From contig CAZFPO010000006.1 in NCBI GenBank assembly GCA_964521105.1, forward strand, positions 2,822 through 66,821: 64,000 nt of DNA, given 5' to 3'. Positions 1 to 64,000 of this stretch are shown in pieces. The DNA is from an uncultured Lentimicrobiaceae bacterium. GTDB lineage: Bacteria; Bacteroidota; Bacteroidia; Bacteroidales; WCHB1-69. The notes beneath the pieces are model-generated. The model worked only from the letters and a program-made list of their open reading frames with translations. It ran no database searches and was not told the DNA's origin. A program made the position numbers and the translations under genes. Within the stretch, counting starts at the first letter, position 1. Each line of letters opens with the position of its first letter.

Positions 1-275
1 CGAGTTATTAAAGCAATTACTTTTATCAATTTTTGCTTATTTTCAACTCTGTTAACTAGTTCATTTAACAAAATAGAAGAGGCTAATACTAATACACTAA
101 ACTGAAACAAAAAACCAACCTGAAAGCTGGTGCCTTTTAAGCTTTTTAAAAACACAAATTCGTTAAGTGCTAAAACACCCAGAATTACCCCGTCAATGAT
201 CGAGTAAAACATGTGAATTTTGTATGCTTTTTGCTCTTCTGAATTATAAAAGGATGTTTTAAATAATGATTTCAT
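1..275 (-). CDS. Partial CDS (N-terminal part) of a polytopic membrane protein, possibly an MFS-type transporter. It continues past the window start.
   Basis: Hand translation of the minus strand from ATG at 275-273 gives MKSLFKTSFYNSEEQKAYKIHMFYSIIDGVILGVLALNEFVFLKSLKGTSFQVGFLFQFSVLVLASSILLNELV... The frame stays open to position 1. It is absent from the ORF track because it has no stop in the window. Confidence 0.4.
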   Translation of the reverse strand, partial: MKSLFKTSFYNSEEQKAYKIHMFYSIIDGVILGVLALNEFVFLKSLKGTSFQVGFLFQFSVLVLASSILLNELVNRVENKQKLIKVIALIT

Positions 276-428
276 TGCGACAAAGATAATTTTTTTATGT
301 AGGATTAATTATTCCAATTAAAACCAATTGGCTTGCAAATAAAAATTTCAATTTTACCCAATAATTAATTTTTACTTGAAAAAATGTATTTTTACAAAAA
401 AAATATAAAAATCGTAAAAAGTTAATGA

Positions 429-2087
429 ATGGAGGCAAAATATAAGAAGTATATTCAGATAGTTTTAGGTATTTCTTTTGTTATAACAGGTAGCTTAGTG
501 AATAGTCAAACAATTCCCGAACATATTAGTAATTTTGGAATTTATCAGTTTTTAGACGAGTTGGCAACTCAAAAAGTGATTGAGCTAAATTCGTTAATTA
601 AACCCTATTCTCGAACCTTTATTGCTAATCAATTAAAAGATGCTGAGGTTAAAAAGGAAAAATTAAACAAACGTCAGCAAAAGGAGTTGGAACAATATCT
701 TGCAGAATATAATTTGGAACTAAAATCATCTTCGGAATTCTATAAATTAAATCTTTTAAAAAAGAAGTCTAATACGGAGCTGTCATTCATGCCTTTTGGA
801 TTATTTTACCATGATAATCAGTTTAGAGCAAGCATCAAGCCCGTTTATGGAACCACTTTTTATACCGATTTAGATACGTTGAGTTATCATCGTTGGGGAG
901 GTGTATCGTTTAATGGTTATGTAGGTGATAATTTTGGTTTTTACGTTTCACTTAGTGATCATAGTTTTAACAAAAATATTATTCAGCCAAACTACTTAAC
1001 TTTAGAACAAGGAGCCATTTTAAAGGGTGAAAATTATTTAGACTATAGCGAAATTAGGGGCGGAATAACTTGGTCGTGGAAATGGGGCTCACTTGGTTTG
1101 ATAAAGGATCAGTTGGTATGGGGCGAGGGGTATCATGGAACAAATATTTTATCGGGGAAAACACCATCTGTAGCCATGTTAAAATTTGACATGAAACCAT
1201 CAAAATGGTTTGAATTTAATTACATTCATGCACGACTTGCATCAGATGTTTTAGATAGTGCAAGAACTTATTTGTATTCGGGCTCAGGGGTTCGCAAAGT
1301 TATGCGAGATAAATATTTGGTGGCTAATATGTTTACTTTTACGCCATGGAAAAATTTAAATTTGAGTTTTGGAAATTCATTAGTTTATAGCGATCAAGGA
1401 ATTCAACTTCAATATTTAATTCCGTTTATGTTTTATAAATCGGTAGACGACACGTATAATGGCACCGATAACCAAGCGGGACATAATGCACAAATGTTTG
1501 CTTCTATCAGTTCGCGGAATATTAAATTTTTCCATATTTACGCCACAGCATTTGTTGACGAGTTTTCTATTCGGAGAATGAATGACCCCGAACGTCAATC
1601 AAATTTTGTAAGTATAAAAGCAGGTATTCAGGGTTCAAACCTATTTAATTCAAATGTGTTTTTTACAACGGAGTTTACTAGAACAAATCCCTTGGTTTAT
1701 CAACATTTTATTCCTGCCACTACATTTCAAACCAATCAATACTGTATGGGACATTATTTAAAAGATAATGCTCAAGAATTATTTATTTCGATTAACTATA
1801 AGCCAATATCGAGAATGAGCTTAGGAATAAATTACACGAATATTAAAAAAGGAACACCATATATTTACGGACAAGTAGATCCATGGGGCTTGCCTTTTAT
1901 GGAAACAGTTGTTTGGGAGGCAACCCGAGTATCGGGTACGCTTAGTTATGAATTTTTATCAAAAATTTATATTCAAGGCGAAGCAATGGTTTATTTTAAT
2001 AAGGGAAATGCAAGTTTATACAACCCTTATTATTTAGCTCGAAATAGAGGTATAGCGGTTAATGGAGGTTTGTCAATAGGATTTTAA
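429..2087 (+). CDS. Outer-membrane beta-barrel protein, probably capsule assembly Wzi family
   Basis: N-terminal signal-like segment, then a helical region (YQFLDELATQKVIELNSLIKPYSRTFIANQL) typical of Wzi-like proteins. The body is rich in aromatic/Gly beta-strand patterns and ends in a C-terminal F. Confidence 0.5.
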   Translation: MEAKYKKYIQIVLGISFVITGSLVNSQTIPEHISNFGIYQFLDELATQKVIELNSLIKPYSRTFIANQLKDAEVKKEKLNKRQQKELEQYLAEYNLELKSSSEFYKLNLLKKKSNTELSFMPFGLFYHDNQFRASIKPVYGTTFYTDLDTLSYHRWGGVSFNGYVGDNFGFYVSLSDHSFNKNIIQPNYLTLEQGAILKGENYLDYSEIRGGITWSWKWGSLGLIKDQLVWGEGYHGTNILSGKTPSVAMLKFDMKPSKWFEFNYIHARLASDVLDSARTYLYSGSGVRKVMRDKYLVANMFTFTPWKNLNLSFGNSLVYSDQGIQLQYLIPFMFYKSVDDTYNGTDNQAGHNAQMFASISSRNIKFFHIYATAFVDEFSIRRMNDPERQSNFVSIKAGIQGSNLFNSNVFFTTEFTRTNPLVYQHFIPATTFQTNQYCMGHYLKDNAQELFISINYKPISRMSLGINYTNIKKGTPYIYGQVDPWGLPFMETVVWEATRVSGTLSYEFLSKIYIQGEAMVYFNKGNASLYNPYYLARNRGIAVNGGLSIGF

Positions 2088-2109
2088 TAATATCCAATAA
2101 ACAATTACC

Positions 2110-3243
2110 TTATTTCAAATTTTCTTTTTGAAAAACTGGATTTGCATATATTTTTAAAAAATTATCTTTAAAAATTTCATTGTCAACATCTGCTTTTTCA
2201 ATATTAGCATTTAAATAGTTTTCAAATGTTCTTTTTTGGTCAACCGAATAAAATGATTTAAACGTGTCTGTATTGTTAACTAAATCTGCTGCAATATAAT
2301 TATTTGGAAAAAGTTTGTAGTTTGAAATAATGCTTTTATCAATTTGCGACGCAATTTCTTTAATTATGTCATTATCATTTCCCTCCAAATTACTCCATTC
2401 TTCAAAAGATTCGTTTAATGGCTTTCCAATAACTAAGGAAACTTGTCCTTTTTTTTGTACAATTCCAGTTTCAATACTTAATAAATCTTCACCGGGTTGT
2501 TTTTCGTATTTGCCATTTTGCGACAAAGTTAGTTCTCGAGCTTTCAAAAAATCGCATGTTTCAAATTCGTACGAAATCGAAAAAGGGACAATGTTTAAAC
2601 GATAGATTTTTTCTGGAATATTTCCAGTACCAGTTAGTGAAAGCATTTTAACTAAACCTTGCTGTGTCGCATCTAATCCATCTTTTGTACGACCATTCCG
2701 CTGTGCAATCCATACCGAATGATTGTTTTTTATACTATCATCTATAAATGCTGACAACAAATATGAGTTTTCAATTAATTCTCGAGCATTACCATCACGT
2801 TTAACCAAAAACATTTTGTTTAGTTTAGCAATATCCATTAGTAAATTGGTAATTACTAAATTGTTCCCAATTGCATTTTGTGTTGTATTAAATCCATTAT
2901 CAAATAATAATATTTGTAACAATGCAGAATCTAATACAATATCCCTATGATTAGAAATAAATAAATAAGCATTTTTTTTATTTATATTATCTAAGCCAGA
3001 TGCTTGAAAATTACTAATTGAAAAAGAAATTATTTTTTGAATAAATTTTCTTGAAATTTTAGCTTGAAATTCGTGAACAGAATTTATTTTTTTAATTTCA
3101 TTCAACTCTTCAGTATAATTATGCTCATCTAAAATGTATTTTTTTAAAAAATAATTAAAGTTGTCATTTTTCAATATTCGGGTAATTGCTTCATTTACTT
3201 CAATATCGTAATAAGGTCTTATTTCATCAAAATTAAATTCCAT
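2110..3243 (-). CDS. Acyltransferase family protein (PlsC/glycerol acyltransferase-like)
   Basis: Contains SNHRDIVLDSALL, the acyltransferase catalytic His/Asp block, in the position seen in Bacteroidota 1-acyl-sn-glycerol-3-phosphate acyltransferase-like proteins of about 380 aa. Confidence 0.55.
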   Translation of the reverse strand: MEFNFDEIRPYYDIEVNEAITRILKNDNFNYFLKKYILDEHNYTEELNEIKKINSVHEFQAKISRKFIQKIISFSISNFQASGLDNINKKNAYLFISNHRDIVLDSALLQILLFDNGFNTTQNAIGNNLVITNLLMDIAKLNKMFLVKRDGNARELIENSYLLSAFIDDSIKNNHSVWIAQRNGRTKDGLDATQQGLVKMLSLTGTGNIPEKIYRLNIVPFSISYEFETCDFLKARELTLSQNGKYEKQPGEDLLSIETGIVQKKGQVSLVIGKPLNESFEEWSNLEGNDNDIIKEIASQIDKSIISNYKLFPNNYIAADLVNNTDTFKSFYSVDQKRTFENYLNANIEKADVDNEIFKDNFLKIYANPVFQKENLK

Positions 3244-3262
3244 AATTGCTCTATTTTTTATG

Positions 3263-3270
3263 CAAAATTA
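3263..3270 (-). promoter_or_regulatory. Bacteroidota -7 promoter box (TAATTTTG) for the acyltransferase gene
   Basis: The minus strand reads TAATTTTG, matching the TAnnTTTG consensus, 19 nt upstream of the ATG at 3243. Confidence 0.45.
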
Positions 3271-3527
3271 TAGTTATCCTATAATTATTACATAAAACTA
3301 ATGTGCAAGCATTTGTAATAATTATTGAAAAAATGCTGATATTGTTTGTAATAAGTTGAAAATAAGGCTGATGCGAAAAGTGTTAAAAAAAGAAAAAAGT
3401 TTGATAACGGACAACCTTTGGTTTTTAATCATTGTCTTATTTTAAGAAACTGACAATTTTGTGGTTATACGCTCCTGATTTTACCACTTTTATACAGTCT
3501 AGTTTTATGTTGTTTATTCCCATAAAT

Positions 3528-3552
3528 AAAAGCATCTTCCCCAGATGCTTTT
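3528..3552 (-). terminator. Hairpin terminator downstream of the porQ-like gene
   Basis: AAAAGCATCT-TCCCC-AGATGCTTTT forms a 10-bp stem with T-rich flanks on both strands. It lies 29 nt after the stop at 3581. Confidence 0.5.
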
Positions 3553-3580
3553 ATTTTTTTAATAGGTAAAAAGATTTTTA

Positions 3581-4639
3581 TCAATTTTTTAAAAAATCCG
3601 ACAAATTAGTGGCAATAGTAACATAGTTTGGCGATCCAGCAGGGTGGTAAATTGCTCTTGAGTAGCTAAATTGAAATTTTGAAATTTTTAAACCCAAACC
3701 CCATGAAAATCCACTTAAACCGGGTTTTGAAGGAACGCTAATTTCTTGACGTTTTTGATAATTATATCCTAATCTCAAAGCAAATGCTTTAAAGGGTTGA
3801 AATTCAATTCCAAAAACTAAATGCCGTAAGGTTTTGTCAGCAAGTTTGGCTGTTTTTGATTTTTCAATAATTAAACCGGTTATTGCATCTCTTTGAATAC
3901 TGGGGTCGTTAGGGTCGTTAAATGTTAAATCCCATTTTTCAAGATGTTGCCAAACAATAGAATAGGTAAAAGGAGCATATTTTAGTTTTTGTGAAACAGC
4001 AGCATGAATGCCAAAAGGCAATGGCTCACGAGTAGTGGTGTAGCTTTTTATTTGTGTGCCAATATTTTGTGCAATAATTGATAAAGCTAAACGATTAGAT
4101 TTGTTGTAATAAGTAAATGCTACATCTGTAGCAATTCCAATTGAATTATATTCAGCATAAGTAGAGCTTATTAGTTTTAAATTAGCTCCAATAAATAGAC
4201 TTGAATCAAGTTTTTTTCCCCAACCAATTTGACCAAAAACATCGTGTGCCATAAAATTCCCATAGGTTATTCCGGAAGGGTCTGTTTCGGTAAATTTTCC
4301 ATAGTCGAAGTAATTAACCGATGCTGTGAACGAACCGATTTTTTTAAAAGTGTGAGCATAAGCGGCAGAAAATGAGATTACGTCAGAGGGAAAATCAATA
4401 AATGATAACATTAACTGATTATGCAATTTTTCTGAAATTATAGATGGGTTATGTATTGAAAGTTGAATGTCGTCATCGTAACGATTATAAAAAACACTCC
4501 CCATAGCAAGTTGTCGTGAAGATTGTGGTTGTAGTAAAAAACGATAGGTTGAACCACTTCCACTTTGTGAAAAAACTGGAACATAAAGAGTGTAAACCAA
4601 CAGAAAAATTGAAAAAAAAATTACTTTTTTTATTGTCAT
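3581..4639 (-). CDS. porQ: Type IX secretion system membrane protein, PorQ-like
   Basis: 352 aa with a signal peptide. N-terminal block YRFLLQPQSSRQLAMGSVFYNRYDDDIQLSIHNPSII resembles the PorQ/PorV family signature. Beta-barrel-like composition. Confidence 0.55.
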   Translation of the reverse strand: MTIKKVIFFSIFLLVYTLYVPVFSQSGSGSTYRFLLQPQSSRQLAMGSVFYNRYDDDIQLSIHNPSIISEKLHNQLMLSFIDFPSDVISFSAAYAHTFKKIGSFTASVNYFDYGKFTETDPSGITYGNFMAHDVFGQIGWGKKLDSSLFIGANLKLISSTYAEYNSIGIATDVAFTYYNKSNRLALSIIAQNIGTQIKSYTTTREPLPFGIHAAVSQKLKYAPFTYSIVWQHLEKWDLTFNDPNDPSIQRDAITGLIIEKSKTAKLADKTLRHLVFGIEFQPFKAFALRLGYNYQKRQEISVPSKPGLSGFSWGLGLKISKFQFSYSRAIYHPAGSPNYVTIATNLSDFLKN

Positions 4640-4681
4640 TATGAAAAATGTTACAAGTTAAGCATTAATAAAAACAATTCA

Positions 4682-4689
4682 CAAAAATA
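4682..4689 (-). promoter_or_regulatory. -7 promoter box (TATTTTTG) upstream of porQ-like gene
   Basis: Minus-strand TATTTTTG lies 42 nt upstream of the start at 4639. Confidence 0.35.
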
Positions 4690-4845
4690 CAATTATTAAC
4701 GACCTAATATTTCAAATATTGCTTTTTTGTAGAATTTTTGATTTTCGAATTATAGCTAATAGTAAATGTTTCCATAGTTGAGAAAATATTATTAAAAAAA
4801 AACCGATTATTTTTAAGATTTTATTTTTTGTTTCAAAAAACGTTA

Positions 4846-4853
4846 TATCTTTG
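4846..4853 (+). promoter_or_regulatory. -7 promoter box (TATCTTTG) upstream of HU gene
   Basis: TATCTTTG matches TAnnTTTG and lies 52 nt upstream of the ATG at 4906. Confidence 0.45.
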
Positions 4854-4905
4854 CAACCCTTAAAGTTATGAATTAACAATTACAATAATATAAAATTTAT
4901 AAATT

Positions 4906-5190
4906 ATGACAAAAGCAGAATTAGTTACCGAAATTTCGAACAAAACCGGTATTGAAAAAGTTGCTGTACAAACAACTATCGAGGCTTTTATGACCTCTAT
5001 TAAAAATTCTTTATCTCGCAATGAGCCTGTTTTCCTAAGAGGATTTGGTAGTTTTACCGTAAAAAGAAGAGCTGAAAAAACCGGACGTAATATTTCTAAA
5101 AATACAACAATTATTATTCCCGCACATAATATCCCAGCATTTAAACCTGCAAAAACTTTTATTAATGGTATCAAAACCAAAATTAAATAA
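4906..5190 (+). CDS. hup: HU family DNA-binding protein
   Basis: 94 aa. MTKAELVTEISNKTGIEKVAVQTTIEAF...FGSFTVKRRAEKTGRNISKNTTIIIPAHNIPAFKPAKTF shows the canonical HU/IHF fold signature. Confidence 0.9.
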   Translation: MTKAELVTEISNKTGIEKVAVQTTIEAFMTSIKNSLSRNEPVFLRGFGSFTVKRRAEKTGRNISKNTTIIIPAHNIPAFKPAKTFINGIKTKIK

Positions 5191-5217
5191 TAGTATTATC
5201 ATCAAAAATTAAGAATT

Positions 5218-5307
5218 ATGCCAAGCGGAAAAAAAAGAAAAAGACATAAAATGTCTACTCATAAACGTAAAAAACGTTTAAGAAAAAATAGACATAAGAA
5301 GAAATAA
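5218..5307 (+). CDS. 29-aa extremely basic micro-protein (MPSGKKRKRHKMSTHKRKKRLRKNRHKKK), possibly a small ribosome-associated protein of the bS22/bTHX type
   Basis: Hand-translated ATG 5218 to TAA 5305-5307. 21 of 29 residues are K/R/H. It sits 28 nt after the HU stop and before a hairpin. It is below the ORF-track length cutoff. Confidence 0.5.
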   Translation: MPSGKKRKRHKMSTHKRKKRLRKNRHKKK

Positions 5308-5331
5308 CTATTAATTATTTCTTATTAATTT

Positions 5332-5359
5332 ATACATAGTGGCTAATGCTACTATGTAT
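5332..5359 (+). terminator. Hairpin after the HU/micro-ORF unit
   Basis: ATACATAGT-(10 nt loop)-ACTATGTAT forms a 9-bp stem followed by a T-rich ATTTGTTTTAT. Confidence 0.4.
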
Positions 5360-5364
5360 ATTTG
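5357..5364 (+). promoter_or_regulatory. -7 promoter box (TATATTTG) upstream of RNase E/G gene
   Basis: Matches TAnnTTTG and lies 72 nt upstream of the ATG at 5437. Confidence 0.35.
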
Positions 5365-5436
5365 TTTTATGTATAGTATAAAGTTAAAACAATTTAGTAT
5401 TTTTACACTGAAATTTGCTAATAGAATATCTACAAG

Positions 5437-6999
5437 ATGAATGATACTATAAACAGAGAGCTAATTATTAATTCCGAACTTTCGGAAGTAGAAATTGCTC
5501 TTCTAGAAGATAAAAACCTTGTTGAACTTCACCAAGATAAATCAAATCCCAATCACATGGTTGGAGATGTTTATCTTGGAAGAGTTAAGAAAATTATGCC
5601 CGGATTAAATGCAGCATTTATTGATGTTGGGTATGAAAAAGATGCTTTTTTGCATTATTTGGATTTAGGTACGAATATCCAAACAATTAATAAATTTGTA
5701 AAGCGATGTATAAACGAAAGCCCAAATAAAATAATTACCGAACCGGTTCATTATGAGGACGAAATTCAAAAAAATGGTAAAATTTCTGATGTCCTTACTA
5801 CTGGTCAATCAATTTTGGTTCAGGTTGCAAAAGAACCAATTTCTACAAAAGGTCCACGAGTTTCTGCCGAAATTTCATTTGCTGGAAGATACTTAGTTTT
5901 AGTTCCATTTGCTGATAAAGTTTCAATTTCACAAAAAATAAAAAGTTCGGAAGAGCGTACAAGGTTAAAACGGCTTATTCAAAGTATTAAACCTCAAAAT
6001 TATGGGGTTATTATTAGAACCGTTGCCGAAAATAAAAAAGTTGCTGAGTTGGATAACGATTTAAAACAATTAGTTACAAAGTGGGAAAATGCAATAAATC
6101 GTTTACATACCGCCGTGCCTCCATTAAAAGTAGTTAGCGAAATTGATAGAACATCGGTCATTCTTAGAGATCTATTAAATGAATCGTTTAATGCAATTCA
6201 TGTTAATGAAGAAACATTAGCAAATGAAATAAAAACTTTTTTAGGTGATATTGCACCCGACAAAGTTGAAATTGTAAAGTTCTATAAAGGAAAACTTCCA
6301 ATTTTTGAAAACTTTGGGGTTGATAAACAAATAAAAAATTCTTTCGGAAAAGTTGTTACTATAAAAAGTGGAATTTATTTGATAATTGAACACACCGAAG
6401 CCCTGCATGTAATTGATGTTAATAGTGGACATCGCAATAATTCTTCTAATACCCAAGAAAACAATGCGTTGGAAGTTAATATTGAAGCGGCAAAAGAAAT
6501 TGCACGCCAATTAAGACTTAGAGATATGGGGGGTATTATTGTCATTGATTTTATTGATTTACATTTAGGTCAAAACCGGCGAGAGCTTTATCAGAAAATG
6601 AAAGACTTAATGATGCTCGATCGTGCAAAACATACTATATTACCACCCAGTAAGTTCGGTTTGGTTCAAATTACTCGTCAACGTGTTCGTCCCGAAATGT
6701 CAATAGAGGTTTTAGAAAAATGTCCTTGCTGCGATGGTACTGGTGAGATAAAACCAAATAGTTTAATTATTGATGAAATTGATAATAATATTTCTTATCT
6801 ACTTCGCGATCAAAACGAAAAGAAACTAATCTTAAATGTAAATCCAATACTATATGCTTATTTAACAAAAGGATTTTTTTCGATACAATTTAGATGGTTT
6901 AGAAAATATCGTACGTGGATTAAAATAAGATCAATTTCCTCATATCAACTTTTAGAATACAAATTTTTTAATATCACTGATGACGAAATTAAAATTTAG
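5437..6999 (+). CDS. rng: Ribonuclease E/G family (Rne/Rng)
   Basis: 520 aa. S1 domain (GDVYLGRVKKIMPGLNAAFIDVG), catalytic core HVIDVNSG and a zinc-link-like CPCCDGTG. Confidence 0.9.
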   Translation: MNDTINRELIINSELSEVEIALLEDKNLVELHQDKSNPNHMVGDVYLGRVKKIMPGLNAAFIDVGYEKDAFLHYLDLGTNIQTINKFVKRCINESPNKIITEPVHYEDEIQKNGKISDVLTTGQSILVQVAKEPISTKGPRVSAEISFAGRYLVLVPFADKVSISQKIKSSEERTRLKRLIQSIKPQNYGVIIRTVAENKKVAELDNDLKQLVTKWENAINRLHTAVPPLKVVSEIDRTSVILRDLLNESFNAIHVNEETLANEIKTFLGDIAPDKVEIVKFYKGKLPIFENFGVDKQIKNSFGKVVTIKSGIYLIIEHTEALHVIDVNSGHRNNSSNTQENNALEVNIEAAKEIARQLRLRDMGGIIVIDFIDLHLGQNRRELYQKMKDLMMLDRAKHTILPPSKFGLVQITRQRVRPEMSIEVLEKCPCCDGTGEIKPNSLIIDEIDNNISYLLRDQNEKKLILNVNPILYAYLTKGFFSIQFRWFRKYRTWIKIRSISSYQLLEYKFFNITDDEIKI

Positions 7000-7014
7000 T
7001 TTGGTAAATTTATT

Positions 7015-7495
7015 ATGAATACATTTGAAAACAAATCAATTACTCCATTAGTAGCACTCGAAAAAGCCAAAAAACATTGTGCCTATTCTGAACGTTGCCA
7101 TTTCGATATGCGAATGAAACTCAGGGAATGGAATGTTGATGAAAAAACATCAGAATGGATAATTTCTTGTTTAATTGAAGAATCTTTTATTAATGAAGAA
7201 CGTTTTGCATTAAACTATACTCGTGGTAAACTTACTCAAAACGGCTGGGGAAAAAATAAAATAAAATATGCGTTGCGTCAAAAGAAAATTACGGATTATT
7301 TGATAAAAAAGTCGTTAGCTGAAATTTCGGACGATATATATTTATCGATTATTAAAAAGGAAGCGGTTAAAAAAATTACACCCAAAGGTATAACCGAACG
7401 TCAAGAATTCAATAAAGTTTTGCAATATTTAATTCAAAAAGGGTTTGAGTCGGATATTTCAACTCAAGTTTTGAATTCAATAATTAATAAAAACG

Positions 7496-7506
<11 letters not shown>
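7015..7506 (+). CDS. recX: Regulatory protein RecX
   Basis: 163 aa. KKHCAYSERCHFDMRMKLREW plus repeated three-helix modules, as in RecX. Confidence 0.65.
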
Positions 7507-8585
<1,079 letters not shown>

Positions 8586-8587
8586 TG

Positions 8588-8614
8588 TTGTCCGAAGTCT
8601 CAGACTTCGGACAA
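8588..8614. terminator. GC-rich 12-bp perfect hairpin between convergent prfB and fcl
   Basis: TTGTCCGAAGTC-TCA-GACTTCGGACAA. Two more direct copies of GACTTCGGACA follow, up to 8647. Confidence 0.55.
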
Positions 8615-8653
8615 CAAAGTCAGAGACTTCGGACAGCGGACTTCGGACAACAA

Positions 8654-9589
8654 TCAATGGGTAAAGATTTTTTGCAAATACCACTTATAAACGGTTTCGA
8701 TTCCGTCTTCTAAAGATGTTTTGTATGACCATCCAGTTTGTTTAAGAAGGCTCACATCCAATAGTTTACGTGGAGTACCGTCGGGTTTAGATAAATCGTT
8801 CACGATGGTTCCTTGATAGCCAACAATTTTTTTAACCAAATTTGATAGATCGGCAATTGAAATATCCTCGCCAGTGCCAATATTAACATGCGATTCATCA
8901 TTATATTGAAGCATTAAGTGTAATAATGCATCTGCTAAATCGTCTACATAAAGGAATTCTCTTAGAGGAGAACCAGTTCCCCACATTACTACTTCCGGGG
9001 AGTTGTTAACTTTTGCTTCATGAAATTTACGAATTAATGCAGGTAAAACATGCGAGCTTTGTAAATCAAAATTATCGTTAATTCCGTATAAATTTGTTGG
9101 CATAGCCGAAATAAAATTCACTCCATATTGTCGACGATAAAACTTACACAACTCAATGCCAGTAATTTTTGCAATAGCATACGCTTCATTGGTTGGTTCG
9201 AGTGTGTTGGTTAGTAAATATTCTTCTTTAATGGGTTGTGGGGCAAATTTGGGATATATACATGAGCTTCCTAAAAAAAGCAATTTTTCAACTTTATTTA
9301 AAAAAGCGGAATGAATGATGTTCGCTTCAATCATAAGATTGTCGTACAAAAATTCAGCAGGGTAAGTGTTGTTTGCATGAATTCCACCTACTTTTGCAGC
9401 AGCTAAAAAAACGTATTCGGGTTTATTTTTGTTAAAAAATAGTTCTACATCTGCTTGACGTCGTAAATCAAGTTGACTAAAATCAGCCGTTAATATGTTA
9501 GTGAATCCATTTTGGTTAAGCACACGAATAATTGAGCTTCCAACTAAACCGGTATGACCAGCAACATATATTTTACTATCTTTATTCAT
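8654..9589 (-). CDS. fcl: GDP-L-fucose synthase
   Basis: 311 aa. N-terminal [14 protein letters not shown] Rossmann motif, SSCIYPK, YAIAK. Sits next to gmd. Confidence 0.9.
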
Positions 9590-9603
9590 TATTTACAATT
9601 GTT

Positions 9604-10686
9604 TTAAAGTCGGATTTTGCTATTATGTTCTCTAAGAACAAAATCTAAATCATAGTCGACCATAATATTAACTAATTCCTCAAAACTTGTTTTGTGTGGA
9701 TTCCAACCCAGAAGCGATTGAGCTTTTGTTGGGTCTCCACAAAGTTGTTCAACCTCGGCAGGGCGGAAATATTTAGGGTCAACTTCAACTAAAATAGCTC
9801 CTGTTTTAGGATTAATTCCTTTTTCATTAATTCCTTCGCCAACCCAATTTATATTGATACCAGCGCGATTAAAACTTAGTGTGCAAAATTCACGAACAGT
9901 ACGCATTTGTCCAGTGGCAATAACAAAATCTTCGGGTGTATGATGTTGTAAAATCATCCACATGCATTCAATATAGTCTTTGGCATAGCCCCAATCTCGA
10001 AGAGCATCTAAGTTGCCAAGATATAATTTTTTTTGTAAACCATGAGCAATTCGAGCCACGGCAAGTGTAATTTTTCGAGTAACAAAAGTTTCGCCACGGC
10101 GTTCGCTTTCGTGATTAAATAAGATGCCATTTACAGCAAACATTCCGTATGATTCGCGGTAATTTTTGGTTATCCAAAATCCATACAACTTAGCAACTCC
10201 ATAAGGTGAGCGAGGATAAAAAGGGGTGGATTCTTTTTGTGGTACTTCTTGTACCTTACCATATAACTCAGAAGTTGACGCTTGATAAATTTTTGTTTTC
10301 TTTTCTAACCCCAATATTCTAACTGCTTCAAGAATTCGAAGCGTGCCAACCGCATCTGATTCGGCTGTATATTCTGGAACTTCAAACGATACTTTTACAT
10401 GCGATTGAGCGGCAAGGTTATAAATTTCGTCTGGTAATACCGTTTGAATTATACGGATTAAAGAAGAAGAGTCGGTCATGTCGCCATAATGTAAGTTAAT
10501 ACTCTTACTTTTTTTCATGTCTTCAATCCATTCCTCGAAATAAAGATGTTCAATACGACCCGTATTAAACGTTGATGCTCGGCGCATTATACCGTGAACT
10601 TCGTATCCTTTGTCTAATAAAAATTCTGCTAAAAATGAACCATCTTGACCTGTGATTCCAGTAATTAAGGCTATTTTTTTTGACAT
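9604..10686 (-). CDS. gmd: GDP-mannose 4,6-dehydratase
   Basis: 360 aa. [53 protein letters not shown]. Confidence 0.92.
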
Positions 10687-10717
10687 CTATTTGTTGTTAT
10701 TATTTTCTATAAATTTA

Positions 10718-11710
10718 TTATCGTAAATTATTCCAATACCAGTTACATGCTTCTTTTAATCCCTCTTTGAAAAAGAGAACTGGTTGATAGTTTAAATATT
10801 TTTTTATTTTTTCGATGGATGCAAGTGAGTGTGGCACATCGCCAATTCGTTCAGGACCATAAATAATTGAAACCTTTGATATCTCAGAATTAAATTCGGA
10901 AAGATTTTCAATTAATAATTCGGCTAACTCTTTAAGTGAGGTTTGTTCGCCACACGCAACGTTATATATCTGGTTAATAGCGTTTTGATTTTTGGAAGTA
11001 GCTGCTAGATGGCTAGCTAAAATAACATTTTCGACATGTGTAAAATCCCTTGAAAAACTACCATCTCCATTTATTGTAATGGGCTCTTTTTTAATAAGTT
11101 GGGATACAAATTTTGGAATAACAGCCGAATAGGTGCTAAATGGATCTTGCCGTTTGCCGTATACGTTAAAATAACGCAACCCAATCAATTCCATACCATA
11201 TAATCTTGAAAAGACATCTGCATAAAGTTCGTTTACGTACTTTGTAACGGCATAAGGAGATAGGGGTTTTCCGATTTTTTCTTCTATTTTTGGAAGTTCG
11301 GTTGAATCACCGTAAGTTGATGAACTACAGGCGTAAACAAAGCGTTTTACTTGGGCATCACGAGTAGCTACAAGCATGTTTAAAAAACCAGAAACATTTA
11401 CATCGTTTGAGGTAATTGGATCATTTATCGAACGAGGAACGGAACCTAAAGCTGCTTGGTGTAAAACAACATTAACTCCATTTACAGCGTTTTTACAATC
11501 ATCTATATTTCTAATATCTCCTTCAATTAATGTAAAGTTAGGATTTGAAAAAAACTGACTAATGTTTTCTTTTTTTCCAGTAGAAAAATTATCCAAACAA
11601 ATTACATGGTTGTTGAATTGCAATAAATTTTCACATAAATTTGAACCAATAAATCCAGCACCACCGGTTACTAGAATTTTTTGATTCACAATTTTATTTG
11701 CATTTTCCAT
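10718..11710 (-). CDS. NAD-dependent sugar-nucleotide epimerase/dehydratase (WbpP/TviC-like SDR)
   Basis: 330 aa. VTGGAGFIGSNL, SSSTYG, YAVTKY catalytic YxxxK. Confidence 0.7.
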   Translation of the reverse strand: MENANKIVNQKILVTGGAGFIGSNLCENLLQFNNHVICLDNFSTGKKENISQFFSNPNFTLIEGDIRNIDDCKNAVNGVNVVLHQAALGSVPRSINDPITSNDVNVSGFLNMLVATRDAQVKRFVYACSSSTYGDSTELPKIEEKIGKPLSPYAVTKYVNELYADVFSRLYGMELIGLRYFNVYGKRQDPFSTYSAVIPKFVSQLIKKEPITINGDGSFSRDFTHVENVILASHLAATSKNQNAINQIYNVACGEQTSLKELAELLIENLSEFNSEISKVSIIYGPERIGDVPHSLASIEKIKKYLNYQPVLFFKEGLKEACNWYWNNLR

Positions 11711-11727
11711 AAATTATTATTAGGCAA

Positions 11728-11735
11728 CAAAGATA
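11728..11735 (-). promoter_or_regulatory. -7 promoter box (TATCTTTG) for the epimerase-gmd-fcl unit
   Basis: Minus-strand TATCTTTG lies 17 nt upstream of the start at 11710. Confidence 0.45.
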
Positions 11736-11800
11736 ATCATTCGTTGGTAGTTATAAAAGTAATTATTGAAATAAGTTTTAATTACTCTTTAATGGAAAAT

Positions 11801-11833
11801 AAAAAAGGTTTCTGAATTTCAGAAACCTTTTTT
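11801..11833 (-). terminator. Rho-independent terminator after korB
   Basis: 33-nt perfect palindrome AAAAAAGGTTTCTGAATTTCAGAAACCTTTTTT, 11 nt downstream of the korB stop. A/T runs are on both sides. Confidence 0.75.
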
Positions 11834-11843
11834 GATATAAAAA

Positions 11844-12884
11844 TTATACTTCCCAAGTGTCGCCACTATTAAGTAAATCGTCAACGCATTGAATTTTGCT
11901 AGTTGCCTTAGCGTGTTCAATTTGTTCAACTACTAAATCATCGTATGTAGGAAAAGCGGCTGCGCGGATTACTCCAAAAGCCATAGGGTACAATGGTGGA
12001 TTCATTTTAGCAAGCATTAAGTGAATGCCTGGATCTTTTGAATACATATCATGCACTAAAATGTCTTTTTCTGTAATTCCATTTTCGCCAATAGTAACTA
12101 CTTCCAAGCCAATAGGGCTAAGAATTATTCCTTTATTATTTTCTTTGCCAAAAATCATGGGTTCACCATGTTTTAAAATCAGTTGATGATCGTCTTTAAG
12201 TTCTCTGTCTGTAACTTGTTTATGAGTATCATCATTGAAAATAACACAATTTTGAAGTATTTCTACAATGGATGTACCATCGTGACGAGCAGCTTCAAAC
12301 ATCACTTCGGTCATGTGTTTAGGTTTTGTATCTAAGGTACGGGCAAAAAATGTTCCTTGTGCTCCTAAAACAAGTTCACCAGGGTTAAATGGATGCTCAA
12401 TAGTCCCATAAGGAGAAGTTTTTGTAACTGATCCCATTGGGGAAGTTGGAGAATACTGACCTTTGGTAAGCCCATAAATTTGATTATTGAAAAGCATGAT
12501 ATTAACATCGATATTACGACGAATAATATGAATAAAATGATTGCCTCCAATAGCCATAGAATCTCCATCACCGGTAGCAATCCAAACACTTAAGTGAGGG
12601 TTTGAAATTTTTACGCCGGTAGCAATAGCGTTTGCTCTTCCGTGAATTCCATGAAAACCGTATGTGTTAACATAATATGGAAAACGTGAAGAACAACCTA
12701 TACCGGAAATAATACAAAAATTTTCTTTTTTATAACCAATTTCGGGGAATACTTTGGCTACTGACGATAAAATAGCATGTGCACCACAACCGGCACACCA
12801 TTTAACCATTTGGTCGCTTACAAAGTCCTCTTTTGTCAACGGGACTTCGGATCTATCTACTGTAAAATTATTATCGAAACTCAT
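11844..12884 (-). CDS. korB: 2-oxoglutarate:ferredoxin oxidoreductase, beta subunit
   Basis: 346 aa. WCAGCG, TPP-binding GDGD..IGGNH, NNQIYGLTKGQ. Confidence 0.88.
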   Translation of the reverse strand: MSFDNNFTVDRSEVPLTKEDFVSDQMVKWCAGCGAHAILSSVAKVFPEIGYKKENFCIISGIGCSSRFPYYVNTYGFHGIHGRANAIATGVKISNPHLSVWIATGDGDSMAIGGNHFIHIIRRNIDVNIMLFNNQIYGLTKGQYSPTSPMGSVTKTSPYGTIEHPFNPGELVLGAQGTFFARTLDTKPKHMTEVMFEAARHDGTSIVEILQNCVIFNDDTHKQVTDRELKDDHQLILKHGEPMIFGKENNKGIILSPIGLEVVTIGENGITEKDILVHDMYSKDPGIHLMLAKMNPPLYPMAFGVIRAAAFPTYDDLVVEQIEHAKATSKIQCVDDLLNSGDTWEV

Positions 12885-12893
12885 ATTTACCTC

Positions 12894-14729
12894 CTAAAGC
12901 ATTTTTGTGAAAACATCTGTTAACTCCTGAATTGAGAATGGTAATCCTTGTAATTTATTGTATTGTTTGTATGAAAAATCAGGGAATTTCATTCTTAAGT
13001 AGTTTACAAATTGACCTTGATTTAATTCACAAACGATAATTTTCTTGAATTTTTTAAAAATTTCCTCTGTATTTTTGGGAAGGGGCATAATGTAATTAAA
13101 ATGAGCATGACCAATTTTTTTACCTTCGGCATGTAATTGGTTCACAGCACTTAATACAGATCCTTTAGTTCCACCCCAACTTACAACCAAAACATCTCCA
13201 TTTTGTTCGCCATCAATTTTTTGAAGAGGTAAGTAGTCGGCAATTTTTTCAACTTTATCTGCACGATACTTACACATTAACTCGTGATTTATTGGGTCGG
13301 TAGAAACTATCCCTTTACCATCAGTTTTTTCCAATCCTCCAATTCGGTGACGTAAACCCTCAGTGCCAGGAAGTGCCCATTCGCGTGCTAATGTTTCTGG
13401 ATTTCTTCGATATGGCATGTAATCTTTATCGTTTGCTTTAGCAATAGGTGGATTAATAGGTGGTAGTTCCGAAACTTTTGGAATGCGGAATAATTCTGAT
13501 CCCTGACCCATTTGACCATCGGTAAGTAAAATTACTGGAGTCATGTGTTCCATTGAGTATTTTGCGGCTTCATAAGCTTTGTAAAAACAATCTGAGGGTG
13601 ATGAAGCTGCAAAAACAATTAATGGTGCTTCGCCGTTACGACCAAAAAGAGACATGTATAAATCAGACTGTTCAGATTTTGTAGGTAGCCCTGTTGATGG
13701 TCCAGCTCGTTGAACGTTTACAATGATTAATGGTAATTCGGTAATAACGGCTAATCCAATTGCTTCTGATTTAAGAGATAAGCCAGGTCCAGAGGTTGAA
13801 GTAACAGCCATTGAGCCGGCAAAGGATGCTCCAATAGATGAACAAATACCAGCAATTTCATCTTCGGCTTGAAAAACTTTAGCACCAAGTGATTTGTGAA
13901 CAGAAAGCTCCATTAAAATTTCTGTTGCAGGTGTTATAGGATAAGAGCCTAAAAATAATTCTCTTCCCGAACGTTCAGATGCAGCTAATAATCCCCACGC
14001 AGTGGCAAGGTTTCCAGTGATATTACGATATCGTCCTTTTTCGATTTGGGCTGCAGGTGTGTGAATTTTAGAAATTTGTAGTTCAACAGAATCTGCATAC
14101 GCATAACCTGCTTGTAACGCCTTTTTATTTGCTTCGGCGATTTGTGGTTTTTTTTTGAATTTTTTGTCAATTAAGTGAAAACAGTTTTCTATTTTGTAGT
14201 CACAAATACTAATCACCATCCCCAATGCAAAGATGTTTTTACTTCGTTCGCCAGTTTTTGAATCAACACCTGCCTCCATTGAAGCGGTAGTAGCCATTGA
14301 TGTAATAGGCGCTTTTACAATTCGATAACTGTTCAATGTTTCATCTTCTAGTGGGTTAAAAGAGTATCCAGCTTTTTGAAATGCTTTTTCACCAAAATTA
14401 TCAGCATCGGCAATAATTGTTGCTCCTTTTTTGGCATATTTAATATTTGCTGCTAAGGAAGCTGGGTTCATGCATATCAAAATGTCGCACTCATCACCCG
14501 AAGTTAAAATTGTTCCCCCAACATGCACTTGGTATCCCGATACACCAGCAATTGTGTTGTGAGGTGGTCGAATTTCGGCAGGGTAATATGGAAATGTTGA
14601 TAAGTCATTTCCCTCAAGTGCTGCAGTGTCGGCAAACAATGTTCCCGCTAATTGCATCCCATCACCTGAATCGCCCGCAAATTTAACCACAATACTCTCT
14701 TTTTTTAGAATCGTAGAATTGTTGTTCAT
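12894..14729 (-). CDS. korA: 2-oxoglutarate:ferredoxin oxidoreductase, alpha subunit
   Basis: 611 aa. Fused gamma/alpha-type domains, SYPITPATEI, TSGPGLSLK. Sits directly upstream of korB. Confidence 0.88.
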   Translation of the reverse strand: MNNNSTILKKESIVVKFAGDSGDGMQLAGTLFADTAALEGNDLSTFPYYPAEIRPPHNTIAGVSGYQVHVGGTILTSGDECDILICMNPASLAANIKYAKKGATIIADADNFGEKAFQKAGYSFNPLEDETLNSYRIVKAPITSMATTASMEAGVDSKTGERSKNIFALGMVISICDYKIENCFHLIDKKFKKKPQIAEANKKALQAGYAYADSVELQISKIHTPAAQIEKGRYRNITGNLATAWGLLAASERSGRELFLGSYPITPATEILMELSVHKSLGAKVFQAEDEIAGICSSIGASFAGSMAVTSTSGPGLSLKSEAIGLAVITELPLIIVNVQRAGPSTGLPTKSEQSDLYMSLFGRNGEAPLIVFAASSPSDCFYKAYEAAKYSMEHMTPVILLTDGQMGQGSELFRIPKVSELPPINPPIAKANDKDYMPYRRNPETLAREWALPGTEGLRHRIGGLEKTDGKGIVSTDPINHELMCKYRADKVEKIADYLPLQKIDGEQNGDVLVVSWGGTKGSVLSAVNQLHAEGKKIGHAHFNYIMPLPKNTEEIFKKFKKIIVCELNQGQFVNYLRMKFPDFSYKQYNKLQGLPFSIQELTDVFTKML

Positions 14730-14774
14730 ATAATTTTTTTTAAAATGTGCTTTTTGATAATTCTAAATTTTTCG

Positions 14775-14782
14775 CAAAGGTA
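14775..14782 (-). promoter_or_regulatory. -7 promoter box (TACCTTTG) upstream of korA
   Basis: Minus-strand TACCTTTG lies 45 nt upstream of the start at 14729. Confidence 0.4.
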
Positions 14783-15030
14783 CATTTTTTTATGTGTACA
14801 AACCATAATTATTAACAGAAAATTAACCATTTTAAGTTTATGAAAATCAAATATTTATGCAATTTTATAGTTTTGGTTTCATAAATAAATTGAAAAGCTA
14901 AACATGTACTTATTTGTCTATTAATAAAATTGATGCGTTTGAGAATGTTATGTTTTTTTAGTGTAATGTTTAAAATTGTGAAAAGAAATAAGTATTCTAT
15001 TCATTAGCATTTTGCTTCAAATGGAATTTG

Positions 15031-15038
15031 TATATTTG
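15031..15038 (+). promoter_or_regulatory. -7 promoter box (TATATTTG) upstream of the 88-aa ORF/mutL
   Basis: Matches TAnnTTTG and lies 19 nt upstream of the ATG at 15058. Confidence 0.45.
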
Positions 15039-15057
15039 CTGAAAATATTTAAAAATT

Positions 15058-15324
15058 ATGGGTTTTACTTTTATATATCGTCCAAAGCCAAAAAAATTCA
15101 GCTATAAACCTGTTTTTTATAAAAACGATGAAGAAGAACAAGAAGATAAAAAATCGCGATTATTATCTTCAATAAAAAATGAAGAACTTGATTTAAAAAC
15201 TAAAATTCATAAGTCTTGGTCTCGCGAAAGAAAGCATGGAATTGTATCCAAAGATAACATTTTAAAAACTTTAATAGTTTTAATTTTGTTAATTTTGATT
15301 ATATTCTTTGTAAAGATAGGATAG
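15058..15324 (+). CDS. Hypothetical small protein with a C-terminal transmembrane helix
   Basis: 88 aa. Charged N-terminal part and hydrophobic tail LIVLILLILIIFFV. A promoter box lies directly upstream. No family recognised. Confidence 0.4.
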   Translation: MGFTFIYRPKPKKFSYKPVFYKNDEEEQEDKKSRLLSSIKNEELDLKTKIHKSWSRERKHGIVSKDNILKTLIVLILLILIIFFVKIG

Positions 15325-15342
15325 TTTTCAAAAAGAAGATTT

Positions 15343-17175
15343 ATGTCTGATATTATTCAATTGCTTCCTGATCATATTGCTAATCAAATTGCTGCTGGCG
15401 AAGTAGTTCAACGACCCGCTTCGGTGGTTAAAGAATTAATGGAAAATGCAATTGATGCAAATGCAACAGAAATTGAAGTAATTATTAAAGATTCAGGAAG
15501 GACTTTGATTCAGGTTGTTGATAACGGAAAAGGAATGAGCGAAACGGATGCACGAATGAGTTTTGAACGTCATGCAACATCCAAGCTCCGAAAAGCCGAT
15601 GATTTGTTTAATATTCGAACCATGGGTTTTCGAGGTGAAGCCCTCGCTTCTATTGCCGCTATTGCTCACGTTGAATTAAAATCGGCAACACCAAATGCTA
15701 TTACAGGTACAAAAATTTTACTCGAAGGTTCTAAAATTATCGACCAATCGCCTTGTTCTTGTCCTGTTGGAACATCAATTTCAGTAAAAAATCTTTTCTA
15801 CAACGTGCCAGCACGTCGTAATTTTTTAAAGTCTGAAAATATTGAGTTTAGTCATATTTTAGAAGAGTTTTATCGGGTTGCTTTAATTCATTTTAATGTG
15901 GGATTTTCACTTTTTCATAACGATAAAATAGTATACAAACTTAATAAAACTAATTTTAAAAATAGAATTGTGAGCCTTCTTGGAAAATCTTACAACGAAA
16001 AAATGGTTACTATTGAGCAAAAAACAGACTTTTTATCGATTACTGGTTATGTTGGTAAACCCGACATCGCCAAAAAAACAAAAGGAGGGCAATACCTATT
16101 TGTTAATCGAAGGTTTTTTAAGCATCCATATATTCATAATGCCATCACAAGAGCATACCAAGAATTAATACCCGATGGATATTATCCTTCATACTTTATT
16201 TTTTTTGAAGTCGACCCCAAAACAATTGATGTAAACGTACATCCAACAAAAACTGAAATCAAATTTCAAGATGAAAAATTGATTTATGCGGTAGTACATT
16301 CCACTACCAAAAAAGCGTTAGCCGAAAACAGCCTTACTCCTTCATTGGATTTTGACAACACTGAGCCGTTTAATTTCGATTTATTACCAAAAGACTATCC
16401 GGTGAAACAGCCATCTATTAATTTAAATCCTGATTATAATCCTTTTAAAACGTCTCCTTCTATTCAAAGTTCATTCAAAAAGGAGCCAATTAGTGAACGA
16501 GACAAAAATAATCTTGAAAATTGGACCAAATTATATTCTACGGATTTTGATGTTTTAAATAATGAAAATCGACAAAATACTATTCAGCAAAATGAACAGA
16601 ATGATTTAGTTAACTATGGGGCTTTTTTACAATTGTACCAAAGTTTTATAGTTACAAAAATTAAATCGGGTTTAATCATTCTACATCAAAATGCATCTCA
16701 CGAAAGAGTTTTGTTTGAGCGGTTTTTAAACAGAATAGAATCAAATCAATCGTATTGTCAGCACTTATTATTTCCGGTTACTATTGAGATGAATCCTGCC
16801 GATGCTGAGATAATCAAAGAAATTTTACCTGAATTATCAAAAATTGGATTTGAAATTTCTGAATTTGGTAAAAACACTTTTTTGGTTAATGGAACTCCAA
16901 GCGATTTGGGTAATATCAATATAAAAGAAGAAATAGAACATTGGGTTGACTCTTTTAAAAACAATATGATGTTTTCGCGTGTTGAACGAAAGATTAATGT
17001 GGCAATGTCGATGGCAAAAAGTTTGGCAATTAAAACTGGAAAAATTCTCACAAACGAAGAAATGGAAACGCTTACTAATGAGCTGTTTGCATGCTCAGTA
17101 CCTCATGAATCGCCTTTTGGTAAAAAAACTTTTAAAATAATATCTAAGGAAGAATTAACTCAATACTTTAATTAA
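15343..17175 (+). CDS. mutL: DNA mismatch repair protein MutL
   Basis: 610 aa. IANQIAAGEVVQRPASVVKELMENAIDA, DNGKGM, GFRGEAL. Confidence 0.93.
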   Translation: MSDIIQLLPDHIANQIAAGEVVQRPASVVKELMENAIDANATEIEVIIKDSGRTLIQVVDNGKGMSETDARMSFERHATSKLRKADDLFNIRTMGFRGEALASIAAIAHVELKSATPNAITGTKILLEGSKIIDQSPCSCPVGTSISVKNLFYNVPARRNFLKSENIEFSHILEEFYRVALIHFNVGFSLFHNDKIVYKLNKTNFKNRIVSLLGKSYNEKMVTIEQKTDFLSITGYVGKPDIAKKTKGGQYLFVNRRFFKHPYIHNAITRAYQELIPDGYYPSYFIFFEVDPKTIDVNVHPTKTEIKFQDEKLIYAVVHSTTKKALAENSLTPSLDFDNTEPFNFDLLPKDYPVKQPSINLNPDYNPFKTSPSIQSSFKKEPISERDKNNLENWTKLYSTDFDVLNNENRQNTIQQNEQNDLVNYGAFLQLYQSFIVTKIKSGLIILHQNASHERVLFERFLNRIESNQSYCQHLLFPVTIEMNPADAEIIKEILPELSKIGFEISEFGKNTFLVNGTPSDLGNINIKEEIEHWVDSFKNNMMFSRVERKINVAMSMAKSLAIKTGKILTNEEMETLTNELFACSVPHESPFGKKTFKIISKEELTQYFN

Positions 17176-17183
17176 TAATTGTT

Positions 17184-18041
17184 ATGAATATGCTCTCACC
17201 TGGCGGATTTAAGGTTCTCCCACCTGTTGTAAAAAATTTACTTATAATAAATGGACTGTTTTTTTTAGCAACAATTACTTTTTCTGAAGGTTTCGGAATT
17301 AATTTATACGATTATTTAAGTTTGAAGTATTTTGGCTCGGATATGTTTCGACCATATCAACTAATTACCTACATGTTCATGCACGGAAATTTTACCCATA
17401 TTTTATTCAATATGTTTGCACTTTGGATGTTTGGTTCAGCCATTGAAAATTTCTGGGGTCCAAAGCGATTCTTGTTCTTTTATATTTTTACCGGAATTGG
17501 GGCTGGTTTGGCTCACTATGTTGTGTATTATTTTCAAATTAGCCCATTTATTGATTCAATTGATACGTTTTTACTTAACCCTACAACCTCACAACTTAAT
17601 TTAATTCTTTCATCTCACAAATTTATTATTTCGCCCGATTATCCTGAACTTTATCGCGGGTTCCATGATTTTGATGCCGCCATTAAAACCTTAAATTTTA
17701 CTCCTTACGATAAAAATGCGTTACAAATATCTGTTGAGTTTTTACAGCTTTATAGGGGTTATTATCTTGATATGCCTAGTGTTGTTGGTGCTTCAGGTGC
17801 AGTTTTCGGAATATTACTTGCGTTTGGAATGATGTTCCCGAACGTTATGATTTATCTATACTTTTTTATTCCTATAAAAGCAAAATGGTTTGTTATAGCT
17901 TATGGTGCTATTGAGCTTTATTTAGGAGTTACCGGCACATCTGATGGAGTTGCTCATTTTGCTCACTTGGGTGGAATGTTGTTTGGGTTTATACTTATTA
18001 TGTTTTGGCGAAAACGTCCAGGTCGAAAATTTTTTAATTAA
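17184..18041 (+). CDS. Rhomboid family intramembrane serine protease
   Basis: 285 aa. HGNFTHILFNM, GASGAVFG and AHLGG motifs. Confidence 0.85.
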   Translation: MNMLSPGGFKVLPPVVKNLLIINGLFFLATITFSEGFGINLYDYLSLKYFGSDMFRPYQLITYMFMHGNFTHILFNMFALWMFGSAIENFWGPKRFLFFYIFTGIGAGLAHYVVYYFQISPFIDSIDTFLLNPTTSQLNLILSSHKFIISPDYPELYRGFHDFDAAIKTLNFTPYDKNALQISVEFLQLYRGYYLDMPSVVGASGAVFGILLAFGMMFPNVMIYLYFFIPIKAKWFVIAYGAIELYLGVTGTSDGVAHFAHLGGMLFGFILIMFWRKRPGRKFFN

Positions 18042-18053
18042 AATTTGTAAGCT

Positions 18054-18992
18054 ATGTTTAACCAAAACTTTGGGCAACGACAATCATTTTTGGAGAGTTT
18101 AAAAATGTTTTTTAAATCAAAATCGCCCCTTTCAAAATTTATTTTAATAAATATTGGTGTTTTTTTAACGAGCATAATTATTGGTTTACTGGCTGGTGTT
18201 TATAGTTTTCTATTTCAACTTGACGGACCAAATTCCAGCGATTTTCCACAAATAATTGATGCGTTAATGTTGCCCTCATCTATTCCTCAGTTTATTGAAA
18301 AACCATGGTCGATATTTACTTATCAATTTTTACATGTTTCATTTTGGCATATTTTCTTTAATATGATAATGCTTTATTTTAGTGGAAAGATTTTTTTAAG
18401 TTTTCTGAAAAACAAACAGTTTGTTTGGGTTTATATTTTAGGTGGAATCGCTGGGGGGGCTTTTTATGTTGCTGCATTTAATTTCTTTCCAGTTTTTGAA
18501 TCCATAGTTTCAAGCTCAAGAGCCTTAGGTGCTTCGGCTTCGGTTTTAGCGGTTTTAACCTGTGTTGCAGTGTATATTCCAAATTATAATCTTCCGTTAT
18601 TTTTAATTGGCAACGTAAAAATTAAGTGGGTTGCAATTGCAATTATATTAATCGACATTATAAGTATTGATAAAGGCAATCCGGGTGGTCATATAGCTCA
18701 CATTGGTGGTGCTTTTTGGGGTTTAATTGCTGGAATATTTTACTCAAAAAGTTTTTTAAAAAACATTAAGTTTTATTTAAAAACAAAATTCAAGAAAAAA
18801 CCGTTTAAGGTTAAGTATCCAAATTCTTCTTCAGCAAATAATAAGGTTAAAACCGATTATGAATATAACGAATTGAGAGCCGAAAAGCAGAAAAAAATGG
18901 ATGCAATTCTTGATAAAATTTCTAAGTTTGGATATGATAAATTAACTAAGGAAGAAAAAGAGTTTTTGTTTAAATCAAGTAATAGAAATTAA
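18054..18992 (+). CDS. Rhomboid family intramembrane serine protease (second, divergent copy)
   Basis: 312 aa. HVSFWHIFFNM, GASASVLAV and AHIGG motifs, with a charged C-terminal tail. Confidence 0.8.
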   Translation: MFNQNFGQRQSFLESLKMFFKSKSPLSKFILINIGVFLTSIIIGLLAGVYSFLFQLDGPNSSDFPQIIDALMLPSSIPQFIEKPWSIFTYQFLHVSFWHIFFNMIMLYFSGKIFLSFLKNKQFVWVYILGGIAGGAFYVAAFNFFPVFESIVSSSRALGASASVLAVLTCVAVYIPNYNLPLFLIGNVKIKWVAIAIILIDIISIDKGNPGGHIAHIGGAFWGLIAGIFYSKSFLKNIKFYLKTKFKKKPFKVKYPNSSSANNKVKTDYEYNELRAEKQKKMDAILDKISKFGYDKLTKEEKEFLFKSSNRN

Positions 18993-18994
18993 AT

Positions 18995-20131
18995 ATGCCG
19001 GATAAAAAAAATAAAACCAATTTACTTGACAAAGTTTTTTTAATACTTAATATTGGAGTAATTACTCTTCTTTTATTAGCTTATTTATCTACACGTGTTA
19101 GCCCCGAAAAATTTTGGCTTTTAGCATTTTTTGGATTAGCATACCCAATTTTTTTAATATTAAATTTATTTTTTATCATTTATTGGCTATTCCGAAACAT
19201 GCGTAAATCGATATTTTCGATTGTTGCAATTTTAATAGGATATGGTTTTGTGGGTAAATATTTCCAAATTGCAGGTAAATCAATTGGCGATTTTAAAAGC
19301 GAATACGTAAAAGTAATGTCTTATAATGTTAAGCTATTCGACCTATATAATTACAAAAAAGATTGGTCGTATAATTTTACTAATCGTAATAATATTTTTC
19401 GTTTTATTGATGAATCTCAGCCAGATATATTGTGTTTACAAGAGTATTTTTATGATAGTGAAAATCATTTTGTAACTCGCGATTCGTTGACTGCTATTTT
19501 AAAAACAAAATACTACTATGAATATTTTCCTTTTGTGAAAAATATTCATCATTACGGGATAGCCACATTCTCAAAGTATCCAATCATAAATTCGGGAATG
19601 ATAATTTTTAAAAATATTACTCATAATTCGGCAATTTTTTCAGACATTGTGGTGAAAAACGACACATTTAGAGTTTATAATGCACATTTACAGTCGATTA
19701 AACTCAATAAAGAAGATTTTGTTTTTACTTCGAGTGGTAATAATAAAAGCGAAGATTTATTGAATTCGGAATTTGCAAAGGATTCAAAAAAAATGTTACA
19801 GAAATTGAAATCGGCTTATGTTATGCGTGCAAATCAAGCAGAAATGCTGAATGCACACATTCATCAATCGCCCTATCCAGTTATTGTATGTGGTGACTTT
19901 AATGATACACCATGTTCCTATGCCACTCGTCTTATTTCTAAAAACTTGATAGATGCATTTGTGGCTTCGGGTAGGGGGTTTGGACAAACGTATAACGGAA
20001 AAATGCCTTCGTTTCGAATTGATTATATTCTTTATGATAAAATTTTTGAGAGTAGAGGGTATAAAACTATAACTTCAATTAAAGCTTCAGACCATTACCC
20101 AATTTATACATATATCAAAAAACAAGAATAA
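18995..20131 (+). CDS. Membrane-anchored endonuclease/exonuclease/phosphatase (EEP) family protein
   Basis: 378 aa. Three N-terminal TM helices, then MSYNVK..., CLQE, GDFNDTP and SDHYP EEP motifs. Confidence 0.7.
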   Translation: MPDKKNKTNLLDKVFLILNIGVITLLLLAYLSTRVSPEKFWLLAFFGLAYPIFLILNLFFIIYWLFRNMRKSIFSIVAILIGYGFVGKYFQIAGKSIGDFKSEYVKVMSYNVKLFDLYNYKKDWSYNFTNRNNIFRFIDESQPDILCLQEYFYDSENHFVTRDSLTAILKTKYYYEYFPFVKNIHHYGIATFSKYPIINSGMIIFKNITHNSAIFSDIVVKNDTFRVYNAHLQSIKLNKEDFVFTSSGNNKSEDLLNSEFAKDSKKMLQKLKSAYVMRANQAEMLNAHIHQSPYPVIVCGDFNDTPCSYATRLISKNLIDAFVASGRGFGQTYNGKMPSFRIDYILYDKIFESRGYKTITSIKASDHYPIYTYIKKQE

Positions 20132-20148
20132 TTAGCGAGGAGGTTGTT

Positions 20149-22161
20149 TTGAATTTTAAATTAGTTTCGGAATATAAACCCACAGGCGATCAGCCCGAAG
20201 CTATCGAGCAATTAGTTGCTGGAGTTATACGTGGCGACCGTTATCAAACATTACTAGGAGTTACTGGTTCAGGTAAAACATTTACCATAGCTAATGTTAT
20301 CGAAAAACTCAATAGACCAACATTGATTATGAGCCATAATAAAACTTTGGCTGCTCAACTTTATAGCGAGTTTAAAAATTTTTTTCCTGAAAATGCAGTC
20401 GAATACTTTGTTTCATATTACGATTATTATCAGCCCGAAGCATTTATTCCTTCAACAAACACATACATCGAAAAAGATCTTTCAATAAATGAAGAGTTGG
20501 AAAAAATGCGACTGAGTGTTACTACTGCCTTGCTTTCGGGTAGGCGAGATGTAATTGTAGTGTCTTCGGTTTCGTGTATTTATGGAATTGGTAACCCTGA
20601 GGATTTTAGAAAAAATGTTATTACAATTCAAGTAGGTCAAAAGTATCCTCGAAATAAATTTTTGTTAGATTTAGTAAATAGCCTCTATTCGCGAACCGAA
20701 GCTGTTTTTAAGCCTGGTAATTTCAGAGTCAAAGGCGATACGGTTGATGTTTTTCCAGCGTATACTGATTTAGCTTATCGCATTATTTTTTGGGATGATG
20801 AAATTGAATCGATTGATTCGTTTGAGCCTTCAAAAGGCTATAATATTGCAAAAAATGATAGTTTAAGTATTTATCCGGCTAATATTTTTGTTACTTCGCA
20901 GGATATGGTTAACGTTGCTCTTCACGAAATTCAAGTAGATTTAAAAGCTCAGGTCGATTTTTTTACTGAAAATGGGAAGCCTCTCGAAGCAAAACGACTC
21001 GAAGATAGGGTTACTTATGATATTGAAATGATAAAAGAGTTAGGTTATTGTTCGGGTATCGAAAACTATTCGAGGTATTTCGACCGTAGAGCACCTGGAA
21101 CTCGTCCTTTTTGTTTAATCGATTTTTTCCCCAATGATTTTCTGACTGTAGTTGACGAAAGCCATGTTACTGTTTCACAAATTCGAGCTATGTATGGAGG
21201 CGACCGTTCACGAAAAATTAATTTGGTGGATTATGGTTTTCGTTTACCTGCAGCTATGGATAACCGACCATTGACTTTTGATGAATACGAAGCGATGGTT
21301 AATCAATTTATATACGTTAGTGCTACCCCTGCCGATTATGAACTTGAAAAATGCGACGGAATTGTTGTAGAACAAGTTGTACGTCCTACGGGCTTGCTTG
21401 ATCCCATTATTGAAGTTCGTCCCTGTCAAAACCAAGTTGATGATTTATTAGATGAAATTGATAAGGTTGTTAAAGAAGGAGGAAGAGTTTTAGTTACAAC
21501 ATTAACTAAACGTTTAGCCGAAGAAATGTCAAAATACTTAATACGATTAAATATTTCCACCAAATATATTCATTCTGATGTGATAACATTGGATAGAGTT
21601 GAAATTTTGCAAGACTTGCGTTCGGGTGCGATAGATGTATTAGTTGGAGTTAATTTGTTGAGAGAAGGCTTGGATTTGCCTGAGGTATCATTAGTGGCAA
21701 TTTTAGATGCCGATAAAGAGGGTTTTTTGCGTTCGGAACGCTCTTTAACACAAACTGCTGGCAGAGCCGCACGAAATATTAATGGAAGAGTGATTTTTTA
21801 TGCCGATAAAATAACTCGTTCGATGCAAAAAACCATGGATGAAACCCAACGAAGAAGAGAAAAACAAATTTTATATAACATTAAAAATAACATTACTCCA
21901 ACCGGCATCCTAAAATCGTTGGAATCGCATTTGGGTGCTACGAGCAATAATAAAAAACAGGTGGCTCAAAAAGAATATGCATTAACTAATTTTCCAAATT
22001 TAGCTGCCGAAGAAAGTGGCTTAAAATTTAAAACGAAGCAACAACTCCAAAAAGAATTAAAACGCTTACAAAAAGAAATGGAAATATCCGTTAAGGAACT
22101 CAATTTTTTAGAAGCTGCAAAATTGCGAGACAGCATTAATGAGCTGAAAAAGTACTTATGA
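20149..22161 (+). CDS. uvrB: Excinuclease ABC subunit B
   Basis: 670 aa. TTG start preceded by GAGGAGG. YKPTGDQPEAI, GVTGSGKT, DESH, C-terminal UVR domain. Confidence 0.93.
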   Translation: MNFKLVSEYKPTGDQPEAIEQLVAGVIRGDRYQTLLGVTGSGKTFTIANVIEKLNRPTLIMSHNKTLAAQLYSEFKNFFPENAVEYFVSYYDYYQPEAFIPSTNTYIEKDLSINEELEKMRLSVTTALLSGRRDVIVVSSVSCIYGIGNPEDFRKNVITIQVGQKYPRNKFLLDLVNSLYSRTEAVFKPGNFRVKGDTVDVFPAYTDLAYRIIFWDDEIESIDSFEPSKGYNIAKNDSLSIYPANIFVTSQDMVNVALHEIQVDLKAQVDFFTENGKPLEAKRLEDRVTYDIEMIKELGYCSGIENYSRYFDRRAPGTRPFCLIDFFPNDFLTVVDESHVTVSQIRAMYGGDRSRKINLVDYGFRLPAAMDNRPLTFDEYEAMVNQFIYVSATPADYELEKCDGIVVEQVVRPTGLLDPIIEVRPCQNQVDDLLDEIDKVVKEGGRVLVTTLTKRLAEEMSKYLIRLNISTKYIHSDVITLDRVEILQDLRSGAIDVLVGVNLLREGLDLPEVSLVAILDADKEGFLRSERSLTQTAGRAARNINGRVIFYADKITRSMQKTMDETQRRREKQILYNIKNNITPTGILKSLESHLGATSNNKKQVAQKEYALTNFPNLAAEESGLKFKTKQQLQKELKRLQKEMEISVKELNFLEAAKLRDSINELKKYL

Positions 22162-23069
22162 AAACCATTGTGTATAATAAAATCGATAAATCAATTTTAT
22201 ATGCTTTGCTTGCAGTTATGTGTTGGTCAACTGTTGCCACTGCATTTAAAATTGCACTTTCGGGAATGAGTTTTTTGATGCTCCTTGAAATTTCAAGTTT
22301 TCTTGCTTCAATTTCATTACTGTTTATTCTCATTATAACAGGGAAAATTCAAAAAATTAAAAAACTGAGCTTGAAATCTACTTTCTTTTTGCTATTTAAA
22401 GGGGCTTTAAATCCTTTTTTGTATTACTTAATTTTATTTAAAGCGTACGATTTGCTGCCGGCTCAAGATGCTTTAATATTAAATTATACTTGGCCCATAA
22501 TTCTTGTGATTTTTTCAATCATTTTTTTAAAACAAAGGGTTTCAAAATTTGATATACCTTCGGTTGTTATTTCATTTTTGGGCGTAGTTTTAATTGCTAC
22601 TAAAGGTAACTTTTTTAATGTTGAATTTGTAAATGGTTTTGGTACTTTTTTGGCATTAATTAGCTCTGTTGTATGGGCTTTGTATTGGATTTTAAATTTA
22701 AAAACAAACGAAGATTCAATTTTGCAATTATTTATTGGTTTTAGTTCAGGTTTTTTGCTTACCTCTATTGTTGCTGTGTTTTTTCCTTCGGAGCTTTTCG
22801 TTCATTCATCAAATGCTTTATGGGCTGGTGTTTATGTTGGTTTGTTAGAAATGTGTTTTCCATTTTTGTTATGGCAATTAGCTCTAAAAAATGCCAAATC
22901 ATCGGCTAGTGTTAGTCGATTTATTTTTCTTTCACCTTTTTTATCATTAATATTTATCGCATTAATCCTTAATGAGAAAATTTTTATAAGCTCAATTATT
23001 GGTTTAATTTTGATAATTGGTGGAATTATTATTCAAAGCTTAGGACAAAAAAAGCATCGCTTATCTTAA
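22158..23069 (+). CDS. EamA/DMT family transporter
   Basis: 303 aa with about 10 TM helices in two repeats. Its start overlaps the uvrB stop (ATGA). Confidence 0.7.
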   Translation: MKTIVYNKIDKSILYALLAVMCWSTVATAFKIALSGMSFLMLLEISSFLASISLLFILIITGKIQKIKKLSLKSTFFLLFKGALNPFLYYLILFKAYDLLPAQDALILNYTWPIILVIFSIIFLKQRVSKFDIPSVVISFLGVVLIATKGNFFNVEFVNGFGTFLALISSVVWALYWILNLKTNEDSILQLFIGFSSGFLLTSIVAVFFPSELFVHSSNALWAGVYVGLLEMCFPFLLWQLALKNAKSSASVSRFIFLSPFLSLIFIALILNEKIFISSIIGLILIIGGIIIQSLGQKKHRLS

Positions 23070-23957
23070 AATTTGAATGTTTCCATACATCGAAACAGTT
23101 TTTTGACCATTGTTTACTTCTAAAATGTAAAAATAGGTTCCATCTGGAACATTATTCCCGTCCCAAGAATTGTTGTATTGATTTTGTTCAAAAACTTTTA
23201 CTCCGTTAGAATTTATTATAATTAATCTGTTTTTTGGAAATGATTCGATATTTTCAAAAACTAAATAATCGTTATAACCATCGCCATTTGGTGTGAAAAC
23301 GTTTGGACGTTTTAGTATGTCAACATTAATTGTTTCAATGGGTGTAGCGTTTTTTTCAGTATTTACTTCGCTAATTATAGTCTCACTGTTTTCAGTGTTT
23401 TCATGAATAACTTCGGTTTTATCAGTGGTTTCGTTATTAACAACTTCTGGCTTTGTTGTGTTGTTTGAAGTTGTTTCAGTAATGTTAATTGGATTAATGA
23501 TTTCGTGTTGAGTTTGAGCTATGCTTTGAGGAATTGTTGTTTCGGTTGATTGGGTGTTGGTAAATTCCTCTTTTGCATTATATGAATTAGTGTTATTGTT
23601 TGCAGGAGAAATAGAATTGGTGGAAATATTACTTGTATCGCTAGAGTTAATAATATTTTCAACCTTTGAATTATTTATATTTTCCTGTTTGGGGTAATAT
23701 ATTATTGTAGCAATAGTTGAAATGGTTGCCAGAGAAATTGCTGCTAAAACTATTTTACCCATCAAGCTATTAAAAAAATTACTTAGTCCGCTTTGTGGTA
23801 TTTGAGGATTGTTTGTAATTTGAGGTGTAGTAATAGGTAAATTATTAGCAATACTTTCCCAACATCTATCCGAAGGTATTTCGGAATAGTTTTTTAAAGT
23901 ATCGATAATATTATTTTCAGTAATTTTATTCATTATTATAATCTGTTTTGTAGCCAT
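23061..23957 (-). CDS. Putative anti-sigma factor with one TM helix, an N/T/S-rich linker and a T9SS type-B C-terminal sorting domain
   Basis: Immediately follows and overlaps the ECF sigma gene. TM segment IVLAAISLATISTIATIIYY. C-terminus VFTPNGDGYNDYLVFENIE...NNSWDGNNVPDGTYFYILEV...GNIQILR matches the gliding-motility C-terminal (type B CTD) signature. The start may be the internal ATG at 23933. Confidence 0.6.
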   Translation of the reverse strand: MATKQIIIMNKITENNIIDTLKNYSEIPSDRCWESIANNLPITTPQITNNPQIPQSGLSNFFNSLMGKIVLAAISLATISTIATIIYYPKQENINNSKVENIINSSDTSNISTNSISPANNNTNSYNAKEEFTNTQSTETTIPQSIAQTQHEIINPINITETTSNNTTKPEVVNNETTDKTEVIHENTENSETIISEVNTEKNATPIETINVDILKRPNVFTPNGDGYNDYLVFENIESFPKNRLIIINSNGVKVFEQNQYNNSWDGNNVPDGTYFYILEVNNGQKTVSMYGNIQILR

Positions 23958-24463
23958 TTTCGGGCTTTTGAAAATTGAGATTTTGAAGTTCCTTCAGATA
24001 GTCCGAGTTGTTCAGCTATTTCACGATGAGTGTATCCCTCAACCGCATATAAATTAAATATCATTCTATATCCTTCGGGCATAGAGTTAACTAATTTCAT
24101 AATGCGTTGAGCTTCCATTTTTTCAATTATTGTTTCTTGTTTTTCAATATCATTATTAACTTCTTCAATGTCTTGATGAAATCGGTATTTGCTGTTTGCT
24201 CTAAAATGACTAATGGAAGTATTAATCATAATTCTTTTCATCCAGCCTTCAAACGACCCATCTCCTTTATACATCGACAGTTTTTGAAATATTGTAGTAA
24301 ACCCCTCAATTAAAACATCTTCAGCATCTTCTTTTGAGTTTGTGTAGCGGATGCAAACTCCCATTAATTTTGAAGAATATTTGTCGTATAACTGTTTTTG
24401 TGCTATACGATTGTTTTTTAAACATTCTTGAATGAGAGTTTCATCTGTTAACATTTCAATCAC
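23936..24463 (-). CDS. ECF-type RNA polymerase sigma-70 factor
   Basis: 175 aa. Region 2 (DAEDVLIEGFTTIF) and region 4 HTH (YTHREIAEQLGLSEGTSKSQFSKARKWL). Confidence 0.88.
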   Translation of the reverse strand: MIEMLTDETLIQECLKNNRIAQKQLYDKYSSKLMGVCIRYTNSKEDAEDVLIEGFTTIFQKLSMYKGDGSFEGWMKRIMINTSISHFRANSKYRFHQDIEEVNNDIEKQETIIEKMEAQRIMKLVNSMPEGYRMIFNLYAVEGYTHREIAEQLGLSEGTSKSQFSKARKWLQNRL

Positions 24464-25700
24464 TGTTTTTATTAGACGAGCTTGTTTTTGTTTTCGTTGC
24501 TTTACTTTTTTTCTTTTTTATAAAAACAAACAGAGTAATGAAAAGCGTAAGTAAACAAAAATAGATAGAACGCTTAATTGTGGTTGCTTTTAAATTAATA
24601 GGGTTTGTTTTACTGAAAACATCTTTGCTTTTATAACGAAATAATGGATTTAGTAATAAGCGGGTATTGTCGCTAAAAAATATTTCGGTTCGTATATAAG
24701 TGTCGGTTTTTTTAAAAACATACTCAGCAATATTAGTATTAAAAACAGAATCTTTTAGAGTGCCATTTTGACCGTAGAAGTAAAATTTACGAGCATGTCT
24801 ATCGGTAACAACACGCATTAAAGTGTCTCCAATTAATTCAACGTTGTGGAGTTTTGGAATGTTTTGATGATATTTGATGTTATCATTAATATCGTCAGAA
24901 GGCATTGCTAACTCAACACCATAAGCAATCCCTTTTTGCAAATTAGTTAAAATTGAATCGGAGTTGTAAACACTGGATTGAATAAAAGTGCAACATCTAC
25001 CAAATAAAGTTGGATTAAAAATATCATGACAATCATCGTTTGCTAAAATAAAAGCAGGAATGCCAGCACTTAATACAGTATCCCACAAGTCAATTGAAAA
25101 TCGTAAATGATTCATCGCTTCAAATAACTGATATCCTCTAAGTAATTTTAGCTCGTCAGGAGTGTAAGAATTCATCATTCGAGGGTGATTCAAACATAGT
25201 ACGTTGCAATTTTCTTTTAGCGAATAAATGATATTTTGCTTGTGGTTAATATCTTGATAAAAAATGTAATCTTTCCATAACACATTTTTTGCACCCAACG
25301 ATAATTGATGTGTTTTGTTTATGTTAAATCCGTGTTCATAAGCCGTAATTAGATTGCAATTTGAATCGTTAAATTTTGATATTTTTTGATAATCAGAGAG
25401 TGAAATTAAATTGTAACCAAGAGATTTGTATTTCTTTAAAACCGAATCCTTATCATTTTTTCTGCCATCGGTAAAAAACGACCACGCATTGGAGTGTAAA
25501 TGAAAATTTCCTTTTAACCAATTGCTCGAATCGGTATTTTGATAAGGGTTATAGATATTGTTTCCGTTGAATGAAACAGGAGGTAAAAAATCATAAATAG
25601 GAGAAAGTATATAAATTATTGCTTGCCACACCAAAATAAGCGACACAATAATAAGAGGCAGGTATAAGATTTTTTTAAAAAATTTTACCACTTTATTCAT
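24456..25700 (-). CDS. Membrane-anchored PHP/CehA-like metal-dependent phosphoesterase (tentative)
   Basis: 414 aa with N- and C-terminal TM helices. His/Asp-rich motifs FHLHSNAW, YEHG, LNHP and NDDCHD resemble the PHP fold. The 3' end overlaps the sigma factor start. Confidence 0.35.
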   Translation of the reverse strand: MNKVVKFFKKILYLPLIIVSLILVWQAIIYILSPIYDFLPPVSFNGNNIYNPYQNTDSSNWLKGNFHLHSNAWSFFTDGRKNDKDSVLKKYKSLGYNLISLSDYQKISKFNDSNCNLITAYEHGFNINKTHQLSLGAKNVLWKDYIFYQDINHKQNIIYSLKENCNVLCLNHPRMMNSYTPDELKLLRGYQLFEAMNHLRFSIDLWDTVLSAGIPAFILANDDCHDIFNPTLFGRCCTFIQSSVYNSDSILTNLQKGIAYGVELAMPSDDINDNIKYHQNIPKLHNVELIGDTLMRVVTDRHARKFYFYGQNGTLKDSVFNTNIAEYVFKKTDTYIRTEIFFSDNTRLLLNPLFRYKSKDVFSKTNPINLKATTIKRSIYFCLLTLFITLFVFIKKKKSKATKTKTSSSNKNSD

Positions 25701-25782
25701 TTATTTGCTTTTTGTTCTATATTTACAATCAAAAGTAGTAAAATATTTTTGATAGCTCTCTTATCTATACAAAACTAACGGT

Positions 25783-27135
25783 ATGAAACAGGCAATAAAA
25801 ATTTTTTTAGTCGAAGATGACCCATATTATGCAAAATTATTACATTATCATTTAGGTGCAAATCCCGAAAACTATATTGAAGTTTTTGATAGTGGGAGCG
25901 AATTATTAAGTAATTTACATCGTAATCCGGATATAATATCGTTAGATTATGGGTTGCCTGATATTAATGGAAAAGATGTGTTAGATAAAATTAAAGAGTA
26001 TAACCCCGAATTACCAGTTATTATGGTGTCTGGACAAGGAGAATTAGCAGTAGCTGTTGACTTGTTTAAAGCAGGGGCACATGATTACATCATTAAAGGC
26101 GAGGATACCAAGGAGAGATTATGGAATTCAATAGAGCAAATAAAGGAAAAAATAGGGTTAAAAATTGAAATCCAGAATCTTCGAGCTCAGATTTCGGCAA
26201 AGTATAGACTAGAACGTATACAAGGAAATAGTGAGTCGTTTAAAAAAATGGCTTTCATGACAGAAACTGCCATAAAATCAAATCTTCCAGTTGTTATTTC
26301 GGGCGAAGCAGGAAGTGGTAAAGCTCTGATTGCAAAGGCAATACATTACAATTCAAGTAGGGCAGAAAAACCTTTTATCGTGTTTACCACATCAATTTAT
26401 AATGAAAAATCTTTTGAATTGGAATTGTTTGGGTTCGAAAAAGATGTAATTCCAGAACTTCCCTATCGAAAAATTGGAAAATTAGAAGAAGCTCATGGAG
26501 GTACATTGTATATTGAAGAGGTATGTAATTTAGATAGTAAAATCCAATTAAAAATTTTAAATTTTCTGCAAGAAAAAGAAATTTCACGAGTTGGTGGAAA
26601 AAGAAATATTAAGCTTGATGTCAGATTAATTGTTTCAACCAGCATGGATTTAGACAAAGAAGTTCAACTTGGCAATTTTAGAAAGGATTTATTTTACCGA
26701 ATAATCGGAATCCCCATTAGTGTTGCTCCTCTTCGCGAAAGAGGAAGCGATATTGTTGAAATTGCAAACAGACTGATAAACGATTATTGCATTGAAAATA
26801 ATATTAAAAAAGTAAAACTTATGCCCGATGCTCAAACCAAATTATTAAATTACTCATATCCAGGTAATGTAAGTGAACTGAAGTCGATTATTGAATTAGC
26901 AATAACCGTTTGTAATAAGGGTCAAATTAAAGCGGAGAATATTACATTTAATAATGTTAAAAGTAATTCTTTTTTGTTTTTTGAAGAAAAAACATTAGAT
27001 GAATACGAGCTTCAAATTATCAGACATTATTTATCCAAATACAATAATAACGTTAATATTGTTGCCGAAAAATTGAATGTTGCTAAATCAACAATTTATA
27101 GATTTTTAAAAAGATGTAATAGCAGTTTAAAATAA
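25783..27135 (+). CDS. Response regulator with an NtrC-type AAA+ domain and a Fis-type HTH. The sigma-54 contact motif is degenerate.
   Basis: 450 aa. Receiver domain (DDPYY...SLDYGLPDING), Walker A GEAGSGK, C-terminal HTH VAEKLNVAKSTIYRFL. GAFTGA is replaced by DVIPEL. Confidence 0.75.
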   Translation: MKQAIKIFLVEDDPYYAKLLHYHLGANPENYIEVFDSGSELLSNLHRNPDIISLDYGLPDINGKDVLDKIKEYNPELPVIMVSGQGELAVAVDLFKAGAHDYIIKGEDTKERLWNSIEQIKEKIGLKIEIQNLRAQISAKYRLERIQGNSESFKKMAFMTETAIKSNLPVVISGEAGSGKALIAKAIHYNSSRAEKPFIVFTTSIYNEKSFELELFGFEKDVIPELPYRKIGKLEEAHGGTLYIEEVCNLDSKIQLKILNFLQEKEISRVGGKRNIKLDVRLIVSTSMDLDKEVQLGNFRKDLFYRIIGIPISVAPLRERGSDIVEIANRLINDYCIENNIKKVKLMPDAQTKLLNYSYPGNVSELKSIIELAITVCNKGQIKAENITFNNVKSNSFLFFEEKTLDEYELQIIRHYLSKYNNNVNIVAEKLNVAKSTIYRFLKRCNSSLK

Positions 27136-27173
27136 TTTAGGTAATATTGTAATTATATTGCTGTAAATTTGTA

Positions 27174-27842
27174 ATGATTATGAAAGCGATTGACATAACT
27201 ACAAAAGGTATTACTCCTTTAAAGACCTCTGATAAAGGCGATTATGCCATTAGAATGATGGAGGAATGTAAGGTTTCGCATTTGCCAATTGTAAATAATG
27301 AGGATTTTCTGGGATTAATTTCTGAAGCCGATATTTTAAGCGAAAATAATATACAACTTGCAATTGGGGCTTATACGCTCTCATTAAACCGAGTTTCGGT
27401 GTTTGAATCGCAGCACATTTATGATGTGTTTAAAATATTTAGTGAATCGAAATTAACGGTATTGCCAGTTTTAAATGGGAAAAACCACTATTTAGGTGTT
27501 ATTACACTAGCAGATCTTTGTCATTCAATATCCCAATTAACCGCAGTTTCAAACCCTGGGGCTGTGGTTGTTCTCGAAATGTTTGCTCACGATTATTTAC
27601 TTTCTCAAATTGCAAACATTGTTGAGTCTAATGATGCTAAAATTTTAAGTGTTTATATTCATAGTAATATCGATTCTACAAAAATGGAAGTAATTTTGAA
27701 AATTAATAAAAACGATATTTCTTCTATCATTCCAACGTTTAATAGGTTTAATTATATTGTAAAAGAATCGTTTTCGGAAAGTGAATATTTTGACATGCTT
27801 AATACGAAATACGACGAATTTATGACCTGGTTAAACATATAG
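27174..27842 (+). CDS. CBS domain pair protein
   Basis: 222 aa with two CBS-like modules (VSHLPIVNNEDFLGLISEADIL and LTVLPVLNGKNHYLGVITLADL). Confidence 0.65.
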   Translation: MIMKAIDITTKGITPLKTSDKGDYAIRMMEECKVSHLPIVNNEDFLGLISEADILSENNIQLAIGAYTLSLNRVSVFESQHIYDVFKIFSESKLTVLPVLNGKNHYLGVITLADLCHSISQLTAVSNPGAVVVLEMFAHDYLLSQIANIVESNDAKILSVYIHSNIDSTKMEVILKINKNDISSIIPTFNRFNYIVKESFSESEYFDMLNTKYDEFMTWLNI

Positions 27843-27855
27843 GAAGGCTTGTTTA

Positions 27856-29271
27856 ATGACCAATGCTTCCATTTATTTATCTGTTTTATTTTGTTTTTTA
27901 ACTTCTTTTGATTTGTTTTCACAAAGTGAAAGTAATAAAAGTGTACGAATACATGATGTTCAATTGTCTGGAAACAAGCGAACTAAGGAATATGTGATAC
28001 TGCGTGAAATTGAGTTTAAAAAGGGAGATACTTTAAAATGTGACGAATTTAATTATAAATTGGGAAAAAGTATCCAAAATATTCAAAACACTTCGCTCTT
28101 TAACTTTGTTGAAATAAATGTTGATACTCTTCAAGAAAATGTTTTTGATATAAAAGTATTTCTTGTTGAACGATGGTATATTTGGCCCTTCGCGATGATT
28201 AAATCTGCCGAAAATAATTTTAATTATTGGTGGATTGACAAAAATCTCAACCATCTTACATTATCCATGTTTATCGTTGATTTGAATTTTAGAGGAGCTC
28301 GCGAGCAATTATTATTAAAATCAAATGTTGGCTTTGACAATGGAATTGGTTTTACATATTCAATTCCATATATTAATAAAAAAAAGACAATTGGGCTAAT
28401 GTTTGACAATTATTGGTCGAAAAATCACGAAGTTATTATTGGAATAAATGATTATAAAAATAGTTTTTATCGGATTAATAATACCCCTTTAATCGAAAAT
28501 TTTAGCAGTAGCATAAGTTTTATCTATCGTCCTGCTTTTAGGCTTAGCGAGCAGTTTTCAATTACTTACAACTACTTTTCATTTAATGATACTATTTTTA
28601 CACAAAATCCCTTTTATGCGCCCAATAATAAACTCCAATATCTATCTTTTTTCTCAAAATTTAAAATTGATTATCGCGATAATAAAGCATATCCATTAAA
28701 AGGTTTTTATGCCGATTTAATTTTGCTTCAATCGGGAATTAACATTTTATCGAAAGAGAATATTTATAAATCATCGCTTCAAACGAATTTTAGATTTTAT
28801 CATTCATTCAATAACAGGTTTCATTCTGCTCATGGAATAAATGCTTATGTTTCATCAACCGATACTCGTTCCGAATTTTTAGGTACTTGTATCGGTAACA
28901 ATAATCATGAAATTAGGGGGTATGAAAATTATAGAATTCCTATAAAAAATTATATTATCTTAAAAAACAATATAGGGTTTACCCTGATTAAAAAAACAAA
29001 AAAACAATTGCCTTTTATAAAATCTGAGAATATTGGATTAATTCACTATGCATTGTATGTTAATGCTTTTATTGACGCTGCTTTAATTTCGGAAGATGAA
29101 AAAAGAAGTAGTTTTTTATTTCTTACAAAACCTTCACAAAATTTATTTTATAGCAGTGGAGTGGGTTTTGATTTTGTAACGTATTACGATATGGTATTTA
29201 GATTTGAAATGAGTCGAAATTTTTTGTTTAATAAATGGGGATTTTTTGTAAATTTAAAGGCTTCAATTTAA
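27856..29271 (+). CDS. Omp85/BamA-family outer membrane protein with a single POTRA domain
   Basis: 471 aa. Signal peptide, POTRA-like IHDVQLSGNKRTKEYVILREIEFKKGD, beta-barrel-like remainder. Confidence 0.55.
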   Translation: MTNASIYLSVLFCFLTSFDLFSQSESNKSVRIHDVQLSGNKRTKEYVILREIEFKKGDTLKCDEFNYKLGKSIQNIQNTSLFNFVEINVDTLQENVFDIKVFLVERWYIWPFAMIKSAENNFNYWWIDKNLNHLTLSMFIVDLNFRGAREQLLLKSNVGFDNGIGFTYSIPYINKKKTIGLMFDNYWSKNHEVIIGINDYKNSFYRINNTPLIENFSSSISFIYRPAFRLSEQFSITYNYFSFNDTIFTQNPFYAPNNKLQYLSFFSKFKIDYRDNKAYPLKGFYADLILLQSGINILSKENIYKSSLQTNFRFYHSFNNRFHSAHGINAYVSSTDTRSEFLGTCIGNNNHEIRGYENYRIPIKNYIILKNNIGFTLIKKTKKQLPFIKSENIGLIHYALYVNAFIDAALISEDEKRSSFLFLTKPSQNLFYSSGVGFDFVTYYDMVFRFEMSRNFLFNKWGFFVNLKASI

Positions 29272-29276
29272 AAGAT

Positions 29277-30167
29277 ATGACAAAAAAAACATTTGCGATT
29301 TATAGTAAAACGCACGGCAAACAGTCGTACGAAGTTTTTCAAAAAGTTTTTGATACTATTATAAATCAAGGGAATAATGTTATTTTATACGAACCGCTAA
29401 AAGAAATTTTACAAAGTAAAATTTCCATTAAAAATGATGTGGATTTTTTTAACAGTTACGATACATTATTAAACAAAGCCGATTGCATGTTGTCTATTGG
29501 AGGCGATGGTACATTTTTAGGGACATTGCCTTTTATTAAAGATAGTAATTTGCCAATTATTGGCGTAAATAATGGGAGATTAGGTTTTTTAGCGAACACT
29601 CAAATCGATGACGTAGAAAAATCATTGCATAGTTTTATTAATAATGAATATGTTGTAGATAAAAGAACGTTACTAGAACTAAAATCACCCAATAATTCGT
29701 TTAATGAGCCCCAGTTGTACGCATTAAACGATATTACGATTCGTCGAAGCGAAAATGCTTCCATGCTTTCGTTTCAGGTGGAAGTGAATGGAGAATTTTT
29801 AAATAATTATTGGGCAGATGGTATTATTGTTTCTACTCCTACAGGCTCCACAGCATATTCGCTAAGTTGCGGTGGACCTATTCTTACACCCGATTCCAAT
29901 AGTTTTATTTTAACTCCCATTGCTTCGCATACATTAACCGTTCGCCCAGTGGTTTTTTCAGATACAAACACAATCAAGGTTAAAGTATCGGGTAGGGCTT
30001 GTCATTATACCTTAGGTGTTGATTCGAGTAGTTTAAATTTAAATACAAGCATCGAATTAATTATTTCAAAAGCTCCATTCCAACTTAATATTGTTCAATT
30101 TAAAGAAAATTCATTTTTTAAAACAATTCGCGAGAAATTAATGTGGGGTTTTGACAAAAGGAATTAA
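29277..30167 (+). CDS. nadK: NAD kinase
   Basis: GGDGTFL, NNGRLGFL, STPTGSTAYSLSCGGPI. The start is set at ATG 29277 (MTKKTFAIY) rather than the tracked 29235, which overlaps the upstream gene. Confidence 0.88.
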   Translation: MTKKTFAIYSKTHGKQSYEVFQKVFDTIINQGNNVILYEPLKEILQSKISIKNDVDFFNSYDTLLNKADCMLSIGGDGTFLGTLPFIKDSNLPIIGVNNGRLGFLANTQIDDVEKSLHSFINNEYVVDKRTLLELKSPNNSFNEPQLYALNDITIRRSENASMLSFQVEVNGEFLNNYWADGIIVSTPTGSTAYSLSCGGPILTPDSNSFILTPIASHTLTVRPVVFSDTNTIKVKVSGRACHYTLGVDSSSLNLNTSIELIISKAPFQLNIVQFKENSFFKTIREKLMWGFDKRN

Positions 30168-30236
30168 CATAGAAAAATGCCGCAATTATGAAAACAATTC
30201 CTTTCATTATTTTGTTAACTTTAAAATGAAAATCGT

Positions 30237-31082
30237 ATGAAATACTTAGGAGCACATGTTAGTGCTAGTGGTGGAGTAGAAAATGCCGTTATAAATGCCG
30301 TCAACATCGGTGCAAAAGCATTTGCTTTATTTACAAAAAACCAACGTCAATGGTTTGCACCACCTTTGAGTAAAACAAGTATTAAAAAATTTAGAGAGTT
30401 ATGCGAAAAACACGAATTTAAAGCATTTCAAATTTTACCTCACGACAGTTACCTTATCAATTTAGGACATCCCGAAGCCGATGCATTAGAAAAATCTAGA
30501 GAAGCTTTTTTAGATGAAATGCAACGCTGCGAACAACTTGGTTTAGATCGTTTAAATTTTCATCCAGGCAGTCATTTAAATAAAATTTCCGAAGAGGAGT
30601 GCTTAAAAACCATTGCCGAATCCATAAATATTGTTTTGGATAAAACCAAAGGTGTTTCGGCAGTAATTGAAAACACTGCAGGACAAGGCACAAATTTAGG
30701 CTTCATGTTTGAACAAATTGCATTTATTATTGCAAATGTTGAAGATAAATCAAGAGTTGGAGTTTGTATCGACACCTGCCATAGTTTTTCAGCTGGTTAT
30801 GATTTATCAACTGCCGAAGGTTTTGAAAAAACGTTTACTCATTTTGATGAGGTGATTGGATTCCCATTTTTAAAAGGGATGCATATAAACGACTCGAAAA
30901 AAGCTTTTGGAAGCCGTGTTGACCGTCATGAAAGTATTGGAATTGGAACGTTGGGGCATGAAGTCTTTAAAATTTTAATGAACGACACTCGATTTGATAA
31001 CATACCTCTAATTATAGAAACTCCAAACGAAGAAATTTGGGACGAAGAAATTAAATTATTGTATTCACTTATTTTGGACTAA
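30237..31082 (+). CDS. nfo: Deoxyribonuclease IV (endonuclease IV)
   Basis: 281 aa. [40 protein letters not shown]. Confidence 0.92.
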
Positions 31083-31277
31083 ACGATTCTGTTTTTTGGC
31101 TTAGGCATGGGGTTGCAACCCCTTGAACTGAAAGTACAAAAAGATAATTGAATTGGACTATTATAGTAACCATGTCGGTATAAATCCTTGTCATACTGTA
31201 CGATATTGAAGAATATTGTACCTGGACAATATTTGTTATTTATTTGTTATTTGCATTGCATTATCATAATCATTACA

Positions 31278-31285
31278 TATCTTTG
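31278..31285 (+). promoter_or_regulatory. -7 promoter box (TATCTTTG) upstream of the tandem paralogs
   Basis: Matches TAnnTTTG and lies 19 nt upstream of the ATG at 31305. Confidence 0.5.
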
Positions 31286-31304
31286 AAATCAAATAACTTA
31301 TGAT

Positions 31305-31889
31305 ATGAGGGAAATAACATCCTGTATTAGTGTTTGTATTTTATTGATTTCTATGCAAACAAATGTCTTTTCGCAGTCAAATTTAACTTCGGGCAGACTT
31401 GTATTCAAGCAAATCAGAGGTGGTAAAACATATCCGAACGATACAATTTGGTATGCACCAGGAATTATTAAAGACAGGGCAAATTTTCATGATTTGATTA
31501 AAAACAAAAATTACTGGATTTTTGGCACAGACACACAAGTTGTATTTAATAAAACACTAGAAAAAGAAGTTTCGGCAGAATATAAGAAGATTAAAACAAC
31601 TTTATACCCTAAGGACACAGCAAGCTTTGCAGGAATAAAATGCCAAAAAGCAATCATGAAAACTTTGGATAAAGACAGCAATAGCTTTGTTTGGACAGTT
31701 TATTACAATCCAAAAGTAGGAAGTAAAAAAAGCAATTATTATCGGGTTTTTAAAGATATTGATGGAATCCCTCTATATTTTTCGGTTGACGATTGGACAT
31801 ACGAATTAATCGAATTTGTTGAAGTGAAAAAAGAAGACATTAATATTCCTCAAATTGTAGTAAAATATAAACCAAAGAAAAAGGATTAA
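31305..31889 (+). CDS. Secreted hypothetical protein, paralog 1
   Basis: 194 aa. Signal peptide ending VFSQ. Shares long identical blocks with the next gene. Confidence 0.6.
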   Translation: MREITSCISVCILLISMQTNVFSQSNLTSGRLVFKQIRGGKTYPNDTIWYAPGIIKDRANFHDLIKNKNYWIFGTDTQVVFNKTLEKEVSAEYKKIKTTLYPKDTASFAGIKCQKAIMKTLDKDSNSFVWTVYYNPKVGSKKSNYYRVFKDIDGIPLYFSVDDWTYELIEFVEVKKEDINIPQIVVKYKPKKKD

Positions 31890-32023
31890 AATAGTGAATT
31901 TCAAAAATATAATTCATATTGAGGTTAAAAAAATCAACTATGAGACTCTTCTCTTTTAAAGGACATAAATGATTTAATTTAGAGGTGTTGATGGAAAAAC
32001 AAATTTAAAAAAAATCAAATAAT

Positions 32024-32608
32024 ATGAAGAAAATCACAATTTACATTAGTGTTTGTCTTTTATTGATTTCAATGCAACCGAATATTTTTTCGCAGTCGAA
32101 TTTATCTTCCGGTAGACTAGTATTCAAGCAAATCAGAGGTGGAAAAACATATCCGAACGATACAATTTGGTACACCCCAAACTTAATTCGTGACAGATAC
32201 AGTTATCATGATTTAAGTTTACAAAAGAGTTTTAAAATATTCAATAACGATACTATCGTTCATCTTTACAAAAACAGGAAACAGGAAGTAACGGATGAAT
32301 ATAAAAAGATAAAGGTGACTGTTTATCCCAAAGACACGGCATGCTTTGCCGGTATAAAATGCCAAAAAGCAATTATGAAAACTTTGGATAAAGACAGCAA
32401 TAGTTTTGTTTGGACAGTTTATTACAATCCAAAAATTGGAAGTAAAAAACATAATTACTATCGGGTTTTCAAAGATATTGATGGAATCCCATTGTTTTCT
32501 TCGGTTGATGATTGGACGTACGAATTGATTGAATACACCGAAATCAGAAAAGAGGATATTGATATTCCAAGTTTTGTAGTAAAATATAAAACGAAAAAGA
32601 AGGAATAA
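32024..32608 (+). CDS. Secreted hypothetical protein, paralog 2
   Basis: 194 aa. Signal peptide ending IFSQ. Blocks SGRLVFKQIRGGKTYPNDTIWY and FAGIKCQKAIMKTLDKDSNSFVWTVYYNPK are identical to paralog 1. Confidence 0.6.
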   Translation: MKKITIYISVCLLLISMQPNIFSQSNLSSGRLVFKQIRGGKTYPNDTIWYTPNLIRDRYSYHDLSLQKSFKIFNNDTIVHLYKNRKQEVTDEYKKIKVTVYPKDTACFAGIKCQKAIMKTLDKDSNSFVWTVYYNPKIGSKKHNYYRVFKDIDGIPLFSSVDDWTYELIEYTEIRKEDIDIPSFVVKYKTKKKE

Positions 32609-32702
32609 AATAAAACGGAGTTTGGTAAATCAGTTTAGTAAAAATTTTTTCATTGACGTAGTTTACCTTAATTTTCATACCTCTTATTGGGCACATTAGT
32701 TT

Positions 32703-33803
32703 TTAATCTTCATTATTGAATTGTCGATAAGAGTCAGTTTTCATAATGTCAATTTTGAAATTATTTTCATCAATCTTGATTATAATTACACTATCAAAAC
32801 CGAGCTCATTAAGTATATCTATTGTTGCAAGTTCGCCTTCTTTTAAACGTAATACTTTTCTTAAAAGCCAATCAGACATAGCTTTATTGGGGTCGGTCAT
32901 CAATGCTTTAGAGTTATCTTGACAAACCTTTGCAGTAAATGATTCGCCCGTTGGGATTGATAAGTTAAAATGAACATCCCTGGCAGGAAAAAAATTAGAA
33001 AATTTTTTGTGTATTTCAATTGGAATTGGAATATAAATTTCCCCCATATCACGTGCTCTGCCACCAGCGTTCCATTGATTTAACCCTGATTTTTCATAGA
33101 CAAATTTCTCTTTATTTTTAATACCGTATAGGGGAAGTACAACAAAGTTCACTCCTTTGATTAGTTTGTCTGTTGCTGGTTTTAAAATTTTATTTTCAAA
33201 AAGCTCAAGTAACAGTGTATAGGGATCTTCAATTATTTCAATGGGAAATCTGTATGCATTTTGTGGGATAAAAAACTTTCTAAATAGAGTGCTTTTTGAA
33301 TAATTATAGGAATAAATATTATTCCCATCCTCAAATTGCAAACTTGCTTTATTGTCTTTTATAGAATGAATGTTTGAAATATCAATGGTGTTATAATCTG
33401 TTTCATAAAGTATTAATTCTTTCTCTTTACGAGCTACAATATGATATAATGAACTTTCAATATCGTAGAGGCGGTTTGCTAAATTTATTCTATCGTTTCT
33501 AAATTCACCTAATTTTATGGCGAGTTCTTTGCCTTTAAAATCGGCTAAAACGATAGATAAAGAGTTAAATTCAGCAACCTTTTCTGTGCTATTATTAGAG
33601 TTGCAAGTAAATGTTTTTAAACCAACACCAATTGAATTGTATTTTGCATCAAAAGCAGTGTCTGATCGACTTAAGTTATTTGCATTAAAACTTCTACAAA
33701 AGATATTTTCGGCAACTCTATAATTAATAAACGGTATGGAACTTTCACTGAATAAACCCGATAATTTTGAAACAGCGGAAAGTAACTTTGGAGCTATTAC
33801 CCG
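32703..33803 (-). pseudogene. Restriction-endonuclease-like frame of 367 codons with no ATG/GTG/TTG in its first 154 codons. Probably N-terminally disrupted.
   Basis: Hand translation shows the frame of tracked ORF 32703..33341 stays open upstream to 33803 (RVIAPKLLSAVSKLSGLFSESSIPFINYRVAENIFCRSFNANNLSRSDTAFDAKYNSIGVGLKTF...). An in-frame GTG at 33854 is cut off from it by TGA (33815-33813) and TAA (33806-33804). The C-terminal part (LNQWNAGGRARDMGEIYIPIP...FTAKVCQDNSKALM) recalls DNA-binding modules of type II enzymes. Confidence 0.4.
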
Positions 33804-33871
33804 TTATTCGTTTCAATCTTTTTTGTTAATAAAACGACAATAAAGGATTTTCACTACTATAGGGGCTATGG

Positions 33872-34141
33872 CTAACCAAGTTCCATATAATCACAAATAA
33901 TTTCATTAACTACAAAATCTTCTTCATCTTCTTTCATTATTAATCTTGAAGTTAATATTCTAAACCAATTATCTATTTCAATAGGAGTTTTAAGTTCTTT
34001 TAAAAAATCAAATTTTTCATTATTTGAATTAAATTCATCAAAAAAAATATAAATATCAGCACTGTAGCTATCAGCGTAATTTTCATTGGAATTAATTAGC
34101 AATTCCTCTATATATAATATTTTTTCATCAAAATTTAACAT
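33872..34141 (-). CDS. Small acidic hypothetical protein (89 aa), translationally coupled to the upstream nuclease-like gene
   Basis: Its ATG at 34141 overlaps the stop of the 257-aa gene (ATGTTAA). D/E-rich. No family recognised. Confidence 0.5.
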   Translation of the reverse strand: MLNFDEKILYIEELLINSNENYADSYSADIYIFFDEFNSNNEKFDFLKELKTPIEIDNWFRILTSRLIMKEDEEDFVVNEIICDYMELG

Positions 34142-34908
34142 ATCTCATTAACTAAATGATATTCAATAATAGGATTTGAAATTCTTTCTACTTTATTGAA
34201 TTTTAAATTTTGAGCAGGATTTTCAATGGTTTTAAATGAAGGCAAATCATTTATATTTAAAACTAAAGTAATAAAATAATCGTTTTTGTATTCTAATGCT
34301 TTATTATATTCATTTTCAGTCATCCTAAATCTCCCTTTAGGCTCTCTAATTCCTTTAATTTCAGCTAAATATGTATTTTTATTTACATTAATTTGAAAAT
34401 CATACCCATCTCCATACAATCTTGCATCTTCAATAATTCCATTATTAAAAGTAGAAATTGAATTGAAGTTATTTATAAAGAATAATTCAGCTTCTAATCC
34501 TGTTTCTTGCAATTTTTTAAATCTTGATTTTACAATAGGTTTTACTTCAACTATAAGATCTTTAATTTTATAATTTTCTTTCAAAAATAATTTAACAATA
34601 TCAGCATAACCTTTAACATTTTCAGCTCCAAATAAACTATCAATTAAATATTTTCTATGAATATAAGCATTGCCTTTTTGCCACCACCCTTTTCTTGGAT
34701 TATTTGGAAAAAATGGATCAAACAAATCCATCCTATTCTTTACTACACTTCCCGTTTCAACAATTCCAACATTAACGAAATATTCAAAAAATTTAGCTTT
34801 TGAAGTAAATCCGAATTCCTTTATAAAATCATTATCAAATTTAGACAATCCATATCCTAATAAATTTAGAATTTCGTAATTTTCGTGTTTGTTCCCTTTT
34901 TTCTCCAT
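34135..34908 (-). CDS. Protein with a C-terminal PD-(D/E)XK nuclease-like domain (DUF3883-like)
   Basis: 257 aa. C-terminal GDGYDFQI...(13 aa)...YLAEIKG...FRMTENEYNKA...YFITLV fits a D...ExK nuclease core. Its start is 2 nt after the methyltransferase stop. Confidence 0.5.
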   Translation of the reverse strand: MEKKGNKHENYEILNLLGYGLSKFDNDFIKEFGFTSKAKFFEYFVNVGIVETGSVVKNRMDLFDPFFPNNPRKGWWQKGNAYIHRKYLIDSLFGAENVKGYADIVKLFLKENYKIKDLIVEVKPIVKSRFKKLQETGLEAELFFINNFNSISTFNNGIIEDARLYGDGYDFQINVNKNTYLAEIKGIREPKGRFRMTENEYNKALEYKNDYFITLVLNINDLPSFKTIENPAQNLKFNKVERISNPIIEYHLVNEIC

Positions 34909-34910
34909 AA

Positions 34911-36059
34911 TTAAGCAACAAATTTAGAGTTTGGTAAAATAAAATTATCCGAATATCCTTGAAACAAGAAACACTCTTTAGGAGTTAATTTTCTAATTCC
35001 AAAAGAGTCCTTAATTAAAGGTACATTATGTCCACCCGTACCCATATTTGCAGTTAAAGTTGGGCATAGATTATTTTTGTTTTCTCTGGCATACACTCTT
35101 CGCCACTGATAAACTGTATCTATAGAAACCATTGCATTTTCGAGCTCTGGATAATAAGGGTGGTCTTTTTTATAATAATAAACATCATTTTGTTTACTTT
35201 TTTCTAAACAATTGTGTATTGTTTTTGTAAGTTTAATAGGTTTTGGAAATTCAAATTTAATATGTTTTTTAACCCGCTCGGAATCAAAGGCAACTATAAA
35301 AATTCTTTCACGATTTTGAGGTATATTTGCATGGGTAGCAGAGTTCAAAATTTTAAAATAAACTTTATAACCAAGTTTTTTCTCTAAAATTTCTAAAATT
35401 GTTTTAAACGTTTTTCCATGGTCGTGAGAAATTAAGTTTTTAACATTTTCTAAAAACACAACCTTTGGTTTATGTTTTTCAATAATTTGTTCAATGTCAA
35501 AAAACAATGTTCCTCTTGTGTCTGCAAACCCTTTTTGATAACCTGCAATTGAAAATGCCTGGCAAGGAAACCCTGCACACAAAACATCAAATTCGTTTGG
35601 GATATAATTTTTGTTAAGTTCTTTGGTGATATCACCAAAAGGTATCTCACCAAAGTTTGCTTTATAGGTTTTTTTAGCATCATTATTCCATTCACTTGAA
35701 AACACACACTTTCCTCCTATATTTTGCAAGGCAAGTCTAAAACCGCCAATTCCTGCAAATAGATCTATAAACTTAAATGAATATTTCTCAGGTGTTGGAA
35801 ATGGAACATTTTCAACCTCAAACAAAAGTTGTTGCAAAGCATCTTCGGCAACAATTGAAGAGTTGTCTTCAATTTGCTTGTATTCAATAAAATGTTTGAA
35901 AGATGTAAGTGCATCTTTTTCATAATGTTTTTTTATTCCATTTTTGAAATTATGCAAATAGTGGGTCAAAACAGCTTCGTCTTCGACTTCATAGCCAAAA
36001 TTAAGTTTGAAGTTTTTATCACTAAAATCTTCTATACTAATTGTTTGTTCAAGCCTCAT
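34911..36059 (-). CDS. DNA (cytosine-5)-methyltransferase
   Basis: 382 aa. Motif I FIDLFAGIGGF, motif IV GFPCQAFSIAG, motif VI ENVKNL, motif VIII QNRERIFIV, motif IX/X TLTANMGTGGHNVP and RKLTPKECFLFQGY. Confidence 0.92.
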   Translation of the reverse strand: MRLEQTISIEDFSDKNFKLNFGYEVEDEAVLTHYLHNFKNGIKKHYEKDALTSFKHFIEYKQIEDNSSIVAEDALQQLLFEVENVPFPTPEKYSFKFIDLFAGIGGFRLALQNIGGKCVFSSEWNNDAKKTYKANFGEIPFGDITKELNKNYIPNEFDVLCAGFPCQAFSIAGYQKGFADTRGTLFFDIEQIIEKHKPKVVFLENVKNLISHDHGKTFKTILEILEKKLGYKVYFKILNSATHANIPQNRERIFIVAFDSERVKKHIKFEFPKPIKLTKTIHNCLEKSKQNDVYYYKKDHPYYPELENAMVSIDTVYQWRRVYARENKNNLCPTLTANMGTGGHNVPLIKDSFGIRKLTPKECFLFQGYSDNFILPNSKFVA

Positions 36060-36142
36060 TTTTTGATAATAAAATTTAGCACAATATACAAAATATTTTT
36101 CTGATTTTATGTTTCTGCTTCTCTTGCAATAATAAATATAAT

Positions 36143-37102
36143 TTATTTCTGTTTATTTAAAAAATCTCTGACTTCAGCCATAAATTCGGGTAATTGACGT
36201 AAGGCAGCCAGCTCTCTCCATTTTTTTCGAGCATCGTCGGCAGGTGCACCAAAGTAAACTTTTCCATTACCTTCGGTACTTTTATCTAATGCTGAAGTAG
36301 CCAATATTACAGAGCCTTTTCCAATAACTAAATCTTTGTTTATAGCAACTTTTGCCCAAATTAAGCATTCGTCTTCAATAACCGTAACTCCAGCAATTGC
36401 ACAATGAGCACCAATTAAGCAAAGTTTTCCGATACGGGTATCGTGACCAACATGAGCATGATTATCGAATTTTGTTCCTTTTCCAATTAAAGTATCGCCC
36501 GAAACGCCTCTGTCGACGGTACATAATGCACCAATTTCAACGTCATCTTCAATAACAACACGTCCACAGGAATTCATTTTATCCCATTTATCGGGTCTAC
36601 GTTTAAAATAATAAGCATCAGCACCAATTACGCAATTGGAATGAATGATAACATTGTTTCCAAGCACACAATGATCGTAAATGCTGGCGTTTGAATGTAT
36701 TACGCAATTGTCGCCAATTTTTACGTGATTTCCGACAAATGCACCCGGCTGAATAATCGTGTTTTTGCCAATAATAGCACTTGGACTAATTAAAGCACTT
36801 GCAGATTCAAATTTCCGGAAATACAGCACAATTTTATTGTAATCGCGAAATGGATCATCCGAAATAATGAGTACTTTGCCTTCGGGACACTCCACTTCTT
36901 TATTAATAATAATAATTGTTGCTTTTGAATTTAGTGCTTTGTCGTAATATTTTGGATGATCAACAAACGTAATATCACCTGATTCGACCATGTGAATTTC
37001 GTTAATACCTTTAACGGGGATGGTTTTATCACCCGAAACTAACACGTGTTTACCAATAATATCAACAATTTGCGTAACAGAATAAGTAATGTCAAATTTC
37101 AT
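36143..37102 (-). CDS. lpxD: UDP-3-O-acylglucosamine N-acyltransferase
   Basis: 319 aa. N-terminal LpxD-type domain, then left-handed beta-helix hexapeptide repeats. Confidence 0.8.
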   Translation of the reverse strand: MKFDITYSVTQIVDIIGKHVLVSGDKTIPVKGINEIHMVESGDITFVDHPKYYDKALNSKATIIIINKEVECPEGKVLIISDDPFRDYNKIVLYFRKFESASALISPSAIIGKNTIIQPGAFVGNHVKIGDNCVIHSNASIYDHCVLGNNVIIHSNCVIGADAYYFKRRPDKWDKMNSCGRVVIEDDVEIGALCTVDRGVSGDTLIGKGTKFDNHAHVGHDTRIGKLCLIGAHCAIAGVTVIEDECLIWAKVAINKDLVIGKGSVILATSALDKSTEGNGKVYFGAPADDARKKWRELAALRQLPEFMAEVRDFLNKQK

Positions 37103-37115
37103 AAAAAAGTGGTTT

Positions 37116-37141
37116 CAAAAAAAAAGCCCTTTTAAAGGGCT
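37116..37141 (-). terminator. Rho-independent terminator after efp
   Basis: The minus strand reads AGCCCTTTAAAAGGGCT followed by TTTTTTTTT, 6 nt after the efp stop. Confidence 0.75.
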
Positions 37142-37146
37142 GTGTG

Positions 37147-37716
37147 TTATTCTTTAACGCGTTCGGAATATTTGTTAGTGCGGGTATCAATTTTAATTTT
37201 TTCGCCTTCATTGATAAAAAGCGGAACCATTACTTCGGCACCTGTTTCAACGGTAGCACGTTTTGCTGCATTTGTAGCGGTGTCGCCTTTAACACCGGGT
37301 TCGGTATAAGTAACTACCAAGTCGACAAATGCAGGTAATTCACAAGTTAATGGAGTTTCGGTATCTACATGATATAAGATTTCAACAACTTGACCTTCTT
37401 TTAATAATCCGGGGTTGTTAATCATATCTTCTTCTATAATTAATTGTTCGTAGGTTTCGCAGTGCATAAAATTGTAAGAAGTATTTCCTTCTTTATATAG
37501 GAATTGATAAGGTCTTCTTTCAACGCGGGCAATATCTATCTTTACACCGGAAGTAAAAGTATTATCCAATACTTTACCGGTTTTTAGATTTTTAATTTTT
37601 GTACGAACGAATGCAGGTCCTTTACCGGGTTTAACATGTAAAAATTCGGTAATAATCCATAATTCATTATTAAAGTCAATGCATAATCCGTTTCTAAAAT
37701 CTGCTGTTGTAGCCAT
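37147..37716 (-). CDS. efp: Elongation factor P
   Basis: 189 aa. [12 protein letters not shown]...[18 protein letters not shown]. Confidence 0.93.
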
Positions 37717-37748
37717 AAAGTGATAATTTTATTTTAAATTTAGTGAGA

Positions 37749-37756
37749 CAAAATTA
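37749..37756 (-). promoter_or_regulatory. -7 promoter box (TAATTTTG) upstream of efp
   Basis: Minus-strand TAATTTTG lies 32 nt upstream of the start at 37716. Confidence 0.4.
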
Positions 37757-37800
37757 AGGATAAAAATTAAATAACCCAAATTGTATGAGTAATAAATAAA

Positions 37801-37824
37801 AAAAATCTCCAATTGGAGATTTTT
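37801..37824 (-). terminator. Rho-independent terminator at the end of the dcw/ftsZ/yqeY transcription unit
   Basis: AAAAATCTCCAATTGGAGATTTTT palindrome with a T-run on the minus strand, 14 nt after the stop at 37838. Confidence 0.7.
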
Positions 37825-37837
37825 ATATGGTTAAAAC

Positions 37838-38287
37838 TCAAGAGAGTAGTTTTTTTATTACTTCGGAAATGGTTTTGTTGTCGGTTTTACCTTGAAGTTG
37901 TTTTGAGGCAATTCCCATAACTTTACCCATATCTTTAATGCCATTAGCATTTGTTTGTTGAATAATTTCTCCGACAATTTTTTCAATGTCGGTAATATTC
38001 ATTTGAGGTGGTAAATATTGACTAATAATGGTTGATTGTAAAAACTCTTGTTCGTATAAATCGGAACGGTTTTGTTCTTTGTATATTTGAGCCGAGTCGT
38101 TACGTTGTTTTATTAATTTTTGAATAAGCTGAAGTTCTTCCTCATCGGATAAACTATCGTTTTGTGCTTTGCTTGAAGAAGCAATAGTGAAAGCTGTTTT
38201 AACTGCACGAAGTGCTTCGAGTTTTGTTTTATCGCGAGCCAACATGGCTGCTTTAATGTCGTTATTAATCAGTTCAGAGTATTTCAT
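37838..38287 (-). CDS. GatB/YqeY domain protein
   Basis: 149 aa. LINNDIKAAMLARDKTKLEALRAVKTAF...GKVMGIASKQLQGKTDNKTISEVIKKLL. Confidence 0.8.
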   Translation of the reverse strand: MKYSELINNDIKAAMLARDKTKLEALRAVKTAFTIASSSKAQNDSLSDEEELQLIQKLIKQRNDSAQIYKEQNRSDLYEQEFLQSTIISQYLPPQMNITDIEKIVGEIIQQTNANGIKDMGKVMGIASKQLQGKTDNKTISEVIKKLLS

Positions 38288-38289
38288 TT

Positions 38290-39852
38290 TTAGTCGACAT
38301 TATCGTGTAAAAATGGATTTTGACGTTTTATTTCAACTTCATTATCTTGTTTAATATCCATCAAAAACTCTGGATTTTCGTTTTCGTAATTGGGGTTAGT
38401 GCTACTCATCAAGAAGTTTTTTCTGCGAAATGCAGGAACGCTTTCAATGGCATCTAGCCCCTCGTTGGTTTTAATTTGCGAATTTGTTCTTCTCATTTCT
38501 TGAAGTCTTTCAAGTTCACTCATAGTAGTTTGAGTGTTTTGAACAGAATCTTCTTTTGGGGATTCTTGGTTATGGCGATCGTATGAAGGGGTAGGTTTAA
38601 TTTCAGTTATTTCAGATGGAGCAGCTGCGACATCGGTAATTGAAAAAGTGGGTTTTTCGCCTTCGTCAAAAAGGGTATGAATAGTAGGAGTGGTCGTTTT
38701 TTCTGGTAAAGATGGAGTTTCTTGAATAGTTTGAGCGGGTTGAGTGCTTACGGTGAAATTAGTTAATTCAGTTTTAGGAGATACTGCTGCTACTTTGATA
38801 TTATTAGTAAGTGTGTGATGTTTAGGGGTGTTTAATTGGTTATTGTCTGATGAATCAAAACCAGTAGCAATAAGGGTAACCGAAATATTGTTTTCCAAGC
38901 TAAGGTCGGGACCATATCCCCAAATTACATTAACATCAGCACCAGCTTCGGCAATTACAAAATCGGATATTTCATTTAATTCGTCCATTGTAATTTCGTC
39001 TTCACCAAAAGAAATATAAAGTAGGATGTCTTTTGCTCCAGTTATGTTGTTATCATTTAATAGAGGAGAATTTAGAGCTGCTTCAACAGCACGCATAGCT
39101 CTGTTTTCGCCTTCGGCAATACCCGATCCCATAATAGCCACACCACTGCCTTTCATAACGGTTTTAACATCTTCGAGGTCGACATTTATACCACCAACGC
39201 ACGTAATTAATTCGGCTATACTTTTTGCGGCAGTAGTTAAAATATCATCGGCTTTTCCAAACGCTTCTGTCATTTTAAGATTTCCGTACAATTCACGCAA
39301 TTTGTCGTTGCAAATAATTAAAAGAGCATCAACATTATCTTTAAGTTCTTTAATGCCGTCCTCGGCATACATACGGCGTTTACGACCCTCGAAGCCAAAA
39401 GGTATCGTAACAATTCCAACGGTAAGAATTCCCATTTCTTTGGCAATTTGAGCAATAACAGGTGCAGCACCTGTTCCTGTACCACCGCCCATACCAGCGG
39501 TAATAAAAACCATTTCGGTATTGTTTTCAATGGCTTTGCGGAGTTTATCAATATTTTCGAGTGCCGAATCGCGACCAACCGAAGGAATTGAACCAGCTCC
39601 AAGCCCTTTTAATCCAATTTGAATTTTATTTGGCACGGGATTAATATCTAACGATTGAGCATCAGTATTACAAACGATAAAATCTACCCCTTTAATTCCT
39701 TGTTCGTACATGTGTTTTACGGCATTGCAACCGCCCCCTCCAACACCAATTACTTTTATTATAGAAGATTGATTTTTAGGTAGTTCAAAGTTTAAAATCG
39801 CATCGTTTTGGCTAAATTCTTGGCTCATATCATCAAACATATTATGTGGCAT
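38290..39852 (-). CDS. ftsZ: Cell division protein FtsZ
   Basis: 520 aa. GVGGGGCNAV, GGGTGTGAAPVIA, long disordered linker, PAFRRK C-terminal peptide plus the phylum-typical ...FLHDNVD tail. Confidence 0.95.
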   Translation of the reverse strand: MPHNMFDDMSQEFSQNDAILNFELPKNQSSIIKVIGVGGGGCNAVKHMYEQGIKGVDFIVCNTDAQSLDINPVPNKIQIGLKGLGAGSIPSVGRDSALENIDKLRKAIENNTEMVFITAGMGGGTGTGAAPVIAQIAKEMGILTVGIVTIPFGFEGRKRRMYAEDGIKELKDNVDALLIICNDKLRELYGNLKMTEAFGKADDILTTAAKSIAELITCVGGINVDLEDVKTVMKGSGVAIMGSGIAEGENRAMRAVEAALNSPLLNDNNITGAKDILLYISFGEDEITMDELNEISDFVIAEAGADVNVIWGYGPDLSLENNISVTLIATGFDSSDNNQLNTPKHHTLTNNIKVAAVSPKTELTNFTVSTQPAQTIQETPSLPEKTTTPTIHTLFDEGEKPTFSITDVAAAPSEITEIKPTPSYDRHNQESPKEDSVQNTQTTMSELERLQEMRRTNSQIKTNEGLDAIESVPAFRRKNFLMSSTNPNYENENPEFLMDIKQDNEVEIKRQNPFLHDNVD

Positions 39853-39945
39853 ACTACAATTTTTTTATAAAATTATAAATAATCTATGGATTAACACGTA
39901 TTTAGATGTTGTTTTTTATTAACAAAATACTGTTAGTATTGATTT

Positions 39946-41262
39946 TTATTGAATTCCTTCGTCTCCCGAGAAAAGTTTTTTAAACATATCGGCTATTTTA
40001 CTTCCATTAAAGTCCGATGGAATTTTTGGAGTTTTTGGAGCTTTTTGTTTCTTATCCTTCTTGGAGTTTTTAGGGTCTTTGGGTTCATCTTCATTGTCAG
40101 ATGAGCTATATTTGTCCTTGAACCCTTCTAAAACCAATCCAATTCCAGTTGAGTATATCGGGGTTAATAGATCGGGTGAAATTTTATCGGATAAATGTTC
40201 GCTTGGAACTCCAATACGAACATCCATACCGGTAATAAATTCGGTAAGTTCTTTAATGTGTCGCATTTGAGAACCTCCACCTGTTAACACTATTCCAGCA
40301 ATTAGTTTTCGTTCGAGCCCGCTGTTTTTTATTTCGTAATAAACTTGCTCAATAATTTCTTCCACACGTGCTTGAATAATTCCGGCTAAACTTCGTAACG
40401 AAATTTCTTTTGGCGAACGTCCTTTTAAACCAGGAATTGCCACAATTTCATCATCGCGGTTTTGTTCGCTTAAGCAGGAACCATAACGGACTTTAAGAGC
40501 CTCGGCTTGGCTACGAATGATTGAACATCCTTCTTTGATATCTTCGGTAACTACATTTCCACCAAGAGGAATAACTGCGGTATGACGAACAATTTTATCG
40601 TGGAAAATTGCAATATCGCTGGTTCCACCACCAATATCTACTAATGCAACTCCTGCTTCTTTTTCCTCATCGCTTAACACACAACTTGCCGATGCCAATG
40701 GTTCAAGTAAAATTTGATCAACTTCGCAATTTACTTTTTGAACACAACGCATAATGTTTTGAATTGCACCAACATTGCCCGTTATAATGTGAAAGTTTGC
40801 GCCTAATTCAACGCCTGTCATTCCTATGGGGTTTGTTGTAATATTATCGCGATCAACAACAAACTCTTGTGGAATTACATTGATAATTTGTTCACCAGGT
40901 TTTACTACTAGTTTGTGCATATTGGCAATAAGCTGGTTAACATCTTCCTGCGAAATTTCATTTTCGGTATTCGTTCTTAAAATGGTACCTCGATGTTGCA
41001 AACTTTTTATGTGTTGCCCGGCAATTCCAACTACTACTGAGCCTATTTCAACTCCCGATTTTATCTCCGCTTCGCGAATAGCTGTTTGAATTGACATAAC
41101 CGCTTCGCCAATGTTGGATATTTGTCCGCGAGCTACTCCGGTCGACTCGGTTTTTCCTGAACCAATAATTTCTAATTTTCCATTTCGGTCTTTACGACCA
41201 ACTAAGACGGCAATCTTTGTTGTGCCAATGTCTAATCCTACAATTATTTCGTTGTTTTCCAT
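39946..41262 (-). CDS. ftsA: Cell division protein FtsA
   Basis: 438 aa. VGLDIGTTKIAVLVG, VDIGGGTSDIAIF, LTGGGSQM. Confidence 0.93.
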   Translation of the reverse strand: MENNEIIVGLDIGTTKIAVLVGRKDRNGKLEIIGSGKTESTGVARGQISNIGEAVMSIQTAIREAEIKSGVEIGSVVVGIAGQHIKSLQHRGTILRTNTENEISQEDVNQLIANMHKLVVKPGEQIINVIPQEFVVDRDNITTNPIGMTGVELGANFHIITGNVGAIQNIMRCVQKVNCEVDQILLEPLASASCVLSDEEKEAGVALVDIGGGTSDIAIFHDKIVRHTAVIPLGGNVVTEDIKEGCSIIRSQAEALKVRYGSCLSEQNRDDEIVAIPGLKGRSPKEISLRSLAGIIQARVEEIIEQVYYEIKNSGLERKLIAGIVLTGGGSQMRHIKELTEFITGMDVRIGVPSEHLSDKISPDLLTPIYSTGIGLVLEGFKDKYSSSDNEDEPKDPKNSKKDKKQKAPKTPKIPSDFNGSKIADMFKKLFSGDEGIQ

Positions 41263-41266
41263 ATTA

Positions 41267-42052
41267 TTATTGTTTTCTTGTACAAACCACTTGATTTTTA
41301 AATTTTAAATTAATTATACTGTATTTATCCCAGCCAACCTTTTGAAAACCCTGACTATACATAACTTCCAAGTTTTCAAATTTTGACTCTAAATTGTCAA
41401 TATCGCCCAATATTATTAAATGGTCGCCAACCCTCGGAATTAATTCAATTTCATTGTTTTCGTTTATATAAATTTGATCAATTAATGCTTTTAAAAAAGT
41501 ATTTTCGTTTAATACCATGGCGGTTTTCCATATTTTGTAAAGAACATAATTATCCATGGTGTTATCGTTCGAGATATAGTCTTTTAGGGTAACTAATGAA
41601 CTATATCGTTGTTTAATTTCTCCTGATGCAACCACCACTCTTTCATTGCCAAATTTTGAAATGGGCATTAGTTTTTTGTCGTATGTAATGTAATACGATT
41701 CACCTTTTTTGGGAAAAACTCGAACTAAAGGTTTTTTTTGTTTAACTTGAATGTTAATATTTCCGTTTAAATCAAGCGAAACTTCTGCATTTTCAACAAA
41801 TGGATTCGATTTAATATTCGATTCGATGAGTTCGATGTTTATTTCTGACGATTTTGTGTTTTTGATTTCTGGGTATAATTTATCTACAATTGATAAGATA
41901 TCGGTATCGGTGATAAATGGGCTTGCGTTTTCGTAATTAATATGAACAAAAGCTCCTTTACATAGCTGTTTGCTGTGAATTATTATGGTTAATATAACTC
42001 CAATAATAATTATAGTGGAAATAATTGATAGTATTATAATTTTCTTTTTCAT
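41267..42052 (-). CDS. ftsQ: Cell division protein FtsQ
   Basis: 261 aa. Single N-terminal TM helix, POTRA-like region, position between murC and ftsA. Confidence 0.65.
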   Translation of the reverse strand: MKKKIIILSIISTIIIIGVILTIIIHSKQLCKGAFVHINYENASPFITDTDILSIVDKLYPEIKNTKSSEINIELIESNIKSNPFVENAEVSLDLNGNINIQVKQKKPLVRVFPKKGESYYITYDKKLMPISKFGNERVVVASGEIKQRYSSLVTLKDYISNDNTMDNYVLYKIWKTAMVLNENTFLKALIDQIYINENNEIELIPRVGDHLIILGDIDNLESKFENLEVMYSQGFQKVGWDKYSIINLKFKNQVVCTRKQ

Positions 42053-43419
42053 GACTTATATTTCATTTCCAAATAACTTTTCACATCTTTTACCATTATG
42101 TCGATGCTCCCAGCTCCCATCATAACAATAATATCCTGAGTTGAATTATGAAGTTCTTGGATTAGTTTTGAATTTTCTATGCAAACCTTTGATTTCATCG
42201 GCACTTTGTTTAATAGCCACGAAGATGTGATTCCTTCAATTGGCAATTCCCTTGCTGGATAAATATCGAGCAAAATTAGGTTGTCGGCAATGGCTAAACT
42301 TTTTGCAAAATCATCGGCAAAATCGCGTGTTCGGCTAAATAAGTGAGGTTGAAAAACAGCCGTAATTTTATGATTAGGATATAAGGTTTTAATAGAATTT
42401 AAGCAGGTAGAAATTTCGGTAGGGTGGTGAGCATAATCGTCTATTAACAAAATGTTTTTATTTTGAAAAATAGTTTCAAATCTACGATGAACACCTTTAA
42501 AGGAGTTTAATGCATTTCCTAATTTAAAAGCATCTACTTCGGTTGAAACTAATATCGAAGCACAGGCAGCTATTGCATTTTCCAAATTATGTAAACCTGG
42601 AACGCCATAATGTAAGTTTTTATAAAGTTTATTTTTGAACCTTAAATCAAATTGATAATATCCATCTACGATATGAATATTTTCGGCGAAAATATCTGCA
42701 GAATTATCAGAAACAGAATAACTTAAAAATGTTACTCCATCAATTTTTTGAATTTCTACTTTTTTATTGTAAATTAAATATCCTCCCTTTTTTATTTGTT
42801 TAAAAAAGGTATCAAACGATTTTTTTAACTCAATAGCTGAACCGTAAATGTCTAAATGGTCTGCTTCGATAGATGTAACGATGGCAATATTGGGGTGAAG
42901 GGTTAAAAATGAGCGATCAAATTCATCAGCTTCAACTATAAAAGTTTCTGCTTGGTTATTAAACACATAATTTGAATTAAAATTTAAAGATATTCCGCCA
43001 ATAAATGCGTTAATTTTAAGTCCCATTTCATTAAATAAATGAGCACAAGCCGAGGTGGTTGTTGTTTTTCCGTGTGTTCCTGAAATAGCAATCGTTTTAT
43101 AATCATTTGTAATATAACCCAGAATCTCGGATCGTTTAAGCATTTTTATTTTGTTTTTGATAAAAAAGTTAAACTCGTTATGCGATTTTGGAATGGCAGG
43201 TGTATAAATTACTAAATCAATATTTTTCGGAATCAGTTTTACATCGTCTGTAAAATGGATTTTTATTCCTAAACTAATTAGTTCATCGGTTATTATCGAA
43301 GACGTAAGGTCATATCCTGAAACACTTGCCCCTTTGCCCAAAAAATATTTAGCAAGGGCACTCATTCCAATGCCACCAATCCCTAGTAGATAAACCGATT
43401 TCACTTGTTCAAAAACCAT
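42049..43419 (-). CDS. murC: UDP-N-acetylmuramate--L-alanine ligase
   Basis: 456 aa. GIGGIGMSALA, ISGTHGKTTTT. Confidence 0.92.
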   Translation of the reverse strand: MVFEQVKSVYLLGIGGIGMSALAKYFLGKGASVSGYDLTSSIITDELISLGIKIHFTDDVKLIPKNIDLVIYTPAIPKSHNEFNFFIKNKIKMLKRSEILGYITNDYKTIAISGTHGKTTTTSACAHLFNEMGLKINAFIGGISLNFNSNYVFNNQAETFIVEADEFDRSFLTLHPNIAIVTSIEADHLDIYGSAIELKKSFDTFFKQIKKGGYLIYNKKVEIQKIDGVTFLSYSVSDNSADIFAENIHIVDGYYQFDLRFKNKLYKNLHYGVPGLHNLENAIAACASILVSTEVDAFKLGNALNSFKGVHRRFETIFQNKNILLIDDYAHHPTEISTCLNSIKTLYPNHKITAVFQPHLFSRTRDFADDFAKSLAIADNLILLDIYPARELPIEGITSSWLLNKVPMKSKVCIENSKLIQELHNSTQDIIVMMGAGSIDIMVKDVKSYLEMKYKS

Positions 43420-43422
43420 CTA

Positions 43423-44535
43423 TTATTTTTCTTTTTTAAGTGAATAAATTTCATTTACAATATTTTCGAGTGCATTAGGATAGCCAAATTGACGAATGTT
43501 TTTAGATAATTCTGACATTTTTTGATTGTCGTTTATCGTTTCAATAATTGTATCACCAAGATTTTTTATTGCATCGCTATCAGATATTAAAATAGCGGCA
43601 TTTTTATTAGATAAAACCATTGCATTTTTTGTTTGATGGTCGCCCGAAACATTTGGAGAGGGTATTAAAATACAAGGTTTTCCTAAACATGAAAGCTCGG
43701 AAATAGAAATTGCACCAGCTCGTGAAATTATAAGGTCGGCTATGCTATACAAATAATCCATTCTGTCAACAAATGGCATAATTTTAATAGTACCATTTAA
43801 CAAGCTCTGGTCTGCTTCAAAAAAGTGTGTATAGTATTTTTCGCCGGTTTGCCAAATTAATTGTAGATGCTCTTCTTTAATTTTCATTAAAGAAGCCTCA
43901 ATACTCACATTCATGGTTTTTGAGCCCAAACTACCACCAATAATTGCAATAGTTTTTTTATTTGGGTCGAGTTTAAAAAACTCGTATGCTTCGCTCATCT
44001 TATTGTTAATTAAAGAGATATCGCTACGGATAGGATTTCCAGTAATTACAATTTTTTTAGGAGGAAAATACTTGTCAACTTCTTGATAAGCAGCGCAAAT
44101 TTTATCCACTTTTGGTGCTAACATTCGGTTGGTTACACCAGGGAAAGAATTTTGTTCTTGAATAAGTGTAGGAATTTTTTGAAGCACAGCCATTTTTAAT
44201 GTTGGTCCGCTAGCAAAACCACCAACTCCAATCACAACATCGGGTTTAAATCGTTTAACAATCCAATACGCATGAATTAAACTTCCAATTAAGCGGAACG
44301 GAAATATCATGTTTTTTAGAATGTTTGTTAAGCTTAGTTGACGTTGAAATCCGCTAATATTTAATCCAATAATTTTGTAACCTGCTTTTGGGATACGTGT
44401 CATTTCCATTCGTCCTTTAGCACCTACAAAAAGTATTTCGGCATCTTCTTCTCTGTTTTTAATTGCATTTGCAATTGCTATAGCAGGGAAAATATGCCCT
44501 CCTGTGCCACCACCACTAATCAGATATCGGCTCAT
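43423..44535 (-). CDS. murG: Undecaprenyldiphospho-muramoylpentapeptide beta-N-acetylglucosaminyltransferase
   Basis: 370 aa. GGGTGGHIFPAIAIA, RAGAISISEL, QTKNA. Confidence 0.92.
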   Translation of the reverse strand: MSRYLISGGGTGGHIFPAIAIANAIKNREEDAEILFVGAKGRMEMTRIPKAGYKIIGLNISGFQRQLSLTNILKNMIFPFRLIGSLIHAYWIVKRFKPDVVIGVGGFASGPTLKMAVLQKIPTLIQEQNSFPGVTNRMLAPKVDKICAAYQEVDKYFPPKKIVITGNPIRSDISLINNKMSEAYEFFKLDPNKKTIAIIGGSLGSKTMNVSIEASLMKIKEEHLQLIWQTGEKYYTHFFEADQSLLNGTIKIMPFVDRMDYLYSIADLIISRAGAISISELSCLGKPCILIPSPNVSGDHQTKNAMVLSNKNAAILISDSDAIKNLGDTIIETINDNQKMSELSKNIRQFGYPNALENIVNEIYSLKKEK

Positions 44536-45751
44536 CTTCTATTTTTTGGTTTTTATTTGAAATAACATTTTTTGCTTTTGCTGGTTCTTTTATTGCTTCG
44601 GTATCTTCGTTTTCAACCTCTTTACTAATACTTAATAAAATTCCAAACGAGATACTTGTAAACCATAACGAAGTTCCTCCCATACTTACTAATGGCAGAG
44701 GTTGACCAGTTACTGGAATTAAATTTACAGCTACTGCCATGTTCACCATCGCTTGCAATACAATTATAAAACTTAATCCAACCGACAGAAAAGCCCCAAA
44801 TGAACCTGGGCTTTTTACCGCAATATTTACTCCTCTGAACAATAAAATCATATACATAAGTACTATTAATAGCCCTCCCAAAATTCCGTATTCTTCAACA
44901 ATAATTGCAAAAATAAAATCGGAATAGGGGTGAGGTAAAAAATTTCGTTGGGTGCTATTACCTGGACCTTTTCCAAGTGGATAACCGCTTGCAATGGCTA
45001 TTTTTGCTTGTTCAGCTTGGAAGTTTGAACTTGTTTCTTCACCTTGTTCGTTGGTTTTTTCAACACCTCGGAAAGTATCTATACGTTTTTTCCATGTACC
45101 AACCCTTCCCTGATTAGGACTATTCATTACAACAACAACGAAGATTATAAACATAACTACAACCGCACCAACCACTTTCATTAAATCTATAAATTTGGCT
45201 CTACCCACAAACATCATTACCATACACGTTAAAAATAGCAAGGCTGCGGTTGAAAAATTTGCAGGTAAAATAAGCCCGCAAACAGGTATTATCCAGTAAA
45301 ATGCGCGAATAAATCCAGTTTTAAACTCCTTAATGGTGTCCTGATTTTTGGTTAAATAGTAAGCTAGAAAAATCACGGTTGCGAGTTTTGCAAAATCGGA
45401 GGTTTGAAACGTTAAATTTATTATGGGAATAACCATCCACCTGCTTGCTTCGTTAATTTCGGAACCCGAAAAGAGTGTGAAAACTAGCATTGGTAAAGTA
45501 ATTATGATGAGTAGTTTAGCAAATTTTGCATAAAAAGTATATTTTAATAAATGACAAACATACATGAACCCTAATCCAAATATCATGATAGCAAAGTGTC
45601 TAACTAAGTAATATTCAGTATTTCCTGCTTGCTTTCGATAAGCTAAAGCACCCGTTGAACTATAAACAGCCAACATGGAAATAATCGAGAGAATTAGAAC
45701 AACCCCCCAAATTACTTTATCGCCTTTAATTTTTGAAAAAAATTGGTTCAT
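44516..45751 (-). CDS. ftsW: FtsW/SEDS family peptidoglycan glycosyltransferase
   Basis: 411 aa, polytopic. PSDFAKL-like SDFAKLA, TGQPLPLVSMGGTS. Confidence 0.88.
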   Translation of the reverse strand: MNQFFSKIKGDKVIWGVVLILSIISMLAVYSSTGALAYRKQAGNTEYYLVRHFAIMIFGLGFMYVCHLLKYTFYAKFAKLLIIITLPMLVFTLFSGSEINEASRWMVIPIINLTFQTSDFAKLATVIFLAYYLTKNQDTIKEFKTGFIRAFYWIIPVCGLILPANFSTAALLFLTCMVMMFVGRAKFIDLMKVVGAVVVMFIIFVVVVMNSPNQGRVGTWKKRIDTFRGVEKTNEQGEETSSNFQAEQAKIAIASGYPLGKGPGNSTQRNFLPHPYSDFIFAIIVEEYGILGGLLIVLMYMILLFRGVNIAVKSPGSFGAFLSVGLSFIIVLQAMVNMAVAVNLIPVTGQPLPLVSMGGTSLWFTSISFGILLSISKEVENEDTEAIKEPAKAKNVISNKNQKIEDEPISD

Positions 45752-45761
45752 TTTTATTATT

Positions 45762-47099
45762 TTATAATTCGGCTACTTCTTTTTTAAATGCTAAACCTCT
45801 ATCTTCAAAATTTTCGAATAAATCGAAACTAGCGCAAGCAGGCGATAATAAAACAACATCGCCTTTTAATGCTGAATAATATGCTTTAGTAACCGCTTCA
45901 TTCATCGATTCGGTTTCAAAAATTTCGGGTACAACTCCCTTAAATGCTCGAACAAGAGGTGCGTTATTTTTTCCTAAACAAATTAAAAGTTTTACTTTCT
46001 GGCGAGCTAGCTCAGTAAGCGAGCTGTAATCGTTTCCTTTATCAATTCCACCAGCAATCCAAATAACCGGTTTATTCATCGATTCTAAACCATACCAGGT
46101 TGAATTAACGTTTGTAGCTTTTGAGTCATTAATAAAGTCAACTCCTCTAACAGTAGTTACATACTCTAAGCGATGTTCTACACCTTCAAAATCGGTCAAG
46201 CTCTCTCTAATTTTTTCCTTTCTTACATCAACTAATTTTGCCCCAATAGACGCAGCCATTGAATTTTGCAAAAAATGCTTGCCCTGAAGTGCTAGTTTTT
46301 CGATACTCATTGTACTTATTTTTTTATTAATTTGTATTACTAATTCATTGTTTTCAATCCATGCTCCATTACCCTCAAACTTTGTAAGTTGAGAATAAGG
46401 CACGCATTGACTTATAATATTTTGTTTTTCAATTGCTTGTCGAAGAATTGGGTCATCGTAATAATAGATTAACCAGTCGTTTTGACTTTGATTTTGAAGT
46501 ATTCGCAACTTTGAATCAATATAATTATCCATCGATTTATATCTATCAAGATGGTCGGGAGTGATGTTTGTAATTATTGCAATATCCGCTTTAAATTGGT
46601 ACATGTTATCGAGTTGAAAACTACTAATTTCCAACACATTAAAATCGTAATTTTGACGTAGCAATCCATTGGCGAAACTAATTCCAATATTGCCACCCAT
46701 AAATACATTTTCATACTCTTTTTTTAGCATGTGAGCCAAGAGCATAGTTGTAGTAGTTTTTCCGTTGCTACCGGTGATGCAAATATTTTTGCCCGTTGCA
46801 TATCTTCCTGCAAATTCAATTTCGGAAATTACTGGTATATTTTTGTTCAAACATTTTGAAATAATATCTGCAGAGTCAGGTATTCCTGGACTTTTAATTA
46901 TTTCGTTTGAACTTAATATTCTTTCGTAGTTATGGTTTTTTTCTTCGAAAGCAATCTCATTATGTAAAAGAACGTCTTTGTATTTTTGTTTAATTAATCC
47001 TTTGTCCGAAACCCAAACTTCAAACCCCTCTTTTTTTGCCAATAATGCTGCTCCAATTCCACTTTCGCCCGCTCCAATAACAGCAATTTTTTTGAGCAT
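45762..47099 (-). CDS. murD: UDP-N-acetylmuramoylalanine--D-glutamate ligase
   Basis: 445 aa. IGAGESGIGAA, ITGSNGKTTTT. Confidence 0.92.
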   Translation of the reverse strand: MLKKIAVIGAGESGIGAALLAKKEGFEVWVSDKGLIKQKYKDVLLHNEIAFEEKNHNYERILSSNEIIKSPGIPDSADIISKCLNKNIPVISEIEFAGRYATGKNICITGSNGKTTTTMLLAHMLKKEYENVFMGGNIGISFANGLLRQNYDFNVLEISSFQLDNMYQFKADIAIITNITPDHLDRYKSMDNYIDSKLRILQNQSQNDWLIYYYDDPILRQAIEKQNIISQCVPYSQLTKFEGNGAWIENNELVIQINKKISTMSIEKLALQGKHFLQNSMAASIGAKLVDVRKEKIRESLTDFEGVEHRLEYVTTVRGVDFINDSKATNVNSTWYGLESMNKPVIWIAGGIDKGNDYSSLTELARQKVKLLICLGKNNAPLVRAFKGVVPEIFETESMNEAVTKAYYSALKGDVVLLSPACASFDLFENFEDRGLAFKKEVAEL

Positions 47100-47100
47100 T

Positions 47101-48354
47101 TTATCGTAATTTTAAGGTTACAACCGTTAGAATTGCTAATAAAATTCCAACTATCATAAATCGCATTACGATTTTAGCTTCGTGATACCCCTTTTTTTGA
47201 TAGTGATGATGAAGGGGCGACATTAAAAAAATTCGCCTACCCTCGCCAAACTTTATCCGAGTATATTTAAACCAGCTTACCTGAATCATTACCGATAATG
47301 TTTGAGCGAAAAACACACCACACAAAATGGGTATTAAAAGCTCTTTTCGGATAATAATTGCAAATACAGCGATAATTCCTCCAATTGTTAAACTGCCGGT
47401 ATCGCCCATAAAAACTTGAGCCGGAAATGTATTATACCATAAAAATCCGATACATGCCCCGATAAATGCACTAATAAAAATGGCAAGTTCGCCCGTAAAT
47501 GGGATATACATAATGTTTAAGTAATTTGCAAAAACAATGTTGCCCGAAACATAAGCTAAAATGCCAAGTGTTGCTCCTATTATGGCTGAAGTTCCGGTAG
47601 CCAATCCATCAATCCCATCGGTTAAATTGGCACCATTTGATACCGCAGTAATTATAAAAATTACAATAGGAATAAAGATTAAAAATCCCCATTTTTCATA
47701 TCCTTCACCTAAAAATTTTAAGGGGTCGGAATAATTTAACTCGTTATTTTTTACAAAAGGAATCGTGGTTTTTGTCGATTTTACTGATTTTGGAGAGTAA
47801 ATAGCAGGGGAGGTTTTATAACTTTCAACCTTAAACATGTTTTCGGCTTGGATGTATTTTTGGTTATTTACTTTCTCTTTAATAACCACGTCTGGATGAA
47901 AAAACATTACCGCTCCCACTATAGCTCCTAAAGTTATTTGTCCAATTATTTTAAATTTGCCCGACAAACCTTTTTTATCCTTTTTGAAAACTTTAATATA
48001 ATCATCAATAAAGCCTAAAACGCCAAGCCATATTGTAGTAAAAATCATGAGCTGAATGTAGATGTTATTCAGTTTTGCAAAAAGCAGAACAGGGATTAAA
48101 ATTGCAGCAATAATTATCAGCCCTCCCATGGTTGGAGTGCCTTTTTTTTGCATTTGACCATCTAAACCTAAATCACGAATTGATTCTCCTACTTGTTTTT
48201 TTCGAAGATATCCGATAATGCTTTTGCCAATTATTATGGTAATAATTAATGATGTAATTATGGCTGCGGCTGCTCGAAACGATATGTATTGAAAAACACC
48301 GGTTCCGGGAATATGTAGCGTTTTGTCCATCCATTCAAATACGTAATACAGCAT
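47101..48354 (-). CDS. mraY: Phospho-N-acetylmuramoyl-pentapeptide transferase
   Basis: 417 aa. [26 protein letters not shown]. Confidence 0.93.
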
Positions 48355-48363
48355 AATATTTTT

Positions 48364-49815
48364 TTAATTAGTTAATGATTTTAATAATTCTTCTTTATCG
48401 TCAAAATGAGTTTTCACTCCCTTTATTTCTTGGTATTTTTCATGTCCTTTGCCTGCCACTAAAACAATATCACCTTTATTAGCAATTAAACAGGCCGTTT
48501 TTATAGCTTCGTGTCGATTTTCAATAACCAAAACTTTTTTGTTTGAGTAAGTTGGAATACCTTTTTGCATTTGTTCAAGAATAATATTTGGGTCTTCAAA
48601 TCGAGGATTGTCGGAAGTTAAAATAGTAATTTCGCTCATTTCATAAGCAATTGAAGCCATTATGGGGCGTTTTTCAGCATCTCGGTTTCCTCCACAACCA
48701 ATAACAGTAATTACTTTTTCGGCACCCGAACGAATGTCGTGAATTGTATTTAAAACGTTTTTCAGTGCGTCAGGGGTGTGGGCATAATCAACTATAGCTG
48801 CAATTTCACGAGGATTTGCAATATATTCAAATCGTCCCTCTGCGGGCATTAGCCCACTCATTTTTTCTAAAATTTCCAGCGTTTCATATCCTAGCAAACG
48901 AGCGGTTGAATATACAGCCATAATGTTATAAGCATTAAATTCGCCAACTAACGAAAACCAGACATCTTGGTCGTCAATTAATAAATGTAATCCGTCGAAT
49001 GAATTTTCTAAAATTTTGCAATTAAAATCGGCTAATGATTCTACACTGTACGTGTGTTTTAATGCTTTTGTATTTTGAAGCATCACTAACCCATTTCTGT
49101 CATCGATGTTTGTTATCGCAAAGGCACTAGAATTTAATTCATCAAAAAAAGTTTTTTTCGCTTTTAGGTATGCGTCAAATGTTTTATGATAATCGAGGTG
49201 ATCGTGGGTTAAATTGCTAAAAACACCTCCTTTAAAAGTTAATCCGGAAATCCGATTTTGTACAACTGCATGTGAACTAACTTCCATAAAACAATATTCA
49301 CAACCTTCACTAACCATATCGGCAAGTAATTTATTTAATGTTATAGCGTCGGGTGTGGTGTGTGTGGAAGGAATGGTTAAATCGTTAATTTTATTTTCAA
49401 CGGTTGAAAGCATACCACACGATATATTCATTTGACGAAATAGTTTGTGTAGTAGCGTTACCGTAGTGGTTTTGCCATTTGTGCCTGTAACCCCAATTAA
49501 ATGAAGTTGTTCGGAAGGATTTGCATAATAAGCACTAGCGATTTTGCCTAATGCTTCGGCTGAGTTTTGTACTTGAATGTAAGTAATGCTACTTTTTATT
49601 TCGGTTGGTAACGTTTCGCAAACTACTGCTATAGCTCCTTTTGCAATACATTCATTAATGAAGTCATGACCATTAGAGGTTGTTCCCTGTTGAGCAACAT
49701 ATAAGCAATTTTCGCCCGCCTTACGTGAATCAAAGCAAATAAAGTCAATAGGAATATTAATATTTCCTTTTACTGACAGGATTGTTATGTTATGAATTAG
49801 CTCATTGAGTATCAT
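48364..49815 (-). CDS. murE: UDP-N-acetylmuramoyl-L-alanyl-D-glutamate--2,6-diaminopimelate ligase
   Basis: 483 aa. GVTGTNGKTT and the DNPR motif (TSDNPRFEDP) typical of meso-DAP-adding enzymes. Confidence 0.92.
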   Translation of the reverse strand: MILNELIHNITILSVKGNINIPIDFICFDSRKAGENCLYVAQQGTTSNGHDFINECIAKGAIAVVCETLPTEIKSSITYIQVQNSAEALGKIASAYYANPSEQLHLIGVTGTNGKTTTVTLLHKLFRQMNISCGMLSTVENKINDLTIPSTHTTPDAITLNKLLADMVSEGCEYCFMEVSSHAVVQNRISGLTFKGGVFSNLTHDHLDYHKTFDAYLKAKKTFFDELNSSAFAITNIDDRNGLVMLQNTKALKHTYSVESLADFNCKILENSFDGLHLLIDDQDVWFSLVGEFNAYNIMAVYSTARLLGYETLEILEKMSGLMPAEGRFEYIANPREIAAIVDYAHTPDALKNVLNTIHDIRSGAEKVITVIGCGGNRDAEKRPIMASIAYEMSEITILTSDNPRFEDPNIILEQMQKGIPTYSNKKVLVIENRHEAIKTACLIANKGDIVLVAGKGHEKYQEIKGVKTHFDDKEELLKSLTN

Positions 49816-49820
49816 GGATA

Positions 49821-52154
49821 TTATTTTGTTTTTTTAGTGTTTTTTTTTGGTTTCTGTTTTACATCGTTTTTTATTACTTTCTTGGGTTCAGTTACTTTTG
49901 GTTTGTTTTTGTTTAAAATTGATTCAATTGAGTCTTGAAGGGCAACTTTTAGCAATGAGTCATTTTGATTATAATTGGTATAAACAGGAATAGTTGGAGC
50001 ATTTAAAACTAAATGAACCACTTCACCTTTTTTCAATTTTGTTCCTGCATTTATTGATTGAGAAATAACTACTCCTTTCCCTTCAATTGTTGTTAAGAAA
50101 CCTTGTTTTTCAATTAAAAAAACAGCATCTTTAACGCCCATTCCTTTTACATTTGGAACCACACCATTTTCAAATTGTTGAGGTTTAAGTCGTACAAAAT
50201 TTCCCGAGGTAGTATTTGCACTAACCCACTCGGATTGACGATTATCGGTTAATGTTTTATATCTCATAAAGGAGTAAATAGTCGAAATATCGGCTTGATA
50301 GCTAGTGCTAGTTAAGGGGATATTTTTGATTCGAATAGAATCGGGTTGGTATTGAGGGATGTCAATTTCGGTTGCATAAACTTTATTTGCAATTTCTCTA
50401 AAAACAGGAGCGGCAACTTCGGCTCCGTAAAATCCTTTTCGGCGGGGATTATTTATAACAACGATACACGAAAATTTTGGATTATCAGCAGGGAAATAGC
50501 CAACAAAAGAGGCTTTATATTCAACATTTCGAGCTTGGTCTTTTTTGTTTCCATAACCTCCCTTTTTAGCAATTTGTGCGGTTCCCGTTTTACCAGCAAT
50601 TTTAAAAACTTGATTGGATAGTTTTTTTGCAGTTCCATGTTCAACAACACCTTCCATACATGATTTTACTTTATCGATGGTTTTTTGAGAGCAAATTTGC
50701 TTATTGATTATTATCGGTTCGTTGGTTTTAATAATTTGTCCTGAATGTCGAATTTCTTTTACAAATTGTGGTTTTACTAAGGTACCATTATTAGCAACCG
50801 CATTATAAAACGATAATAATTGAAGAGGAGTTAAATGCATTTCGTAGCCAATCGACATCCATGGTAGTGTAGTTGCCGACCATGTTTTATCTTTATAATC
50901 TTTAATTAGGGGCTCTCCTTCACCACTAATTTCGACACCTAATTTATTCCCCAACCCGAATTTTTTTAGTAGGTTAACAAACGATTGAGGTCTATCGCCG
51001 AAAACTTTGGAAACAATAGATGCAAATGCAACATTTGACGAAACTTCAAACGCACGTTTTAAGCTGATATTTCCATATCCCTCTTCGTGCGAATCTTTCA
51101 TTTCGAATTTTCCAAAAGACCTTTTTCCGGTAGGAACAATTTCATTGGTATCAACACGACCATCTTCTAAAAGGGCTATTAATGAAGCTAATTTAAAGGT
51201 TGAACCTGGCTCCGAACTTTCCCATATTGCAAAATTTATATCTTCACCGTAACTGCCATCACTTCGCCGCTTTAAATTTGCAATGGCGCGAATAAACCCC
51301 GTTTGAACTTCCATTAATATCACACAGCCATGATCGGCACTAGTAGAATCGAGTTGTTTCATTAAAGCATGCTCGGCAACATCTTGCAACGATATATTAA
51401 TAGATGTATAAATATCATTGCCATTTTGAGGCTCAATTTGGTCTTCATCGGTTAAAGGCATCCAAATACCACCTCTAACTTTTTGTTCAACCCTGCGTCC
51501 ATCAATTCCTTTTAAATACTGAGTATAGGCACCTTCTAAACCAACAAATAAGCCGGTGTCGCGACCATTTTTACCTTTTACAATTTGCTCGTATCCAATG
51601 GTTCGATAAGCTAAAATTTTATAGGGCATTTTTCGAACATTTTTTTGTTCAAAAATTAATCCTCCTTTGTTTTTACCAAGTCGGAAAATTGGAAACTGCT
51701 TAATTTTCTTTAAATCGGTATACGAAACTTGGTCCTTGTCACTTCGAACATTCGATCTTTTTATAGGTAAGTATCTTGTTTTTTTTGATTTTGCTTGTTT
51801 AAATATCGTTTTATATTCCGATGCTGTTTTATCTTTAAAATGATTTGCTAAACAAATAGATAAGGAGTCGATGCCTTTTAAAAATGTTGAATCCGGACAA
51901 ACACTTGAATCCCAAAATAAATCAAAAACAGGAGCAGAGGTGGCTAACAAACTACCGTCTTCCGAATAAATGTTTCCCCTTGAAGCCTCAATAGTTCTAA
52001 TTCTTACATTTCGCTCATTGTCAGTTTTACGATAAGTTTCACCTTCTGAAATTTGAATATGAAGCATTTTCCATAATATGAGGATTGCTACCACCAAAAT
52101 ACTGATGTAAACAATTGATGCTCTTAAAGTTATTTCGCTTCGATTATCTGTCAT
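49821..52154 (-). CDS. ftsI: Penicillin-binding protein 3 (FtsI) with a C-terminal PASTA domain and a lysine-rich tail
   Basis: 777 aa. N-terminal TM helix, STFK, SSN, KTGT motifs. The PASTA-like segment VPNVKGMGVKDAVFLIEKQGF...GEVVHLVLN is encoded at about 50001-50160. Confidence 0.88.
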   Translation of the reverse strand: MTDNRSEITLRASIVYISILVVAILILWKMLHIQISEGETYRKTDNERNVRIRTIEASRGNIYSEDGSLLATSAPVFDLFWDSSVCPDSTFLKGIDSLSICLANHFKDKTASEYKTIFKQAKSKKTRYLPIKRSNVRSDKDQVSYTDLKKIKQFPIFRLGKNKGGLIFEQKNVRKMPYKILAYRTIGYEQIVKGKNGRDTGLFVGLEGAYTQYLKGIDGRRVEQKVRGGIWMPLTDEDQIEPQNGNDIYTSINISLQDVAEHALMKQLDSTSADHGCVILMEVQTGFIRAIANLKRRSDGSYGEDINFAIWESSEPGSTFKLASLIALLEDGRVDTNEIVPTGKRSFGKFEMKDSHEEGYGNISLKRAFEVSSNVAFASIVSKVFGDRPQSFVNLLKKFGLGNKLGVEISGEGEPLIKDYKDKTWSATTLPWMSIGYEMHLTPLQLLSFYNAVANNGTLVKPQFVKEIRHSGQIIKTNEPIIINKQICSQKTIDKVKSCMEGVVEHGTAKKLSNQVFKIAGKTGTAQIAKKGGYGNKKDQARNVEYKASFVGYFPADNPKFSCIVVINNPRRKGFYGAEVAAPVFREIANKVYATEIDIPQYQPDSIRIKNIPLTSTSYQADISTIYSFMRYKTLTDNRQSEWVSANTTSGNFVRLKPQQFENGVVPNVKGMGVKDAVFLIEKQGFLTTIEGKGVVISQSINAGTKLKKGEVVHLVLNAPTIPVYTNYNQNDSLLKVALQDSIESILNKNKPKVTEPKKVIKNDVKQKPKKNTKKTK

Positions 52155-52605
52155 TTTTTGTTGAATCCTTTTGTAACATTAATTTTATAGGAGGAGTGTT
52201 GTTTTCCACAACCCCAATTTCTAAAAGTTTTAGTTGAATACTCGATTCTTTTAAGCTATCCATCATGTCTGATTTTGATGAAATATACTCTTGTCTAAAT
52301 TCAATCAAATCGCGCTTCGATTTTTCGAGCTTTATCATGTTTTTTTCAGCCAAATAATTGTTGAAAATATATAGAATAGCAAATAAAAAGAGCATAATGA
52401 TGTATGGAAAAGAGTTTAAAAATTCTTTTCTGGAAAAGAAACTACCCCCAAAAATTGAGCGAAAACTTGAGCCAATTTTTTTAATATTTACATCGGCTTG
52501 TGTTTTCATTTTCGGACGCGACTTCTCTTTCTTCGTTGGTTCTTCCGAAGCCTCAACAGTTGATTCGTCAATAATTTCATCAGGGTCTTTATACCTGTTT
52601 TTCAT
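52144..52605 (-). CDS. ftsL: FtsL-like cell division protein
   Basis: 153 aa. Single TM helix followed by a coiled-coil-like segment. Position between rsmH and ftsI. Confidence 0.6.
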   Translation of the reverse strand: MKNRYKDPDEIIDESTVEASEEPTKKEKSRPKMKTQADVNIKKIGSSFRSIFGGSFFSRKEFLNSFPYIIMLFLFAILYIFNNYLAEKNMIKLEKSKRDLIEFRQEYISSKSDMMDSLKESSIQLKLLEIGVVENNTPPIKLMLQKDSTKNDR

Positions 52606-52607
52606 CT

Positions 52608-53519
52608 TTATTTTTTTTCAGCTATTCTTAATTTTGCACTTCTCGACCGGTTGTTTTCTTGTATTTCTTCATCACTCGGAATAATTGGTTTTCGAGTGAT
52701 GGAATTTAAAGGTGTAAGCACGTTGCCGTACATGTCTTTATTCAAAACTCCTTCAAAATTGCCAGTTTTAAAATAGTTTTTTATGATTCTGTCTTCTAAA
52801 GAATGATAAGATATTACTACCAGCCGACCACCCGGTTTTAATAATTTTTCAGCTTGTTGTAACATCGATTTTAATGATTCAATTTCTTCGTTAACTTCTA
52901 TTCGTAATGCTTGGAAAACTCTCGCGTAAAAACTGTTTTCCTTTCCTTTTTGAGTAAAAAACTTCAATACAATAAGCAGCTCTTCAATTGTTTCAATTGG
53001 TTTTATTGAACGGTTTTGACAAATTACCCTTGCCATTTTTCTCGATTCTCTAAATTCGCCATATTGATATAAAATATCGGCTATTTGCTCTTCGGTATAT
53101 GTGTTAATTATTATTGATGCAGTTTTTGGTTTACGTTTATCCATTCGTAAATCCAGTGGACCATTAAAACGTATTGAAAAACCTCGCTCAGGCACATCAA
53201 ATTGATGTGAGGATACGCCTAAATCGGCAAGTATACCGTCTACTTCCGAAATATTATTAAAATTTAAGAAATTTGATAAAAATTTAAAATTGTTTGGAAC
53301 AAAAATAAATCGTTCATCGTCAATTTTATTTGTAAACGAATCTGGGTCTTGATCAAAACCAATTAGTTTTCCCGCTGTAAGGCTCTTGAAAATTTCGCGA
53401 GAATGCCCACCACCACCAAAAGTAACATCAACATAAGTCCCTTGGGGATTTATGTTTAGTCCTTCGATTGCCTGTTTTAATAATACAGGTTTATGATACG
53501 CTATTTTGTTCTGCTCCAT
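52608..53519 (-). CDS. rsmH: 16S rRNA (cytosine1402-N4)-methyltransferase
   Basis: 303 aa. HKPVLL, DVTFGGGGHS, ADLGVSSHQFD, SYHSLEDR. Confidence 0.93.
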   Translation of the reverse strand: MEQNKIAYHKPVLLKQAIEGLNINPQGTYVDVTFGGGGHSREIFKSLTAGKLIGFDQDPDSFTNKIDDERFIFVPNNFKFLSNFLNFNNISEVDGILADLGVSSHQFDVPERGFSIRFNGPLDLRMDKRKPKTASIIINTYTEEQIADILYQYGEFRESRKMARVICQNRSIKPIETIEELLIVLKFFTQKGKENSFYARVFQALRIEVNEEIESLKSMLQQAEKLLKPGGRLVVISYHSLEDRIIKNYFKTGNFEGVLNKDMYGNVLTPLNSITRKPIIPSDEEIQENNRSRSAKLRIAEKK

Positions 53520-53967
53520 AATCTTTCCGAACCATTACTTCTTCAGCCAGATTTGCAAAATCTTGAGGTTCGTCTGTAAGCAGATTTTCATACGTGGATT
53601 TATTCCAAACTTCAATTCGATTGGCATAAGCAAAAAGAACTAAATCTTGCGCTATACCCGCATAAACTAACAAGTTTTTTGGTATTAGTAACCGATTGTT
53701 TGAATCAAGTTCTAATTGAGTGGCTCCCCGCATAAAATACCGAAAGAAATCCCTGTTCTTTTTACTGAACAAATTTAATTTATTGAGCTCCTGACTGATG
53801 GATTCCCATTCTGTCTTGGGATATACCACCAGACATTTTTCGAATCCGCGATTGATTACAAAAGTACTTTGTGTTTCTGACGGTATCTGCTTTTTTAGTG
53901 CAGATGGCATCATAACACGTCCTTTCGCGTCAATCTTACAGTCGTATTCACCCATCAAATTAATCAT
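53491..53967 (-). CDS. mraZ: Transcriptional regulator MraZ
   Basis: 158 aa. GEYDCKIDAKGRVMMPS and a second SpoVT/AbrB-like repeat LDSNNRLLIPKNL. Confidence 0.9.
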   Translation of the reverse strand: MINLMGEYDCKIDAKGRVMMPSALKKQIPSETQSTFVINRGFEKCLVVYPKTEWESISQELNKLNLFSKKNRDFFRYFMRGATQLELDSNNRLLIPKNLLVYAGIAQDLVLFAYANRIEVWNKSTYENLLTDEPQDFANLAEEVMVRKDYGAEQNSVS

Positions 53968-54006
53968 CGGTTTCCCTCTTTTTTACAATTCTGGCAATTT
54001 TAGATA

Positions 54007-54014
54007 CAAAAATA
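54007..54014 (-). promoter_or_regulatory. -7 promoter box (TATTTTTG) of the dcw operon
   Basis: Minus-strand TATTTTTG lies 39 nt upstream of the mraZ start and directly abuts the GTGG repeats. Confidence 0.45.
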
Positions 54015-54015
54015 T

Positions 54016-54040
54016 CCACTTTTTACCACTTTTTACCACT
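54016..54040 (-). promoter_or_regulatory. Putative MraZ operator: three GTGG boxes with exact 10-bp spacing
   Basis: The minus strand reads AAGTGGTAAAAAGTGGTAAAAAGTGGAT. Plus-strand CCACT occurs at 54016, 54026 and 54036. MraZ operators elsewhere are triple direct repeats of a GTGG-type box at helical-turn spacing. Confidence 0.6.
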
Positions 54041-54299
54041 TGTTAATAACTTTTTTTAATATTTTATTGTAAAAAGGTTGCATTACTACGAATAAATGTT
54101 TAAAAGAATTTGGTAATCAGGCTGATACGAAATCTAAATTGTTAATAACTTTTTGATATTATTTTTGAGATGTTTTACTTGTAATGGATTAATTAATCTT
54201 TTTTGATGTTGATTACTATCAATTAATTGAAGGGAGAACACAAATAGAATCATCAACTCAAAAGTTTTATTAAATTTGTAGTAGATTAAATTAGCCTAG

Positions 54300-55349
54300 A
54301 TGAAAGTACAAGGAAAGCATTACAAAACCATTGAAATGGAAAATGGGATTGTGAAAATGATTGATCAAAATATTTTGCCTTTTGAATTCAAAATAGTTCA
54401 TAGTTTAACTTATCTTGAAACCTGTACTCATATACGCCAGATGACTGTTCGAGGTGCTGGAGCTATTGGAGTTGCGGCAGCTTATGCAATGGCTCAAGCA
54501 TGTAATCAGGCAAAAGAAAGCAATTATTTGGATTACATTAATAGGGCAAAACACGAAATTGAGTCCACTCGTCCTACTGCGCGAAATTTATTTTATGCGG
54601 TTGAAAGGGTTTATAATGCGGGTTTAATTTCATCGCAAAATGCTTCGGTTGAAGCTTATGCAGTAGCTGATGAAGATGAAAATTCGTCAAAAGAAATTGG
54701 TATTTGGGGAAACGATTTGATATCACAAAAAGCATCTATTTCTACTCATTGTAATGCGGGTTGGTTAGCATTTGTTGATTATGGTTCGGCATTATCCCCA
54801 ATATACAAAGCACATGATGAAGGAAAAGATATTCATGTATGGGTAGATGAAACTCGTCCACGAAATCAAGGATCGCGATTAACCGCATGGGAACTTTCAA
54901 ACGAAAATATTTCGCACACAATTATCCCTGATAATGCAACCGCATTTTTAATGCAACAAGGTAAGATTGATATGGTGATTGTTGGAGCCGATAGAATTGC
55001 GGCAAATGGCGATACCGCAAATAAAATTGGCACCCTCGAAAAAGCTATTTCAGCAGCATATTATAAAATTCCTTTTTATGTTGCAGCCCCTTCTTCAACG
55101 TTTGATATTAATTGCAAAACAGGAGTCGATATTCCCATCGAATATCGAAATTCAGAGGAAGTATTGTGGACAATTGGTCGTTCAACGTCCGGAAAAATAA
55201 CACAGGTTTTAACGTCAAATCCTTTATCCGAAGCAATTAATCCGGCTTTTGATATTACCCCATACGACCTAATTACAGGATTTATTACTGAAAAAGGTAT
55301 AATTTTACCAAATAGAGCAAGTATCGGAAAATTAATACTTAATAAATGA
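54300..55349 (+). CDS. mtnA: S-methyl-5-thioribose-1-phosphate isomerase
   Basis: 349 aa. MTVRGAGAIGVAAAY, THCNAG, ETRPRNQGSRLTAWEL, GADRIAANGDTANKIGT. Confidence 0.88.
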   Translation: MKVQGKHYKTIEMENGIVKMIDQNILPFEFKIVHSLTYLETCTHIRQMTVRGAGAIGVAAAYAMAQACNQAKESNYLDYINRAKHEIESTRPTARNLFYAVERVYNAGLISSQNASVEAYAVADEDENSSKEIGIWGNDLISQKASISTHCNAGWLAFVDYGSALSPIYKAHDEGKDIHVWVDETRPRNQGSRLTAWELSNENISHTIIPDNATAFLMQQGKIDMVIVGADRIAANGDTANKIGTLEKAISAAYYKIPFYVAAPSSTFDINCKTGVDIPIEYRNSEEVLWTIGRSTSGKITQVLTSNPLSEAINPAFDITPYDLITGFITEKGIILPNRASIGKLILNK

Positions 55350-55945
55350 GTGAAGAGTACGTTGGAATAAAATTTAAGGTTGAATTTTTAGATAAACGAT
55401 CTCTCGTTTTATCCGATAGGCTAGCAGAATTAATACATTATTGTAAATTATTTGATGAGTTTAATCTAGCTCCACCATATCAAGGTGGTTCGGCTGGAAA
55501 TCTCAGTTTTAGAGTGCAAGAGGGTAAAAATGAATTTATCATTACAGGAACTAAAATTGGATTAAAAAATAATTTAACATCTGATAAATTTGTATTGGTG
55601 AAAAATGTTGATGTGAGCAAAAAAAATGTCAGTGTAATAGGTTTAATTGAGCCATCGTCAGAGAGTATTTTACATTGGCAAATTTATAAAACCAGACCTG
55701 AAATAAATTCAATATTTCATGGACACTCAGAATTGTTTTTATCGGTTTCAAAAAAAATAAAATGGATTGAAACAAAAAACGCTGTACCATATGGGTCGCT
55801 TGATTTAGTAAAGGAAGTAATAAACGTATTAGGGGATAATAAATTCGTAATAATTAAAAACCATGGTTTTTTAAGCTTAGGTAAAACTATTTCCGAAGCT
55901 TGGAATATTACATTTAATAAATTACAAGAAGCAAAAAAGCTATAA
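55346..55945 (+). CDS. Class II aldolase/adducin-fold protein (MtnB dehydratase or Ald2-type aldolase)
   Basis: 199 aa. GSAGNLSFR, SSESILHWQIY and IFHGHS metal-site motifs. Its start overlaps the mtnA stop (ATGA). Confidence 0.65.
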   Translation: MSEEYVGIKFKVEFLDKRSLVLSDRLAELIHYCKLFDEFNLAPPYQGGSAGNLSFRVQEGKNEFIITGTKIGLKNNLTSDKFVLVKNVDVSKKNVSVIGLIEPSSESILHWQIYKTRPEINSIFHGHSELFLSVSKKIKWIETKNAVPYGSLDLVKEVINVLGDNKFVIIKNHGFLSLGKTISEAWNITFNKLQEAKKL

Positions 55946-55997
55946 CGAAACTTACTTACAAATTAATGTAAGAAGTAATTTATTTGTCAGTTTTTTG

Positions 55998-56005
55998 TAA
56001 CTTTG
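55998..56005 (+). promoter_or_regulatory. -7 promoter box (TAACTTTG) upstream of ahcY
   Basis: Matches TAnnTTTG and lies 30 nt upstream of the ATG at 56036. Confidence 0.45.
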
Positions 56006-56035
56006 CAAAAAAATAAGAACATAAATAATTTAAAA

Positions 56036-57433
56036 ATGACAGATTATAAAGTTGCTGATATTAAGTTAGCAGAATGGGGACGAAAAGAAATTGAAATCGC
56101 CGAAAAAGAGATGCCAGGTTTGGTTTCGTTACGCGAAAAATTTGGGAAACAACAACCTCTAAAAGGAACTCGCATTACAGGTTCCTTGCACATGACCATT
56201 CAAACTGCGGTATTAATTGAAACATTAGTTTCATTAGGAGCGGATGTGCGTTGGGCAAGTTGCAATATATATTCTACTCAAGATCACGCTGCTGCTGCAA
56301 TTGCTGCTGCAGGAATTCCAGTTTTTGCATGGAAAGGTGAAACATTAGAAGAATATTGGTGGTGTACTTCACAAGCATTAGCTTTCCCTGGTGGACAAGG
56401 ACCAACCACCATAGTGGATGATGGTGGCGATGCTACTATGATGATTCATGTGGGATATAAAGCAGAAAAAGATTCTAAAGTATTAGACGTTACTCCTTCA
56501 TCACGCGAAGAAGCCATAGTTTTAAATACCCTAAAACAAATTTTAGCAGAAGACCCAAAACGTTGGCATCGTACAGTGGAGAAACTCAGAGGTGTTTCAG
56601 AAGAAACTACAACCGGAGTTCACCGTTTATATCAAATGAAACAACGTGGAGAATTATTGGTGCCCGCTATAAACGTTAACGACTCCGTTACAAAATCTAA
56701 ATTTGATAATTTATATGGTTGTCGCGAATCATTAGCCGATGGTATTAAACGTGCAACCGATGTTATGATTGCTGGAAAAGTGGTTGTGGTTTTAGGTTAT
56801 GGGGATGTTGGTAAAGGATGTGCTCACTCTATGAGGTCATATGGAGCACGTGTGATAGTAACCGAAATTGACCCAATTTGTGCATTGCAAGCCGCAATGG
56901 AAGGCTTTGAAGTTACAACTGTCGAAAAAGCTTTACCTGAAGGAAATATTTATGTAACTACAACTGGAAACCGTGATGTAATTACAATAGACCATATGAC
57001 AAAAATGAAAGACCAAGCTATTGTATGTAATATAGGTCACTTTGATAATGAAATTCAAGTGGATTTATTAGACACATATCCTGGTATTGTAAAACGTAAT
57101 ATTAAACCTCAAGTGGATGAATATTTCTTCCCTCAAGGACATTCAATATTCTTATTAGCCGAAGGTCGATTAGTAAACTTAGGTTGTGCAACTGGACACC
57201 CTTCGTTTGTTATGAGTAATTCGTTTACAAATCAAACGTTAGCACAAATTGACTTATATGCTAACGATTATCCTGTGGATGTTTATCGTTTACCTAAAAA
57301 ATTAGACGAAGAAGTTGCTCGTTTACATTTAGAAAAAATTGGTGTTATTCTTACCACATTATCAAAAGAACAAGCGGATTATATCGGCGTTCCTATGGAT
57401 GGTCCATATAAACCAGATCATTATAGATATTAG
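56036..57433 (+). CDS. ahcY: Adenosylhomocysteinase
   Basis: Start set at ATG 56036 ([19 protein letters not shown]). [26 protein letters not shown]. Confidence 0.93.
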
Positions 57434-57444
57434 AAATTGGTTAA

Positions 57445-57514
57445 TTAAACCCAAAATATTCAATAGGAGATTTGAAAAAATCGAACTACTTGTCTTTTGG
57501 GTTTAATTTTTTTT
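57445..57514 (+). terminator. Long-range hairpin plus T8 run after ahcY
   Basis: TTAAACCCAAAA (57445-57456) pairs with TTTTGGGTTTAA (57495-57506) and is followed by TTTTTTTT. The 38-nt loop makes this less certain. Confidence 0.4.
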
Positions 57515-57538
57515 ACACAACCGAACTTGGATAATTCA

Positions 57539-57546
57539 TAAATTTG
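57539..57546 (+). promoter_or_regulatory. -7 promoter box (TAAATTTG) 3 nt upstream of repeat unit 1
   Basis: Matches TAnnTTTG. The predicted transcription start falls on the first bases of the conserved stem. Confidence 0.4.
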
Positions 57547-57549
57547 GAT

Positions 57550-57714
57550 AAAATTTTCATTTTACCCCTTGCTAGTCGTACTCCGACTCCAAGTCGGGGC
57601 ACGTCTTTTCGATAGGGAAATGAAAATTTTGAAACATTACTTTAAACTTCGCATTGCGACAAAATTTAAAATTTAGATTTTTTTCATCCGCAGAGTCTCC
57701 AGAATGGGACTCTG
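57550..57714 (+). repeat. Structured repeat unit 1: stem module B with a 47-nt apex, partial C box, hairpin A
   Basis: Arms AAAATTTTCATTTTACCC (57550-57567) and GGGAAATGAAAATTTT (57615-57630). Inner hairpin CCGACT-CCA-AGTCGG (57583-57597). GCGACAAAATTTAAAATTTA box. Hairpin CAGAGTC-(10)-GACTCTG (57691-57714). Confidence 0.8.
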
Positions 57715-57752
57715 TTGTTTATCTGAAATAAATACGATAAAAATATTAGAGT

Positions 57753-57760
57753 TATCTTTG
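57753..57760 (+). promoter_or_regulatory. -7 promoter box (TATCTTTG) between repeat units 1 and 2
   Basis: Matches TAnnTTTG and lies 37 nt upstream of the unit 2 stem. Confidence 0.35.
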
Positions 57761-57797
57761 TGAGTCTATCATGGAAGAAAAATAAAGGCTATATGGT

Positions 57798-57991
57798 AAA
57801 ATTTCCATTTTTACCCAGTGCTAGTCTTAATCCGACTCCAAGTCGGGGCACGACTTTTCGATAGGTAAATGAAAATTTTGAAACATCACTTTAAGCGTTA
57901 AATCGCGATAAATTTAAAATTTACAGTTCGATAAACTCACTGCATCGCAATTTAAAACTTCGATTTTATTTATCTGCCATGCCTATGGCAG
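57798..57991 (+). repeat. Structured repeat unit 2: B with 47-nt apex, full C box, hairpin A
   Basis: Arms at 57798-57816 and 57864-57879, with the same CCGACTCCAAGTCGG inner hairpin. C box 57905-57951. Hairpin CTGCCAT-GCCT-ATGGCAG (57974-57991). Confidence 0.8.
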
Positions 57992-58029
57992 GTAAACCTT
58001 TGGCATGACAATGTTAGTATTGTTACGGT

Positions 58030-58080
58030 AAAATTTCCCATTTTTTGCCCTTTTGTTCCCTGAAGGGAAATGGAGATTTT
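58030..58080 (+). repeat. Structured repeat unit 3: B module only, short apex
   Basis: Arms AAAATTTCCCATTTTTTGCCC and GGGAAATGGAGATTTT. The apex is replaced by TTTTGTTCCCTGAA (hairpin TTCCC-TGAA-GGGAA). Similarity to unit 4 fades about 25 nt further on. Confidence 0.75.
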
Positions 58081-58180
58081 ATTTAGTGATTGCAAAAAAC
58101 AGCCAACTTCTTCGCTATTTTTTCTAATTGACACCAATACGATTCAGAAAAACTTAGTTAGGCGGTGCTTTGGGAGAATG

Positions 58181-59260
58181 TTAATTTTTTCCATGAATGA
58201 TTTGAATACATTGATGCCAATAAAAAAATGCTGCTTTATTCGATTTTTTTAATTTATTAAGATGAATGTATCCTTCTTGATTAATCTGTAAGTCTTTAAT
58301 GTCAATGATTTCTATAAACTCAACTAAGGGTGTAAAATCGTGTGTTTTAAGTTTAGCCGCTAAAATAGCAATTTTTGCAGAGGCTTCAATAGCATCATCA
58401 ATACGAAAATTTCCATTAATAATAAAACTTCCAAACTTGGTTATTCCTAGTTTGATTTCATTAAACTTTTGTAGATTTTTGTCTTCATTTTTTTCTCGTA
58501 AAGAAATAAGCAAAGCTGTTTGAATAATGTCATCAAGTACATCTTCGCAACGAATGGATAAATTTCTATATGTTATTTCGTCATTTGCAATACTTCTAAA
58601 TGAATGATAGACATATTCTAGATTATTTGTTTTTCGAATCAATAAAGCCACGTCATATAATTGTTTTACGATTTCAAGTTCCTTGTGTTTAAAATAGGGA
58701 ACTCCAGTTGTGTTAGGTGAGAATGCTGTGAGTTTGTCGCCTAAAATTGAATTTATGGTGGGGATTAAAACGCTGGCTGAAGAATTTGTTGTATTTAGCC
58801 AGTTTGATTCTATTTTCACACCTTGAATTTTGGGGTACTTGTTTTCTTGAAACAATATATCCAGCAAAATATAGCTAGTGTTGTTGTTAAAATTTGAATT
58901 GTAATAAAAAAAGTAATGTGCTTTAGGAATTGACGCATTTTCGTAACTTCTTGCAGTATCTAAACTAAATGAATGAAATTCTGATGATTGTGTGATTTTT
59001 TCAAAAGTAACTTCTAGTTCTTTTCTGGTTTTTGTGCTTAAAATATCTACATCTACCGAAAAACGATTGCTATCTCCTAAAACAAGAGCCAGACTGGTAC
59101 CACCTTTAAAAATAAAATTTATTTCTTCTTGCACCAGACATTCAACGAGATATAGAGCAAATATCATTTTTTCGATTAAAGCAGGATCGCATTTTTTATA
59201 CTTTTCTTCGTTTTTGAAATTTAAAATCCAATCTTTTGTAAAGCTATTTTTGTTTATCAT
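58181..59260 (-). CDS. abiEii: AbiEii/AbiGii-family nucleotidyltransferase toxin
   Basis: 359 aa. FKGGTSLALVLGDSNRFSVDVDI nucleotidyltransferase signature. Its start directly abuts the stop of the upstream AbiEi-like gene. Confidence 0.75.
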   Translation of the reverse strand: MINKNSFTKDWILNFKNEEKYKKCDPALIEKMIFALYLVECLVQEEINFIFKGGTSLALVLGDSNRFSVDVDILSTKTRKELEVTFEKITQSSEFHSFSLDTARSYENASIPKAHYFFYYNSNFNNNTSYILLDILFQENKYPKIQGVKIESNWLNTTNSSASVLIPTINSILGDKLTAFSPNTTGVPYFKHKELEIVKQLYDVALLIRKTNNLEYVYHSFRSIANDEITYRNLSIRCEDVLDDIIQTALLISLREKNEDKNLQKFNEIKLGITKFGSFIINGNFRIDDAIEASAKIAILAAKLKTHDFTPLVEFIEIIDIKDLQINQEGYIHLNKLKKSNKAAFFYWHQCIQIIHGKN

Positions 59261-60040
59261 TTATATTAGACCGTTTAGTTGATTATTGAAGTGTTTTGTC
59301 AAAAAATCTTTTAGCTGCTTGTTTTTTTTTCGTCTTTCAGCATAGTTTAAAAGAGTTGAGAAATTAATGTTCAATGTTCTCAAAATGTTCTCAAAAATCC
59401 ATTTTTGTTCGACACCTGAATAGAGGTAAAACGTTTCATCATCGCAAAAAATGTCTACTAAAATTTTTTCTATGGAGGCATAGTTGATTCCATTATGATA
59501 ATCAATAGGCGATCTGGTAATGAGCGGTTGAATGATTATACTATTAGCAGCGGAAAGAACATATTTTTCGATTTGTTTTGAATCGACTTCATAAAACACA
59601 TTAAATCCGTGGTCTTTTAAAAAGTAAAAAACCGACTCGCATTGTTCTTTTTCGGTTTCAAGAATATAAAAGAATTGCATTGGAACATGATTCATATAGC
59701 TTGCAAGCCAAGCCGATGACCAAATGCAGTAATTTAAATCTCTGTATTTCGAAATAAACAATTTTTGAATTTTATCAATAGTTTCATCTTGAGGGAATTG
59801 AAAGTTAATTTTATTATTAATTACATATTTTCCCTTGGCTAAATCATGAATTAATCCTTTTTGTCGCCATCTAAATATCTTGATATTCAAGGCACTATCC
59901 GATACAAACCCCCCATAGCTAATCAATAAGTCTTGTACATCATGCTTTGTAAAAAACGTTTTTAGCTCTAAGGTTTCTAATATTTTTTTTTCTGTATTAC
60001 TCACTGTTTTTTTTTGCAAAAATAGTAAATTAACCCACAA
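59261..60040 (-). CDS. abiEi: AbiEi-family antitoxin/transcriptional regulator. Start uncertain (TTG 60040 or GTG 60004).
   Basis: 259 aa. N-terminal winged-helix-like segment (KKILETLELKTFFTKHDVQDLL...KGLIHDLAKGKYVI). Gene order and stop/start abutment (TAA ATG) are typical of abiE operons. No ATG near the 5' end. Confidence 0.6.
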   Translation of the reverse strand: MWVNLLFLQKKTVSNTEKKILETLELKTFFTKHDVQDLLISYGGFVSDSALNIKIFRWRQKGLIHDLAKGKYVINNKINFQFPQDETIDKIQKLFISKYRDLNYCIWSSAWLASYMNHVPMQFFYILETEKEQCESVFYFLKDHGFNVFYEVDSKQIEKYVLSAANSIIIQPLITRSPIDYHNGINYASIEKILVDIFCDDETFYLYSGVEQKWIFENILRTLNINFSTLLNYAERRKKNKQLKDFLTKHFNNQLNGLI

Positions 60041-60074
60041 TAATAATAAATGTGGTAAATAATACTTTATTTTA

Positions 60075-60253
60075 CTGCCATGTCAATGGACAGACAAATA
60101 ATTTGAAAGGGTGAGATGATAAAATTTCCATTTTAACCCTTTTGTTCCCTGAAGGGAAATGAAAATTTTATTTACATTACAGCAAATATCAGATACTCGT
60201 TGCGTTGCGACAAATTTAAAATTTACAGTTCGATAAACTCACTGCATCGCAAT
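60075..60253 (+). repeat. Structured repeat unit 4: hairpin A, B with short apex, full C box
   Basis: Hairpin CTGCCAT-GTCA-ATGGACAG (60075-60093). Arms at 60121-60139 and 60154-60169. C box 60207-60253. Its AAATTTAAAATTTACAGTTCGATAAACTCACTGCATCGCAAT run matches unit 2 exactly. Confidence 0.8.
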
Positions 60254-60316
60254 TACCAATTTGAAATTTACAATGTCTTATTTCGGTTTCGTTAATGGCA
60301 AAAAGTCCGTCGGGAG

Positions 60317-60324
60317 CAAAGATA
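60317..60324 (-). promoter_or_regulatory. -7 promoter box (TATCTTTG) pointing toward abiEi, with tandem AATTCGTAAAT repeats just upstream
   Basis: Minus-strand TATCTTTG. The direct repeat ATTTACGAATT occurs at 60348-60358 and 60361-60371, at about the -33 position. A second candidate box, TAAATTTG, lies at 60211-60218 inside the C box. Confidence 0.35.
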
Positions 60325-60393
60325 TAAAGCATACACATATAAATTGCATTTACGAATTGAATTTACGAATTATGTTTTAATAATAATTTTTGC

Positions 60394-60756
60394 TTATCTA
60401 TATTTACTTAATGCCCAACCAAAAAAGAAAATAGTAGCTAATAAGTAAACGACTATCAAGACTCCTTTTACTTGCCGTTTGCCATTTTCTTCTCCATCCC
60501 AACGCTGCTGGAATTTTTTTAAATTCTTATAGTTAAATAAGAAAACCCAGTTGAGTATCATTAGAGGTATTGCAATATAAACCCACGAATAAGTAGTCAT
60601 TCGTAATGAAAAAATGAAGTATAATAAGGTGATTAAATTAAACCCCTGAAAGAGAGTAACTAAACCACTTGCAAAAATATCAGGTCTTTGAGTTTCTATA
60701 CCAGATTTTATATAGATATTACTTATCCTGTAAAAAATATAATTAAATAAATTCAT
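60394..60756 (-). CDS. Small polytopic membrane protein, putative immunity protein for the upstream toxin tip
   Basis: 120 aa with 3-4 predicted TM helices. It starts 18 nt after the toxin gene stop. Confidence 0.5.
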   Translation of the reverse strand: MNLFNYIFYRISNIYIKSGIETQRPDIFASGLVTLFQGFNLITLLYFIFSLRMTTYSWVYIAIPLMILNWVFLFNYKNLKKFQQRWDGEENGKRQVKGVLIVVYLLATIFFFGWALSKYR

Positions 60757-60773
60757 GCTTAATGTGTTATTAA

Positions 60774-61994
60774 CTATTTAAATGGCAGTATCATAATATT
60801 ATATTGACCTTTTGCTACATCGCTATACCCTTCAGTTGCTTGAACATTATATTGAGCATTTAGCTTCATCAATGGCTTAGAAGCAAAATATATTCCTGAA
60901 GTGGCTGCTCCTGGCATTCCGATAAGACCAACAGCACCCATTCCAATGTCGAACCCGTATTCAAATTGCTGTGCAGGGTCATTAGTGTTGTCAAATTGAG
61001 CAATCGAAATGCCTATTCCCAAAACTGAAGCTCCTACACCAAGATATTTCATTCCATTTAAAAATTTCACATTACTTAAAAAGCTTGATTTTTGGGCAGC
61101 AACTAAGGAAGATGAAACATACTGATTCCCTTGAAATCCTAAACTCCAAGCTTTTAAAACACCATTAACATTAGCTGAAAATCTTCCACATTTTAGCAAG
61201 CTCATTTTGGAACTTAAATTACCAAAAGTAGTAATTGAACTGGTTGCGATACTTGCTCCACTTAATCCTAATCCTATATAATTCATTGCATCTGAATATA
61301 AAAATGGTGTTGCATTACCTCCTTGCATAGGCTTAATAACACGTCCTTCTCCCTCAACCCTAAATGTTCCTGCACCTGCTGTAAATTTAAAATTGTTGTT
61401 TTGTGATAAATTATCTTGTCGTGTAGTTTGTGTTTCATCGTAATTATTGAACAGTGCTATAATTTCTTGATATTTTTCAAAGTTTTTGTACACCCACGAA
61501 CCATCGCTGTTTCCAATAAAATTGGCTGTTTCGAATGATTCAGCTTTATATTGCCAAACTCTTCCGCTACCATCGGTATAAGTTGGGTCGCTGATATCGT
61601 TATAATGGGTATAGTAGGTATTTGGACCAGCAATATGCTCGTACCACGGATATAGCGCAGTATACCCACTCGGATCCACATACTTCAATGGATTATTTAA
61701 ACAATAGCTATAGCGGTTGTAGTTTTGGGAGTTATTTGGGTTTTGTAAAACTGGGTCGGGCGAAAGGAAGTTCATGGTCATGGGGTCGTAAACCCTACCA
61801 TATGTTGAGGCTTCGCCTCGATGTGCCTCACGCTCGGCATAGTTCAAGCAAGCTTGACTCTGCTCTCGCTTAATCGGCACGTTCATGTTAATCAATCCAA
61901 AGTTTGGTAAATGCTCATGACTGGTGTAACCTCTGTCGGTAACTGAACTTAAGGTGATGTTATATGAATACATTCTTGTCATAATTTTTATCAA
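60774..61994 (-). CDS. Orphan RHS/YD-repeat C-terminal tip with a glycine-zipper membrane-toxin-like domain
   Basis: 406 aa. RHS core end RGYTSHEHLPNFGLINMN...GRVYDPMTMNFLSPDP...NYNRYSYCLNNPLKYVDPSGY, then a variable domain with Gly/Ala/Ser-rich hydrophobic segments (GLGLSGASIATS, GVGASVLGIGISIA, GMGAVGLIGMPGAATSG). No RHS repeat body lies upstream. Confidence 0.7.
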   Translation of the reverse strand: MIKIMTRMYSYNITLSSVTDRGYTSHEHLPNFGLINMNVPIKREQSQACLNYAEREAHRGEASTYGRVYDPMTMNFLSPDPVLQNPNNSQNYNRYSYCLNNPLKYVDPSGYTALYPWYEHIAGPNTYYTHYNDISDPTYTDGSGRVWQYKAESFETANFIGNSDGSWVYKNFEKYQEIIALFNNYDETQTTRQDNLSQNNNFKFTAGAGTFRVEGEGRVIKPMQGGNATPFLYSDAMNYIGLGLSGASIATSSITTFGNLSSKMSLLKCGRFSANVNGVLKAWSLGFQGNQYVSSSLVAAQKSSFLSNVKFLNGMKYLGVGASVLGIGISIAQFDNTNDPAQQFEYGFDIGMGAVGLIGMPGAATSGIYFASKPLMKLNAQYNVQATEGYSDVAKGQYNIMILPFK

Positions 61995-62000
61995 AGTTAC

Positions 62001-62420
62001 CTAAAAGGAACCATAAAGAAAACCAAATATTGGTAAAGTTCCTAATGATATGATTATAAATATTATGGTATAAATATTTCCTTTTCTTTTTTGTTCATCA
62101 CTTTCTTTTACATATTTCAAAAAGATATCTTTAAATCGATTGTTTGACAAGAAATAAAAGTGGTTGAAAATACTATAAATTACAAACAATGTCATCATTA
62201 CCACTTTAAATTCAGGAAAATCATCAAGTGTAATATGGTTTTGTTTTGCTAAAGTTACTAATGGTAATATGAAAATAATTATAAACAAGGAAATAAAGGA
62301 AAAACTTAATGTCAATATAGCATCAATGTGAGCATTATCTTTTCTTGATTTTTTTCTTCTCCAATAACGATGTATTTTATAAAAGAGATAATCGTAAATG
62401 TCGGTTATTTTGATGTTCAT
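62001..62420 (-). CDS. Small membrane protein, orphan immunity-like
   Basis: 139 aa with a basic N-terminus and three TM helices. Sits in the toxin/immunity array. Confidence 0.4.
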   Translation of the reverse strand: MNIKITDIYDYLFYKIHRYWRRKKSRKDNAHIDAILTLSFSFISLFIIIFILPLVTLAKQNHITLDDFPEFKVVMMTLFVIYSIFNHFYFLSNNRFKDIFLKYVKESDEQKRKGNIYTIIFIIISLGTLPIFGFLYGSF

Positions 62421-62433
62421 TTCTAATTAAGTT

Positions 62434-62748
62434 TTAAACAACATTACTTTTTTTGTTTCTATTTCTAATATAAAACCAATAGTAGTAGAATATTAAGTAG
62501 ATAGCATTGAACATGAATAACATAAAAGTATGAATTGGATTTTTGCTGACTTTATGAGCATTAATAAAACAGTAAATCCATAGAACTCCAGAACCTAAAG
62601 ATAATAGAATATAAATAAGTTTAACCCAAAAGTGTTCATCAAAATATTTCAAGAAATTAAATCCTAAACCTGCAAGAAAAACAGGAGCCACAATAGTTAA
62701 GATTGCAATAATATTCATAATCCAAAATAAATCTAATAGTTTTTTCAT
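62434..62748 (-). CDS. Small membrane protein, orphan immunity-like
   Basis: 104 aa with three TM helices. Minus-strand -7 box TATCTTTG at 62800-62807. Confidence 0.4.
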   Translation of the reverse strand: MKKLLDLFWIMNIIAILTIVAPVFLAGLGFNFLKYFDEHFWVKLIYILLSLGSGVLWIYCFINAHKVSKNPIHTFMLFMFNAIYLIFYYYWFYIRNRNKKSNVV

Positions 62749-62799
62749 GGAACTTATAATTTAAAGTACAACAAATTATGAAAACACGTCTGTTTAATG

Positions 62800-62807
62800 C
62801 AAAGATA
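62800..62807 (-). promoter_or_regulatory. -7 promoter box (TATCTTTG) upstream of the 104-aa membrane protein gene
   Basis: Minus-strand TATCTTTG lies 51 nt upstream of the start at 62748. Confidence 0.4.
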
Positions 62808-62997
62808 TAAAGAATATCACTTAACTAAATTTGTTTTGGCAATGTTTTTTATAGCGAGATTCTTCATTTCATCCAGTTTTATTCAATAAAGCAAACTTTT
62901 GTTTTTTATTGGAAAGAGAGAGAAAAAACACGGTAATAGTTTTGAGAAATGGCAGTGGTTTAGAATGTTTGATTCATGTTACAAAAATAAATATTTT

Positions 62998-63537
62998 CTA
63001 GAAACGATAGTCTTCCGTTTTTACCAAACTCCCATTTTCATCCCAGTATTTCCATATTCCAATTGGTTTTCCATATTCATAGTAAAGTTCAGTTGCTTTT
63101 ACTCCATTTAAGTACCAAGTTTCGCATTTTCCATGAAAAACATTGTTTTTATAGGACATTACACTTCCAATCTGTCCATCTGGATTATAATATGAAACAA
63201 CGCCAGTCCCATTTTTAACCAATTGATTACCTTTAATATCCCAAAAATCTAACGAAACTAGGATGCCATTTTTAAATTCCTGAATTGATTGAATGAAACC
63301 ATTATCATAAAAGTAGTACCATATACCGGTCATTTGTCCATTCTTGTATTGACCTTTTGCTTGAATCTTGCCGTTCTCATAATAGGCTTTAGTTTTTCCA
63401 TCAAATTTTCCATTAAGCAAATGGTACTCTTCTTTTAATTTACCATTGCTATAATATTCTTGATGCTCATCTGTGTTGCAGGATGTTAAAAAAAACACTA
63501 TTATATACAATAATATATTATATTTTTGGTTTATCAT
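62998..63537 (-). CDS. MORN-repeat / YwqK-family immunity (antitoxin) protein
   Basis: 179 aa. Signal/lipoprotein-like N-terminus (FFLTSC). Repeated YYSNGKLKEEY, YYENGKIQAKGQYKNGQMTGIW and WYLNGVKATELYYEYGKPIGIW modules. Confidence 0.7.
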   Translation of the reverse strand: MINQKYNILLYIIVFFLTSCNTDEHQEYYSNGKLKEEYHLLNGKFDGKTKAYYENGKIQAKGQYKNGQMTGIWYYFYDNGFIQSIQEFKNGILVSLDFWDIKGNQLVKNGTGVVSYYNPDGQIGSVMSYKNNVFHGKCETWYLNGVKATELYYEYGKPIGIWKYWDENGSLVKTEDYRF

Positions 63538-63542
63538 ATATG

Positions 63543-64000
63543 CTATTTTCTGTTTATAAAAGGGTTATTGGGGTCAGTATTCATACCTTGCTTCCAACTA
63601 CTATATACTCGAATTTGAACATTAACTACACCACTTATTTGTGTGCTAAGCTGAAATGACCAATTAATTGGCAGATAATCATGCCTATAAAAGTCGAAAG
63701 CCTTTGATTGATATGGGAATAGTTGAAAGCTATAGGAATCTCCAGAATAAACCTTTTTTTTAAGCCCAATAAAACTTTCTTCATAATGAAAAGAGGTTAC
63801 GTCTTCTAAATCCAATTGTACTCCGAATAAATTTTTGTTTTCTATTTCAATTTTTACATGTTGACTAGCATTAAAACTAAATTTTAAAGGGTCTGATTTC
63901 CAATAACCGTCATAAACATAATTGTCAGCATAACAGAGTAATTGGTTTGTGTTTGTTAATCCATTATCATTTTTTTTCATCCTTTCTCCCTCAACACGAA
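63543..64000 (-). CDS. C-terminal part of a protein whose frame is open to the window edge. Possibly the toxin domain cognate to the YwqK-like gene, or a 145-aa protein starting at ATG 63980.
   Basis: The tracked ORF starts at 63980, but the in-frame codons upstream (..RVEGER) contain no stop up to position 64000. Beta-rich sequence. No family recognised. Confidence 0.35.
   Translation of the reverse strand, partial: RVEGERMKKNDNGLTNTNQLLCYADNYVYDGYWKSDPLKFSFNASQHVKIEIENKNLFGVQLDLEDVTSFHYEESFIGLKKKVYSGDSYSFQLFPYQSKAFDFYRHDYLPINWSFQLSTQISGVVNVQIRVYSSWKQGMNTDPNNPFINRK

What the first reader, a model, noticed from the sequence alone, without database searches (positions are those of the whole stretch)
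57539..58105. Tandem array of about 230-250 bp non-coding units, each with a conserved long stem and an interchangeable apical module
Three consecutive units follow ahcY, with B-module starts at 57550, 57798 and 58030. A fourth unit lies at 60075-60253. Each unit is built around the same imperfect stem: 5' arm AAAATTT(T/C)CATTTT..CCC and 3' arm GG(G/T)AAATG(A/G)A(A/G)ATTTT.

The apex of the stem differs between copies. Units 1-2 carry a 47-nt apex containing the hairpin CCGACT-CCA-AGTCGG. Units 3-4 carry the unrelated 14-nt TTTTGTTCCCTGAA, which forms the hairpin TTCCC-TGAA-GGGAA. Unit 3 also has a compensatory change in the stem: T to C in the 5' arm paired with A to G in the 3' arm. This suggests the structure itself is under selection.

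The stem is followed by a conserved box of about 47 nt (GCGA[C/T]AAATTTAAAATTTACAGTTCGATAAACTCACTGCATCGCAAT), whose ends TTGCGA/TCGCAA can pair. A short GC hairpin comes next. A TAnnTTTG promoter box sits 3 nt before unit 1, so its predicted transcript would begin exactly at the stem. No ORF longer than a few codons fits the units.

Conserved ends with a variable centre, arranged periodically next to defence genes, could fit a family of small structured RNAs, a recombination-site array or a MITE-like element. I do not recognise it as a known RNA family.
Basis: seen in the sequence. Interest (0 to 1): 0.75.

Follow-up and report, generated by a model that had tools for sequence, protein, structure and literature searches.

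The report
Hairpin repeat units bracketing an AbiE module
The four units are real, non-coding, hairpin-headed DNA repeats at the strain-variable end of a toxin/immunity island in an uncultured Bacteroidales genome; they resemble undescribed repeats that bracket small accessory genes in other Bacteroidota and do not look like small-RNA genes.

Summary
There are four hairpin-headed units, with stems at 57549-57631, 57797-57880, 58029-58081 and 60120-70. They have two apex types, a 42-nt box that is identical in units 2 and 4, and no conserved ORF. No other copy exists in the 64-kb window.

New context:
- An AbiEi/AbiEii toxin-antitoxin operon (58181-60004, minus strand) lies between units 3 and 4. 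It is bracketed by a 57-nt direct repeat of the stem.
- To the right is a co-oriented orphan RHS-toxin/immunity gene array.
- Assemblies of the same organism break at 57489 and 60300. A relative whose AhcY is 97% identical has a tRNA gene at this position instead.

There is no hit in Rfam, tRNA scans, plasmids, phages or viral contigs.

The short-apex hairpin shares a core, TTTTGYTCCCTNNAGGG, with repeat units in three other Bacteroidota loci. There the units directly flank DUF559 nuclease genes and form gene-less tandem arrays.

Support for an RNA reading is weak. Only 1 of 17 stem pairs covaries, and 206 of 500 shuffles score as high. Only unit 1 has a promoter-like box at the stem, and that motif is common in the window.

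Best reading (about 0.45): these are DNA-level palindromic repeats at module boundaries. The kind of element is known, but this family appears undescribed. Interest is moderate.

The parts
57443..57516 (+). Inverted repeat AATTAAACCCAAAA / TTTTGGGTTTAATT followed by a run of eight T. This is the likely ahcY terminator. Assemblies of the same organism break inside its loop, at 57489.
   Evidence: (I5)
57539..57546 (+). TAAATTTG box (TAnnTTTG type), 3 nt before stem 1. It is the only such box placed at a stem.
57549..57631 (+). Unit 1 stem with the long 47-nt apex (CCGACT-CCA-AGTCGG).
57654..57676 (+). Unit 1 truncated box (TTGCGACAAAATTTAAAATTTAG).
57690..57725 (+). GC hairpin a (GCAGAGTCTC..GGGACTCTGT) with a T-rich tail. 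It is the only canonical terminator-like site inside the array.
57797..57880 (+). Unit 2 stem with the long apex.
57902..57951 (+). Unit 2 box. Its ends, ATCGCGAT/ATCGCAAT, can pair. The 42-nt core is identical to that of unit 4.
57974..57991 (+). GC hairpin b (CTGCCAT-GCCT-ATGGCAG). An assembly break falls at 57982.
58029..58105 (+). Unit 3. The short-apex stem (TTCCC-TGAA-GGGAA) spans 58029-58081. About 25 nt of post-stem similarity to unit 4 follows. This is the left copy of the direct repeat that brackets AbiE.
   Evidence: (D3)
58181..59260 (-). abiEii (DUF1814 nucleotidyltransferase toxin).
59261..60004 (-). abiEi (DUF6577 antitoxin/regulator). It starts at the GTG used in the gene calls on the public assemblies.
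60017..60067 (-). The AbiE module's own promoter box (TATTTTTG, 60017-60024) and an operator-like inverted repeat (TTTACCACA..TGTGGG). Similarity to other AbiE modules ends at about 60067.
60075..60093 (+). GC hairpin b' (CTGCCATGTCAATGGACAG), the counterpart of hairpin b.
60120..60170 (+). Unit 4 short-apex stem, the right copy of the direct repeat that brackets AbiE. An assembly break falls at 60165.
60205..60253 (+). Unit 4 box (ends TTGCGA/TCGCAA).
60300..60333 (-). Right edge of the variable segment, with an assembly break at 60300. It holds a small hairpin plus T5 after the 120-aa gene, and a promoter-like TATCTTTG box (60317-60324) inside an 18-nt repeat that also heads the module at 62799-62816.
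60394..61994 (-). Context: an orphan RHS C-terminal toxin module (60774-61994) and a weak Bfi1-like immunity gene (60394-60756). Both are co-oriented with AbiE.

Best explanation
The units are DNA-level palindromic repeat units that mark module boundaries at the distal, strain-variable end of an accessory-gene island. They are not four small-RNA genes.

Shown:
- Four mosaic units, all in the same orientation, lie between the convergent 3' ends of ahcY and an orphan RHS-toxin/immunity array.
- A self-contained AbiE operon, with its own promoter and operator, is inserted between units 3 and 4. It is bracketed by a 57-nt direct repeat of the stem.
- The short-apex hairpin shares its core, TTTTGYTCCCTNNAGGG, with repeat units in other Bacteroidota. 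Those units directly flank DUF559 genes, and in one locus they also form gene-less tandem arrays.

Inferred: the hairpin units act as substrates for recombination, either homology-driven between units or site-specific by an enzyme not yet identified.
- A circular or linear module that carries one unit integrates at a resident unit. This leaves unit-gene-unit.
- Unequal exchange between units duplicates, deletes and reshuffles stems, apexes and boxes. That would give the mosaic and the gene-less units.

When the hairpins are transcribed by read-through they probably act only as incidental 3'-end structures.
For: - Insertion: AbiE lies between units 3 and 4. Its similarity to other AbiE modules ends at about 60067 and at the stop codon. 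A flanking direct repeat, 58029-58085 versus 60120-60174, brackets it.
- Mosaic sharing of modules among the units.
- All four copies lie on the + strand, and there are no others in 64 kb.
- Assembly breaks in three samples fall at 57489 and 60300, and at 57982 and 60165 inside units. These are not explained by repeats of 31 nt or more within the window, so variant alleles or further copies probably exist.
- The relative with 97% identical AhcY has a tRNA gene after ahcY instead.
- An AbiE homologue in another genome sits inside a tRNA-Gln array.
- L072/L081: two units of about 165 nt flank a DUF559 gene. Their hairpins closely match the window stems, at 44 and 38 bits.
- L080: six copies of the related hairpin lie within 7 kb, two of them flanking DUF559 and the others in gene-less tandem arrays. 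L082-85: hairpins sit on both sides of DUF559.
- Across organisms the core is conserved while the arm sequences differ and stay complementary.
- Right flank: RHS-associated core domain at 46.5 bits, above its cut-off, plus immunity-like genes co-oriented with AbiE.
Against: - No recombinase, transposase or DUF559 gene lies in the window.
- The other gene junctions of the right-hand array carry no hairpin unit.
- Units 1-2 have a different apex with no relatives found.
- The link to L072 began from a pattern search that fixed 25 stem positions. The evidence independent of that pattern is limited. It consists of the shared CCCTNNAGGG/TTTTGYTCCCT core, a 10-mer before the stem that ranks top of 59 (with three chance 9-mers), and the twofold occurrence in L072.
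- Hairpin orientation relative to the adjacent gene differs between loci.
- No empty or occupied site pair was obtained, so no crossover point is known.
- The three other AbiE contexts examined lack the hairpin.
Confidence: 0.45

Rival explanations
1. A family of small structured RNAs encoded in tandem. Each unit would be transcribed from its own start, the long stem being the functional RNA structure and the apex a specificity module.
For: - The stems fold well. On the + strand z = -2.2 to -5.2. Only units 1 and 4 were folded on the minus strand (z = -4.3 and -4.0).
- Unit 1 has a TAnnTTTG box 3 nt before the stem and a canonical terminator-like hairpin 60 nt after it. This would give an RNA of about 170 nt.
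- One stem position reads T-A, C-G or a mismatch across copies.
- Tandem small-RNA genes are known in other bacteria (own knowledge: LhrC1-4, PrrF1/2).
Against: - Units 3-4 have no promoter box upstream, unit 2 has one only 37 nt before its stem, and neither has a U-tailed terminator.
- The box motif is barely enriched in the window, 136 matches against 115 expected.
- Covariation is not significant, with 206 of 500 shuffles as high.
- Mismatches and wobble pairs favour neither strand.
- No Rfam family matches.
- Related units in other organisms sit inside operons, directly flanking a gene on both sides.
Confidence: 0.15
2. REP/BIME-like extragenic palindromes whose role is at the RNA level. 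They would act as bidirectional terminators, or as 3'-end stabilisers and insulators between the convergent ahcY and island transcripts. Their copy number would drift by slippage or unequal exchange.
For: - The location lies between convergent 3' ends.
- The stems are A-tract/T-tract palindromes that would fold on either strand.
- The units form a modular mosaic in tandem.
- Related L080 hairpins have an AAAAAGC..GCTTTTT form followed by T5.
- REP elements are thought to act in termination and mRNA stabilisation (PMC3733652).
Against: - The same stem and core sequence recurs in organisms of different base composition, which generic terminators do not show.
- The L082 hairpins have no U tail on either strand and lie inside an rml operon.
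- ahcY already has its own hairpin plus T8.
- There is no GTAG/CGTC tag and no tyrosine transposase among the window ORFs tested.
Confidence: 0.2
3. A neutral local tandem duplication of one ancestral non-coding segment, followed by decay and a chance AbiE insertion. It would have no function.
For: - All copies are local and in the same orientation.
- Identity between units is 81-91% in the matched stretches, and the box is identical, which suggests recent events.
Against: - The apex is replaced cleanly between otherwise near-identical stems.
- The short apex matches a core found in unrelated loci and organisms.
- The unit-gene-unit architecture recurs in other Bacteroidota loci.
Confidence: 0.1

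Closest known systems
REP / BIME / REPIN extragenic palindromes (PMC3733652, PMC3337134, PMC3116915)
   Same: They are short imperfect palindromes in extragenic DNA. The stems are conserved more than the spacer or loop. They cluster in mosaic tandem arrays, often after 3' ends of genes, and are non-coding.
   Different: These units have no GTAG or CGTC end tag and no RAYT gene was seen. The arms are AT-rich around a small GC core. All copies in 64 kb are at one locus rather than dispersed. The units of 150-250 nt include extra boxes.
MITEs such as Neisseria Correia elements or pneumococcal BOX elements (own knowledge)
   Same: They have terminal inverted repeats with a variable interior and a possible flanking TA. 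BOX elements are modular (boxA/B/C). The transcripts form hairpins.
   Different: Here the flanks outside the stems are also repeated, so the copies are not independent insertions. No dispersed copies or unambiguous target-site duplications could be shown.
Integron attC sites and integrase-less attC clusters (CALINs) (own knowledge)
   Same: Each is an imperfect hairpin with conserved arms and a variable centre. They are arranged in one orientation and bracket promoterless or self-expressed small modules, including toxin-antitoxin genes. Gene-less cassettes also occur.
   Different: No RYYYAAC/GTTRRRY boxes are present and no IntI gene was found. The spacing and extra boxes are unlike cassettes.
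rAID-1 orphan-immunity arrays of Bacteroidales (bioRxiv 10.1101/471110; PMC12247911)
   Same: The order is Bacteroidales. The neighbouring genes are co-oriented, short and low in GC, and include immunity-like and RHS-toxin-fragment genes. The published arrays have conserved repetitive intergenic motifs described as integron-like, and they vary between strains.
   Different: The defining XerD-like recombinase is not in the window. Hairpin units occur only at the distal end, not between every gene. The published motif is shown only in a figure, so it could not be compared.

Membership tests
Any Rfam RNA family | Score at or above the family's gathering threshold. | tested here: not met
   The best hit in the region is rteR at 20.9 bits against a threshold of 72. 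The whole window has only Flavo-1, at 33793-33871. The related loci L072, L080 and L082 have no hit at E <= 0.1.
tRNA / tmRNA | Cloverleaf detected by ARAGORN. | tested here: not met
   No genes were found in the whole window.
Integron attC | R'' (RYYYAAC) and R' (GTTRRRY) boxes at the base of the hairpin. | tested here: not met
   The stem bases read TAAAATTTYC / GRAAATTTTR. No GTTRRRY lies at the 3' side of any unit.
Integron attC | Nearby IntI-type integrase. | tested here: not met
   No recombinase was found among the genes at 54-64 kb. Sequence beyond 64000 is unknown.
REP / REPIN | Conserved GTAG or CGTC tetranucleotide at one end of the palindrome (PMC3733652). | tested here: not met
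   It is absent from all four stems and from the related hairpins.
REP / REPIN | Tens to hundreds of dispersed copies per genome, plus a RAYT gene. | tested here: inconclusive
   Only the four clustered copies exist in 64 kb. No Y1 transposase was found among the ORFs tested. The rest of the genome is not available.
MITE | Terminal inverted repeats plus target-site duplications at independent insertion sites. | tested here: inconclusive
   Inverted arms are present. A possible TA lies at both ends in units 3 and 4, in L072 and in L048, but it is part of the palindrome. The sequence flanking the stems is itself repeated between units.
rAID-1 array | 5' XerD-like tyrosine recombinase. | not testable with these tools
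   The array runs off the window at 64000, and the source genome is not retrievable.
rAID-1 array | Two or more co-oriented downstream short genes of at most 41% GC, with immunity homologues. | tested here: met
   Eight minus-strand genes lie at 58181-63980, with GC of 25-37%. There is an RHS core domain hit, plus sub-threshold Bfi1-like and MORN_2 hits.
rAID-1 array | The conserved intergenic motif of published rAID-1 clusters. | not testable with these tools
   The motif is shown only as a figure in 10.1101/471110.
Type III toxin-antitoxin RNA repeats (ToxI-like) | Short tandem repeats (about 35 nt) directly upstream of the toxin gene, followed by a terminator. | tested here: not met
   The period is 230-250 nt and the adjacent toxin system is type IV AbiE. 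Tandem Repeats Finder reports no array here.
DUF559-associated hairpin units (family proposed here) | An AT-rich stem enclosing the core CCC(C)..CCCTNNAGGG, or TTTTGYTCCCTNNAGGG. | tested here: met
   Units 3 and 4 carry TTTTGTTCCCTGAAGGG. L072 and L081 carry TTTTGCTCCCTTTAGGG, and L080 carries TTTTGCTCCCTTTGGGG. Units 1 and 2 lack the core.
DUF559-associated hairpin units (family proposed here) | Adjacent DUF559 gene. | tested here: not met
   tblastn of 61 DUF559 proteins against the window gave no hit below E = 0.06, and none in the array.

The most novel reading that the evidence does not exclude
The hairpin units may be the recombination sites of an integron-like cassette system in Bacteroidota. 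In this system small selfish or defensive modules would be captured, excised and shuffled at hairpins with a CCCTNNAGGG core. Examples are DUF559 nucleases, AbiE and orphan immunity genes. The enzyme would act in trans and could be a XerD-like rAID recombinase or the DUF559 nuclease itself, acting as a homing enzyme. The window would then show the distal end of such an array, with three empty sites.
Probability: 0.15. Interest if true: 0.75.

Novelty: new member of a known kind. Interest (0 to 1): 0.4.

Why it matters
How Bacteroidales assemble and reshuffle their arrays of orphan immunity and defence genes is still open; PMC12247911 calls rAID biogenesis an area of active research. A defined hairpin repeat that brackets inserted modules in several Bacteroidota would give a concrete candidate for the DNA substrate of that gene flux. 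It would also give a sequence signature for finding such hotspots. If the units are only extragenic palindromes, the result is a new repeat family in a phylum where few are described. It would be useful mainly for annotation and for explaining assembly breaks.

Tried and rejected
- Rfam on the region (E <= 10) and on the whole window: nothing relevant.
- tRNA or tRNA remnants: none in the window. This was considered because a relative has a tRNA at this position and an AbiE homologue lies in a tRNA-Gln array.
- CRISPR or type III antitoxin-like short tandem repeats: none.
- Coding potential: there are only short, non-conserved ORFs, and the unit 1/2 differences are non-synonymous in the shared frame.
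- Stem pattern scan of 185,579 species genomes: 16 single hits in unrelated taxa that match only the pattern arms. The source genome is absent.
- Box 23-mer in metagenomes: 0 hits.
- Stem pattern in metagenomes: 41 loci, nearly all single chance hits or conserved coding sequence. Only L072, and possibly L048, are credible.
- Viral contigs, five patterns: one chance hit.
- Plasmid and phage blastn with the window array, and plasmid blastn with the L081 and L080 units: no match.
- Contexts of the AbiEii homologues P0002, P0003 and P0006: no such hairpins, so the units are not part of the AbiE module.
- Synteny after ahcY in relatives with 87-97% identical AhcY: not conserved, with no units.
- DUF559 remnants in the window: none.
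- RAYT, integrase or transposase among nearby and small ORFs: none.
- An inverted copy of the hairpin-b region in the unit 1 tail (I2): judged to be a chance AT-rich match.
- Literature on DUF559 plus repeats, or on AbiE plus flanking repeats: nothing relevant.

Full report
**What is there.** Four long imperfect hairpins lie at 57549-57631, 57797-57880, 58029-58081 and 60120-60170.

- The stem pattern AAAATTTYC..AAATGRARATTTT finds only these four, against none in shuffles.
- An unfiltered covariance-model scan of all 64 kb scores them at 66-81 bits on the + strand. The next best hit scores 22.5 bits.
- Units 1-2 carry a 47-nt apex with CCGACT-CCA-AGTCGG. Units 3-4 carry TTTTGTTCCCTGAA.
- A 42-nt box is identical at 57910-57951 and 60212-60253. 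It is truncated in unit 1 and missing in unit 3.
- GC hairpins lie at 57690-57715, 57974-57991 and 60075-60093. Only the first looks like a terminator.
- ORFs in the units are at most 35 aa and are not conserved.
- The units form a mosaic. Unit 2 shares 134 nt with unit 1. Its box matches unit 4 at 47 of 48 positions. Unit 4 shares its stem with unit 3.

- Between units 3 and 4 lies a complete AbiEi/AbiEii toxin-antitoxin operon on the minus strand (58181-60004). The hits are Pfam AbiEii and DUF6577, and PADLOC AbiEii at 1.7e-118 and AbiEi at 2.7e-63.
- The operon has its own TAnnTTTG box (60017-60024) and an operator-like repeat, TTTACCAC..GTGG. The same repeat is seen upstream of abiEi in other genomes.
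- Similarity to other AbiE modules stops at about 60067 and at the stop codon. The module is therefore an insertion bracketed by a 57-nt direct repeat of the stem, 58029-58085 versus 60120-60174.
- To the right, co-oriented with AbiE, is a run of short genes. They comprise an orphan RHS C-terminal toxin module (Rhs_assc_core at 46.5 bits, above its cut-off; motif NPLKYVDPSG), two weak Bfi1-like immunity genes and a MORN_2 protein.
- The organism is an uncultured Bacteroidales-like bacterium, judged from the source names of the best AhcY homologues.

**Evidence that the segment is variable.** Public assemblies of the same organism, from three runs, end at window positions 57489 and 60300. The contig holding AbiE ends at 57982 and 60165, inside units. 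The only exact repeat of 31 nt or more within the window is the box, and it does not predict these ends. Variant alleles or further copies therefore probably exist in those samples; this is an inference. A relative whose AhcY is 97% identical has a different terminator and then a tRNA gene after ahcY. An AbiEii homologue at 64% identity sits within a tRNA-Gln array next to hipAB. AbiE modules thus tend to land in arrays of repeated structured elements.

**Relatives.** There is no match in Rfam, in plasmids or phages, or in viral contigs.

- The stem pattern gave only chance single hits in 185,579 species genomes.
- The box 23-mer found nothing in metagenomes.
- The stem pattern in metagenomes gave 41 loci, nearly all chance hits. 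One contig, L072, is different, and L081 is the same locus from another sample. It has two copies of a hairpin close to the window's (44 and 38 bits). Each copy is followed by a second hairpin, and the two units of about 165 nt flank a DUF559 nuclease-like gene.
- Support for L072 beyond the positions fixed by the search pattern is modest. It shares the apex core CCCTNNAGGG and a 10-mer before the stem. That 10-mer ranks first of 59, although three 9-mers occur by chance.

I then followed homologues of the DUF559 protein, independently of any DNA pattern.

- In L080, six copies of AAAAAGC..CCCCCTAAAGGGGG..GCTTTTT lie within 7 kb of the 20-kb locus. Two directly flank DUF559. The others sit in gene-less tandem arrays inside non-coding gaps of 1.1-1.4 kb.
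- In L082-85, hairpins of the form ATTCATTTTTC..CCCTTYAGGG..GAAAAATGAAT lie on both sides of DUF559, between rmlD and rmlA.
- The core is conserved across these loci while the arms differ and remain complementary. The window reads TTTTGTTCCCTGAAGGG, L072 reads TTTTGCTCCCTTTAGGG and L080 reads TTTTGCTCCCTTTGGGG.
- None of these loci hits Rfam, and I found no paper describing them.

**Against the small-RNA reading.**

- On the model alignment of six copies (seven aligned rows; one L081 copy enters on both strands), 12 of 17 stem pairs never vary. One pair changes on both sides, and 206 of 500 shuffles score as high.
- Mismatches and wobble pairs favour neither strand.
- TAnnTTTG occurs 136 times in the window against 115 expected. 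It precedes only unit 1 at the stem, and a second box lies 37 nt before stem 2.
- Unit 1 alone, with box, stem and terminator-like hairpin, could make an RNA of about 170 nt. That possibility remains open.

**Interpretation.** The units are best read as DNA-level palindromic repeat units that mark module boundaries in a variable island. The mechanism is inferred, not shown: recombination at or between units, giving unit-gene-unit, gene-less units and mosaics. No enzyme was identified, and no empty or occupied site pair was recovered.

The nearest known kinds are these:

- REP/BIME/REPIN palindromes (PMC3733652, PMC3337134). The GTAG/CGTC tag and the dispersal were not met or could not be tested.
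- MITEs.
- Integron attC arrays. The R boxes and the integrase were not met.
[quoted passage not shown] Neither the rAID recombinase nor its motif could be checked here.

**Verdict.** This is a new member of a known kind, of moderate interest.

Noticed in passing
window 60394-63980 (minus strand): This is a co-oriented array typical of polymorphic-toxin and orphan-immunity loci. It holds an orphan RHS C-terminal toxin module (60774-61994), two sub-threshold Bfi1-like immunity genes (60394-60756 and 62001-62420) and a MORN_2 protein (62998-63537). The last 17 nt of the window repeat a stretch of the RHS module (61347-61363), which suggests another toxin tail beyond 64000.
   Followed up: partly
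window 60316-60333 and 62799-62816 (minus strand): A 17-of-18-nt repeat, TATRCTTTATATCTTTGC, contains a TAnnTTTG box. One copy heads the 62748 gene module. The other points from the end of the 120-aa gene towards unit 4 and AbiE.
   Followed up: no
window 33793-33871 (minus strand): A Flavo-1 RNA (RF01705) scores 56.5 bits against a threshold of 42. It is the only Rfam hit in the window. It lies in an 800-nt gap next to an ORF (32703-33341) with an NgoFVII restriction-enzyme C-terminal domain.
   Followed up: no
L027/L028 (AhcY 97% identical), last 40 nt of L027: In the closest relative, ahcY is followed by a different terminator and then the start of a tRNA gene (GCCTCTTTAGCTCAGCGGTAGAGCAGCTCACTCGTA). 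The window has no tRNA at all.
   Followed up: partly
L022 4280-7430 (GCA_038319215.1): An AbiEi/AbiEii homologue lies inside an array of tRNA-Gln genes next to a hipA/hipB pair. The flanking tRNA genes form 112-nt direct repeats around it.
   Followed up: partly
L080 7241-8312 and 13035-13751 (GCA_964586655.1): Non-coding blocks of about 1 kb, made of several repeat families, are 83-93% identical. They bracket a 5.5-kb set of accessory genes (AAA_14 ATPase, DUF559, epimerase, PDDEXK_3, rmlA) in a polysaccharide locus.
   Followed up: partly
The search for homologous proteins list for AbiEii: Many close AbiEii homologues sit on contigs of only 1.9-2.3 kb, about the size of the two-gene module. 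This suggests that assemblies often break just outside AbiE modules in many metagenomes.
   Followed up: no
L048 1669-1755 (Ga0079220_10045175): A single AT-rich hairpin has arms matching window units 1-2 (GTAAAATTTTCATTA..GGTAAATGAAAATTTTAT) and an apex of two GC hairpins. It lies in a promoter region of a Bacteroidota contig with higher GC, and scores 32 bits with the stem model. It is possibly a further family member.
   Followed up: partly
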